Shown: one piece after another, positions 1 through 64,000 of the stretch
Layout of the letters: each line of letters starts with the position of its first letter
Position numbering within the stretch: position 1 is the stretch's first letter
Source: Spizellomyces punctatus DAOM BR117
Taxonomy: Eukaryota
Assembly (NCBI GenBank): GCA_000182565.2
Contig: KQ257461.1
Length of the DNA: 64,000 bases
Strand: one strand, 5' to 3'
Translations under genes and position numbers: made by a program
Notes under the pieces: generated by a model
What the model was told of the DNA's origin: nothing
Seen by the model: only the letters and a program-made list of their open reading frames with translations
Database searches by the model: none

Positions 1-70
1 TATTCTCCAGGAGCGGATCACAATGGAGTTTGCAACTCGAAGTGAAGAAACCATGGTTCAAGCATAGCAC

Positions 71-652
71 CGGGTTTGAACTGGTGTATTATGGTTGCAA
101 TTGCTTAACTATTCCAGTACTGTACAGTAGGCCATACATCAACTCTGGTTAACGCACGCACTGCAATGTTCCTGCTATGCTTTGGACGCTCATCTCTTCA
201 TTACGAGTTGTATAGCGTAATAGGCGTGCAACTCCTATCCATCTATTCACCAGACAACCTGACCACTGGGTTCGTTCAATCACACTTCCTTAGGATCTAT
301 TGTATTTGCCAGATCGTTTGTCGTATGTGTTGCATGCATGCGTTCACACTAATTATAGATACATGGCCAGTATTTAGTCTGCTCACCCACTTGCTCAGAA
401 GCGTCCATAAATCACATACCTCAATTAGACAACGCCAACACCTTGATCCATTCCTTTCAGACTAGAATAGCAAATATCGCTGGGTATGTTACAGAGTACA
501 TACACAGAAGATAATATCCGATGCATAGAAAGTACTCCAAAGTTTTGCTGTAGTTTCAAAGCATGTAAAATCAGTCGATAATATGTAGAAAAGTAGAAGA
601 AAACAGCTGGTGTGTCATGTCCGAATGTCATTTGGTCATGTGAGATCACGCC
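71..652. repeat. Dispersed intergenic repeat, copy A (copy B at ~4340-5580)
   Basis: Shared blocks with copy B: ggtgtattatggttgcaat...aactattccagta; gcgtccataaatca...gctgggtatgttacaga...tccgatgcatagaaa; tttggtcatgtgRgatcacgcca. Confidence 0.8.
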
Positions 653-712
653 ATGGTGCTTGTATAAAAGTCCGAAAGTCCCCGTTGGGAAAACGCGTCC
701 AACTTCCGCAAG

Positions 713-2175
713 ATGAGAATTCCCACCAGCGAAGAGTGCAAGGACGCCGCGTGCATGCGTGAGCAGCACGTTAAGGCACAGCTACGTAAGCTCGGAAAAA
801 CACCGCTCCCGTTGGGAGCTGTATTGGAAGAAGCCATGGCGGCAGTTGCGCTTCGCACGGAGGCTGAGAGGTAATACGCCGCTCATGTTCTAATCGTAAT
901 TCGCTCCTTACTCATTGGGGTTGGTTATGTCCATCAGCCCCGTTCATTCATTCATCTTTGATCTGGAAGAGATGGAAGAGTTGTGCGCGCGGGACCCAGC
1001 CGCGCTTCCAAGTGAAGACTTGGATTATGTCAGGACTCTTTGGAACAACCGCCCAAGTAAAAAGTACTTCCGCCGCGATCCTGCAGACAAGTACGAAAGG
1101 TTCACAACTCGCGGTCTGCGCATGTGCGCAGATTTCATGTCACGTTTAGAGACGGTAAATACATTCATGTGGCATGGCGCGAGCGTCTCTCTAATGTGGA
1201 TCGCCCTTGCAGATGGTAAGCCAAGGTAGCACTTTCGCACAATTGCTAGGGGCCGTCGCTGGTGAGGCGGCTGAAGATGAAGAGCCATTCCTCGAACTGT
1301 ACGGGGTCATTTTCAACTTGTAAGTTGCCTCTGGCGCACTCTCGCCCGCCTAGATATAGGCCTGACTATTTCACTAGCTGTATGGAATGGAGAAGCCAAC
1401 GTGTTTGGAAGGATGGCGCTGACCATATGCGCCAATGGGATAAGCTTTTCGATGCCCTGGCTCCCAAAAATATTCGTTTCGCCGAGCCATGTTCGTCACC
1501 CCCATCCATGCCACCATTATCTTCGATCATGAAGAGATGGCAAACCCCTGATGGGGACACCCTCGTGTGCATGGTGGCCAAGAAAACCACTTGGGTGGAT
1601 GATCCTGATGAGGCTGAGCAAGCCATCTTAAGGGCGACGAAGGCGTCCAAAGACGCGATGGACCAGATTCTCCGTCGGTTACGACGGACCGTAGAAACGT
1701 GGGTCTCCGTAACCTTGGGGAGACATTGGACCCTTCGCTGTTCATATCGCCTGGCAAGTGGGGTCATTGTCACCGGCAATGTTGGGACGTGGCTTCTCCC
1801 AAATTGCTTTTCCAGTTTTCCTCGGCTCCTTGGAATCTGCCGTATAGTTCTTCTTTGGGGGGTAAGGAAACACCCAATTGTATTGTATTGTCTGGGTTTT
1901 GACGTCATCACGCCTTGTAGCTGGCGCTGGAGGATGTTGCGCGGGAGATCAGGTGTGATTGGATCGGCAGCCCACCCCGCGGACCTTTGAGAATAGCTGA
2001 GACCTTTTCCCCTCCAAAGCCGGAGCCAATGTCTGAGGAGGAGGCCTCACCCTCTAGGAAACGGTATGTCATCATCTTTCCTTCATCAAGTGGTTCTCAT
2101 CGTTCCTTGGTAGGTCTCGGCGTTGAGAGTAGTGAGTGCGCTCTCCCCTCTTGTGGTTCGGGATGGTCAGTTTAG
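713..2175 (+). CDS. Multi-exon hypothetical protein (3' end uncertain, possibly degenerate)
   Basis: ATG at 713 and GT-AG intron 871-937 join in frame to ORF 915-1229. Further plausible introns lead into ORF 1262-1990. No family recognised. Confidence 0.4.
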
Positions 2176-2702
2176 GTATTGCGTTGTCGTTCGTCTTTGC
2201 GTGAAGAATTCTGGCCAATTCTTTTGTGCTTTTCACCTTGTGTTATTCGACCTTTCATTGGCGATTGTGGGACCTTTGAATATGTATATATTTTTGCAGA
2301 TGGACATTTGCATTTGTTAAATATAATCTTACTGAGTAAATGAGTTATCCCTGATATTCCTGATATTCGGGGCTTTTTTTTCATCAAAGTCGTCGTTATA
2401 CATATGAATGGATTACCCGCAGTATAGGAGCTGCATGCGGCGGATAAAGTCAGGTTGCACGGCTTGGTCGCCTTGCCCCTTTGACCGCGAATCCTCTGTA
2501 TTGCAAATGTTGTATTGGTCTGCAATGCCCTGGAACGTCAGAATGCACCACATGCACAGGAATTGCTATTATCCGGCAGAACTCATGTCTCTCGGCAAAT
2601 ATGATGGTGAAGATGCTAGTACGGCGAGGGTACTCGTTCCTGTTTGCGTACGAGAACGTTGAAGTTAACGAACCCATGGGACGTGCTACTATAAATGCAC
2701 GC

Positions 2703-3080
2703 GGCTCTACAGCGTAGCAAGCTGCCATTATGCCACTAAACCAGCAATCGCTGCTATTGAGTGGTATTGTTTGGTAGACGCCATGTGTTCAGACTAAGTG
2801 CTCATCATGAGCAGTATTGGTAACCGATAAGACATCCAGTAAACTACTCACTCGTCTTCCTCAGTGTACAACTTGTCGACGTATTCAACCAGACAATCTA
2901 CACGCACAGCTGATCAACAAAGCTTCCGCCATAAACCACCAATGCTTCGTAATAATTAGACTCATTCAAGTTCTTACTCCAGCCGAGAAGAGATATTGCA
3001 AAAGATAGGTCGCAAAGATCAGTTAACGCATTGGCCGCGAATCCAACTCGGGTCTATTACGCTGCATGCGCCACTAAGAC
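2703..3080 (-). pseudogene. Decayed tRNA-Gly copies or fragments (~2703-2748, ~2929-2945, ~3028-3080)
   Basis: Partial matches to the intact tRNA at 3155, e.g. gcattggccgcgaatccaactcgggtcta and ggctctacagcgtagcaagctgccattatgccactaaaccagcaat. Confidence 0.6.
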
Positions 3081-3154
3081 CTTGCTTGTTATGGCTGACG
3101 TTTTGCAGAGCAAGCAATTTGGTCACGAAAAAAGTATCGGACGATCATACATTA

Positions 3155-3225
3155 TGCATTGGCCGAGAATCGAACTCGGGTCTACCGCGTGGCAGGCGGT
3201 AATTATACCACTAAACCACCAATGC
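3155..3225 (-). tRNA. tRNA-Gly (anticodon GCC), intronless, 71 nt
   Basis: The reverse complement GCATTGGTGGTTTAGTGGTATAATTACCGCCTGCCACGCGGTAGACCCGAGTTCGATTCTCGGCCAATGCA has an acceptor stem, D loop, GCC anticodon and GTTCGATT T-loop. Confidence 0.95.
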
Positions 3226-3921
3226 ATGTGTTTATGCAGATCGGTGTAGTATACAAATGTTTTGTCATTGTCTGCTGTTGTCTCTCAACGGGCACCTCGC
3301 ACGAGATGTTCTTTACTAGGAAACTACGCTTTGCACAAGGAACATGCAGTAATGAAGCAGAACTCACAAATGGGCTTCAGAACAGCGGTCATTGGTTACA
3401 GATGGGATGTGCGTTTGACGCACGTAGATGCGGGAACAGAGGGAGGCACACTCGCAGGACGTAGCATCTACATAGGTGGAGATACATGAATGTCCATATA
3501 CAAACATCCAAACGGAAGTACTATGGACGAGAGTAAAAAAGGTATCTCCGGCTCGAGAATGCTGATGGCCAATCCTCTACATAAATGCATTCCCGCCAAC
3601 GCACCCGTTGCAAAAGTGCGAGCAAAATAGATATACAATCCGCAAAACAAAGACAGAAGGGATTTCCCCTTATCCCTAGAGTGATGTCGTTTGCGATACA
3701 TGACGCTCAGCTACTATCAGATCGCAGCGCGATGATCTCGTATTTGCGAATTAGTTACTCGGAACAGCAGGAACGACACCGCAATTCTTACTGTGAATGC
3801 TTGATATGCATCAGCATTATCCTCATCAAGTAAAGTGCAAGTGTAAAAAAAAAACTATGAATGGCATACCGCGTTCACCATGCGAGTTGTGGGAATTCTA
3901 AAGCATCAAAGATGCAGAGAA

Positions 3922-4011
3922 CCGAAAGATGATGAACTATGCCTGAATAGGGCGAAGCCAAAGGAAACTCTGTGTGGAGGCTCGTAGCAATTCTGGCGTG
4001 CAAATCGATCG
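3922..4011 (+). pseudogene. 28S (LSU) rRNA fragment
   Basis: ccgaaagatgatgaactatgcctgaatagggcgaagccaaaggaaactctg...ggaggctcgtagcaattctggcgtgcaaatcgatcg matches the conserved LSU core after D3 with a few changes. Flanks are not rDNA. Confidence 0.85.
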
Positions 4012-4339
4012 AGAAAGAATCAGATTTCAATCATTCATCTCCATTTTGAACAGCATACAACACATTCTCGTATGGGCAGGCAATTAGTCAAGCAGGTCGA
4101 ATGCATGCAAACGTGCACGGTGGGTGGGCAGACTAAATACTAGCCATATATGTTAACTAGTGTGAACGCATGCGTGCAACGCACTTGGTAGAAGACCTGA
4201 AAAATACAGAAGATGCAGTTTATGTCCTATGGAAGTATAATTGAAATTGAACCAGTGCTCAGCTTGCCCAGTGAATACATCGATACGACTGTACCACTAC
4301 AACTCGTATCGACTTATTAATCGTTCAAGCATTGCAGCG

Positions 4340-5580
4340 GGACTGAACTACACAGGTGTATTATGGTTGCAATCATTCAACTATTCCAGTAGGCCATATC
4401 ATCAAATCTGGTTGACACCCGCACTGCAATGTTCGGGTACATGACCAAACGCGTCGATAAATGATGAACGGGAATGAACTTGCGGATACAGTATTTTGAG
4501 GGGTTTAACGAAACGGCGCTCCACAGCTCCACCATTTGCTCCACAGCTCCTCATGCCCGCTTGCTCCCACATGATCAGACGCGTCCATAAATCAAGTATA
4601 ACCCCCCAAATCTTAATTGGACACGGCCGACACTTAGACCGATTTCCTTTAGACTATTTTCACAAATATTGCTGGGTATGTTACAGACTACATATGCAGA
4701 AATTATGATCCGATGCATAGAAAATACCACGCCTGTTTTTCTACATTTTTAAAGCATGTTAAACTAGTTTATGATAGTGTAGAGGTGACAGAAAATGGCA
4801 CTAGCTACTACACCAGGGAATAAACCGGCGACAACCGGTTCGGAAAAGCTAACTAAGCTACTACTAGGCAATTATACACGCAATACGTAACGGTTGGTTC
4901 TAACCGGATAACTGCCCACCACCACATGCGGTCCCTACTAGGCCTTGATCTGGAACTCTTGATGGCATTGAAGCCAGAGTCTTCGCAACATTGGGGAGAC
5001 TCGCAAGCTGGAGGATGTTCAGTGGCAAGGCTTGGAGACTAGAGAAAAAAACTGCAGGTCAGAAGATGACCTGATGACAAGAAATAAAATGATGCAATCA
5101 GTACATACCAACCAAGCTCAACAAATGTGGCAGCATAATAGTAGGTTTTGTTATTGGATCCGATTGGTTGCCACTGGTTCTGATCACGGTTGCTGTCGGG
5201 CGGTCGAGGTCCTCGACACCACCACATCAGCGTTCTCATGGTTGACTGAGTCGCGATGAGGTTGTGTGGGTTGCTATGAGGTTGCAATGTGGGTCGCAAT
5301 GAGCGTTGCACAGATGCTTCGAGTCGAGGATGGGTAAAGAGGTAAGAGGGAAAAGGCCCCCCTTTTATAGACCTTTGGCATGCGCCTCACCGCAGTTTAA
5401 AAAAAAAACATTACAATACATGCCACACCAATCTGAGCGATAGAGGGGGGTTCTGATTATGCGATATGATTAACCGGATTAATCCGGATAATAATGGGTC
5501 CTAGTGCCATTTTCAATCGCCTCTACACTATGTATGTTGAATCATTTATCGACGCGTTTGGTCATGTGGGATCACGCCAG
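4340..5580. repeat. Dispersed intergenic repeat, copy B, interrupted by a TIR element
   Basis: Homology to copy A runs up to ~4770 and resumes at ~5557 (tttggtcatgtgggatcacgcca). Confidence 0.75.
4775..5530. mobile_element. Non-autonomous DNA transposon (MITE-like) with ~30-bp terminal inverted repeats
   Basis: Left end tagtgtagaggtgacagaaaatggcactag (4775-4804) versus right end ctagtgccattttcaatcgcctctacacta (5501-5530). No transposase ORF, and absent from repeat copy A. Confidence 0.8.
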
Positions 5581-6137
5581 TCCACCATAGTGGGGAGTAC
5601 CCCAATATGCTTTGGATATTCGATACGTGTAGTCACGTGGAGTCGAATCCCTGATCGTATGTTTATGTAAGGAGACGTAGTACACGCGTGTCTGACCTGC
5701 CGAATGAATTGGGCAATAATAATGGTTTCTCCCACGCTTGCTTTCAGAGAGCATGCTGCCTAAGGTGGAATATGAACTTTTGTGGTGGCCTTTGGAGCAC
5801 CATCGGCGGGTCTGAATTTTCAGTTCACCAAAGTCGATCCTTCCTACTATTTCCATAATGTTTTATGTGAATGACTCGCCGTTAGGTGGCAAAGAAGGGC
5901 TTATATTAGGGAATCTATACGCAGTTCTTAACCTGTAATACATTCAGGGTTGACTTTCCAAGTGCTGCGAGATGGTCTTGTAAAAGAGATTGAAACCAAT
6001 GTCGCTCTGCAACATGGTGAAGCATACCAAGTCAAGGAAATGCGGAGAATTACAAAATGGGCGTTTCTTATTGAGACGATGCAACGAGAAGGATTTGAAA
6101 TGTATCTCGAGTCATCTACAAAGGGGAAGGAGAAGAT

Positions 6138-6201
6138 CCGAAAGATGGTATGCCTGAATAGGGGTGGAGCAAGACGCCCGCGTGGCGATTCTGACGTGCA
6201 A
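6138..6201 (+). pseudogene. Second, more decayed relic of the same 28S rRNA segment
   Basis: ccgaaagatggtatgcctgaataggggtggagc...gattctgacgtgcaaa matches the same LSU segment as 3922-4011. Confidence 0.6.
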
Positions 6202-6658
6202 AGAAATGTGGAGGAGAAAGAAAGAAAGAAGAACAAGGGTCTTTCTTCATTTTCCAAAGTGGGGATACAGGCAAGAAAAGAAATGAAAAGCAAATTCTGC
6301 AATTCCCAAATTCCAACGCCATGCATGCGGTCTTTGAATCACAATTAGTGTCGAGTTGAAAACGTGCAATGCGTGTCGTTAATGCAGAGTGTCTGTCACC
6401 GTTGTGGTTTGCATATGCATCATTTTCCTGACACAATGTCATTCATGCAACTTGATTGTCGGGTACAATACTTCATTGCATCACATCGTTGCATCTCAAG
6501 CAAGAACGGCTGAATGCAGAGTTTGCAGAGACATATGGAGCCTATGAACGTGATGCCAAGAGATGGTTATCGACGAAATGGGCTTCACGAAACAAACGAC
6601 AAGACACCATTGAATAAAGCATGAAAAGTAATGTTGGTATCAAGCAATATGGCCGTCT

Positions 6659-7762
6659 TTGCTCCTCGTGGAAACGAATAAATGGGAATATTTGAACTTT
6701 GTCCCATGTGAATTACCAGTGTCTGTGGTGTGGAAAATTTTCCTAAAAGACCCATCACCTTGTCGTCAGAATGAGGAGTTACAAAAGCATATAAAGCATA
6801 TAAAACGATTGCTACTACTTTCCCCCCCCCCCCCCACACACACACACCATTCTTTTCTATTATTACTTCATTCACAAATACGGGTCGACACAAAGAGCTG
6901 AGCTTTACGAACAGTGGCCACCTGCATCCAAACTGAACGCCATATATCCGATTCTTACGAAAAATACAACCCCTCAACCATGTATCGACAAAAAGGATGC
7001 GCGAGAAAGAACTTTGAGGCTTACTCGTTTGACATCCCCGCGCGTTTGGATACCAAGTTGATTATGACCGATACTTTGCTGAAAAATTTGGCAGACGACG
7101 TGAACCAAAATAGTGCCAGATACACTATTGTACAGCCAGAATGCGACTGTGAAGTGACGTCGGTCATAGATTTAGATTATCCAACGCTTGCAATTCGCAA
7201 AGCTCTGGAAAAAAAGAATCGGCACTTTAATTTTAACCAACAGCCTATTGCTGAAGTGATAACTATGAGGTATTTATCGTGTTGATATTTCAAGATAATA
7301 GACACGTGCTCCAACTCAATCATCACTAGATTGTGGGCTACGCTAGCGATTCGAGATGGGTACATTCAGAAAGATCACATTCAATCTCTAGTTGGTCAAT
7401 CCAGGGAAACGGGGAAGACGCCTTTCCGCACAGTTATACATTGGTTGAATGAACCGTCCCGTGATCATTTCTACGACACTTGTGTTCGTGACAATAAATT
7501 CGGCCGGGAAGCCTGCTTTTTCACATGTCGACCTTGGGTTTCGGAAGTTGAAAGATCGTTTACGACTCCAAAGCAAGTCATGAAAAAGCAAAAGCGCGAC
7601 TCCAGACTCGACCATAATGTCTCCACGGCTGTAGCAAAACACACGCAGAAGTATCAGACCGTAGCATCGCCCATCTATACCGCCCTTGGACAATTGATGT
7701 CCATCATTCCGGAAGAGGAGTTGAATAGTTTTGCCAGACGCATCTACCATCCTGAACATTAG
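6659..7762 (+). pseudogene. Probable decayed ORF of unknown family
   Basis: ORFs at 6659, 6914 and 7331 share one frame and are separated only by single TGA codons at 6899 and 7283. Confidence 0.4.
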
Positions 7763-7765
7763 TTT

Positions 7766-7904
7766 CTGAATGGACCTGGAACTGGGATGGTAATGAGTGA
7801 ATTGGTAATGACTGGGAAAGTGACGTGTGGGATTGATGTGAGCGGGATCATGGATGGAGGAGTCTTTGCCGTTGTCGAGTAGATGGATGTGGATTTCTGA
7901 TGTG
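7766..7904 (+). pseudogene. Inverted partial copy of the 3' end and start of the 3'UTR of the FAD oxidoreductase gene (~13808-13946)
   Basis: Encodes LNGPGTGMVMSELVMTGKVTCGIDVSGIMDGGVFAVVE* versus LNGPGTGMVISELVLSGQVTCGIDVSGIMDGGVFAVDE* in the intact gene. Confidence 0.9.
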
Positions 7905-9896
7905 TACATAACTTGGGGATCTACATATTGGCCAAAAGACTTCTAAGAAATAGCTGGATAAGGATTCATAGTAGGCATATAAGTCGAAATTCTACATATT
8001 GACAAAAGGACTTTTCAAAGTAACATACAATGGAGCATGATCACTCCCAAACCTCTCCTCCTTGTCTTCCTTTATATCCGCGTCCATGTAAGGCTTGTCC
8101 TTCCATTCACAGCGTATACATTGATGATAGCCATCTTGTCGATTTCAACAATCATTACTCGACCCTCTTTATCCCAGTCTACTGTGTGAGGGGTACCGAG
8201 TCCCGAACGTAGGTTGCGACACCATACATTCGTCCGCCACGAAAGCGGACATTTAGAGGATCATTGGCAAGACAGGTATAGCATTTGTATCCAATCTGCG
8301 AGGTCGGATCCTTTGCAGCTTGTTCGGCCTGGAGAATGAGAGCAGTATCTTTGGGACGGAGCCGGATTTCTTGGAGGCAGAAAATGTCTGGGTAGTTAAA
8401 GTGGTGGAGGATACTGCGCAGGGAGGGAGTATGTCGTGGAACCTTTGGTCGAGTTGGTGCAAAGTATGATGTTATCGGCTTGGTGGATGGCGGCTGGATA
8501 TACGGTACGAGGTTCTCAATGTTCCAGGAGAATACTGTAAGGACATTGGCATGTTCGGTAGAGTCGTTGGCGAGGAAACGCTACCAGACACAACCGGCGA
8601 AACAGGCTGAGACGATTCTTTTATGCGTTTAGGAACAGTCTCAATACTTTGGAGCCCGCTGCTGCCAACTTTTCGTTTCAGCATGTCGCTCCGACCGGAG
8701 GATCTTTTGGTCCGCGCACTTGTGTGTCTGTCAGCATTCGACTGCCCACTCGTGACGTGATTATGTCATCGTCACACTTGCAAAAAGCCACGACTTTTTT
8801 TTTTCAGCACACTTGCGAATCTACGACGGACTCGAAAACAGTTTTTATGATGGATGCAATTGTGATATGCACTCAGCGCCTGAACGGGGTCAATGAACCA
8901 CGACTGCTGTTGGAATGTTGAACGAAATGAAAATTCATTTGGTTATCGTGGGATGTCATTGAGCAATCCATGCCTCTGTCCATCAGATGCAAATCAACTT
9001 GCAACTTGCAGGCTTCTCCCTTCTTGAAGCGTTTCGGAGGGAGCAGAAAAACCAAGACTAAAGGTTAACGCCCAAAAGCACACAATGGTAGTGCCAAGAT
9101 CTTGTGCACTTCAAAATCTCTTGTGTGTGTGTGTGCCGCCTGAACACATCACTTGACAGTTGACCTTTGACCTTTTGCATTCCATTTTTAAAAGACTCGA
9201 CCAGCAAGGCAGCGAATGCGCAGACGACTTGCTCCGTCCAAAAACAAAAAAAGACGTCACAAAAAGCGCAGAAACTTGTAGCGTTTTAAAAAACGGCTGA
9301 ATTTACTCTTTTTCCTTGTTTATAATTTCAAGAATTGACCGCGCGTTCCGACGGGGGGAACGTTAAAAGGCAATTATAACAAGACGTTTTAGGAACTTGA
9401 AGGCCAACTTTGCGGAATCAAACGGCGGCAAAAAAATGGACAAAGGCATAAAGATACCGTTCACCTTCAAGCGATACGACAAAAAATCCAAGTCTTTTGG
9501 GACATTTCATAGCTTATCTAGAGTCTCGTTTGCAGCTCACGAGGACAAGCAATTTCGAACACTTTTTTTTCTTTATGGAGGTCTTAATCTTTTTCTCCGA
9601 CGCTTTCTTCAACTCTTTTTTTTTGTAGTGTGTTTTGTCCAAACTAGGATTAATACCCCACAAAGCCTTATCTCCACACACTGTCTTTATTTTTTTTTGG
9701 TTGTTGGGTCGTTTTTCGCCAAAAAACATACAAATTAAAGGGTGCCGGGGGAGGATTGCACCCTCTCTTCTCCTTTCCTCTCTTGTTTCTTTGCTCGAGC
9801 AGTCGCTGTTCCAGGGGATAACCAGCGTTTTGCTCGGCATAGAGCATAGTTCAACCCCGCCAACAACCCCATTCGTTCACGACATCTCATAACGTC

Positions 9897-11670
9897 ATGG
9901 AAAAGGAGGCACCTATAGTAGAAGCTGGGACGGCTCAGGTTCCTGAAGTGCTGCCAGAAGATGCAATCTTTGACGAGGAAGGAAAGCGTCGTCTGCAGGA
10001 AGAAAAGCCATATTTTGGCAAACGTCCTGCTAGGGCTGTGGCTATTGATCTGGCCATTTGGCTCCTCATGACGGCGTATGCGGTCGCCGTTTTTGTCAAG
10101 GGAAAGGATAAGGATGGTTTCCATCTTTTCACTGTCATTTGGGTCTTTGTTACTCTCCGACTCCTCGCTCGTCATATATCCATGTCCAAACTCATCTACG
10201 ACCCTCTCGGAAAGGTTTGGACATCAACGGTCGGAGCGGCTGCGAGCAAATTCCCGTCCTGGCTGGTCTGGGCGGCATTGCTGGTCGCTACACTTGTTGG
10301 ACTCTTGCTTATGGCCATTTTCACGACTGGACGGCCATCCACAGTTGGAGAGCGGTTGCAGAGCTGGGGCGGCGTCCTGTTCTTTTTATTGATCGCGGCT
10401 GGAAGTTCACGAAAGGTCAAGGCGATCAACCTCCAAACGGTCGCTGTCGGTGTCTTTTTCCAATTTATCTTTGCCCTCATTGTCCTGCGTACCACTGTGG
10501 GTGCCAATATTTTCCAATGGATTTCATCGTTCGTTACGGGTTTCCTTAAATACTCTCACAACGGTCTCGAGTTCTTATTTGGCCCTGTGCCAAACCAAAA
10601 CTTTGTCATCAACGTCCTCCCTGCCATCATCTTTTTCTGTGCCTTCATTTCCATCGTATACTACTGGGGAGGAATGCAGTACGCCGTCCAAAAGATGGGT
10701 GCCATCATGATGCGTCTGATGGACACATCCGGTGCTGAATCGATTGTAGCCGCGGCTTCACCGTTTGTCGGACAAGTGGAAAACGCCATGTTGGTGCTCC
10801 CCTTTATCGAATACATGACAAAATCCGAGTTGCACGCTGTCATGACCTGTGGGTTCGCTACCATTTCCGGATCCGTTTTGTTGGGCTATGTCTTGATTGT
10901 TGGTGACGCGTACCTCATCCTCACTGCTTGTATCATGTCCATCCCTGCCTCTCTCGCTCTTACGAAAATGCGATACCCCGAAGAAGAAGAGTCGCTTACA
11001 AAGGGTCGGGTCGTTGTTCCCGAAAGTGAGGACAAGGCGAGCAACTTTCTTCACGCCGCCGCAAACGGCGCGGCCACGGGTGCCCAGCTCGTTATCCTCA
11101 TCTCTGCCACCATTCTCGCTATCGTTGCGTTGTACCAGGCCGCAAACGGTTTGGTTGGCTGGGCATTTGATATCATTGACGTCCACCGTGACTCTCCTGA
11201 CCCTGCCAATCCTGGACCCCACGACACTTGGATCAGTATTACCTACATTCTGTCATTCGTCTTTTACCCCTTTGCATGGTGCTTGGGCGTGAGTGCCAAT
11301 CAAGCACGATTAGCTGGTGAGATCATGGCTCAAAAGCTTTTGCTGAATGAGTTTGTGGCATTCTCAAATTTGGGCGACTTTAACAAGGCTGGACGTGTCA
11401 ACCAGCGAAGTACGTATAACTTGGTATCGCCTTTCATGACGATCGATAACAATTATTTATTCAATTTCTGCATTTATGATAGCCTTCCAACTCCTTGCTT
11501 TTGCTCTCTGCGGATTTGCCAACCTGGGTTCAACAGGGATCCAGGTCTCAGCCCTTGGCGCCATTTCTCCAAAACGTAAAAAGGACCTGGCTGAACTCGC
11601 TGTGTCGGCCATGTTGATTGGTAACCTTTCCACATGGATGACGGCTGCTGTCGCCGGTTGTATGATATAA
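9897..11670 (+). CDS. CNT: Concentrative nucleoside transporter (SLC28/CNT family); intron 11410-11482
   Basis: Many transmembrane segments; motifs PFVGQVE, MTCGFATISGS, NEFVAF and FALCGFAN. The intron restores the frame (NQRT/FQLLAFALCGFAN). Confidence 0.93.
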
Positions 11671-12138
11671 AAAGAACTCCTGTGCCATCTTTTTGATAAG
11701 GTGTTTTTCGCTACACTCTATGACGATAGAAAAAAAGAGGGTTATGATAGCGTGCCCTTGTCGTGCTGGTCACCTCCTGTAGTAATACGTTGTGTAAGGG
11801 GCATCAAGGCGGGTTTTGGCTGCTGCTTGTATGTACCATACTACTTTTTAAACCTTTTTCCATATGGTTGCTGAACGGATTGCAATGTCTTGAGTCGTTG
11901 AAGGCTGGGTACGTTGCTGAGGTAATCACAGCCAAGCCACATGGAACGTCATTAATAAGTAGGTGTTCTATCGATCAAAGATCTGCGCCCTTTGGGGGGT
12001 TTTTTTTTGTCGATCCGTCCAAGTTATTCGATAACCCTTTTGTCGAACGGTCGTCGATTAATTTTAAAAAGGGATATCCCTACGCATTCGTTACGCATTC
12101 GCATATTTTGATAATCGCTATAAACGTTTGGGACGACC

Positions 12139-13245
12139 ATGTCTATCACAGTTGGCATCATTGGCGCTGGACTCTCTGCTCGTACCTTCCATGCACCCTT
12201 CATCACAAGTAGCCCCCATTTTCAACTCAAAAGCTTTCTTCGAACCAAAGCGGATCCCGTCCCATCTTTCGAGAGCATCCCCGTCACAACTGACTCGAAT
12301 GATTTCTTAAAGTCTGTTGATCTGGTTATTATCACATCTCCAACGTACCTTCACTATCAGCATGCCAAGCAAGCTCTCGAAGCTGGCAAACATATCATTG
12401 TCGAAAAGCCTTTTACGGCAACATATGCTGAAGCCCAAGAGTTGATCTCATTGGCAAAGGAAAAGAAGAGGGTGTTGGCCGTATACCAGAACCGCAGATG
12501 GGATGGAGACTTTTTAACGGTTGCAAAGCTATTAAATGATGATGCCTTTGGACGTGTTGTGGAGCTTGAGAGTCGGTATGAGAGGTTTAGGAATTTTGTA
12601 AAGCCTGATGCATGGAGGGAGGAGGATTACCCTGGAAGCGGGATCTTGTATGACCTAGGTAAGGTCCGCTCACATTTCTGTTTCTTCTGCGACATGGTTC
12701 CTCAAACGAACAAACAAAAAGGCTCCCACTTGATCGATCAAGCCATCACCCTCTTTGGACCACCCACTTCCATCACAGCGTTCATTCGAAATTTTCGCCA
12801 GCTGAGCGCCCCAACTGACGACGCGTTCACCATCAACCTTCACTACACAGTGCCCCACCCAAAGCTCGTTACGCTCAAATCGACCATGCTGGCAGCCCAT
12901 CCTGGTCCCCGTTTCACCGTCCATGGAACAAAGGGAACGTTCATTAAACACGGACTAGACCCACAAGAAGGTCAACTACGTTCCGAGATCCTACCGACAG
13001 CTCCCGAATTCGGTGCCGAGGCCGAAAACATGTATGGTGAGATGTGGACACCGGATACACCCGCCCCAACCAAAATCGAAACGATCAAAGGAGCCTATGC
13101 GGATTTTTTTGAGAATGTCGCTGAAGCCATACGTGCTGAGTCGAGTGAGGCATTGGTCGTGAAGCCAGAGCAGGCTGCTGTGGTCATTAGAGCTATCGAG
13201 TTGGCTCAAAAGAGTTCCGCTGAGGGCCGGACCATCCTGTTTTAA
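12139..13245 (+). CDS. Gfo/Idh/MocA family NAD(P)-dependent oxidoreductase (IolW/YdgJ-like); in-frame intron 12659-12721
   Basis: VGIIGAG Rossmann motif, GKHIIVEKP and YQNRRWDGDF; YDLGSHLIDQ appears after splicing. Confidence 0.92.
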   Translation: MSITVGIIGAGLSARTFHAPFITSSPHFQLKSFLRTKADPVPSFESIPVTTDSNDFLKSVDLVIITSPTYLHYQHAKQALEAGKHIIVEKPFTATYAEAQELISLAKEKKRVLAVYQNRRWDGDFLTVAKLLNDDAFGRVVELESRYERFRNFVKPDAWREEDYPGSGILYDLGKVRSHFCFFCDMVPQTNKQKGSHLIDQAITLFGPPTSITAFIRNFRQLSAPTDDAFTINLHYTVPHPKLVTLKSTMLAAHPGPRFTVHGTKGTFIKHGLDPQEGQLRSEILPTAPEFGAEAENMYGEMWTPDTPAPTKIETIKGAYADFFENVAEAIRAESSEALVVKPEQAAVVIRAIELAQKSSAEGRTILF

Positions 13246-13568
13246 AGATACTGGGACTTTGTATAGTGTGTCTAGCAAGAAATGAAAGGAGCTCATGAGG
13301 TACTGTTTAAATAGTTAATACTTGTATAATAATGAAGAGTTTAAAAATGCATTGTAGTGTCGAACTTGAGCTTTTGCCTACCTCACAGCTTTAACGTAGC
13401 GCTTGCAAATCTTGATCAATGTTCAGCGCGATCGAGCAGCAGGATACTGCTGGTAATCGTTTGATGAGCATGGACAAAACTGGCTGTACCCAGTGGAACC
13501 TAATACTAGACGGCCCCCAACACACAGGTATCAACTTGGAACGTTGACCTTTACAAAGACACAGTGTT

Positions 13569-13810
13569 TGGTGTATCTCCCTTCTGCTGCCTTTACGACA
13601 AAATCTCCAAAAAATTCGTTTGAGCAGGACCAATAACCGTACCAAAATATATTCTCTTTATTGTTTGAACCTCACAGATTGTATAACATATACGCAAACC
13701 CCATTCTCAGCCTTCCCTGTTCGCAACGCTACCACTGACACTACAACCTACCCTACGACCTGCATTTATCTGCACAGCCCTGCAAAGTGTACAAAAAAAA
13801 CCCCCAATGC
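13569..13810. repeat. ~240-bp element immediately 3' of the FAD oxidoreductase gene, duplicated at 19090-19324
   Basis: Near-identical core ttctctttattgtttgaacctcacaga...cattctcagccttccctgttcgcaac...atttatctgcacagccct, with AATAAA on the minus strand. Confidence 0.9.
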
Positions 13811-13831
13811 ACATCATACATCCACATCCAC

Positions 13832-15107
13832 CTATTCGTCAACGGCAAAGACTCCTCCATCCATGATCCCACTTACATCAATCCCACACGTCACTTGCCC
13901 ACTCAGAACCAATTCACTGATCACCATCCCGGTTCCAGGTCCATTCAGTATTCCCCAAACTGTATGTCCCGCCGCTACATATACATTATCGTATCCTTTT
14001 ACGCGTCCCATCACGGGCACATTTCCCGGCGGTACGGGAACGTAGCATGCTTGCTCGGCTATGACGGGACATGCAGCAACATCAGGGATGACTTGCGCCG
14101 CAAGTTTTTTGAGTTCCTCCATGTCGGCAGGGGAGGGCGCAACATCAGCGGGAGAGGGTGGTAGTGTATCGGGGGTGATGCACTCCCCGCATATGTACAC
14201 GGTTCCGTCGGGTCTTGGGTATATTTCTGGCGAGGCTACCTTGCCCTTCATCGAAATCTGGGTAAAGATGGCATGAGGAGAGACCATTTGCGGGAGATCG
14301 GATGTCTTAAAGACAATACTGGGAGCCTTGAATCCGTTTATGGATGATGGGATGTTGGGTATCCAGGCTGATGCCGTCCCCGTCCAAGGTCCCATCGCAA
14401 TGATGATATCGGTGTAAGTCATGGTTTCTTCTGCGGTGGAAGCGTCTTTTGGAATGTAGTGGATTGTATTTGTAGATGTGTCAATGTTGACTACTGTCCC
14501 GAGGACCAGTTGAGCTCCATTTTTGACTGCGTCGTCCATCAGAGCGTTCATTAAGAGGCGTGGATGTCTGACAAAACCGAGATGGGTCAGTCTCATAAAA
14601 CTCACGCTGGCCAAGGCCCAACAAGCAACGCCCTGCAAAATTTAAACACTGTACTTACACTTGAGCAGTATTCGACGTTGTCCCCATAACACTGACACGA
14701 GAGACCTTGTCCTGATTCAACCACCACACGCTCTTTTTTCCTCCTCTCTCACTGAAAGCGACATGCAAGGTGTCCATTGGCCTATATCCGTAATCCACAT
14801 TAAGCAGCTTGGCTAATTCTGCGTGCCGCTTAAAAGAAGCACGAGCAAGAGATTGGAGGGGTGTCCCGTCTGACCAATCTTGTGCCAAGAATCCGCCTGC
14901 CTTTCCTAATAATTTCAAAAAGTATTATATGAGCTGGAAAACTCAAAGAAACACAAAACGGAACTTGCCTGACGCAGCGCATGCAACGCCCTCTCTGTCA
15001 ATGACAATGACTTTATCCTTGGAGGCATCAAAGGATGCGTGATGAACAAGGTGGTAAGCAATGTTGGAGCCAATGCTCCCAGCACCGACCACGACAATGA
15101 CTCTCAT
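13832..15107 (-). CDS. FAD-dependent oxidoreductase, DAO family (TDA3-like); exons 15107-14969, 14905-14659, 14567-13832
   Basis: VVVGAGSIG FAD motif, ASGKAGGFLA, TAQVHP, PEIYPRPDG and GHTVWGILNGPGTG. The first intron is GC-AG. Confidence 0.9.
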
Positions 15108-15653
15108 GATGCAGAGGGCAAAAAGCAACACACTTGGAACGTTGCGCGTTTATGTCACAAAACACGTGAGTACATGTGATGAGAATGACATAATCAATTA
15201 TGAAACTTTAATTAAATGAAATGTGGCTTAATTTCGGTTGCCGATTTGAAGCGAGATCGCGAGTCTTGGTGTTCTTTTGAACACTTGCAAAAGATGAAAC
15301 GCACGCTTGAAAATGGCCCGTAGGTCCCAACGCTCCAAAACACTTGTTGGTGCAAGGGAACTTTCAGTTAAGAAATTCTTAACGATTATTCGGGTTCAGA
15401 AGATTGGTGAAGGATGGGAACTCTGCAGTGTTCAAAAAGATTGAATTAGGAACAAGAACCTTTCACGGATTTTGATGCCGACACAAGATTTTTTTTTTAT
15501 TTTTTATTGTTGTCTTTTTGACAGTTGGACGTCCCATCTCGTCGTGTGTTGCTTCAGCCGCCGTTTCTGCTGTTAAAGGCCTCGCCGCCCGTTGCGTTTT
15601 GTCTTTTGACTTGCGCGGGACTCTCTCGCTCCTCCTTCTTTTATATTTCAACG

Positions 15654-17249
15654 ATGGGATTAGGAAAACTCTTATTTCCTGCACAAAAGCGCGGGGGAGA
15701 CAGGGATATTAATGAACCAGTGATCATGGTGGAAGACGGCGGGAACAGACGCACCAACTCAACCTACGTGGAAAAGACCGTGCCGTTACAGTTGGAAGCC
15801 GCGCATGTGGACCTGCTCGAGGATATTTTGTCGACTTTCGACGGATTAATGGCAAACGATATGTCAGATGGTCAAAAAGGTAAGCGCCATTTGTGTGTTC
15901 TCGAAAGTTCATGTTTACCCACACTTGTCTTTCTTGCAGACCCAACACCTCCACCCCGCGCTCCTCAAAACCGGTCGCAACCCAAACAGCAACATGCATC
16001 TCTTAAGGAACCGCCAAAGCACGGCTCGGCCTACACGGCCCATATCCACAAAGTTGGAGCCAGGAGGGATTCGCTCACTACGTCAACGCTTTTGCGTTCA
16101 TTGAAAAAAGATCTATCTCAGACTAATACTCCAGGAGACAACATCGACCCTGATGCAGATATAAGAGGAGATTATTTTGGCAGGTGGAAGGGTTTGGGCG
16201 GCGTCGCTGCTCCCAAAGTTTCCGTCAAGGCCTTCTTGTCCAAATGCAATACAAGGGCAGCTGATGCCGCTCCGCGCGCATTCAACCGTGCATCCAAGCG
16301 TGGGCCACGAGATGTACCTGCATCGTACTCTTCGGATTCGGAATCAGATTTTTCGGGTAGCGATAGCGATAGTGACACTCCAGTCTGGATCGCTGTAGGC
16401 GGCCGACGAGGATCGACATTGCATCCTGGATCAGCGGATGGAGTAAATGCACCAAGAGGCCGTGCGGCACGAAAACTTGCCGTGCAATACGCAGTATCAA
16501 AGCGAAGTCCAGTAACGGCTCCCAACGAGGAACCGTCCAAGCCGGTCCCCCCCGCACGTCGGTCGTCGTTCTTCCCGTCGCCACCAAGCAGCACCCCCGC
16601 ATCGTCGGCAGGTTGGACTCTGGCCAAACCAGAAGATGGTGTAGTCCCTCTCCAGGCCGGTTCCGGTTGGGTTGTATATCCCCATCACCCATCACAGACC
16701 GTTACACCGCCCGCGTCACCTCATCTCCCTACAACCTCCCTCCAATCTACGACGCCTCTTGTCACTGTCTTTCCTGGATACCAGCCAACCGCTGGCATGG
16801 ACCCAACGCCCGCGACTACACCAGGACAAATCGACTCTTCTCAAGACCCGCAGCAACATCAAGATCAACACCAACAGCAACAGCAATTGTGGGCCATGTA
16901 CATGCAACAACAACAACATGAGCAATACCAACAACAGTATTATCAGCAATATCAACAGTATTACGACCAATACCAACATGCTTACGATCAATACTACCAA
17001 GACCAGTACCAGCAACAATCGTATGCAATGTACTATCCGGTTCAATACTACTCGGCTGTTCAAACACCCGCCCAACCACCCTCACAACCCAAACCAAAAA
17101 AGAAAAAGGACAAAAAGACGAAATCTACGCGGAGTCAAAGCAAGTGTCGTCCGAGAAAACCACTTCAAGACGTCCCGGAGGAGAAGGGTGTGGCTGCTCA
17201 TGGCGAGCAGCCTGAGGATAATGCCGAGAGTGATGGATGTAGTGGCTAG
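15654..17249 (+). CDS. Low-complexity Pro/Ser- and Gln/Tyr-rich hypothetical protein; intron 15880-15939
   Basis: Long ORF with a GT-AG intron, a QQYYQQY tract and a basic PKPKKKKDKK cluster. Confidence 0.7.
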   Translation: MGLGKLLFPAQKRGGDRDINEPVIMVEDGGNRRTNSTYVEKTVPLQLEAAHVDLLEDILSTFDGLMANDMSDGQKGKRHLCVLESSCLPTLVFLADPTPPPRAPQNRSQPKQQHASLKEPPKHGSAYTAHIHKVGARRDSLTTSTLLRSLKKDLSQTNTPGDNIDPDADIRGDYFGRWKGLGGVAAPKVSVKAFLSKCNTRAADAAPRAFNRASKRGPRDVPASYSSDSESDFSGSDSDSDTPVWIAVGGRRGSTLHPGSADGVNAPRGRAARKLAVQYAVSKRSPVTAPNEEPSKPVPPARRSSFFPSPPSSTPASSAGWTLAKPEDGVVPLQAGSGWVVYPHHPSQTVTPPASPHLPTTSLQSTTPLVTVFPGYQPTAGMDPTPATTPGQIDSSQDPQQHQDQHQQQQQLWAMYMQQQQHEQYQQQYYQQYQQYYDQYQHAYDQYYQDQYQQQSYAMYYPVQYYSAVQTPAQPPSQPKPKKKKDKKTKSTRSQSKCRPRKPLQDVPEEKGVAAHGEQPEDNAESDGCSG

Positions 17250-17402
17250 TCGAGAAGGAGGCAAAAGCACACTTGTATATAGTATATTCATATCATCTGC
17301 TTTCAATATATCACGTGCAAACAATCGCGATCATTACATAACCCTTGGCCGACACCCATCCGCAACGTCAAAACGACTGATGTGTTTTCCAAGAAGATAT
17401 TC

Positions 17403-17830
17403 CTACACGGTACCCCCTCCCTCACGGGTAATCCAAGGGGCGGCCGGGGATAGCTTGGTGAAGGACCGCTTGGAGAGCACTGCAGACATGAAGAGATACC
17501 AAATGTGAATAAGTAAATCACTTGAATGATTAACTTGGGCAATTTAAAGGTACCTCTGTGCTCTAATGTGTTCTCATCTTCCACGACGTACACGGGCGAA
17601 TCGTCAGTGACGATTCTGTCGGCTCGAATGTAGTCGATTGTGCCTACGTGCAGGATTTCCCCTCGCGAGGGGCCTTCGGGGGTGGGATAGTCCACCCAAT
17701 TGCCGACAACAGGGGTCCCTTTCACAACTTTCGCAATGGGCTGGGGGGTTCTGGTGGGCTGCCAAACAAAAACGTTTGCACCCGTCTGGCAAAGCGCGTA
17801 GTGCGGCGGATTTGTCGGTCCATCCACCAT
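17403..17830 (-). CDS. Small hypothetical protein with a possible Tudor-like (Hva1/DUF2945-like) domain; one intron
   Basis: RGEILHVGT...DDSPVYVVEDENT pattern. An intron at ~17553-17480 yields the C-terminus VLSKRSFTK...GGGTV*. Confidence 0.5.
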
Positions 17831-19089
17831 TCGATGCGGTAACGAAGCTTGTACTGGGGGTCAGGTTGGGCGGAACGAGGCGTTGCTTTGTGGTGTGTGT
17901 GTGCGTTGGAAAGAAATAGAAAAGTCAACTGTTGGGTCTTTGGGAGGACGAGGAGCGAGAAAGCTGTGAATTGAGATGTCGACCTTGGCTTCTGTTGGCT
18001 AGAATTGGTTATGACTGGTTATGACATGACTAGTGTTGAGCCCCGCTGTTGCATGCAATGCACTTTGACAAGAAGACCCAAAATATAATAGGACAGAAGG
18101 CAAATACACAAATGCAAGTATATTGTTACTTTTATCCTATGAAGCATTTGTCTATACGCTATATCATGTGTATGCCCCGGCAAAAAGTCTTTTATTTTCA
18201 CTACATAGCACGTATTTTTAAACCACTATGAGATCTAACATGGCGAAACTGCTACGTATAACTGCCCATGTAAAGAGACCCACGGTAAAAACACGTTCAT
18301 AGTTCATGGCTCCTAGACGTTGTTGATTATGTAGCAGATAGAGGGAAACAAGGCCGCGGGCCAGGGCTTTTGCAATGCGGCCGAACCATCGTTATCCCTT
18401 CTATTGGTAATTAGGATGTATGGCATTCCAACGCTCTGGATTCCAGGCCAAGTACTGGACTCTAGCGATTATACAAGACTTGGTAGCCGGCTTTTAGACC
18501 AAGGCGCAACAACATACGTGCCACGTTCGAAGAAGGTCACTAGGTTCAAGCGCACTCTTGTGAACAAGTTATTGGGCTTTGTTGAATACTATGTACTGGT
18601 ATGAGGAAAGCCCGAGTATATCAGGTTTTGTTTATCCTTGCAAGGAATCCCATTCCTTTACGCTAATGAAAGTACGACATCAGGACGGTAACAGTTATAT
18701 GCATTCAGTCACGTGCGTAGCATGCTTTTAGAACCAAAAATGACTCAACTCCTACGTAGAAGGTGAATGTCAGCAGATCACGGGACTGGGACGTTTTCTA
18801 TAATACAACTCGAGTCAAGGTATTTAATAGCAGAACCACACCAGCGTTGGCGTTACCCAGGTTTAATGCCGCCAGACGAACAGCTATGAAATGGCGAGTT
18901 AAAGAATGCAACAACAACAACCCACAATGCAAGAAACTGCTTGGAACACTCGGATTTTGTCAGGGGCACGCAGCAAATGGATGGGATACCACATATTCGT
19001 CATTTAAATACATCAAATTCAAACCACTGCCATGTTTCTGCTCTGTCCGACCGTTAAATACGTCGACTCGAGCTGTATTATGAGATAGC

Positions 19090-19324
19090 TTGGTATATCT
19101 CCCTTCTCTTGCCTGTATGATGAGATATTCAAAACTCGGTTAAGCAGGACCAATAGCAGAATATTTTCTCTTTATTGTTTGAACCTCACAGATGGTATAA
19201 CATATATACGCAAACCTCATTCTCAGCCTTCCCTGTTCGCAACCCTACGACTTGTGCTACAACCTACGCTACGACCTGAATTTATCTGCACAGCCCTTCA
19301 AATTGTACAAGAACCCCCCACTGC
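19090..19324. repeat. Second copy of the ~240-bp 3'-flank element, downstream of the aquaporin gene
   Basis: Direct-orientation match to 13569-13810. Confidence 0.9.
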
Positions 19325-19385
19325 GCCCGCTTCTGTATACTACCCTGCGCAATGATATGTGGGTGCAATACCGCAGCTCCAAACC

Positions 19386-20714
19386 TCATACAGCCCTCTC
19401 CACCCCGGTGAGGGGCGAACTGTGCAGTGACTGTTCTGTCACGCCTTGGCCAGTACTACGCATCACGGCTGTACCGACTCCGAGAGGAACCCTACATATA
19501 TCTTCATTGGAGGCACTGCGATTTATAAACTCTGCTTCAGAGATGCCGGTAGGCCTCGACGCCAGAGCACGCTCCTCGGGAGTTGCTGATCCCATGTCCA
19601 AAGTAACATGTGAGGGAGCGAATTCCAGTCCAGAGTTGTGTGCTTGCTCTTGGCTGATGGGTGCTGATAAAAAGATGATCTTGTATAAAATTCCTACCAC
19701 TACGGATGCGAGGAAGGGGGAAACCCAAAATGCATAGTTGTATCGCCAAGTGTTGGATACCACGGCCGGACCTGTTTAAGCAAAAAAATGGGGTTAAAAT
19801 GAAGCGGTTTCCATCTACGAGACAATCACCAAACGAGTACGCACCAAAGGACCTGGCTGGATTCATTGATCCACCGGTCAAAGGACCCGCTAAAAAGACA
19901 CCAATTGCAACAGCAAAGCCGATTGGGATGGGTGCCAGAGGTTTGATTCCCGACGAGGTCACACCCGCATGAACGGCTGTGGACAAGACAACAAACAGTA
20001 ACATCGACGTGATAAAGAACTCGATCAGAATAGTTTGGAATGGGTTAATCCACCAGGTGGGAACGGTAGCTCCAAGGTCACCACCGCCTAAAAATAAAAA
20101 AGTTGAGAAACGTACGGCACTACACCCCCGAAAATTCAAAAAACTTACGTGACGCTACGCAAGCCTTAAAGAGAGCAGCACCCACAATCGCACCAATAAA
20201 CTGGGCGATCATGTACATGATGCCAGTTATGACTGGCATACTGCGAACCACCATCAGACAGGCTGTAACCGCCGGGTTGATATGACCGCCGGAAATGCCT
20301 GCAATGGATGCGACGAGACAGAGGATAGCGAGACCTTGCACGAAGCCGGTAATAACGAAATCGGCCGCTGTAGCTGGGGCTTCATTGCGTATGATGGCAG
20401 GTGTTTGAACAGAACCTATACCATAGAAAACCTTAGTATTAGATTCAACTCTTGCCACCATCCACCAAATGAAAAATATACATACCACCAACGAAAAAGA
20501 CAAAGAATGCAGTACCAATAAATTCCGCAACAACAGCTCTCCAAATCCTCGATCTAGGAACATGAACCGTCCCACGCATCGGCATTTTGAGTATCGTCAT
20601 CGGGTCACGACCTTGTCCTTGCACTTCATTGGGTATGCCATCGCCATTGGTATTGCCGTTCGTTGGCAGAGAGGTATTGTCGCGGCGGGGAGAGACAAGG
20701 TTCTGGATTTTCAT
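19386..20714 (-). CDS. Aquaporin (MIP family), multi-exon
   Basis: AEFIGT, SGGHINPAVT, AQFIGAIVG, IEFFITSML and TGGSMNPARSFG; two NPA boxes. Confidence 0.95.
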
Positions 20715-22222
20715 GATGCAAGTTCGGTATGGGCTATAATGTAATGGAAGCTTTTTAACCAATACAGTTCAATCTGAGGGAAGAATGCGCCAAAAGGAGG
20801 GCGATATTTTAAACGTATTTTTCAAGTGTTGACTTGAGGAGGGATGTGGAGAGTAGTGTGACATGTCCTAGAGGCATTTATACAAGTAGTTGATCCCATC
20901 AAAACCCTGCATTGTCCTTTGACCAAGCGACGAATGAACAGGTTGTGACATCAGCTTTCTTGTTCACAGCGATCTTTTGGCCCCTTTTGCATAGCGCTTG
21001 TTTGCTTTCGATCCTTCTTCTCCCTCCTACCAAATGGTGACAGCCCCCCCAAAAGGCTTTTCTTTGAGCTCGTGCCCTTTTTTTTTTAGTTTGTACATTT
21101 TATAGAAATAGTTAATCTTTTTTGTTGGTAGCAACTATTGGAATTTGGATATCGGTGTGTGTAATTGCAATTCAAGATGATTTTTGGGGGGGAAAACGTG
21201 CCCATACCCTTTGAACAAAATGCAGTACGTCATTTCTGACCCCCCTCGAGTTCTGTTGGTTGGTTGGGGGGGAGATGAGCTGAAGTTTCCTTTCAACAAA
21301 AAGTTCCACAATCCCGCGTGAAAACAAGAGACTTGCAAACAGCCAACTTGCAACAAAAAACTCGAAATCGTTGGAAGGGATCTCCAAACGACAGACAAGT
21401 ATGGAGGATTCTACCAAATACCTGTCTTTGCTTTCCTGCTGGGTTTCTTTCCCTCCTACACAGCGTCATCCTTACTCAAGTGTCATATCGTTATCAAACG
21501 ACTCGAGTCTTTTTGCGCATCACACACTTGCCATTTGGCTCCAATCACCAATGGACATTTGAACGATTACCTACCGACCTGCCCAGTACCGAAAAAAAAA
21601 AAACATGACTAACCCAGCGTTATCCTTGCTCGCCTTGCCAGAGAGACAAAAAAAAAGGCTTTTGGCTACCGAACGCAGAGTTGATTCACGTTGATTCAAT
21701 CATTCGACACCGTCCTTGGAATGGAGGCTGTAGAGACGAGCAAAACCCGCGGGAACGCCAATGATTCGTGGTCAGCATCAGGGTTGTTGAGTAAAGGGAA
21801 CAAGCTCAAGCCCATCGGGTGATAGCTGTGCATTGAATCCAAACACCTAGAGGGTCGACGACAAGCCCGATGCAGAACACTGATGGGACTGGCAGTGCAA
21901 CTCTAGAGGCTTTTGAGGCTGCTGCATTGTGATTTTCAAAGACGGTTCTTGCTGGCAACCACTCGTATAACAACTGAAGCACACTTTGCCAAAGTCGAGA
22001 TACTTTTATCAAAACCAATTCTTTTGAAAGGACGTCAATGAATAATTATTACTGAACCAGCCATGAAAGCAACAGGAATCAACAACAAAACAAAAAAATA
22101 TGGAAATCTAAAAAAAAAAAAATATTGGGGGGGAAATTTCCTACTGAACAGTCTAATCTCCCATTGTTGGTATATAATTACCCATTTTGCAAAAAACTCT
22201 AAACTCCCAACATTTTGCTTTT

Positions 22223-24230
22223 CTAAATCCCATGCACGCCCATCAGCCGATTCAGAGTCTCTATCATCTTGGAAGTCTCCTCATCTTCCTTTCGTCGAGC
22301 CTTTTGTGCCTCTGCAACCTGGGCCACGAGTGCGTCATGTTCGCGAATCAGATCGTCAATCCTAACATGAGGGATGCTGGCATCGGAAGATGGAGTGGGT
22401 GTCGATGACGTCCGTGGAAAAGAAACACGGGGTATGGATTGGCGGCTATGGGGCGCGCTGTGGGTTACGTAGTTTGGGCTAGCGAGGGAGGAAGTGGAAT
22501 GACGCCCCGATTTGAGACGACCGTGAAGCGGTGTGGTGGGTGTCAGATATGCATAATCGTGCTCGAGCTGTGGTGGTTGGTTAGCAGTATGGAGTGTCGG
22601 TAGCGATCCGGAAGAGCCCTGCGACAAGCCCAGTGGATACCCAGCCGATCCATACCCAACAACATGGTTGTCGAGACTGCCATATGCAGATATCGTTGGG
22701 GAAATGGGTGTCATTGGGGAGGGCGGAGAATTTGGTGTGCCGGGCGTCACAGGATAGAGTCCCGCGCTGAGAGGCTGCCTTCTGTTGTTGCTGTTGTTGT
22801 TGTTGGAAGCTGCTAGGTTTGTTTGCAGACGCATAGCGGGCACAGACCGCGTGCGACTCCGGGACATCAATAAAGGGTTAACTGGCAGAGGGTAGGGAGA
22901 CGCACGAGACGGCCCTGTAGTATTGACAACAACAGGAGATGTGGGGGCAGGTGAGGGGTGGCGAAGGATCTGCGGGCTCTGAGCCCTCAGAGTGCCTGCT
23001 GTGTAGGGAGTATAGCCGCCGCCCGGGACCATTCCGGTAGGAGGAAGGACAGTCAGCGCCCCGTAGCCATATGCTAGAGCTGCCGCTATATGTGGCGGCG
23101 TTTGCGTATATCCAGGGTAGATGAGGGATTGATGCGAACTGCCCGTATCAAAGTGTTGCGATGAGTTGCTTGACTGAGGGCTTGGAGGCAGCAAACCTCT
23201 ATTTTGTAGAGCCAAGTAATGGCTGTGATCGATCGATTCCCTGGCGGCCGAGTCAAAATCCATGAGCGCTGCACTCTCATCAAATTCAGCCAAAAGCATG
23301 GCTTCCACATCTTCGCCGACATCAGACGTTGACGTTGACAAGTTTGAAACTCGATCCGCTCCTTGAAGAGTCGCAGCAGCTTCAAGAGCGTCCACAAATG
23401 ATCCACCCACAAAGCCGTCCATCCCTATTCCCAATCCAGCTCCATTTACTCCTTCCTCCAAACTACTTTGCTCGTATATGCTTGATGAAGACGTTAAACC
23501 ATTCGTTAAACTAGCCAGACCATCCAGTGAACCGCCGTGTTGCAACATGCTCACATCCGACGAGCTATACGATGTAATCCGGTGTACCACAGATAATCCA
23601 CCATCCGCATCGACGGGACTCTCTGGTTCATCGTCGCATGGGCTCAACATGGGATCCTTTGCATTCACCACAAAAGCCTCGTTGATGGCAGTTAAAGACA
23701 GCCGCGGGAGTCCTGACGCAGACCTTCTGCGAGCATGTTGATTATTTCTGCGACCAGTGTTTCCTCCCCGTCCCCGGACCACCAAAGTCTTCCGACCTGA
23801 AACTAACGCTGGTGCCGAGCCATGTGAAAAGCTCCTTCGTAGCCCTCCACTGCTGCCAACATTCGTGCCACGGTCCGCCAATGGTTCCAACGATGCTGAC
23901 TTTTGAGATGCCACGGTTTGCTGCAACGGATCGTGCTCTGTTTCTTCTTCCGCCAGGTTGGCCATGGCCGGTGTAGGTGGAGGAACAGAGAAAAAGGCAA
24001 AGGATCCATGCTGACCATCTGTGTCGCCATTTGACAGCATGAATGTGTCGTCCATGGAGGAAGTGCTCATCAGTGACCCTGTGGAGCTCTTTCGCTCAAG
24101 GATATCTGTGTATTGGCACAAGGAATAAAAGTGCTTGGGTCAATTATCCACCGTTTGCATCCAATATCCCGCCAGTGTACTGCTCAAACCTACTTTTGGG
24201 TATATTTAAGCCTTCCACCAACGACGACAT
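22223..24230 (-). CDS. Ser/Pro-rich disordered protein with a C-terminal coiled coil; intron 24193-24106
   Basis: 632-aa ORF joined in frame by a short first exon MSSLVEGLNIPK. Heptad-like C-terminus (IDDLIREHDALVAQVAEAQKARR). Confidence 0.7.
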
Positions 24231-24971
24231 GAAATCGGAAAAAAAAAACTAGCTTGGACGAGCAACGAGTCTGAATACACAAAGTGATCCAAAAAGCAAA
24301 AGTATGATGTTTGGAGGGATAACAAGATAAAAAACCCTTGCCAACAAAAAGTCCCCGTCCCAGAGTAAATTTCAAAAAAACCTCGAGCGTCTAATCCATA
24401 TCCCAACGAGCTAAACATAACACAACGGGATCATGACAACGCCTCTGACTCTCTTGGGAAACCTTGACCATAAAACCGGCCACCAATTAACGTCGCAGTT
24501 GCAATAGTTTGGTTCTACCGGTTGTTTTCGGCGGATATGCACGGTATGGGATATCGCAGCTATCTTTAGAAGCTTTCATCCTGCAATGTCTGAGGCAACG
24601 AGTCGGAAAGAATAGTGATCCAAAGACATGTTTATTTATAGGGATCATAATGGCGGACAATAGCATCCGTGCATGTGAGGAAAACTAGCCGATGTCATCT
24701 TTTCCAGCTTACGTTTCTTCATCAAATCCCCTTTGTCTTTCAGAAGTCCAATGTTTGTTTAGTTTTGGCTGTCCCCTCTGTGCAAAGAAGCTCACGTTTT
24801 GCATCCGGAATTCTTGGTATTCCGATATCCGACTTTTGTATTCAACGCATTAAGTCTTTAGGAAGGGTACTTTCAGATCTGTGACGCTCGGGTTTAGATC
24901 TAGAGGGCAGGCCGTGGAAAAAAGGTGTGCCAAGGTTCAGAAGCCGTCCATATTTTAAGCTCGATATATAA

Positions 24972-26884
24972 ATGGACGAAGAGGAACGAAGCGACCTCGC
25001 AAGCCCCATGGAAGACAACGACCCACCTCAATTCACAGCAAAAGATAATGGTCACTCTATGCACACACCTGATCCTGAATCCAGCCTGCCTGAGCTTGCG
25101 GAGAGTTTGGATCGTGTAGAGGTATTGAAGGGACCAGAAACGAATGCAGAACAACCTGTGGATGACGACGATGTTCCACTTGCGAGACCTCACAATACTG
25201 ATGACGTACCCCCAGCACAGTCGGAAGCACATCAAAGCGTTGCTGCTATTGAGTACTCAGACGACGATGATGATATCCCATTAGCCCAAACTTCGTCGTC
25301 CAAAACAGCGGCGCCAATACTTGCGAGCGACGAGGATGATGATGTTCCTCTGGTCAACCATGTCGCTTCCTCATCATCGCAGCACACCTCATCTCACCAA
25401 TCCAAAGGCAAAGACACGCAACCCATAACTCGCCCATCAGCGAACGCAACATCAAGTATGTCTTCAGCACCCCCAGCATCATCCCTCGCACCATCAATCA
25501 ATTCTCGTCCCTACAGCGATGATGATGAAGATATTCCTCTATCCCAATACACCGGTTCAGATCGTGCATCCTCACATCGGACATTCGCAGAGGACGATAG
25601 ACCCCTTTCTGAATACACACAGTTCTCCGATCGATCCTCATATTACCAAACCCCAACCTCAACCTTCCGCCCAGCTTCCTCCCTCAGGTCCTACGATTCC
25701 CATATATTCGCACACCTAGACAACTTGGTATCATCGCGGATCGCACCTTTTGTTGCCCACATTCAACGGCTCGAGCAACAGGTCCAGTACCTGACCGCCC
25801 AGCTAGCGGAAGTCCAGGAACACGCTCGGCATTACGGCCCACAAGTTCAATTAGGGCCAGGAAAGTTTTTAGCACAAGTGCCTGATCCAGCACTGGAGTT
25901 ATCCAAAAAAGTGTCAAAGGCGCTTACAGGTTTAGCTCAGACGAACCCAATAGCTGCACCAAAGCCGGCTACACTAGGGAGTGGGCTTGTCGCTGGAATG
26001 CCTGTCAAGGTTCATTATGTCGAAAGTGGAGAGTCTGGGTATGGAGGGGGGGCAACAGGGGCACCGCATTTTGATTTGGCTTCCGAGAGAGTCGTTTGTC
26101 CGAAATGTCAAGGTAATACTTGAACGCACCTTGGAACAAACATCTTTTGCGAGTAGATAACATGAATTCTCTTCTTGGATGGTTGCGCAAACAGGCAAGG
26201 GCTGGGAGCACGGCAGTCCTTCAAAGCACAAAACAGCCACAAACGTACGATGCAAGAAATGTACAGACTGTCATGGCAAGTTGTTCAAATATCCTACATT
26301 GCTTCCAAAACCCCCATTTCACTGGACACTAATTTCAATACACATTTACATTATAGAATGCGGTGGATCTGGCATGATTTTCGATAAAAACCTCTGCGAG
26401 ACATGCGAAGGTACGTTGCATTTGCAAGCAAAAAAAAAGCCAACAAACTACAAAAAGCCCCTTACTCAATCATGTCGTTTTTTCTGGGATAACAGCTCGT
26501 GGATTCAGCCATACCGACAAAACATCACCACACGAAGCCCCCTCCACAACAACCCGTTGCCCCACCTGCACCACCTGTCCAACATGCAAAGGAAGAGGTC
26601 TAACAGAAGCACCCCCAATCCTCGCTGCAGAAGCATCATCACAAGAACTTCTCTGGAAACGAAAATCATACGCTATGGGCGCTCTTCCAAAAGTTTCTGG
26701 AGAACTTGAAGCGCAACGGAAATCATTGGCAGTTTCGCTGGATGTCGGTGTTGCAGGCAGTACTGTCGGCGTTGCCAATACTTTTAGTACGTTGATCGAG
26801 CAGGACAAGACTGTGCAGGTTGTGGAACATCCACCCGATAGTAATCATCAACCTCCAGATGGTGAAATTCAAGCTGCACAATGA
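24972..26884 (+). CDS. Protein with acidic DDxPL repeats, a coiled coil and Cys/His (CxxCxGxG) zinc-finger repeats; introns 26114-26194, 26276-26356, 26411-26495
   Basis: Spliced sequence reads CPKCQGKGWEH...RCKKCTDCHECGGSG...CETCEARGFSH...RCPTCTTCPTCKGRG and stays in frame to TGA at 26884. Confidence 0.8.
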
Positions 26885-27362
26885 TGTATGTAATAATTTA
26901 GGAATATCCAAAATATTCTATTAGTTATATATCTTTTTTTCGGCGCTATGTCCGTGTACTTTTTGTATGGTATGCAATGACAACAAGAACATCACTTGGA
27001 CGTCGGAAAATATCCTGCCTTGTTTTTACTTGTTTAACTACTATTTTCTTGCCAACGATTATGACTATTAACAGCTCCCTCTCCTGGTGGTTGAACGAAG
27101 CCTTGAATGGAGATCAATCTGAACAAGTCCACAATGTCGTCCGGGAGAATGCGCCAACATGGAGGAAAGATGCGCCTGTAGTTCACACACTTGTGCGATA
27201 AGAAAATATGTAATCACTATGCCCAACGCTGCTGATGCAAGGGGGGTAATGGTAGTAACCAATGCGTGTCAATGGAATCCAAATCTATATTACAATTGCA
27301 AACTAGAAAAAAATACCCCTCCCCACTACTTTTCAAAAAAAGATATATGCGCAAGAATGCGA

Positions 27363-30359
27363 CTACTGGCATGTAGTCGCTTCACCTCCAACCAGACCGT
27401 CGGGCATAGCAAGCATTCGTTTTTTCAAATTACTCAAAAACTCATCACTAATCCCTTTCTCCAAGTCGCCTTCATCTCCCCCCACAAATGTCTTCATCCA
27501 TTCCTCTGGATTTTCGGAATTCAAACAGGCTTTCCCTTTCATGACCCCCTTGTTGATGACCTGGATGACATCAGCCATGAGGCGACACGCAGGTAGCCGT
27601 TTACCCAAGGCACGCAAAAGTTTGAGGACGCCAAAGAGGTTTTGTTGGGCGGCACTGCATGCCTCCGGCTCGTCTCGAACGCATGCGAGAGCCGACGACA
27701 TGATCAAGATAATGCCCGCTTCAAAAAGCCCCATGGCGGGAAGAAACGTTCCGTAATCCGAGGCCACCCCATCCACTCCACTGATGCTATTGGGGGCCAC
27801 GAGTCGCTGGGCTAAACTACCCAAATCATTGGCTGCTTTTTGAGCTACCGCAATAGCCCTGACACCCATTGGATGTTTCAAGGGACTCAAAAAGGCGGCT
27901 ACCATTCTCGGTCGATAGAGGAGACACATGGCGCCTTGATATAGCATGTAACATGTCACAGCGTGAATTGATGGTGGATCGTCGGAAGCAGGCGATAGCG
28001 CATACGAGTATCGACTTTCAACCAGACGTATACTTGACGGCAAGGTGTGAAACCAGTTCTCCATTTCCGCCTCTAGCACAGTGAGAGCCGGATCCACCGC
28101 GTTGAAATCTACGCCGTCACGGAGAGCTTGACGATTATATTCTACCGCCTATAGGAATCGCCCATCATCAGTACATTGGCAATATAATTTCGGCTGCTAA
28201 TTGGCTGTAGCAAACGTATACCTTAGAATAAATATCCATAAAGCGGAATCCCTTCTCAGCCCATGCCACGTAGCTGCCTCCCTCCATTTGTGGCGGAAGT
28301 TTTCCAATGGCATCCGCGGCTTCCCAGATGGCATCGGCCACGGGGTACTTGACGCTCCCCGGATTTCCCCTAAAAAAGGGTGTCCTCGACAAAACCGTGT
28401 TCTTGATCCTAAGTATCCAGAAGTGGATCAGCTATGAGGTTGATAGACTGTAAAAACCCATGACATCCTTACAGTTCCATCGTGTAAACACACCACCACG
28501 TGCGGCGCCTACTTTCGGCCTCTGCCCAATTTGTTATTCCCAGATCGTCCGGCTCCACGTCCAACCTGATAAACTGCGCCATCCGACATGCCATGCCCAA
28601 GTACATCCAAGCCGTTGACATCAATCCCTGCGCTAAAATGACGATACGCAAATTCGGTGGTCAACAACTCGTCAATCATTTCAGGTTGCATCACCAAGTT
28701 GGCAAACTCACTTATTGATGCTGAAGCAAGGAACAAAATTCCTTGCAAACCGCTCAACGTCGGACACTCCACATGCACAGAAATCAGTTTTCTGGCTCTG
28801 GCATAGAAAAAGGCAAAGGAATTGCGTACAAGCTCGTCACTGGATGCACGGCATGTGGCAGCATACAATGCAAACAAAAGCATCGGCGATTCTTCATGGA
28901 TGTTGCGCATGAGCGTTTCCTTGTGAAGGAAATCAAAGGGTAGAAACGCGGCCCTTCGGCTATCATCAATTACCGTCAGCACCATTTCAGAAGAATCATC
29001 AGGGAAAAAAGGTACGGCACTACGACATACCTAAAGTACAGTTCAAGTAAGTCATATCGTACAACAACTTCATGCAAGTCTGGTAGCATGTCGGACGGGG
29101 GAGGTGGTGGTAAGGCTGGTTGCTGTTGATGCTGAATTGCCGCCGGCTGCGTAATTTTTAAGAAGCGCAATCGATTTGCAAGGTCGCAAAACCATGTTTT
29201 CGAAACGGTCACCGCCGCAGCAACTGATTGAAGATCCATAGGTGGCCCCGGTGGCCCGTCGCTGACCAATTCCATTTCCGAGTCTTCTCGGTCAAACTGT
29301 GTGGCGGGAGAGTTGTGGGGTGACGGCTCGTTGCTCAAGTGACCTGGTTCTTGTTGGGGTGATGGCTCGTTGCTCAAGTAACCTGGTTCTTGTTGGGGTG
29401 ATGGGGACGTTTCAGGCACCGGGGGAGGGGAGCTCGTCGATGATGACGATGAACCCGCAATAGCGGTAGCAAGCATCGCTTCCAAGGCATTCACCCTGTC
29501 CTCAAGTGCCTTCATGTCCCCACCTCGGCGTTTCTTTTCTTTACACTCATTTTGATCACCATTTGCGCTCATCAGTGCAGCAGCTGCCGTCGGATTATCG
29601 GCGTAATATATACACTGTCTCGGTCCTTGCGGAGATCGGGCGCATGTTGAACAGTGAGGCCGCACTCCGTCACATCGGAGCTTCTTGGCTCGACAGGGCT
29701 CTGAAAGAATCGACAAAGACAAGGATTAGTCTTCCATCTCCCCATGGTGCACATGAAGGTAAGCGACAATTACCGCAAGCTTTTCTTCGGGTAGATACGG
29801 GAGGTTTTGGTGGTTTAGAACTATCGCCACTCATAGATTTTCTCTTTGATGAGCCAGAAGTCGGTGGTTTGTCACTGCCAGCATTTGAGACTTTGGGGTT
29901 GCAGTCAGGGCCCAGAGACCGAGCATGCGGCACCGGTAGAGGGTCGTCCTGCGAATAGAGATTCCGCGTTAGCCAGTCTGCCACTTTCAGTTGTCGCACA
30001 CTTCTCAATTTCGCATTCCATCTCATTACCTCCATAGATTGTGCTGCATTAACCCAGTCAAAGCCAAATTCAAACTCCGTCGCTGCATCACCAAAGTGGA
30101 AGTCAGGACCAGCTGCTCGTGTTCCTGCCAAAGGGCTGACGTCTCCAGACATATTTGGAATAGGGGCTGTAGGGGGCGTTCCATCGCTATTAAGCAGTGC
30201 CGCAAATGAAGAATGATCGTCAACAGTGAAAACGGGAGCGAAATCGAGGGAGAAGGAACTGATATCAAAGTCCGACGTCAGGGGAAGGTTAAAACTGGCA
30301 TCTGATCCTAAAGCAGCAGCTACAGAATCGGGAGGGTATCTCAGTGGAAGATAGTCCAT
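27363..30359 (-). CDS. Zn(II)2Cys6 transcription factor with fungal-specific middle homology domain, multi-exon
   Basis: After removing intron 29773-29701: RRKACEPCRAKKLRCDGVRPHCSTC...C. Middle-domain motif AWMYLGMACRMAQ...EAESRRRTWWCVY. Confidence 0.92.
29316..29403 (-). repeat. 39-bp intragenic tandem duplication (PSPQQEPG[Y/H]LSNE)
   Basis: Two near-identical units within the Zn2Cys6 ORF. Confidence 0.85.
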
Positions 30360-30539
30360 TGTGCAATAGGAATCTGCTGGTTGAAAATCACAATGTCCTC
30401 CAGTTCCTGTTTCCTTTTTGACATTCGTTAAGCCACGGAATCCTGTGGGAAATTGGACACGCGAGGGCGGCGTCACATTTCCCAATGACTCACATTTCAA
30501 TCGCAAGTTAACCGCACTATATTCACATTGGAGCCAACT

Positions 30540-31509
30540 TTACAGTTCATCTCGTCCCCCAGGTATGGACTTTACACCGACTCCGCTGTCAAAGCGTCTT
30601 TCAACGTCTGTCCAGTTGACCACCTGCCACCATGCGCTAATGTAGTCCTTGCGTTGGTTTCGGTACTGCTCAACAAAAAACAAATCGTCCGTGCGCAATG
30701 GTCGAAACCCCCGTTACCAACTTTTCCTTGGATCAAAGAATGTAATTGGCCTTTACGTACCTTCAAGTAATATGCATGCTCCCAAATATCTAAAGCTAGC
30801 ACAACCGTCATGTTTCGTCCTTCATAACCAGGTGCAAACTGTGGTACATCTTGATCTTTGGTGACAATGATATCTACTTCATTGGTATCCGGAACATAGC
30901 ACAAAAAAACCCATCCGGACCCAAAGACCGACAGTGCTGCGTTGGTGAAGAGCTGAGTGAAGTTGGATATTGTGTGATACTGCGTGTGTATGGCAACAGA
31001 AAAGGAACTTCCGGGAGAAGGTTGCCGGTTCTCCGAGAGGGGATTCGGGGCGAGATTTGCAAAGTAGATCTTGTGGTTTACTGATGAGAATAGCGTAAGA
31101 TTGTCACTTGCGCATTTTCATTCGAGCATCTCGCGGTCATTTTTGGCTCACCATAACCACCGCCATTATTCCTAATATCTTTCCGAATAGACTCGTCACC
31201 CCACCATCGCGCCCGTTCAACATCACCAGCCTCTTCCAGCGCCAACCTGTTCAACAATGCTTCCACAGTAATCTCTCCTTCATCCTTTAAAGCTCCTTCA
31301 CTGTCAAGTTTTGCCAGTGCGGCGTTCAAATTGTTGGTATATGCTCTGTGGTGTCGGTCGTGATGTATCAGCATGGTCTCAGCATCCAAGTGCGGCTCAA
31401 GTGCATCGTGGGGATACGGAAGAGGCGGAAGGTCATATTGGGGTGCGGTGGTGGCTAGCACAGGCGCAACGAGTACGTAAAAGAGAATGCAGTGGAGGGC
31501 GTTCATCAT
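30540..31509 (-). CDS. Fe/Mn superoxide dismutase (Mn-type signatures) with signal peptide and C-terminal RDEL; introns 31151-31081 and 30760-30666
   Basis: LPPLPYPHDALEPHL, HHDRHH, NNGGGYVNH, VFGSGW, KDQD and DIWEHAYYLKY. The last exon ends ...SIPGGRDEL*. Confidence 0.92.
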
Positions 31510-31893
31510 GATCTTATCTCATAGGTCCGTACTGTGCTGTAGGATAACTCTACTTGCCTGTAACACAAGATGACCAAGCAACGCGATCACCTCAGCTTCC
31601 GTTGAGTAAGAACCTGAGCAAGATAGTTTGCGGGCAGCGAAATCTGCTGCTGGAAGCAATACATGTTGACGCTTGCTCCCAATAATTTGGAGATTTGTGA
31701 CCGTGTGAACAGGTTATCGAACATTAATCGATGATACTCTTTTGATCACGTTTGCATGATATCCTACGACGAGGGCCTAGACGATGTGGCAGACAATAAA
31801 CACAAACTATATATTATATACGCAGAAGCCTGCACATTCTTGCTGCAGGAATGCAGCAGCAGGTGTCCATAACCCACAATACAAATCTCTCCC

Positions 31894-34800
31894 TTAAAAC
31901 GTCTGCGAAATCCGATGTCCTCTCTGCACCCGACTAATACGCCATTCATTAGGCTTCTCATACCGGTTAAACAAAGGTTCCAATCGCTCTTGTCGTTTCC
32001 GTTTACTAATCTTATTCGCATCCGCAGTTTTGAAAAATGCAGGAGCGACTTCCACTAACCATTTTGGCTCAATAGCGACGACTTCTCTCATGTACTCTTT
32101 TGTTGTTAATACCAATTCATGGTAAATGACCCATTCGGGTTGTCGGTTGAAGAGGGCGGAAGATGGGTGAATATATACAGGGGTGGCTTCGACGAGGGTC
32201 TTATATCCTTCTTGGGGATCTTTCTTGGCAGCATGACGGAAAAATCCTCCACAGATGGCTTTTCGCACTTTATTGTAGTTCTTGCCGCAACTGACAATGT
32301 CGTGCCGGTATCGGTCCATGATCCCGAGCAACTGCTTTCGGATATCTTGAGAGCGCCGCAATGAACGGGCCTGGACAAAGTTCTCGTAACACCAGGGATT
32401 TGAGAATTTGCTGGTCTTCCATGCATTGTAGACTGACAAGAGAGTAAGATGGTCGCCTTCCGGTTGATGGAATTTTGCTTTTTTGGAGTCGGCCTGTGCC
32501 TGCTTTTCTTTTGGCCGATACCAAATGTTTTGAACCGAAAGCATCGCCACGACAGTCAAAATCTCTTCCGAACACCCCAAATCTACCGAGAAGATCAACA
32601 TCTTGGCTAGTGATGGCTCAAGAGGGAACTCGGCCATCTTTCGTCCAATACGCGTCAGCAAGCCCTCGTTGTCTAATGCACCGAGCTGGAACAATAGTTC
32701 CATAGCCGTGATCAACGTTTGAACAGGCGGGGGGTCCATGAAATCAAAGTTCAAAAGATCATTGATTCCCATGGCCTTCAACATCAACACAGTGTTTGAC
32801 AAGTTCATTCGCTGAATATCTGGCACTGCATTCGGCAGCATCTCGTTTCTATAAGCAGCCTCCGTATATAGCCTATAGCATTTTCCGGGGCCAGTTCGTC
32901 CAGCACGTCCAGAGCGTTGCCGAGCTTGAGCTTGTGAAATCGGAACGACGACAAGCGCATCCATACCAAGTTTTGGATCGTAGGTATTCTGTTTAACGAA
33001 TCCTGGATCTACCACGTAGTAAATCCCGTCGATGGTAATAGAAGTTTCCGCAATGTTGGTAGCAATGACGACCTTTCGTGCTCCCGGCGGAGCTGGCTCA
33101 AAAATACGTGACTGCATTTCAGAAGGCAACGCAGAGTAGACTGGGAGAATAATCAACTCGGGGACCATGGGCCCAAGGGCTTTCATTCGCTCGTACAGGA
33201 TCTCTGCTGCCGTGTCAATCTCTTCCTGACCAGTCAAGAACAATAGAATATCACCTGGCGGTTCAGAAAGGTGGATTTGCATAACGGTAATGAGTGCACT
33301 ATCAAGGTAATCCGACTCTGGTTCTTTAGCAAACAAGATCTCGACAGGGAACGTTCGACCAGGAATAGTCAGAATCGGACAATTGAAAAAGTATGTCGAG
33401 AACTTTTCAGCATCCAATGTAGCTGATGTGACAATAAGTTTCAGGTCGGGTCGCTGTTTGACGGTCTTCTTTAGCAGTCCAAAAAGAACGTCAGTGTGAA
33501 TGGTGCGTTCGTGCGCCTCATCCAGTAGAAGAACCGAGTACTTGCTCAGCTTGGGATCGATCAAGCATTCACGAAGAAGCATACCATCCGTCATGTACTT
33601 GATTTTGGTTTCAGGGCTCGTGCAGTCTTCAAAACGTATCGTGTACCCAACCTCCTGACCTAATCTGCACCCCACCTCTTCAGCAACGCGCTTTGCAACT
33701 GACATGGCTGCGACACGACGCGGCTGAGTGCATCCAATCATGCCCCGGTTGGCAAAACCTTCTTCAGCAAGATATTGTGTCATCTGGGTAGTCTTTCCGG
33801 ATCCGGTATCTCCAACAACAACAAGGACCTGATTCTCATCCACAGCTTTGACAATGGTCGAACGAAGTTTAAAAATTGGCAGTGATTCTCGTTGCTCCGT
33901 GATCGATAGACTCGTAATCTTTCCAAACGTGGTAGCGTTATTGAACGTTTTCTTCTTCCATTCTGGAACATTATCTTCAGTTCTGCCAAATCCTTTCAGA
34001 TCTTGTGCAAAGTGTCTATCTGACCGGTCAGCCATGGGATCCACCCATGGTCTGTTGAGATCTTTCGGAACAGCATCATACTCTGCTGCTGCCTGCTGCT
34101 GCCGAATCTCCCTCCGTTCTTTGGCCAAGGCTGCCCCAGCCAAAGCCGCTCGGTTCATTGTTCCATCAGGGTTCTTTACAATCTTGATAGGACTAAGTTG
34201 CACACTCTGCTTTGTTTGCCCTTTTAGGAACGATGGTTCTTCGTCCCTAATCTCAATATCCAATTCCTCCTCGGCGTCCTCATAATTTAGCAATCCTTGA
34301 TCTTCATCAAAAGTAGGGTATTCTTTCGGATCGAGCACACCGGATGCAATGAGCTGTTTGATCTCCCATCTTTCTGGAGATGATATACGTTTTACATTTG
34401 GCGTGTGGGTATCGATATCATCCACTACAGGTACTTCGCTAAAAGACGTCAGAATCGGTCGATCAGGATTCCGCATTGCCTCGGCTGCTAGTTCCTCTTT
34501 GGTCTTGATCCTTAAGTGAGGAGTGAGATCCCTTCCACTTTCTTGGTCCACGTCTTTCATCGACAGCCCGATCCTGTTTCCAGCAATAGTCATCACCTTA
34601 ACCTTTACTTTTTGGCCTTTTGAGACGACATCGGACGGATGGACAACCCGCCCAGGGCCAGCCGATAAATTGCTTATGTGCACCATTCCTTCCGCGCGAC
34701 CTCTGATCCCCTCCAGACTAACAAATGCACCAAAGTCCCTAACACCGCTGATTTTTCCATTGTAGATTTTGTAGAGCAGGGGTTCATCATCCAGCCCCCC

Positions 34801-35430
34801 ATATCCCCGATCGCGGTCACGACCTCGGCCCCTGTCCCGCCCCTCATCTCGTCGTCGTGGACTGCTATCCCTTCGACTGCGTTTTGGACTCCGACTACGG
34901 CTTCTACTTCCTTGCCGCTTATATCTACCGGAGCTTTCTCCGTCACCCCTTTTTTCCCTTGCGTTCGCCTCGTCCTTTTTTGAGTGCAAGAACCCTTCCA
35001 ACTCTGCAAGAACATCTTCCGCGACTTTGGTGTCCTCTACCAATTGACTTGCTCTGGTTGGATCATCTGGTATTGCTAATCCAGGAAACTTTGCGAGCTT
35101 CAGCGTCCTATCTTCTCCGTCATCCTGTTCCCAGTCACCACCATTTTCTTCAGGCAACTTTCCCTTTCCTTTTTTCCCCTTCTTTTTCTTCCCATTGCCT
35201 TGGGGTTTCAAGGTTCGAATTAAGCGATCGAGATTTGTCACAAACGATTGAGGGAATTCAGCACCGACATTGTCCAAGCTCTTTTTGAAGTCTTCGACGC
35301 TTTTTGACTGTCCGTGCAGGTCGATAATAAACTCAGCAAGAACCTTGTCGTTGATTCCAGTGTGGTTGAGAAGTTCGCTCGTAATCTTTGATACAAGGGA
35401 GAGATGTTCAAGCTTTTCCAGATCGGCCAT
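31894..35430 (-). CDS. PRP22: DEAH-box pre-mRNA splicing helicase Prp22/DHX8
   Basis: RS-rich region, S1 domain, [25 protein letters not shown] and C-terminal [16 protein letters not shown] in a single 1178-aa ORF. Confidence 0.97.
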
Positions 35431-36741
35431 GCTGGGCTAATGGGCGATCAAGGTCCTCGGCTGCTGCAAGAACAACCACTGCGCACACTGTCCACACACA
35501 CACCAGGTTTTCATGCATGACTGTGCCTGTTTACTATGGCTACGCCGCCCATGGATGACTGTGCACTTCATCACCGAATGTTGCCAAGGAAACAGGCTTT
35601 GAATGGGGGCTGCCGATGCGTCGGGCGGTGTTTGGGAGGGTCAACAACTTTCATCACGCGACGTCGTGTTGTGCATCCCCATGGGGGTCAACGTTTTGTG
35701 TTTTGACTTGTCTCAAAACGATGAGTTCATTCCAATTGATCGTTTGTTGGCGTATGGCCCAAAGACCAATGGGGATGGGGGGAGAGACCCTGGGCATCCT
35801 TGAACCATCGTCTTTGGGTGGTCGATGAGACGTACGCAACAAGAAAAAAGACAAGCGGCCCTTTCAATAGCGAACAAGGTGAAATCATATCGTCGGGTGA
35901 CCCGGGGAGACCCTTTGTCCTGTTGAATGGTTCTGTTTTGTTAAAAAGTCAGACAGGAACATTACCACATTTGCGTTTTGTTTATCTTGAAAAGTCACAC
36001 TTGTTTGGGTGGTATGACTGCGAATAGAAGACATTTAGATATTTAATGTGCATGAACCTTTTATCCTTGTGCCCTTTTTTGTCCCATTCCTGCCGTCATC
36101 GTCACTAATCGTCGTCATCATATCCTCTTCGTTCATCGTCGTCGTTGTCGTCGTTCAATAAAAAGAACACCGGCAATAATCTTATAACTAAGCTATATTG
36201 GTCAATATTCAAAATTTAAGGCTTTTGGCGCCGCCCCCCCCCCCCCCCTTTTCGCCGCCGTTTCGTTCAAACAACTGCAACTGCGCTCTCGCTTGCCAAC
36301 AGATTTCCAGCTTTTTTTTTTTGTTAAAGAACACTACACGATTGCCTCAACCAACCACACATAACAACCAACATCGACTTTTGGATATTACCAGTAACCA
36401 GTCGTCCTATTCGTTACGCTGATCCGAACCGATTCACGCCACCGGCATAAACAAAGCACACCTACTGTTTTTGAGGTAAGCATGGCCTGCGATCTGAGTG
36501 GAGCATGTCGAGAGTGAGCAATGGTGGGCTATAGAACTCATCTTGGTGGCGTAGGGATTGGGAGGCTCCTTGTCTGGGGAGATCTGCATGGGTGGGGAAG
36601 TCACTGGCATGCTGTCAACTTTCCTCTTGCTAACGATCCTTGGCTTTAGGTGAAACAGAGAGCGTTACGACCTTCCCTGTCATTGTAGCCTTGACGATAC
36701 CTGGCGTCCGGCAGTGCATGCGTGGGTGCTCATAAAGGCCA

Positions 36742-38024
36742 ATGATTCCTCTACAACGACAGTCATCATCACCGCAGAATTATAATCACAAACCTTCTCA
36801 TCAACAACAACCACAACAACAACAACAGCAGCAACAAGTACAAGCATCCCACAACCAACGAGAATCCCATCCCGCCATGATAATCTCACACCAGCCTTTT
36901 GACGGGCAGGGATTTTACCCGCAGCAGCAGCAACAGCAGCAGCATCCTTCCGTTCGCCTCCCCAACGCACCGTATCATCCACATCCAATGCAAAAGCAAG
37001 CAATGTCCACGATTGACCCTAGTCTGCTGGCCATCAATCAGTTCGGTTCCACGCCTCCTGTGAAACAGGAAGATTCGGGAATGGAGGGTCTCAATGATCC
37101 TTTTGGAAATCTCGGCGGTGAATACGAGTTGGGCAGCGGCCTGGAAGTTGCCGACCCATCCGTCATGATGTCTCCACTATCCAGCTCCCCCCTAGACGAT
37201 CCGGAATTTGGCCCGCGCTCATCGAATTTCACTCCTCATGGATCGGGCTCGTTGAGCACGTCCCTGCACAGCACCCCTTATGGTAAGGCTGCAATGGCCC
37301 GCGGAGGAAATTGTTGATGATGATGGTACTAAATTGGCCGTTGGTAAATATTAGGCACCCCAGGAGTACAGATGCCCCATGGCAACTTCTATTCAATGTC
37401 CATGCCTGTTCATGCTACAAATGGCTTTGGTGCGATGGATCAAGCAAAATTGCTTGGGTCTCAACCCAGCTCATTCTCGGCTTACGGACAGATACCAGAA
37501 ATGATTGACGAATCAAGCTTAAAACAGTGAGTATCCGACAACCTGGCAACATAAAGTGTGAGATTGCAAGAAAAAATTGAGACTAATGCCGCTTTAATCT
37601 TTCCAGATTGGATCAACTTACGGAAAAGCGTCGTCGACGCCGTGAGTCACACAATGCAGTAGAACGCCGGCGCCGCGACAACATCAATGAAAAGATTCAG
37701 GAGCTTGCAACTCTCCTTCCGGACTTTGCTTCTGATTCGCAGAACAAACCAAACAAAGGAGTCATTTTGCGTCGCTCAGTGGAATACATTAAGCAAATGC
37801 AGACATTCGCCACACTTCAAGTGGATCGCAACAGAGAGCTCGAGCAGATTTTGCGGCGCGTACTTGAGCAAACAGGCATCAATGAGGTGGATCTGGGACT
37901 ATCGGTCCCTCTGGGTACTCCAGTGGAAATGCCATCCGTGGCTCCTCCAGGTCCGGGCGAGCAACACGTTGACCACAATTCAATGGAACAAGGGGACTAT
38001 GTGGACATGGGACACGACATGTAA
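36742..38024 (+). CDS. bHLH-leucine zipper transcription factor (MiT/TFE- or Rtg3-like), multi-exon
   Basis: [28 protein letters not shown]...[14 protein letters not shown] with a Gln-rich N-terminus and GT-AG introns. A probable 5'UTR intron lies at ~36476-36649. Confidence 0.9.
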
Positions 38025-38600
38025 TTCAGGCGCTTGAGAAGAACATCCATTATTGTGTGTGTGAAAGGGAACTACTTGCATTAGAATGAACTCTACGGAT
38101 AAACGTGGGATTGCTGGGTTTTGATGGACGACCAGTTGGGACGCTGGCTATTTGCGGGGGATGCTAGGTCGCTCAAGGTTTTTTTTATTGTAGTTACGCA
38201 AAATCGTTTTTAGTATGCTCGGGATGCTCCTTATGTAATGACGAAGATTACAATGACATGAAATTTTGCTCAGTATCTTCGAGATTTCCACATAGGAATG
38301 AATCGCCTCCACGTCTTTGACGACTCTACACAGCGACCTCAATCAGCTGGAGCTGCCTCTGCTCTACATTGACAATGGCCAGAGGAGCAGATCTGGCCCG
38401 TAAACGAATACCCTAAATTCCAGGTCCCCCAAAGCTGTCGTCCTAGGAAGTGATCGTATGCTACTCCGCCCATGAGTAGTGCCGAGACTCTACGAACCCT
38501 ACCCATACGATAAATACTCACATCTAAAGTGCTTACAGATCATCTATCCAAAACAATTAATTGCTCGTAGTGGTGGAAGCTGCGTTTGGGTTCGATGTTG

Positions 38601-38610
38601 GTCACGTGAC
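38601..38610. promoter_or_regulatory. Perfect palindromic E-box GTCACGTGAC ~90 bp upstream of RPL42
   Basis: Seen directly; matches the Cbf1/CLEAR-type bHLH site. Confidence 0.5.
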
Positions 38611-38700
38611 ATGAGCATCTGTCAAAATGATGGCCGTACTGCGTGTGGTGAAGAGTCCCTCCTGAATTCGTCCAAACATCTGTGGTCAACGCCGTTCACC

Positions 38701-39501
38701 ATGGTACGTATTCCTGCATCCATCCATCCATCCGTCTCGTCCATCTGTCCGTCATCACGGTGCTGGAGTGTGGAGTAGGGCGGGGAGGAAAAGTTTGGAG
38801 ACTTTTAGAAAAGAGCTGAAGCATGGAGGAGGGAGGGCGGATTTCATGGGCTGGAGAGACATGCGAAATGGCGAAAATTGAGCTTGGACATGCGCGAGTG
38901 GAACCTATGCGAGACCTAGTGCTGAATTATGCTGATATCGGTTGTCCTTTCTAGGTCAACATCCCGAAAACCCGGAACACCTACTGCAAGGGGAAGGACT
39001 GCAAGAAGCACACCCCCCACAAGGTGACCCAATACAAGACGGGAAAGGCGTCTTTGTTCGCTCAAGGTACGTGTAAAGTGGAAATATCACCATGTGAAAT
39101 GTATGTAGAAGGGGAGATGGGCAAAGTGTTGACGAAGGGTGGATTTCGGTGGAAACAAATGCAATTGAGGAAATGGATGTCCGTTTCAGCCGAAGCAAAT
39201 CTGACATATGGATGTCCCTACTAGGTAAGCGTCGTTACGACCGCAAGCAGTCCGGTTTCGGTGGTCAGACCAAGCCGGTGTTCCACAAGAAGGCAAAGAC
39301 CACGAAGAAGGTCGTGCTTCGTTTGGAATGCACTGTCTGCAAGTACAAGCAGCAGATTGCATTGAAGCGATGCAAGCACTTTGAGCTCGGTATGTACTCG
39401 ATGTCGTTCCTAATCTCAAATAGCCGTTATTTCTCATTCCCATTGTTCGCAATCAAAAAGGTGGTGACAAGAAGACCAAGGGTGCTGCCCTCCAGTTCTA
39501 A
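38701..39501 (+). CDS. RPL42: 60S ribosomal protein eL42 (L44/L36a), 4 exons
   Basis: ATG-only first exon, then [11 protein letters not shown]...[45 protein letters not shown]...CKHFELG and [12 protein letters not shown]. Confidence 0.97.
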
Positions 39502-40153
39502 GCGCAATGTGGTCGTGATCAGAGTTGCTGGTGGAAGGACATGGTGGTCCGGGGGGTGTCCTGTACGAGAGCAGGCACTGTTGTATTCAATCTTGTCAAT
39601 ATAATTCTCGACCCTTTCCGTCTTGGAATATATAATCAGACCGTAATGGAACAGAGGAGGTGATGGTCTCTGCGCAATGTGGAGTGGAGAAAAGATGTGG
39701 AAAGCCCCATTTTCGATGGAGAATCTAATGCTGTGATTGTGCATTCCATATTGTGATTATGGCATGCCTGTTGTCGTTCTATGTCCCAGATCAACGTCAC
39801 GTTGATTTGCATAAGCCGGAGGCCAAGGTGTCAGATACCGGCCCCATCCACCGTGCAACACTTAATCACACATTGGAGCTGGCGTTCTGAACATCTTTCG
39901 TTTACCATAGCCATTCACCCCGAAGTTGCTTCGTAAAGGCGCTCTTTCCTTGCCTTTTTCTTTGAAGCGACATTCGCCGCATGGAACAGCCACGCACAAT
40001 AGCATTAATCGACAGACGGCTTTGACAGCCACTTTCTACCGTGGAAGTTGAGCATACCTGGGCCGTCCTCCTCAAAGACAGTTTAGAACGGACTAGTTTT
40101 GCAGTGGCGGTCTCACTCCTTTAGAGTAAATTCTCCAGCGACGATCTGATCAT

Positions 40154-43100
40154 ATGGAGGCGGGAGGGAGTCGAGATCGCGGCCATCCAGAGGAGGTGGG
40201 CAGGCAAACACCACCACCTGTTCCATCTAAAGGGCCATTACTTGGACAAGAGCCGGTACGACAAGCGCAAAGCAGTGGCGGCGGTACGTTTGCTGGTGCG
40301 ACAAACACGCATCCAGATGGGGTACCACAGCGACAAGGGAGCATTGGAGCAGGAAATCAGACGTCGAGTCAGCGGGCAAGCATGCTACCAATCTCTGCTT
40401 CTGGGCCTGGAGGTGGGTCGGGTGGGAAGCGCACTCCAGCACAACTAGCTTTGCAGAATGTGTTTGCCCGCTTTGTCCGAGCTGCAGAGTTGAAAGTGAA
40501 CACATTGATGCACCTCCAACCCTTGGTACGTGCTGTGACCTTAGCACTCCTTTACCAAAGGAGAATATCTGCATGGTGTGCAGGTCATTGTCTGTGTCTC
40601 TGCAGCTACTCATCGGTGATCATCTACGTCCCAGGATCGGGAGCTTGATCTCTTTGCACCAATTCGTCCGGGAACCGATAAGACGCTTGATTGTCTACTG
40701 GAGTCGGTTGGATCTGTTGCCAAACATTGTCCAAAACTGATGATCGACAGTATAATGGTCTGGCGAAAGTCGAAAAGCGAAGCATCTCCCGGTGAAGGAA
40801 CACGCAACATGTATGGTGGCGGAACAACGTACAGTAGTTTCTTCTGCGATGGTTGACACGTCTTTTTTTGACAGCACAACTTTGTATCCTCATTTAAAAG
40901 GAAAAGACATTGAAAACATTTTAAAGGAACGAAAATCGGTACGCAATTGGTTGGTGGTACCCGATTACCCAGTAAGATCGTCGATTGAACCCCTTTTTGA
41001 AAACGTAGCTAGTTTCCAATTTCATACTGTGCCGCGTTCTCACTGCCATCATACAACGATTAACACGGGAAACACTGCCAGATGACTTGGCTGAAAAGCT
41101 AGAAGATATGGTATTTGGACAGCTCCGAAACGCAGACCCGTGAGTTCCTCAAGGCTTTCGACTTTCCCAAAAAAAATCGAATGTAATTATCGTGCAATAT
41201 ATGTGCAGTGATCTAACGATCCGATCTGTCAATCGGCAAGCAAATATTGATCTATTCGCGGAGCTCGCTGGAGCGCTATCCAACATTCGGTTAGTGCTCT
41301 CACTGTTGATTTTGCGCTGCTGATTGGGAGAAAGAATGACATGAGTATCTTGCGTCGCCGAAAGATTCGCCACTGTGAGTGGGCGATTCGTTTCAGAACT
41401 TTCCAAGGCAGCTACCTTGAAAGAAGGAAAGCTGGACCTTTTCATTCGCAGTATGAGATTTCTGAAGCTCAAGGTACGTGCTGATATGCTGCCTCATATT
41501 TTGTCTTACAGATGCAAGAGCTTAAAATTTTTCAGATATATCCCATGGATGAACTGGAAAATACGGCCGACTTTTTGCAGACATGTGCTGAGTTGTTTCA
41601 TGATGCGCATAGCTCTCGGATAAAGCATGCATATGCTGAAGTGTTTGTCCAGCTGCTGGAACCCATAGCGGCGGTAAGAGGTAGCGCGTACAAAAGTCCC
41701 TATTACGACAGTAGGCTGACACTAGTCATTAGGTTGCAACCGCGGAAGTGAATCTTCCAGCATGGATGAAAACTGTGGAGCTGATTTTCCCAAAGGCGAA
41801 TAAGATGGTTAGCAAGCCGCGACATTTGCAGGTTGGAACCCATCATGTTGTATCGCTTGAATGGCCCAATTGTAGTTACCGCTATTATCTCTTCAGGCTG
41901 CACTGCCGTTGATCAATACACTATTGTGTGTATCACGAAAGGATTTCTTTCACAAGCATTGGGGTGATTTTACGGAGCTTTGCGTCAAACAGCTACGAGA
42001 TAAGCTACTACGGACGATCGCGCTTTCGTCAATCACCCGGCTACTTTGGGTTTACCTCTTCCGGTGCAGCGAAACATCTACCGCCAATGTATATCGGCGC
42101 ATAGATTCAATTACAAAGGTCCTATTTCCTCCGAATCGGCGAGGCGTCGTTCCTGCGGAAACCAGCCTGCACGCGTTCGTTCAAATTGTTTACTTTATTT
42201 GTGTACGGTATCCTGAATATGGAGCCAACAATGTGCTGACCAACCTGCTTGGGATTGAGCATGGGGCAGCAGTGCTTTCGGGACCAAGCAATGCGATCAC
42301 GGCCTCCAGTAATGCAATTATTTCAACCTCGAGTATTCTCATGGGTGAGAAAGGATCAGCCACTTCCGCTGTGCCGAGTACAATGCTGGATGATTGGACT
42401 ACCAACACGATGTTGACTGGCTCCAGCTCTGTGTCTACAGCATCTAACATGGTCGTTGGCGATACGGTTGTGAATCCCGAGCGCCTATTGATAGCGCTTA
42501 GAGCATTCTTGCTTTTACTGGCGGATATGGAAGAAGCGTTGGGTAATGGCCAAAAGGAAAATGCAGGGCTAACCGCTGGTACGGTTTCTGCTGTTAGTGG
42601 GAACGCTGGAACTGGCAAGGTGGTGGTGGAGGCCAAGGTTAACCTGCCAGCGCCACCTTTTCCGCAAGTCGATTGGCATTATACCAGCAGCTACTTTGGC
42701 ATTGATGTTCTAAACAAAATGAGAGAACGGACCTCCAGAGCAGAAGTATCTGGGGATATACGGATGCCCTTATCTGAAATGTTCTTTATCGTATGGGGAG
42801 TAGTATGCGAGACTCGTTAGAGCGCTTCACTGAGACCCTTGCAAGAGTTGCCGTTGCATTGGATAATGTTTGTGGATGGTCATTGCTCACCGAACACGGG
42901 TGCTATGTTATCTGCAATTGCAGCGTCGACCCCCGGGACNNNNNNNNNNNNNNNNNNNNNNNNNNNNNNNNNNNNNNNNNNNNNNNNNNNNNNNNNNNNN
43001 NNNNNNNNNNNNNNNNNNNNNNNNNNNNNNNNNNNNNNNNNNNNNNNNNNNNNNNNNNNNNNNNNNNNNNNNNNNNNNNNNNNNNNNNNNNNNNNNNNNN

Positions 43101-46100
43101 NNNNNNNNNNNNNNNNNNNNNNNNNNNNNNNNNNNNNNNNNNNNNNNNNNNNNNNNNNNNNNNNNNNNNNNNNNNNNNNNNNNNNNNNNNNNNNNNNNNN
43201 NNNNNNNNNNNNNNNNNNNNNNNNNNNNNNNNNNNNNNNNNNNNNNNNNNNNNNNNNCCCCAGCGCGCAAAAGTTCTGGGATATGAAGGGACCAGTATTG
43301 CTGGGAGGTCGTGCGGATTGCGGCCAATACTGGCATAGGCATCTTAAATGAACGATACTCTGACATTTTGACAAACCTGGCATTTGACGGCCATCAAGGA
43401 GCGACGTGGTCGGTTCTTACAAACTACATTGCATTACTTCAAATATGGCTTGAGGAGGTGAAAGAATCGCCAAAGCTGTGGGATGACATGGAAGCCGATT
43501 GGATTGTAGAAGAAATTGAGAGTCGAGGTTTACTTTTCCTCTGTTCGCAAGTTCCTTCTGTCCGAAAGCAAGCTATCCGGATCCTCCAATTCGCTGACCA
43601 ATTTGAGAGGGCGTTGAAAGGGCGCCCGATGGATGATTTGGAGGAGCAATTTCCTGGTTTAACAAAAGCTGAGGCTCGACGCCAGACTCTCCGTCGGCAG
43701 TCTCGCAATGACTTGCGCAGGCAGTACACATTGCAGCGCAACGTTTACAACGCACAGATGGACGTCGGACGGAGCCGCATTGGACGCATCATGGAAGAAT
43801 GCGGGCCAGACCTCGTGCGAAGACACTATCATGATCCCGTATTGGCTGCATCTACGCGTAGCGAACATCAAAAACTACAACAACAGCAAAGGCAGCAACA
43901 GTACCTCAATGTCGTCTCTGCTAAAGATACCCTCATTCATATTGCCGGTTCTGACGTTCAGCAGGATGCGATTATATGGAACCGGTGTTTCCCCGATCTG
44001 ATAAAATGGTGCTTTCAATATGCGAGCCCGAGGACGCTGCAGCTGTGTTTGCGCGATGTATGCTCAAGATTACTTGTAATGCAGGCTAGCATTGTTTCAG
44101 CTGCCGAACAAACCGGCGGAGCGGGAAAAGTTAGTACAGGAACAGTGAAATGGGCCAATGACCGTACGGGCTTTGGTGGCAGTGGAACCAACAAAGGGCT
44201 AACGGGCACTGTGCTCAGTCTGACAGATGAGATGGTGGATCAATGGAAAGTCTACATGGTCTTTGCGTGTGCCAGCATTGAGATTACCCGCGCGACTGCT
44301 GAGACGAGCGCGGGGCACGGCGTGGTTGGAGTGAGCGGGTCATTTTTGGAGCGAGATCGAACGGATCCTTTTTCGATGGAGCCAGGTGCTCCACAGAGGC
44401 TTCTTTCCAAAGCTACTGGAAGTGCACAGCCCATTGCCTCCGCCCACCAACTCTTTCAAATGGTGTTTCCACTTCTCTCCAGTGAACGCTCCTCAATTCG
44501 ACAAGCGGCCGTGACCTCACTCGGCGCGATTCATTGGCTCAGTTATCAGACTTTTCTGGAAGACGTCCAATCTTATATGAAATCGGTGGTGGATGACCTG
44601 AGGGCAAAAGCTGCTATGGGTAAGGGTGAAAACAAGGACAGTGGTCGCAAGGCCGGATCTAGTCAGGCGCTTGCGCAAACAGCACAAACCAAACGTTTCG
44701 AACGCGTACGCATGGAACTCACCCACGTTCTCTCGCTTGTTGCGGATTTTGTGGACCACGTCCAATACCGCCGAAATGACTCTCTTATGACTGGTGTCAT
44801 CACATATATTCGCGAAATGGCCCGATTCCTCTCTGACGCGGATGTTCAATTGGAGTGGGACCATCAGATGCTGCGTTACTATTACAGTGGCTTCATCGAG
44901 CGATTTTACGACCATCTCGTGGCAGCTGTTGACAGTTCAGATGACGGAACAAATTTCAGCAGAGAGTCGGAAAATATGGAACGGTATATGCCTTACGATC
45001 TACGGCTGGGATTATTCCGTCTCTTTGAACAATGGTGTGGTTACGGGCAATATCGTGGAAGAACCCGTGAAAGAGAAGCAAAAATGATGCTTTCCGTGCT
45101 TGATCAGGTGAAGGATATCCGGGAAAGAGGCGCATTGACCTCAACAATGGAGGAACAGCGAAAGGCGCTGGAAACTGCTTCCCTCAAAGCGATGGCTGCG
45201 TTATGCAAAGGACCTATTGTCAATCCACGCGATTCTGCTGTAGGATTCGAGTTCAAAGCACTCGTTTCGTGGATTGACTCTATCTTCGCGTCACCAGATG
45301 AAAAGTTCCATGTCATTGCGCGAGCAGCTCTGGAAGCTCTCCTTACGCACAATCGAAAAAACGAACAGCTTTTAAGCGATGTCGTACGGCAATGCTACAT
45401 CGGGGATGTTCACAGCAATGTAACTGTCGGGTATTTCATGGCACTTGTGGATATTTTCGTTCGGGAGGAGGCGTATCCTTGCGCACCTTCCCGAATGTGT
45501 GCACTTGCCCTTTACAAAGCCGGTGATCCGAACCTTCACATACGACGTGGATCCGTTCGCCTGCTGCGCGCAATAGAAAATCGTTTCTGGGGCGACAAGA
45601 CGAATAAAGCCAAGTATGGCGTTGTGCGCAACCTGGTGAAGGAGTTCTTCGGTCCTCCTCCACAACTGTCAGATCTCGATGCCCATATGCTGGAGCATCG
45701 ATTGGATCCAGATGGAAACGATGGTTGGGATGACGAAGCTGCCATCATGGCTGCGATGGCTTTGATTGACGAAGAGCATGCTACGTATGAAGCCGCTGCC
45801 ATTGCCAGCTCTTTACCGATTGTGTATAAATATGCACAGGCAATGGTGTCCGCCAGACTGGCGAGCGAGCGAGGTGAAATGACTCACGAGGTTGGCGTCC
45901 CATGTAATGGTTGAGTTTTCGCCAATTTTGCTAATTGTTTTATCTTGTTGTTAGATGCTATCGGAAATGGTTTTGATCTCTGAGCTGGTAGCAAACGGAA
46001 ATGGGCAAAAATCAGGAAACCCTCATGGAGTACGGGATATCCTTATCTTCATGGTTCCTTGGGTTCGAAATGTCGAGTTGGCACCGATCCCTACCGACGG

Positions 46101-49100
46101 AGCTCTTAGGGGCACTTCCGAAATCGTGATGACCAACCTATTCTATTTGACCGTGAAGTATGGTGACGAATATGTCACGGAGATTGAAAACCTGTGGGCG
46201 CAGCTTGTTGAGCCAGTCACGGAATCAAACGAGGGTAACGATGGTGATCGTGAGGCCGGTGCGGAAGATTTGCGATCCCAATCCCGTGATGGCGCAGATT
46301 CGGAAGCATATGCTATCATTGAGCGTCACGTTAGTACAGCCGTTGAGTACTTGCTCAATGTCGGCGTGCAAAAACGCAACCCCAATTTTGTTCGGCATGC
46401 GAAGAAGGTTATGGTGTACCTGGCAAGAACTCTGGCGTGCGCACAGCTGGTTGACGCCCTCGTCGAGCGCATTACTCCGCAAAGTCTGGTGCCAAGCGGG
46501 ATATCGGGTGATACATCTACGCCGGCGATTGAAATGACCAAAACGAAACACCTTCCACGTCCACCTCTGTACATGGCTGACTTGGAGCAAGTATTGATAG
46601 ATATGCCGAAGCGGCCTGCCTTTTCCAAGGGGCAGCTTGCATGTGTTCTCCTTGTGGACCTAGCTGTGGAAGTTGGAGCAGCCCTGAGGCCACACCTACC
46701 ACTTTTGTTGCACATCATTTTTGTTCAACTCGATCACTTCATTACCCTTATATGTGAGCAAAACCGGCTGCTGCTCATCAACCTCATCCAGTCAATCGTC
46801 CCACGTGATGTTGCTGGTGAACATATCGATACAGTCCACGCTGCTCTCAGCTTGAAAGAAGGAAAGCGGCTCTGGCCTTACGAGGATATCACGCCGAAAA
46901 ATCACGATATCGAATCTGAACATCAGCTTGGTGCATTGGTCGTCGATGTTCTGGATCTTCTGTCGGTGGTTGACTGTGATCTTGTCCAATCTTGGGGCGA
47001 GACTGCTCTCGCGTGGGCGACGAGTTGTCCTGTTCGACATGTTGCGTGTCGTTCACTTCAAATTTTCCGAACTCTAATGCCAGCCTTCAGTCAAAGGATG
47101 CTCGGGGAACTCTTGCAACGGTTGGCAAATACGTTGGCGGATCCCACGGAGGAGATACAGGGGTTTGCCCTGGAGAACATCATGACGCTTACGGCAATGA
47201 TTGACAGTCTTGATGGGTATCGATTGATACTGTTTCCTCAATTTTTCTGGGCCGCAGTAGCATGCATTCATTCGCCCCACGAGTGGGAATACTTGGAAGG
47301 CGTCAGGCTGTTGGAGAAGATTCTCAAAAAACTGAACCTAGATGATCCTAGTTGTCGCAATATTCTGCTCATCAACCTACCAACGAAATGGAGAGGACAA
47401 TTTACGGGTTTGCAGTCGCTACTGTTGCGGGGGCTTTCGTCTTCCGTTACAGAACAGTCATCACTGCGACTAATCAATTCGCTCGTGTTTCTGGATGACG
47501 GGTCTCTGGTCGACACGTCCAACACCCGAGTCCTGTTTACTCTTTTAGCGAACCTTCCTCGCTGGATGCAAACTTTTGAGGCCGACCCGAGTGCGGAGGG
47601 CGGAAAGGCGGCAGGAGCGACTATAGAGGAATGCACAGCTGTGGCTGCCGCCATTTCAGAGTTTGTTGGGAAGAAAGGACACGCTGGTATTGCCCGGTTG
47701 ATGTCTTCTTACGCCAAGCAACGATTCAGGAGCAAAGAAGATTTCCTGAGGCAGTTCCTATCCTTGATCAAGGACGCCTTCTTTCCTACTCATGAGGTGG
47801 ATGCCCTTCAATTTCTCATGGGGTTATTATCCAATTCCCACCGATTTTACCGACGACGTGTCCTGGCCATTATCAAGTTTATGTTGCCTACGCTGGACTC
47901 TTGCAGGCCGGCATTTGGTGGTGGCGGTCAACCGCTACTGGCCCTAAACAGCCTTGATGAGGAGCTGATTGCACCTCTTCTGACAATATTGCAAACGGAT
48001 CTGGCTATAGAAGCATTGGAAGTGCTGGATGAAGCGCTTTCGGGGACGATAGCCATCGGGGAGTCGAACCTTCGGTTGGTGTTTGGTGGGAAAAGCATCT
48101 ACAAAATTGCCCGTGAAGGCGGCGCGCAGGTAGATGCCTTACCGGCAATGTTGGCGAGTCCAGCGATTAACAACACCACCGAAACTGTTGAAGACAGTGG
48201 CTGGCGTGTAAAGGACTTCAACGCCACTGCACGGGTGGCCCGATACAATATGACCGGGGTTGCGTCGACTTGTGGAGGTGCGCACGACCTTGCCGGCTTA
48301 GGGAGAAAAACCAGTTACAGTGGAGGTGTCGCGGATCGAGACAGTGGACGGGGCGTCCGACCTAGTCCGACCAGCAATATTTTGGTAGGAGGCAGTACCA
48401 GAGAACGACGTGGATCCCAGCCAGACAAGATATTGAATGACCAAAGCGCAAGCGGAAAACTGGAGCTATGGGCATTGGATGACGTGAATGGAAATTTACT
48501 GGACACATTGAACGACCTTAATGCTTTCTTTGGCCAGGACGACAATTTTGAGCAGGACTTTGAGGAATCAGGAGTGATAGCTGGCTCACAGTCGCAGCGA
48601 AATAGCGCGGGATTTGATGGGGAGAGCATTTCGGGAATATTTACTAGCTCCAATAGTTCATTATCGACCGAAACTGTTACTGGTGAAACGGTGGCTAAAA
48701 GCCGTAAAGTGTCGCTGAGTTCCCTGCATAGCGAGGTCTCCTATTCTGCAGAATCACTGGGGCCAGCGCTCACTCGAGATACCTCCATGTCATCTTTATT
48801 TGTAAATGGTATACTTGGAGACTATGACCCTTTTGGAAACGGACATGATGAGGACGACGACGACGAGGTCAGTACTGAGACAAGTGTAGATGGGCGGAGA
48901 CATGGACGCTCTATGGGCCATGGTCGCTCGGCTTCTGCTGCACTTGCGCCATTGCCAGATACTAGTATACCGGGCTCGACAATGACAACACCTGCACGAA
49001 GGCTTCTTTCCCAACATGGCGCATTAGCGTTCGTGACGTTCCGGATCCAGACGCGGTATGAGCAGCTGGTGCAAGATGCTGAGTTTGGTCATTGGTTACG

Positions 49101-50408
49101 TGCGGATTTGGCGGGGGTTCTCAGGGTGGACAGCGAACGGGTGGTTCTTGAGAGAGTGGAAGCTGAGGTTGGAGCAAACGGGGGCGTTTTGGTAACTGCC
49201 GCCGTGAAAGGCGAGGAAGAGGGTGGTGGTGGTATTGAGAGTGCTGCGTATGCCGAAGAGCTGGCTGCCTTGATTGTTGGAGGTGAAGAAGAGGGCGATG
49301 AAGGCAAAGCCTTGTATCAAGGAGTGGTCACATACAACGTAGATAAGACATGGATACCAGAGATCCTCATCGGTGAGTATCTAATGATATACTGTTATTT
49401 TGCCAGTGCTCTCTTCCGTTGCTGACCATTGGATGCGGTGCTCACAACTAGGATTTATGGGAATCACAGTTCCATATCTGCCCGAGGGTTTGCGGTATGA
49501 ACTCCCTTACCGCCAACAACATCGCCGAGATCTCAAGCTACAGTCTTTACCATCGTCACCCATACCGAACCCTCATCCATTAACACCACCTCTGGAACCG
49601 ACCCGTACTCAGCCCTCCCTGGAACAAAACCAACGCACAGTCCTCACCGCAGAGACAGCCATAGAAGTCTTTCGAATTTTCCCTGCGTCATTTGAGTTGG
49701 TTGTTCAGCTACTGGAAGACTGGCTAGGATTCGCTGGGGATTTATTGAGCAGCGGAGTGAGAAGTAAGGAGATCGAACGGCTCGCGGCGATGGTGGGCGG
49801 AATGCGGAATGTAGAGGATGGAAATGTTTACAAGCCACCATTGGTTGGGGATGGTGAGGATGGAGAACAGGCTTTGGAAGGTGTTGCAGAGAGACTTTTG
49901 GCTTATCAGCAGGTGTGTATCGTGACAACGCCTACACCGGAACCGTTGTGAAGATCGAGTAAAAATGTCCAGTATTGACCATTTTTCCTTTGTTTACTTT
50001 TTGTATGCAGGTGGACCCAGACTACCTACAGGCCTTCCTCGACGCGCGGCAGCGTCATGTGACAGTCATGAATTCGCAAGTGTCTGGCTACCTTTCCCGC
50101 CGACACGCCATGAGCGAACTTGGCGACATGAGCAACGCGGTGGAACGGGAACGGGTAGTGGGCGAGGCTATGGAACTGGCAAGTCAAGTGGTGAAATTGT
50201 ATTTGGAGGTATTGCAATTGGAGGGACTTTTGGAACGATTTTTGGGTGTCGGACAGGTGAGGCTTTGTGTTTTCTTTTTCTTGCATTGGCTGATGGTCGT
50301 CTGCACGTATTCAAGTTTGATTCTTTCATAATACAGGAACGGCGCACACGCGAAATGGCTGTTGCACGGGAGTGTTGTGAGGTTTGCGTGACCATACGGA
50401 CTGCATAA
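40154..50408 (+). CDS. TAO3: Cell morphogenesis scaffold Tao3/Mor2/Pag1 (Furry family), multi-exon, spans the assembly gap
   Basis: Very large HEAT/ARM-like gene with KHAYAEVFVQLLEPIAA, NLFYLTVKYGD, WGETALAWATSCPVRHVACRSLQIFR and FFWAAVACI. Confidence 0.9.
42940..43257. other. Assembly gap (N run) inside TAO3
   Basis: Run of Ns. Confidence 1.
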
Positions 50409-51327
50409 GAGTTTTCAAAAGGACTTTATCTTTCACTTTCCATCGAATGGATCCCAAAAACAAACTTGTGTGGACATTGGAGCGATACTGTACAGTTCTT
50501 TTTTTATTGTTATTCGGAAATGTTAGTTGTGGGGTGTTGATGGTGTTGATGGGCGTGTGTTTGGAGGGAAAGTTTGTACATTGTATTTTTTCATGTGTTT
50601 TTTAATATACTTTGTAATTTACAAGAAGCAGTAAAGGAAATTTGGTTTAAATGTCCAGATGAACTATGGATGTGCAGTGACGAAACGTCTTTCTGGATTT
50701 TCAACGGAATTTCAAGTTCCAAGATGGAGGATATGATTGTTGGTATTTGCCTTCATCGTCTTTGGATAGCTATTTGCTCGCGAATTCATGGTTCAATACC
50801 GTTGAGGACAGTGAGTATATTAAACCGTCGGTAGGCACGCACCCACCCGACCCATTGAAATTGACTCTCAGGTTAAAAAGTTGGTGTGGCATGTCGTTTC
50901 TGTGTTTTAAGTTTAAGAGGGCAATTGGGTAATCACCCGGACCCATAACTTCAACAGTTGTTCAGCCTCAGATAGATCATGTAGACACTAGGAAATATGA
51001 ACATGATATGCTCCTGCTCGTTCGCATTAAACGAAGAGAGAGTGCAAAACAATGCTCTCCATTCATCTCTAGCGTAACACCGCTAACGTCCTCAGCCGGA
51101 GCACATCAAAGTAACGAGAGCTACACGATGGGGAATGAGGGGTACCATTATGAGGCTCATCTCAATAGCAGATGTGATCTAGCAGACAGTGGTGTCCTTG
51201 TGGTAGCAAGTGAGCCAAACTAATGCTAACGTCTACAAGTCGTCTCATCAGGTTGGAAACCGGCGGCATAAATGTGTGGATGACCAGCAACCACACGTCG
51301 TAAACCCAAGACAGCGTGATAGGGGTA

Positions 51328-53138
51328 TCATCGAGGTTTGTTGGAAGATCCCGGAAGCAAGCTGGAAAGTCGGGGAAACTCCGTCGATGTGTCAATGTAA
51401 AATTCTTCCAATATATTCTCAATAGCGCGAAGGCGGTCATGGTCTGTAGGTAGCGGCTGCTGGGCTTCAAGGCATACTGCCGGTTCGTCAAGGGTATAGG
51501 TTTTCCAAACAACATCGCCAGGGCTCTCTTTTGTGGACGGAGACCATGATCGATGGGATTTGGGGGTTTGTGCGTTGGTGTCCGGCATAACGTCTACCGT
51601 AATTGGTGGTGCGTTCGAGTTGAGGTTTGTTTCAATAAGGGTTGTATTCTTCCCGTACTTTGACTGGAGGTAAGTACGCAACTGGATGCTGAACAACTTG
51701 TGAACAATGCCAAAGGGTTGAAGTCTGCGTGAGCCAAATAGGATCAAGAAAATGGTACCTGGTACCTGTCGGTGAGAAAAAAAAACGTCCAAAGCCCTCC
51801 ATCAACAAAACCATTGAACTTACTTAGAAACGAAAAAACACCTCCCATTGTCACGAATATATCTAGAATGGTGATCGATCGCACTTCTTGGCTAACGGGA
51901 ACTTGGAATAGGTTGGGATTGTTGGCTTCCGTAAGGAGATTGGAAGGGCTGATGCGGACATATATGCTATATACGACGTTAGGTCCAACGCTGCATGACG
52001 GTCTAAAACAAACCAGGATTTTTCACCTTGAGTGGTGGGACGTTCTCTGATTGTAAGGTGTTAGAGATTGAACCCAATAGTAAGCCAAACTGTTTCCCAT
52101 TGACCATTGAAGAATTGTTTGCGGTTCCCGTCCCATTTTCTCCGCAGCTTGATACTGTAAAAAGAGACTCATAGAAGTGTTGTATAAGACTTCCGATGGA
52201 AGGAACTGGAGTTGGCTAGTTGGGGCTTCGCGCGGGAATATGGCCGCTGTAAGCCGATCCAGTCTCGGGGGCCATACATTGCCATCGTCCTTTGTTCTGT
52301 TGGAGGGGTCATAATCATAGCTGTGGAATACACGAACTCCACAATCAGAGAAAGTAGAAAACAACGCCAAGGAAATCTATGAGCGCACCCGCAACTAATC
52401 GCAGAAATATATTTGGTGGGATCGCTGGTTGATGAAGGCGCATAGGCAGAAAAGCGGAGTCGACCGAGCGGTGAAAATCGGTGGCAGGGAATCGTTGCAT
52501 TCGTATCCCACTAAAAAGACATTGTCGTTCAATTAAGCTGGAAGCGCAGAGACATGCATCGCTGTCGATTTCCGATACCTACCATGACATTGCCGCCGTC
52601 TTGAGGAAAGGTAAAAGGTGCGACATATTGAGACAAAGGGACAGGCGTCCCGACCGTGGCGTCTTTTCCAAGGACTTCTCCAAAGCATACGGGATTAGCA
52701 TCGCCGGCCAAGAAGCTCGTAGCCGCCGGGACATTGTAGTATTGGGCGTTCATGCAGAAAACCATTTCTGAAACGAGAGAATGATCGAGGGCAGTAAAAA
52801 TGTTGTTTAATGGCTTTTGCAATAATAGTGAACAACAGAGTTGGGACTACCTGGCACCGCCAGTCCTATGCTGCTAAGAGAGTTTCTGACGAGAGGCACC
52901 TTTCGAAAGAAGACGATAAGATGAACATGATAAATAAAAGTTTCCCTCAAGCTTTCGGCATGATCAGGAAGGATGGATCTACCTGAGTGACATAACGGTG
53001 AAGGTTAATCGCGATGGCCCCCAGAAAGAGCACCACGATGGCTGCCAGTGTTAAGTTGCGGAGGTAGCGGATTGGCTTTGGCAAGTGGATGGATGATGGG
53101 GACAGCCCCGGCGACCGGGTTGATAACGAGATTTTCAT
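51328..53138 (-). CDS. Multi-exon hypothetical type II membrane or secreted protein (3' end uncertain, possibly degenerate)
   Basis: N-terminal hydrophobic anchor LTLAAIVVLFLGAIAI followed by collinear minus-strand ORFs with splice-like boundaries. Family not recognised. Confidence 0.5.
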
Positions 53139-54298
53139 AAAAGACTTGTGTTATGAGGAAATGAAGAAACCGATGGGCCGAAAAGTCGTTGCAGGCGGTA
53201 GTAAAGCCCTCAATGATGCCGACGGTATTTTGTCACTATTTGTTTATCCATGCCCATAAACGTAGATGTCGCTCTCCCTTCCAAACAAAATGTTGCCCCC
53301 AAAAAAAAATAAAAAAAAAAATAACTTGAGCACCAAGATGATGATTATAATAATGTTTTTTTGGCCGTCATTTGGATGGAGATTGGTAAAAGCACGCAAA
53401 AGGAAGATGGTGCATTTTGGCATGATAAGCAGGTGGGCGGCGAACCATTTGGGGAGGGAGGCTCCACAGAATAAACAAAAGCGTGCCAGCAAACCAAGAG
53501 GGAAGCGAACAATTGCGGTAAATGGCAGACTAAAAAAAAAGAGAGCAAAAAACTTCATTTTCCGTCTCTGGCGGGGGACATTTCAAAGACCAACTTGTTG
53601 CACGCCACGGCCCACTACGGCCCGCCCCGTTGACGGTTGACGGGGGACGGCCAGTACGGACAATCCGCCGGGACTGGCCATCCGCAAAACGATGGGGGGG
53701 AGGACTTGTCAAGTTTTTTGGAACAAGAAATCATTTTTCTTTTTGCCAAGAACACTTGCATGCACACATATACCGCACGCAGGAGGCAATCATCAAAAGG
53801 GCATGATACCCCACACGTACCACGTTGAACGGAGTTGCCGTATGTTTTTAGCCGTCGTGCTCGTTGGCAACTCTGCCAAAAAATCTCGGCAAGTTGGGCC
53901 TTGTTGAAAAAATCTTTGAAACTGGCGCTGGAAGGAACATGTCATAACACTCTGCTCAGCGGAGGGCGCTTCAGAAAAAAAAGTCGAGTGTTCAAAATGG
54001 ATATTATGGATACTCCCTCCAAAAACTGCGCTTCGCCGATCCCATTGCAGATAATGGTAGAATATTGCCCTTGTTTTTGATCATTAATCAAAAAAATGCC
54101 AGAAAACAGAAGTTTGACATTCGGAGGGCGCCTGGTTGAACGCCTGCACTTTGCCAAATGGTTACCACGAGCGCATACAAAAAAAAGAAAAAGCATATCG
54201 CAGCAGACGGTTGGTGACTTTTATTAGGAGCCCATCGGTATCGGTGGTCTCCATCGTCGTCCGTCCATCGGTGACTGATGAACGCCAACTCTTCAAGA

Positions 54299-56187
54299 AT
54301 GCTGGAGATATTTCTGTTGGCGATTGTCAGCGGGCTCCCCGGCATCGTTGCCCAGTTAATAATTGGGATCAAATACGTCAATCGAACATCCCCATATCTT
54401 CTAGGAAATGGCAGTTTCATCGACAACAACAGCACCAATCCCTTCCGAGAACCAAATCGCACTGTATATAACCTGATACCTCCAGAATTGGTTCCCGCTC
54501 ACAACGGACAGCCCATTCCTAAAGCATTTTGGGATGAATACTTTCATTGGGCGCACCGCGATAAAGAGCCAGATTACCAGCCGGCTCTGAATTTCACTAA
54601 ACGAGGGCAAATCCGTTATGGAGAATACTGCTGGCCGTGCCCGTAAGGCGTGCCTTGTTCCTTTGAACCGTGTATCAAACTCACTGAACATTTCTCATCA
54701 CAAATTCCAGTTACACTGTTCAAAAAAAGTACTGCAGTGACAAGTGCCCACCGCCATTCCGGGAAGACCGTCGTTCAGGGACGGAATTCGTCGCGTATAA
54801 ATATCCTGTGGCCGCTGACCCTGAGCGAATGGCCGGAGCATTCCCGATTAATCAGCGCTGGACGGTTTTGAAAGAGTGTAATCAGTGTATAAGAGAGAAA
54901 GAGACCGTAATCCCAGAAGTCACAACGTGCCTAAAGTAAGTTTGGAATCCGCACAGATGCGTAGCGAGTGGCTTACATCTTTCTCTACTAGATGCTTGGA
55001 TTATTACTCCTCATCTTTGCAAGGAATATGGCCTTTCAACCCTTTTCGAGACTTTCCCAAGTTGATCAATCAACCTGTTGTGGTGACCAATCACTATAAA
55101 ACTGTGTGCAATGGAACTCGATCGGTCAATGCTACGTGTTTGATCCAGTCCTTGAATTACGATGGACTTTACCACCTCGATGAAATGGTGAGGCAAGAAA
55201 GGCTAACTTCTTGTGGAATGGACTTGACGTTAAACCCAGTCTATCCCAGAACTGCACTACGGCACTCCCTCCCGAGTGTGTTCAGGTTATCGCACCTCCA
55301 GGCAAAAATTTGCCAAATGGTTCTCCAACGAACACGGACGTTCTTCCGCCTGATATTTGCCCTACGATTCCAGGAACCCCGGGAACATGCGATGGTGGAC
55401 CAGATACCAATATGTAAGATATTATCGTGTGGTGACCGTAACTCTGTAAGTGCACTGTTGGCTCATCTAAAGTCCTCCCGGTGAAAGCCCTGTCGATCCT
55501 GGTCCTGAAGACCCCAGCAACCCCACCAACCCTGGACATCGTGAACCCGATCCAAGTAACCCTGGAAGTGGCAATCCCGGCAATCCCAGCCCTCCTGTAA
55601 TTGGGAATCCCAGCAATCCAAGCGCCCCCGTACTGGGCAATCCAAACAATCCGACCAATCCTGGAATTGGCAATCCCGGCATTCCTGGCACTCCGAGCAT
55701 ACCTGGAAGTGGTAACCCCAGGCTTCCACTTGGAAGTGGCAGTGCCCTCCCTGGTCTTCCGGGCCAAATAGGTACACCCAACGGAATGATCCCGGATAGC
55801 CCTGGCAGCTACGGATACAATAGCCCGTCCAGCACGCAACCATCGTCTGGCGGCGCTGGCACCGGGGTTATCTCGGGACAGGGGAGCACTGGGCCGTCAA
55901 TAGCAAATCCAGTTAACAACAGACCTGGTGGTCCTTCCAGCAGTACCCAAACTGTACCCGGCAGCGGTGACACAAATACATCTGGATCATCAACCCCAAC
56001 GGGAGATCAGTCAGGACCCCATACTGGTAGGATACAAAAACGTGGTGCCTAGCACAGTTCAAGTTTACTTATTACAAACCTCTTTCCAGGCAAAAAGCCT
56101 GTTGGAAATGAAGCTGTCGCTCTGCGCATCGGCCACATCTGGCTTGCGTCATTGATTGCTGCAGCAGCCAGCCATGTTCTCTACTGA
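54299..56187 (+). CDS. Secreted, probably GPI-anchored Cys-rich and Pro/Gly/Asn/Ser-rich surface protein, multi-exon
   Basis: Signal peptide MLEIFLLAIVSGLPGIVA, several N-glycosylation sequons, Cys-rich exons, PSNP/PGNP repeats and a hydrophobic tail NEAVALRIGHIWLASLIAAAASHVLY*. Confidence 0.7.
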
Positions 56188-59100
56188 TACCATCATTGCA
56201 TGTCTCATCTTGAGTTTGCCACTTTCTCTATCGTAGCGCTGAGCGGGCTGATCTCGCTGCTCATATGAAACTGCAAACATCGTCATAGAAATCTATGCTC
56301 TATTCCAGTCTTGGATCACCTCATAGATGGAGTTAGGAAAGGGTAGAAGATATGCATCGTTCGTTCTGATCGTCCTGTACCGTGTTCGCACATCCATTTC
56401 GTTCGGATGTTTACCGTCGAGAATATAAAGGACATACACTCTTTGCCCATACTTGCGATCCAGCCATTCAGACACGTCCGACGAATTGAACGAGCACAGG
56501 CAGCAATAGGAGCTCTCACTCGACTACGAGACGCCAAGTGTCGTATTCGGAAAAAAAAAATGTGCCCGCAGGAACGTAGCAAACTCAAACACCAGTTGAT
56601 GGTATTGTCAAGGTCGAAAACCTGCTAGCAGATGGAGTGATCTTGGTTGATGCACAGTCGCACCTCTGATGTAGCCAAGGTGTCAGTTTCTCTATCAGCA
56701 CCCTATGCGTACCCTCTATGGAAGACTACCACAGATCTGATTTTAATATACCGTTCAGTTGGACCAACTCCTTTGAGAAAGGCCTCGGTTGTTCCCTTAT
56801 TGCCGTTTCAAATAGCGTTTTCCCGCTGTATAAGATTCAATGTTTATACCAATACAGGCTGTACGAGAGTAGAAGGAGGTGATAATGAGATGGGGGCCTA
56901 GGGTGACAAGGCTGCGTGGGGAATGGGTTTTACGCTAGCATTATGGATTACTGAAATTGTTAATCGGGCTCTGGATTGGCTATGGACAACCGTAATGCGT
57001 GGTTGTCCAGGCAAACTAAGTCATAAATGGAACATTGACTGGCATCAAGGATAGGAGACATGGTCATCCAAGCGATTTTCATAGACCTCCAATAAGAGAC
57101 ATGAGAGATTCTCATTTCCGAATGGGACAAGTCCCAATGATTGCCATGAAAGGATGAGGGTCCATCCCGTGCAAAGTGGGACGGCGAACGAAAGGACAGT
57201 CAACGACTAGTTGAGGTCCTCCAACAGGGTCATGGTCGACGAGGACTTGAGGTTCCTATCGTGAAAGAATATTCGACAAGCAGCGTGAGCCGGCATTCTT
57301 TATTGTTTGGGCGATCGAGCTAGATCCCATGCCGCAATCTACCGTACGGGTGAGGTGATCTCCTTTGGCTGAGCTAGAATACCATCCGCCAAGTCGGACA
57401 GTGCAAAGAATCCGCCAGACGTCTTTCTACATTGCGGTACCAGTCGCCGGTATTTTTCTTCTCCTCGTTGGCGCCTTTTGATTCTGGGAATAGTCTACCA
57501 TTCTTCTACCGGTTTACCAAATGATCTTACATCTCTAGCCGCGACTTCTCGGGCAAAAGTGAGAACTCAACCGTCGGATTCGAGGTCTGCCTGGTTGAGA
57601 CGTGCTTTATAATATTGTCACTCGCCGTGGTGGGAGAGGAACGACATCTTTCTAACTTGATCCAATCTAGAGATGCAGGTACACCTCACGGGAATCTGGT
57701 GATTAGAGCCGGTCCCAGTACTGCCCCCAATTTGGATGTAAGGCGAAACGTCAATCCTCGTTTGAGTCTGAATTCTTGGCCATCTTCTCTTGGGACAATC
57801 TTCTCATTGTGCCTGGAGTCCCTCAAGGTCCACGAGAAGATCTGCAATCTGATCTCTGGAATGGTCCTAGAAAATCGTGGGATTTGAGATTGGTATGGTC
57901 GATGTAAAAAATGCACAGCATTTCAAGGAGATGTGTTCAGAAAATGAACATCTCTTCTAGGCTCTTAATCTCGGAGGGGGACGCTGCTTCTGATCCAATC
58001 CAGGAGCCTGCAGGATACTGTCTCAGGCTTTCTTGTTTGCTCCGCATGCGGCTGACTCCATGTCTGGAGGGGGGACGCTGTTGCGAAAGGGGGACGGAAA
58101 CACAAAGTCTGAAAGGCGCAAACTCTTCTTTGAAGCGCGTAGTCGTGGTCCATCGTTGACATGACCGTCGGCCGTGAATGAAAGTGTTAAGATGGATGAT
58201 GCCCAGGGAATCCTTCGTCGACTGCAAATGGGAAGAGCGCCGATAATCTTCCTTCTCCTCATGTGCCCGACCGAAGTGATCCACTGGTGGGCAATGCCCT
58301 AGCCTCTTGTGAACTTTGGAATTTCGCAGCCAAGTATCGTCCGGCAATCCAGTGCTCTCATGCGTACGATGGGATGCACCATACTCCAGCATCGATAACA
58401 GTCTCTAAGCGGCGTATTGACTGTAGTCCAGAACTGAGGAGAGGTCTTCTCCCTGATTTCTCCCTGAGCATTTGTCCAGCCTATGGCGCAAAGCTAAGAG
58501 ATCAACACATACTCGACCACACTTGGTATTGGGTAGGAGATACAGCGTCAAACGGTACGGCGTTCAGATATAAGGGCCATTTGTTGGTCGGGGAGATGTC
58601 GCAATTGTTCATGTGGAAAGAGAAAGAGGCGAAGATGGAGAGACGAACTTTTTTTAGTCCTTAGGACCTTCGTGAGCAAAGAACGATTCAGAGAGAACAT
58701 TTGGGGAATGCCGCACGAGATGGCCGAGATTCGGGACGTTTTCTAATCGTGATGTATTGCTCTTCCGCCTTATTTTCCTCTTCTTCTTCCTCCGCTGAAC
58801 CATGCTCATGCAACTCCTCCTAATCAATTGGAGACGGTGCTTCTTGGAACACATCAATAGCAGGTGGGAGCTAATGTCTGCACTAAACTGCTCTGCACAC
58901 TCATCTCCATTTGGCGATGGACGCGGGTCTTGTCCGTTTTCCGGTAGGTCCGTGTAATGGCCAAACCTTTTCCATCTCTCATTTTTCCTGTATCTATTGT
59001 TGAGACTTCGCTATCCGTGTCTGAATCCATTCCTCGATGAGTTGATAGCCGGGAGATGTCGTAGGCACGAGATCGGAAAAGTTCTCTCTGGTGGACACTG

Positions 59101-60110
59101 CAATGTTTGTCAGTTGAGCAAGCTGCTCTCAAATGTTCTCTCTCTCCAAGCAGATCTCTCCGAGAGAAAGTGAGGGATTCGGGCAGTTGTGTATCCGCTA
59201 TCCAAGAGGAGACATCCGGTAGATGACCACCTTCGGCGCAGGTGAGTCCGTTGCCATTTGCCCCAGCTATGGAATGCGGTCCTGTTGACTTGGGTGCGAG
59301 CTTTTCGATGGCCGTTACGTTGTGTTGTGTATTTCCAGAATTGCGATAGCAGCGAAAGGCGTGTCATTCCCGTTCTTACCATTTGCATTGTTTGTTTCTC
59401 GTGTGGATTCCCAAGGCTCTCTCTTGCAGGCTTCAGAGGATCTGCAAACTGCTCCTTCAGTCTTCAAGCGAGGATCTCTTTTCGGCCAGAGATCCCTGTC
59501 CATCTCGTCAAAATATGAGATACAAAGGCATGTTTCCGTTACAAGCAATGTGAAAAACTCTATGGCTGCGGGCAGCGAATGTACGGCAATTGCACGTTCC
59601 AATCCTCGGGAGAATACTCATTCATAATCATAGGGCCAGTGTCTTGATGCTCAGCTCCGGAGGTCCATTTGAAAAGAGATGGTAAGAAGATTCTAAATTC
59701 GAGGACTCCAAGCTCATTTCAGCGGCACTCTGTATAAACAGTTGTCCGGCGGGATGAGACGGGGGACTCGGGCGGGAGATGCTTTCAACCAATACACCGG
59801 CGACCTACCAGCCATCCACCATTTATGAGTGAGAAAGGACAACGGATCTTGCTAACATCATCCATCATTTGAAGCAGTCTTGGACTGGTGGATCTCTTGG
59901 TGGGCGTCACCAGTTCCAAAATATCCAGTACAAGTCGTTCCCACACATGTACAGCACCCAAAGGTCCACATCACTTTCGTTAATTGCCTTAGCCTTGGGC
60001 AAGGCTACTCGTTAGCGACCAACTTTTTACCCAACCAGCAACCAGGCACCCATATCCCTATCGGAGGCGTCCTATGCTCTCATATCGACCGATGTCGTGC
60101 GAAAACGTTT

Positions 60111-60962
60111 CAACAAATCACCTCAAAGGTCGCGAAGAAAGCAGACTAGCAGACTTCAGGCTTGCCTAGCGACCGCCGCACCTGTTTCTGAATATCGTCG
60201 GGAAGAGAAGCCGACGTGACGCGCCCGAAACCCTTACAGTTACTGCCCACCATCAGGCACTACAAACAAACACACTGCATCGAGTCGTCGCCAGATCGAC
60301 CTCGACATTCGACCTTTCTCCAGAGTCGCCACAATCCTACGCGAAATCTGCATCATTCCTAACGAAGAATGGGCCGCTTACCGAACCGGATACCGCAAAG
60401 AACTCTGTGAGTTCCGCCTGAAACCAACAACCTCCGACTTGGCCACCAAATATACCACAATACGGTGGCTAGCCGAAATTTTCTTCACGCTAGGAGTTGA
60501 CACATATGAGCAGCTCGTCCAGCTGCATTGGAAATGGGGCGATTCAGAAAGTTTCCTTTTGACGTCAGCTCAACATAGCATCAAAAACGTTTCAAGATGG
60601 ATATCAACAAGGAGTACATTCTCTTCACAGGGACTGTTAGAATAAGCGGTCTTGTGATTTGCTTGGAAGACTATTATCAATGGAATGATGACTCCATAAG
60701 CAATGTCAGTTGAAACATTTGTCAAACATCTCCCTTTTCGCGTGAAAGAAGTTGTGAAAGACACCGATATAGAGACCCGAACTTTCAGCGACCCGGTCTT
60801 AGCCTGGAACTGCGCGGTGATGGTGGGCAGTAACTGTAAGGGTTTCGGGCGCGTCACGTCGGCTTCTCTTCCCGACGATATTCAGAAACAGGTGCGGCGG
60901 TCGCTAGGCAAGCCTGAAGTCTGCTAGTCTGCTTTCTTCGCGACCTTTGAGGTGATTTGTTG
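60111..60962. repeat. Perfect 145-bp inverted repeat (60111-60255 / 60818-60962) around a 562-bp spacer
   Basis: caacaaatcacctcaaagg...tactgcccaccatca is the reverse complement of tgatggtgggcagta...cctttgaggtgatttgttg. Confidence 0.95.
60256..60927 (+). pseudogene. Stop-interrupted ORF remnant filling the IR spacer and running into the right arm
   Basis: ORFs at 60439 and 60703 are in the same frame, separated by three stop codons. Confidence 0.45.
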
Positions 60963-61117
60963 GAACGGGTTGCCTTGTTTTTGGGCCTGCTCGTCCATTC
61001 CTATGTACTATGTAATGTAGAGAATATTATCGGAGCAAGCGCATGTCGCAGGCAGAAAGACATAGAACAGATGGGCGCTAACGTCCAAGATACCCTAATC
61101 CTAATCCCTAACCCATC

Positions 61118-61702
61118 TCATCTATACATGACGTCTGTTCGAATAACATACTTCGTCCCCTCTTTCACCACGCTGCCTTCATGAAGCATCTCATGCTCAA
61201 AGATGAGCACCCTCCCTGTCTTCGGGGTCACTGAGTGGAGAATCTTCCGTTCGAGCCCTGTGAAACGGAGGAAAGTCGTCTCCCCACCAGAGAAGCCCTC
61301 ATTGAGATAGATCTGAACGGTGATGAAACTGGTCTCGCTGCCATCCGGAGTTGTGTACTCCCCATCGAAATGAGGCTTGAAATAGTGACCTTTGGAGTAG
61401 CGCAAGAACTTTAACTGATTGTTCAAGCGAGACAAGGTTCTCCCGCTCCAAGTCAATGGAAGGACATCTCTCAAGCGCTGCAAGACGCAATCAGCGAGGC
61501 TGGCATCGTCGTTTAGCCAGCGCAAACAGTTGCGGATCTGCTTGCAAGCAACTTGCTGACCATTGTCGTTCACTGTTGCGTGAGCAAAACCGTCGCTGCG
61601 CTCCGCGAGATCAATGAGCTCCTGGCACTCCTCGCCTGAAAAAACGGAGTCCACTACCAACGCAAAGCGTCCGCTGAGGTTCAAGTTCTGGGCAACGGGC
61701 AT
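61118..61702 (-). CDS. 2OG-Fe(II) oxygenase, prolyl-4-hydroxylase-like
   Basis: FKPHFDG (HxD), QIYLNEGFSGGET, HEG and KYVIRTDVMY. Confidence 0.92.
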   Translation of the reverse strand: MPVAQNLNLSGRFALVVDSVFSGEECQELIDLAERSDGFAHATVNDNGQQVACKQIRNCLRWLNDDASLADCVLQRLRDVLPLTWSGRTLSRLNNQLKFLRYSKGHYFKPHFDGEYTTPDGSETSFITVQIYLNEGFSGGETTFLRFTGLERKILHSVTPKTGRVLIFEHEMLHEGSVVKEGTKYVIRTDVMYR

Positions 61703-62293
61703 GACGGGTGTTGTTGTAGTTGTGGTTTTTTGCTATTGAGATGCTCTGTTTGTGGAGCTATGCGGACAGGAAGCTCGAACGATCTCGACGATTTGGTGCG
61801 TTCGTGAGCGTGCGCGTTTGCCGCGTGATCTGCTTTTGGCCATCGCGTTTCGCTTATACACGACGACTTACTTTTGGTACAAGGGTAGATTAGACAACAT
61901 TCTCCAGCTCAAAGTCTTTTTCCAATATTGATTCTATCTTATTTGTTTACTTCAGGGGCGGAAATAAGCCAAACTCTCTTTACCAACGCAAGCAGAAGTC
62001 ACTAGTGTGGATACGCTCGACCGCTTTCGTACAAATTTGAAATAGTTTCACTTCCCGTCTGACCCTACCTGTCGGGTCGTAGAGGACCGATCTGTTATAC
62101 TTTAGTATTGCATCATAAGGACACTTTGCTAGTAGATAGGTGTTTAGCCTGCTCACTTTTATCGATAAACTCCCAGGACTCATCACGCGCTTGTAAAACG
62201 AACGTGATCAGGTTAGCGGCGGCTTCGTTTCAGCCGTATGGAAAGTCTTTCATGGATTCGTGTCTAGAATACACTTTACGTTTGCTATAAAGC

Positions 62294-62971
62294 TTATGAT
62301 TTTGAGCAGAAATAGAACAAGAGAGAAACTGGCACAAACCCTATCACGAAACTGAGCAAGGCAGGGGCCAATGGTCCCCGTGCCCTCCAGAGGCCACCGA
62401 TTTTCAAGGCTAGGCTGGCAACCGCTCCTATGGTAAAGAAAAGGTTCGCCCCAAACGACAGCTTACTGTCCGTTATCGCCTTCTTGGTCCATGTGGTCTG
62501 ATACAACCCGAGGCCAAATTGTGCCCCGGTCAGACACAACGGAATGAGAACGGAGACAAAGTAGTCTCGATAGATCCTCGCTTTCGTCACAAACAGGTCA
62601 TGCGAATCGTCGCGACTGACATAAACTGCCACGACAATTGATCTTCCTTCAACGTTGTAAGAATACTTTGATCGGGGAACGAGGAACCCCGTCTTGTCGT
62701 GAAGCTGCTTTTCCCGCTGGAAGCGGTGGCAGTAAATATTTGCGCGAACAAGGTGCTGTACTTGAATAGGGCTGAGCGACGTGCGTAGGAAGTGTCCCAT
62801 GTCGAACAGCTTTGAGAGGTCGGATTCCAAGATGTGCAGGCTGGCTTCAGCGTATTGAAAAGCTAGCACGCTATGGTTGAACGCCTTGCAAAACAGCATC
62901 TTCTTTCTGACACTGCCGTCTGCCCAGTATACAATATGGTGCAGGATCTCTGGAGGAAGTCTCTTGCCCAT
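62294..62971 (-). CDS. F-box-like N-terminus protein with two C-terminal transmembrane segments
   Basis: MGKRLPPEILHHIV at the start and hydrophobic C-terminal helices. Confidence 0.65.
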   Translation of the reverse strand: MGKRLPPEILHHIVYWADGSVRKKMLFCKAFNHSVLAFQYAEASLHILESDLSKLFDMGHFLRTSLSPIQVQHLVRANIYCHRFQREKQLHDKTGFLVPRSKYSYNVEGRSIVVAVYVSRDDSHDLFVTKARIYRDYFVSVLIPLCLTGAQFGLGLYQTTWTKKAITDSKLSFGANLFFTIGAVASLALKIGGLWRARGPLAPALLSFVIGFVPVSLLFYFCSKS

Positions 62972-63146
62972 CGTGATGCAGCCGGAAGAGATGGGGTCAG
63001 ATGAGGGGGGATTTTCCAGATGGCTATCATATGGACTGCGGGTGGCAGAATGGAACGATTTCCTCTTAAGTTTGATCACGTGATCCAGATTGAGGCCATC
63101 TGGCCACCAGGGCCGAGGGTAAACAAGGAACAATCATGTAGTCTTC

Positions 63147-63815
63147 TTATACAGGAATAATGTCTTCCGGTGGGGGAAGGTGAGCCCAAAAGTAGAACTT
63201 CCTGACTTCCCGGGGCACCATAGCTAGGCCCCATAAAACAGACTTAAAGTCGGTCGCATCGACAAGTGTATCGCGAATTATGGAACAGATGATGGGTGAT
63301 TTGATCTCTCCGTCAGAGTTTTTGTACCATCGGAAAAGGATCCGGTCTCCGTCTTCCACCAAGGAGGACCGTCCAACCTGGCCAAGCATCGTCGAAACTA
63401 CGCGGTTGGGATCCCCGTGAGATTTTGTAATTTTCATCCTCCAGAATTGCAAGGAACTTGCGATAATCTCGGCTGCATCCGGCGACAGCGTGGGGTCAAT
63501 TGCGGTTGCGAGTTCCGTTACGGCGTCGAGAGTCCGATATTCAAGCTCATGTCCCTCTAGAATGGCTAGACCTGTCCGAACGATGCGCTGGAAAGGAACA
63601 GCGCCAGTGTTATGCAGAAATGCCTCTTGAAAGGCTGCTACAAGAAATTGCCGGTGCACCAGGCTGGATTCAGCGTATCTGAAAGCTAGCACGCTGCGGT
63701 TGAACGCCTTGCAGAACAGCATCTTCTTTCTCACACTGCCGTCTGCCCAGTACACAATATGGTGCAGGATCTCGAAAGGAAGTCTCTTGCCCATTGTGAT
63801 GCAGCCGGAAGACAT
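63147..63815 (-). CDS. F-box-like N-terminus protein with an unrelated soluble C-terminus
   Basis: MGKRLPFEILHHIV; the N-terminal block is nearly identical to that of the neighbouring gene. Confidence 0.65.
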   Translation of the reverse strand: MSSGCITMGKRLPFEILHHIVYWADGSVRKKMLFCKAFNRSVLAFRYAESSLVHRQFLVAAFQEAFLHNTGAVPFQRIVRTGLAILEGHELEYRTLDAVTELATAIDPTLSPDAAEIIASSLQFWRMKITKSHGDPNRVVSTMLGQVGRSSLVEDGDRILFRWYKNSDGEIKSPIICSIIRDTLVDATDFKSVLWGLAMVPREVRKFYFWAHLPPPEDIIPV

Positions 63816-64000
63816 GGCGTGGTGGTGGGTATTCTTCCAACTTTTTCGATTGAGGTGACGGCTCGGAAACCCGCGCGGGTCAATTTGGTATTAATCACGT
63901 GAAGGTTCGGGCTAGAATGTCGTTATGGTGTGAGCGCCTTCCCCACATACCTTCGTCCACTTCCCTACTGTTGCCATGCACGTCTTCGTGCACGACGCCA

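Follow-up and report, generated by a model that had tools for sequence, protein, structure and literature searches.

The locus at positions 31509..30540 of the analyzed stretch of Spizellomyces punctatus DAOM BR117 DNA (64,000 nucleotides, hereafter the window) raises the question of whether a fungal Fe/Mn superoxide dismutase (SOD) has been retargeted to the lumen of the endoplasmic reticulum (ER), as proposed in an initial reading of the sequence (hereafter the original prediction). The Fe/Mn SOD gene lies on the minus strand and is composed of three exons encoding a product of 267 amino acids. Exon 1 (31152..31509) runs from the ATG (31509-31507) through a leader and the Sod_Fe_N domain to the NNGGGY motif and the first base of Val120, and is followed by intron 1 (31081..31151; 71 nt, phase 1, GTGAGC...CATCAG). 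Exon 2 (30761..31080) carries His122 and most of the Sod_Fe_C domain, together with Gln196, Asp217, Trp219, Glu220 and His221. Following intron 2 (30666..30760; 95 nt, phase 0, GTACGT...GAGCAG), exon 3 (30540..30665) contributes the last 24 Sod_Fe_C positions, a 13-residue linker, the RDEL tetrapeptide and the TAA stop codon (30542-30540). Both predicted GT-AG introns were hence found, the 30760-30666 junction was recovered exactly, and joining the exons by script yields an 804 nt coding sequence with the frame kept. Exon 3 had been noted as absent from the open reading frame (ORF) track, and this is because its stop-to-stop ORF of 57 aa falls under the usual 60-aa listing limit.

The first 19 residues of the product (MMNALHCILFYVLVAPVLA; 31453..31509, minus strand) form the uncharged hydrophobic leader that had been described, with no Lys or Arg, no Asp or Glu and no Ser or Thr. 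Its hydrophobic core spans 16 residues, nine-residue Kyte-Doolittle means peak at 2.9, and Val-Leu-Ala precedes the likely signal peptidase site after Ala19. The leader lies outside the SOD domain, since the alignment to solved structures begins only at residue 24 of the orthologue P0005, and in chytrid orthologues Ala is likewise the last residue of the hydrophobic core and the residue two places ahead of it is small or aliphatic. The N-terminal region does lack the positive charge usual in signal peptides, which argues against an ER reading. On balance, the composition of the leader is signal-peptide-like, with likely cleavage after Ala19. A mitochondrial presequence, which had been named as an observation that would overturn the ER proposal, was rejected on the absence of Arg/Lys, Ser/Thr and acidic residues and on the 16-residue hydrophobic core.

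At the opposite end of the protein, the RDEL codons (30543..30554, minus strand) directly precede the stop codon, so that the exon 3 translation ends in ...GGRDEL* as predicted and presents a C-terminal tetrapeptide of the ER-retrieval type. In the structural model of the Spizellomyces sp. 'palustris' orthologue (P0005) this tail falls outside the domain, as a coil with pLDDT <50. In an alignment of four chytrid sequences the D, E and L of the tail are invariant and the adjoining linker varies. The tail type is kept in orthologues at ≤50% identity, and this conservation places the RDEL tail beyond chance. The NFT159, NMT209 and NWT243 sequons, which the original prediction had also listed, are all present in the product, but their number is no higher than expected by chance (three observed against a shuffle mean of 1.58, with 20% of 5000 shuffles reaching three), and they were dropped as a sign of lumenal location.

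To determine how far this architecture extends, we examined the termini of the relatives of the window SOD, with single exons or P0005 serving as queries. The 'palustris' orthologue P0005 ends in RDEL. In a set of 1.84 billion proteins, the three top-ranking representatives other than self (P0081, P0083 and P0082, at 42-50% identity) each present a leader and end in KDEL, HDEL and RDEL, respectively. The leader and a K/H/RDEL tail are thus kept in four chytrid orthologues, encompassing 'palustris', Boothiomyces (KDEL), Synchytrium (HDEL) and P0082, and the loss of both signals, which would have spoken against ER targeting, was not seen in these homologues. Among 341 full-length proteins, which were taken as the best relatives of the window SOD and so do not sample SODs at random, 13 of the 75 with a hydrophobic leader have an x[D/E]EL end, as against 0 of the 266 others, when leader classes are set by leader length, twin-arginine pattern and hydrophobicity alone (Fisher p = 1.2e-9, a value that ignores the relatedness of the proteins). 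None of the 89 relatives with a Tat-like leader ends in x[D/E]EL. Exceptions to the conservation of the signal are P0231, which ends in KSEL, and P0232 (partial), P0084 and P0086, which have no such tail. Neither leader nor tail is present in P0086 and P0084, which are close paralogues, and Entophlyctis shows the KSEL end, indicating that targeting in the chytrid clade is labile.

An SOD that combines a secretion-type leader with a terminal RDEL is probably located in the ER lumen, and the recurrence of this architecture in further chytrid lineages supports retargeting as originally proposed. We therefore consider the gene product to be, in all probability, an Fe/Mn SOD of the Mn type (possibly cambialistic) that is soluble and resident in the ER lumen. 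The leader would direct co-translational import via Sec61 and be cut after Ala19, and the mature protein of ~28 kDa would fold there into a dimer like those of bacterial SODs, taking up Mn2+ from the secretory-pathway pool. Molecules escaping to the Golgi would be recognized by their RDEL and brought back by the Erd2/KDEL receptor, assuming that the chytrid Erd2 reads this signal. Within the lumen, the enzyme would convert superoxide to H2O2 and O2, with NOX or ferric-reductase-type enzymes (through lumen-facing electron exit) and leakage from oxidative folding as likely superoxide sources; according to excerpts of PMC6702951, the NOX of Podospora and of Botrytis has been reported chiefly from the ER. 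The enzyme may in this way protect the folding compartment and supply H2O2 to lumenal peroxide users.

A protein of this kind could instead be mainly secreted, cell-surface or vacuolar, removing superoxide extracellularly or after the ER, with RDEL providing partial or regulated retention. The fungal precedent that bears on this reading is the Podospora anserina enzyme PaSOD2, which is said to have been reported by Zintel et al. in 2010. In PMC5119060 it is called 'ER-located and presumably secreted', whereas the wording in PMC8868140 is 'either ER-associated or secreted'. According to PMC6702951, KDEL-bearing proteins can exit the ER and occur outside it. The animal precedent, SOD2X, is a published MnSOD clade with a computer-predicted ER location (Hewitt & Degnan 2022, PMC9524095; Sod2X in PMC11721785). 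DeepLoc assigns 10 of its 18 sequences to the ER, 5 to the extracellular space and 3 to the lysosome/vacuole (PMC9524095), and the conclusions of the same paper call the clade 'predominantly extracellular'. Nonetheless, the proteins of four chytrid lineages all finish in a canonical K/H/RDEL even though the linker next to it diverges, a pattern that would be hard to explain unless retrieval matters. PaSOD2 is also a poor guide in this respect, as it probably lacks an xDEL end, judging by the C-terminal antibody peptide given in a passage of PMC9605262, which ends in ...TKL. Overall, we regard a mainly secreted or post-ER enzyme as unlikely, although more probable than the other alternatives considered below.

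Having considered where the product may reside, we next address whether it can be expected to act as an SOD. Sod_Fe_N (31201..31440, minus strand) is detected by Pfam in exon 1 at residues 24-103 (76.7 bits against a cut-off of 27; 2e-21) and holds the ligand His49 and the gateway residues His53 and Tyr57, in invariant columns. Sod_Fe_C is detected in two parts (cut-off 20.9), at profile positions 4-78 in exon 2 (64.9 bits, 7.8e-18) and 79-102 in exon 3 (27.8 bits, 2.7e-6). With PF00081 and PF02777 both above their curated cut-offs, the product belongs to the Fe/Mn superoxide dismutase family. All four metal ligands (H49, H122, D217 and H221) are kept in invariant columns, as had been claimed, together with H53, Y57, Q196 and the W219 and E220 of the DxWEH motif. 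The ligands, gateway residues, Gln and Trp-Glu are invariant across the chytrid clade and match the alignment of solved MnSODs. The best solved relatives by sequence are MnSODs (1.4e-44), and the top solved relatives by sequence or fold are MnSODs or cambialistic SODs. Structural prediction of P0005, which is 92% identical and was modeled in place of the window protein, returned a mean pLDDT of 87.5 and a pTM of 0.85. Foldseek comparisons of this model with solved Fe/Mn SODs gave E-values of ~1e-18 and target-normalised TM values of 0.84-0.93, the best matches all being Fe/Mn SODs.

Mn-type enzymes are recognized by a GGG before the second His ligand and a Gln supplied from the C-terminal domain, the Gln of Fe-type enzymes lying in the N-terminal domain. 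The window SOD presents the NNGGGYVNH and KDQD signatures on which the Mn-type call had been based, and Q196 is invariant. The enzyme is thus Mn-type as judged from its residues, and possibly cambialistic, given that this rule is compatible with Fe or cambialistic use.

Several features might be taken to suggest that catalysis has been altered and that the SOD-like protein serves the secretory pathway in some way other than dismutation, such as metal binding or a structural function. Identity to every solved SOD is ≤41%, members of the chytrid clade carry two inserts, one of ~12 residues ahead of RNNGGG and one of ~8 residues following the active-site Gln, and the residue following GGG in the window SOD is Tyr, where His is usual. 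However, the Tyr variant is shared with the bacterial relatives P0012 and P0032, the fold model is confident, and the invariance of the ligands and active-site residues across the clade leaves a loss of dismutase function highly improbable.

The two-part Sod_Fe_C match also bears on the gene model. As the profile runs from position 4 to 78 in exon 2 and resumes at 79 in exon 3, the intron 2 junction is seamless, and splicing that removed RDEL, an outcome that had been considered fatal to the ER proposal, would break the domain. If intron 2 is retained, the resulting frameshift removes RDEL together with the end of the domain (ORF 30572..31117), and reading through intron 1 leads to a stop after 23 codons. 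The Spizellomyces sp. 'palustris' orthologue P0005 is an annotated protein of 266 aa, identical at 246 of 267 positions (~92%), which reads NNGGGYVNHKIYF across the position of the intron 1 junction. Both splice junctions are therefore backed by unbroken Pfam coverage and the annotated orthologue. The notion that the leader and/or RDEL are artefacts of a gene model built on homology and GT-AG rules alone, and that the gene really makes an ordinary SOD of the mitochondria or cytosol, is close to refuted by an in-frame stop codon 9 nt 5' of the ATG (ORF 31078..31518), by the seamless intron 2 junction, by the independent sister-species annotation of the same protein end to end, by the same ends in other genera and by a leader devoid of any presequence feature.

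Among known systems, SOD2X resembles the chytrid SOD in its Fe/Mn-SOD fold and Mn-type residues, and it joins a signal peptide to a K/HDEL end where the window SOD has a signal-peptide-like leader and RDEL. The supplement of PMC9524095 prints Mn SODs with KDEL or HDEL ends, and the amphioxus SOD2X end given there matches P0167, a protein named by NCBI. P0005 and P0167 are 37% identical, and SOD2X differs in lacking the two chytrid inserts and in presenting GSGYVWL where the chytrid proteins have GSGWVFL. PaSOD2 resembles the chytrid enzyme as a fungal, non-mitochondrial Mn-type SOD whose GFP fusion was seen in the perinuclear ER, according to an excerpt of PMC5119060, and probably differs from it at the C-terminus.

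The best matches in sequence and fold are bacterial dimeric MnSODs (such as Geobacillus stearothermophilus 6pro and Bacillus subtilis 2rcv; 1.4e-44, 41% identity, target-normalised TM up to 0.93), which have the same ligands and second sphere but are cytosolic and carry no leader, tail or chytrid inserts. The cyanobacterial membrane-bound MnSOD 1gv3, the second-best fold match to the P0005 model, and SODs with Tat leaders are likewise Mn-type and exported to a lumenal or periplasmic space, but they rely on a membrane anchor or a twin-arginine leader and have no xDEL. Extracellular Cu SODs (mammalian SOD3 and the fungal Cu-only Sod4-6) also use a signal peptide and act on superoxide beyond the cytosol, in the secretory pathway or outside the cell; their fold and metal are unrelated to those of Fe/Mn SODs, and instead of being retrieved to the ER they are released or held by a GPI anchor.

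To our knowledge, no lumenal SOD is known in yeast or mammals, on which ER redox biology is based. Passages of a 2025 review describe classical antioxidant enzymes as scarce in the ER, with SOD1 undetectable or minimal (PMC12781119). In the open-access full text searched, we found no description of this enzyme in chytrids or in other fungi, and an ER SOD is not mentioned in passages of PMC4469406, PMC5447177 and PMC7912550. The premise that fungal Fe/Mn SODs are typically mitochondrial or cytosolic is nevertheless incomplete, since the excerpts on PaSOD2 already place one in the ER. Because both this fungal ER MnSOD and an animal ER-type clade are in print, describing the lumenal system as unusual overstates the case. 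The chytrid SOD is better viewed as a real and probably ER-lumenal fungal addition to an already known enzyme type. Knowledge of animal SOD2X comes solely from sequences and DeepLoc predictions, and its hosts are difficult to manipulate; the chytrid offers a microbial system in which to ask whether an ER-lumen MnSOD is real, where its superoxide comes from (NOX, ferric reductases or oxidative folding) and how Mn is delivered.

The chytrid member also bears on whether the ER MnSOD class predates animals, the origin of SOD2X having been placed in print in the metazoan ancestor. To explore this relationship, we inferred a careful IQ-TREE phylogeny (85 rows by 202 columns), which superseded earlier FastTree and quick trees; 45 of 339 proteins, whose domain limits were missed by the trimming pattern, were left out of the trees. 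The chytrid proteins define their own clade (9 rows, support 95/86), separate from the animal-like SOD2X clade (5 rows, 96/86). Both fall inside one 54-row group (90/92), within which the tree supports no particular branching order, including between the two clades. A topology holding chytrid and animal-like proteins together was not rejected against the quick tree (p-AU 0.823, for a group defined once the tree was known), and the constrained tree lies ~19 log-likelihood units below the careful tree, the free quick search itself having scored worse than the constrained one. The same 54-row group contains proteins with Tat-like leaders, including P0240 from the red alga Pyropia. Some stramenopile-like protists form a clade with K-x-E-L ends. 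The ascomycete SODs of the set that have an N-terminal hydrophobic stretch (Apiospora P0024 and Hortaea P0316) lie beyond the 54-row group and do not end in xDEL; they are not equated here with PaSOD2, which was compared through its descriptions in citing papers.

One tentative reading of this distribution, which we hold to be somewhat less probable than its negation, is that the chytrid enzyme represents an ancestral opisthokont or older eukaryotic ER-lumen SOD, surviving in chytrids, aquatic animals and some stramenopile-like protists after losses from Dikarya and from vertebrates. Under this reading the ancestral ER would have had its own superoxide dismutase, and the supposed lack of classical antioxidant enzymes from the ER (PMC12781119) would reflect the model organisms chosen. 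A foreign origin of the gene was rejected on its two spliceosomal introns and on GC and GC3 contents that resemble those of the neighboring helicase gene.

The minus-strand gene at 31509..30540 combines an intact superoxide dismutase (SOD) core with a signal-peptide-like leader and an exposed C-terminal RDEL tail, and both signals are kept across chytrid lineages. The original prediction of a MnSOD in the lumen of the ER is thus supported as far as sequence comparison goes, and we consider residence in the ER lumen, with SOD activity, to be probable. The leader would direct import through Sec61 and be cleaved after Ala19, the protein would fold in the lumen as a dimeric bacterial-type SOD and be loaded with Mn from the secretory-pathway pool, and molecules escaping to the Golgi would be retrieved by Erd2. 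The enzyme would then dismutate lumenal superoxide to H2O2, with NOX-type enzymes and oxidative folding as plausible superoxide sources. NOX is reported in PMC6702951 to be mostly ER-located in Podospora and Botrytis, but to reside mostly in vacuoles and at the plasma membrane in Neurospora.

Residues 1-19 of the leader contain no Lys/Arg, Asp/Glu or Ser/Thr, end in V-L-A and reach a 9-residue hydropathy mean of up to 2.9. On physico-chemical grounds, the leader is consistent with a signal peptide, whereas a mitochondrial presequence would be expected to be amphipathic and rich in Arg. Structure prediction was performed on P0005, a 266-aa orthologue from Spizellomyces sp. 'palustris', in place of the window protein. 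In this model, the 14 residues following the SOD domain are coil and carry the lowest confidence, which suits the accessibility of RDEL, since a retrieval signal must be exposed. The three predicted sequons are present but uninformative as evidence for a lumenal location, given that 20% of 5000 shuffles reach three (shuffle mean 1.58).

A scan of P0005 against 1.84 billion representatives returned 13321 matches at E <= 1e-3. The three best non-self matches, P0081 from Boothiomyces macroporosus (48% identity), P0082 (50%) and P0083 from Synchytrium microbalum (42%), each present a hydrophobic leader and end in KDEL, RDEL and HDEL, respectively; the retention of a leader plus H/K/RDEL in homologues, which had been proposed as a check, therefore holds at 42-50% identity. 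In the four-protein chytrid alignment the D, E and L of the tail are invariant, and the preceding linker varies in length and sequence. Because KDEL, HDEL and RDEL are interchangeable among chytrid orthologues, these data suggest a chytrid retrieval receptor with broad, animal-like specificity.

We then surveyed the C-termini of 341 full-length proteins, which are the nearest relatives of the SOD protein and not a random sample of SODs. Ends of the x[D/E]EL type occur in 13 of the 75 proteins with a hydrophobic leader, compared to none of those with a twin-arginine-like leader (0/89), no leader (0/114), other leaders (0/37) or a domain-start motif unmatched by the search pattern (0/26). The association between hydrophobic leader and x[D/E]EL end is significant within this set of nearest relatives when relatedness is ignored (Fisher p = 1.2e-9). 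There are counter-cases: Entophlyctis P0231 has a leader that is merely short and ends in KSEL, Gorgonomyces P0232 (a record marked partial) has no xDEL, and the close paralogues P0086 (Synchytrium) and P0084 have neither signal. In the IQ-TREE phylogeny described below, P0083 and P0086, both from S. microbalum, are sister paralogues (support 100/92), as are P0082 and P0084 (84/83), and in each pair one member carries leader and xDEL and the other neither, reflecting either duplication followed by loss of targeting or incomplete gene models.

By its predicted architecture, the window SOD is a chytrid (fungal) representative of the leader-plus-xDEL MnSODs that computational work has described in animals. 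Hewitt & Degnan 2022 (PMC9524095) define SOD2X as 'a predominantly endoplasmic reticulum localised MnSOD'; the clade comprises 18 sequences from metazoans, which DeepLoc assigned to the ER (10), the outside of the cell (5) or the lysosome/vacuole (3). The sequence supplement of that paper includes Mn SODs with KDEL and HDEL ends, among them an amphioxus sequence whose end matches that of the amphioxus protein P0167. A partial experimental precedent in fungi is PaSOD2 of Podospora, whose GFP fusion is described in PMC5119060 and PMC8868140 as located in the perinuclear ER and 'presumably secreted'; PaSOD2 probably has no retrieval signal, because its C-terminal antibody peptide, as given in PMC9605262, ends in ...TKL. 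A window SOD that is mainly a secreted or post-ER enzyme, as the extracellular and lysosomal/vacuolar assignments within SOD2X and the presumed secretion of PaSOD2 might allow, appears unlikely beside its conserved RDEL tail, and lumenal residence is the reading that we retain.

Searches of open-access full text listed no paper on an Fe/Mn SOD with leader plus xDEL from chytrids or from other fungi. The novelty is taxonomic and evolutionary: the same architecture occurs in chytrids and apparently in some protists. According to a 2024 MBE paper (PMC11721785), Sod2X, which has a signal peptide, was gained in the last common ancestor of metazoans and later disappeared from vertebrates and from many other lineages. 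The chytrid and protist architecture sits uneasily with this printed origin, which leaves leader-plus-xDEL MnSODs of chytrids and protists out of account; common descent and convergence are both possible.

To place these proteins, we inferred a careful IQ-TREE phylogeny from 85 rows (a 60-row FastTree clade and 25 others) and 202 domain columns, with leaders and tails trimmed off; a first tree had left out 45 of 339 proteins whose domain limits escaped the trimming pattern. The chytrid proteins form a clade of 9 rows (support 95/86), and an animal-like clade of 5 rows (96/86) includes P0167, named 'superoxide dismutase [Mn]-like' by NCBI and ending in HDEL. A further clade of 16 rows (90/87), including P0245 from Hondaea fermentalgiana, is composed mostly of proteins ending in K-x-E-L, which may be a lineage-specific retrieval variant. 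Its members present a hydrophobic leader followed by Q-N-L-P-L-P-P, and most end in KAEL, KSEL or KPEL; Hondaea itself ends in KEDL, and its record is labelled 'mitochondrial' although the leader is signal-peptide-like. All three clades fall, in no resolved order, within a 54-row group (90/92) that also holds a twin-arginine-like-leader group including the red alga Pyropia yezoensis (P0240). This grouping, together with the fold match to a cyanobacterial membrane-bound MnSOD (1gv3_A, the second-best Foldseek match), hints at a relationship among the extracytosolic SODs. Ascomycete SODs whose N-terminus contains a hydrophobic stretch (Apiospora, Hortaea) lack xDEL and lie outside the 54-row group. 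A forced chytrid plus animal-like clade, named after the tree was seen, was not rejected (p-AU 0.823) against a quick tree that scored worse than the constrained tree; the careful tree, inferred later, exceeds the constrained one by ~19 log-likelihood units.

The metal ligands (H49, H122, D217, H221), the gateway pair (H53, Y57), the active-site Gln (Q196) and W219-E220 are invariant in family alignments and also align with solved MnSODs. The best solved match is 6pro_A (1.4e-44), with the domain spanning P0005 residues 24-252. The AlphaFold2 model of P0005 (mean pLDDT 87.5, pTM 0.85) retrieved only Fe/Mn SODs as top Foldseek matches (target-normalised TM 0.84-0.93), comprising the MnSODs of Geobacillus, Bacillus and Clostridioides and the catalytic portion of the cyanobacterial membrane-bound enzyme. 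The Mn-type pattern consists of GGG before the second His ligand and a Gln in the C-terminal domain; the window SOD fits this pattern, from which the metal in use cannot be read. The Tyr of NNGGGY is common to bacterial relatives. Two inserts, one of ~12 residues preceding RNNGGG and one of ~8 following the active-site Gln, are specific to the chytrid clade and missing from the animal-like proteins. With these inserts on one side and the complete set of catalytic residues on the other, a SOD-like protein with a non-dismutase role is highly improbable.

The gene comprises exon 1 (31509..31152), intron 1 (31151..31081; 71 nt, GT..AG, phase 1), exon 2 (31080..30761), intron 2 (30760..30666; 95 nt, GTACGT..CAG, phase 0) and exon 3 (30665..30540, ending in TAA), all on the minus strand. 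Strand reading, exon translation and scripted splicing by coordinates (804 nt, 267 aa) reproduced the predicted coordinates, leader, sequons and RDEL end. A stop codon precedes the first ATG by 9 nt. Exon 3 is a stop-to-stop ORF of 57 aa, and the ORF track would therefore miss the RDEL exon. Pfam matches Sod_Fe_N in exon 1 (2e-21), and intron 2 splits Sod_Fe_C exactly (profile positions 4-78 in exon 2, 79-102 in exon 3). The closest protein in a 5.8-billion-protein collection is P0005, annotated as a 'hypothetical protein', with 92% identity to exon 1 and 246 of 267 aligned positions identical over the whole protein. Its independent annotation agrees with the window protein in the leader and across both splice junctions and ends in GRDEL, and therefore supports the gene model. 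An artefactual gene model is the least credible alternative beside this orthologue. Retention of intron 1 would bring a stop after 23 codons, and retention of intron 2 a frame shift losing both RDEL and the end of Sod_Fe_C.

In P0082 (388 aa), a 40-residue insert starting with 'GK' lies exactly between NNGGGY and VNH, the site of the window's phase-1 intron 1. Since Gly-Lys is what a G|GTAAG donor gives when read through, the P0082 gene model probably retains an intron at a position shared with window intron 1 (31081..31151).

The SOD gene looks native, judging from its two spliceosomal introns, its housekeeping neighbour and a base composition (GC 0.49, GC3 0.50) like that of the adjoining helicase ORF (0.48, 0.48). 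This neighbour, a Prp22-like DEAH-box helicase on the minus strand (31894..35436), is an uninterrupted 1180-aa ORF with S1, HA2 and OB_NTP_bind domains, and terminates 385 nt upstream of the SOD ATG. The ORF directly downstream of the SOD gene (29670..30356, minus strand), with no Pfam match at E <= 0.001, is Ser/Pro-rich and has a Cys cluster near its end. The sole tRNA detected in the window by ARAGORN is a tRNA-Gly (GCC) at 3154..3226 on the minus strand.
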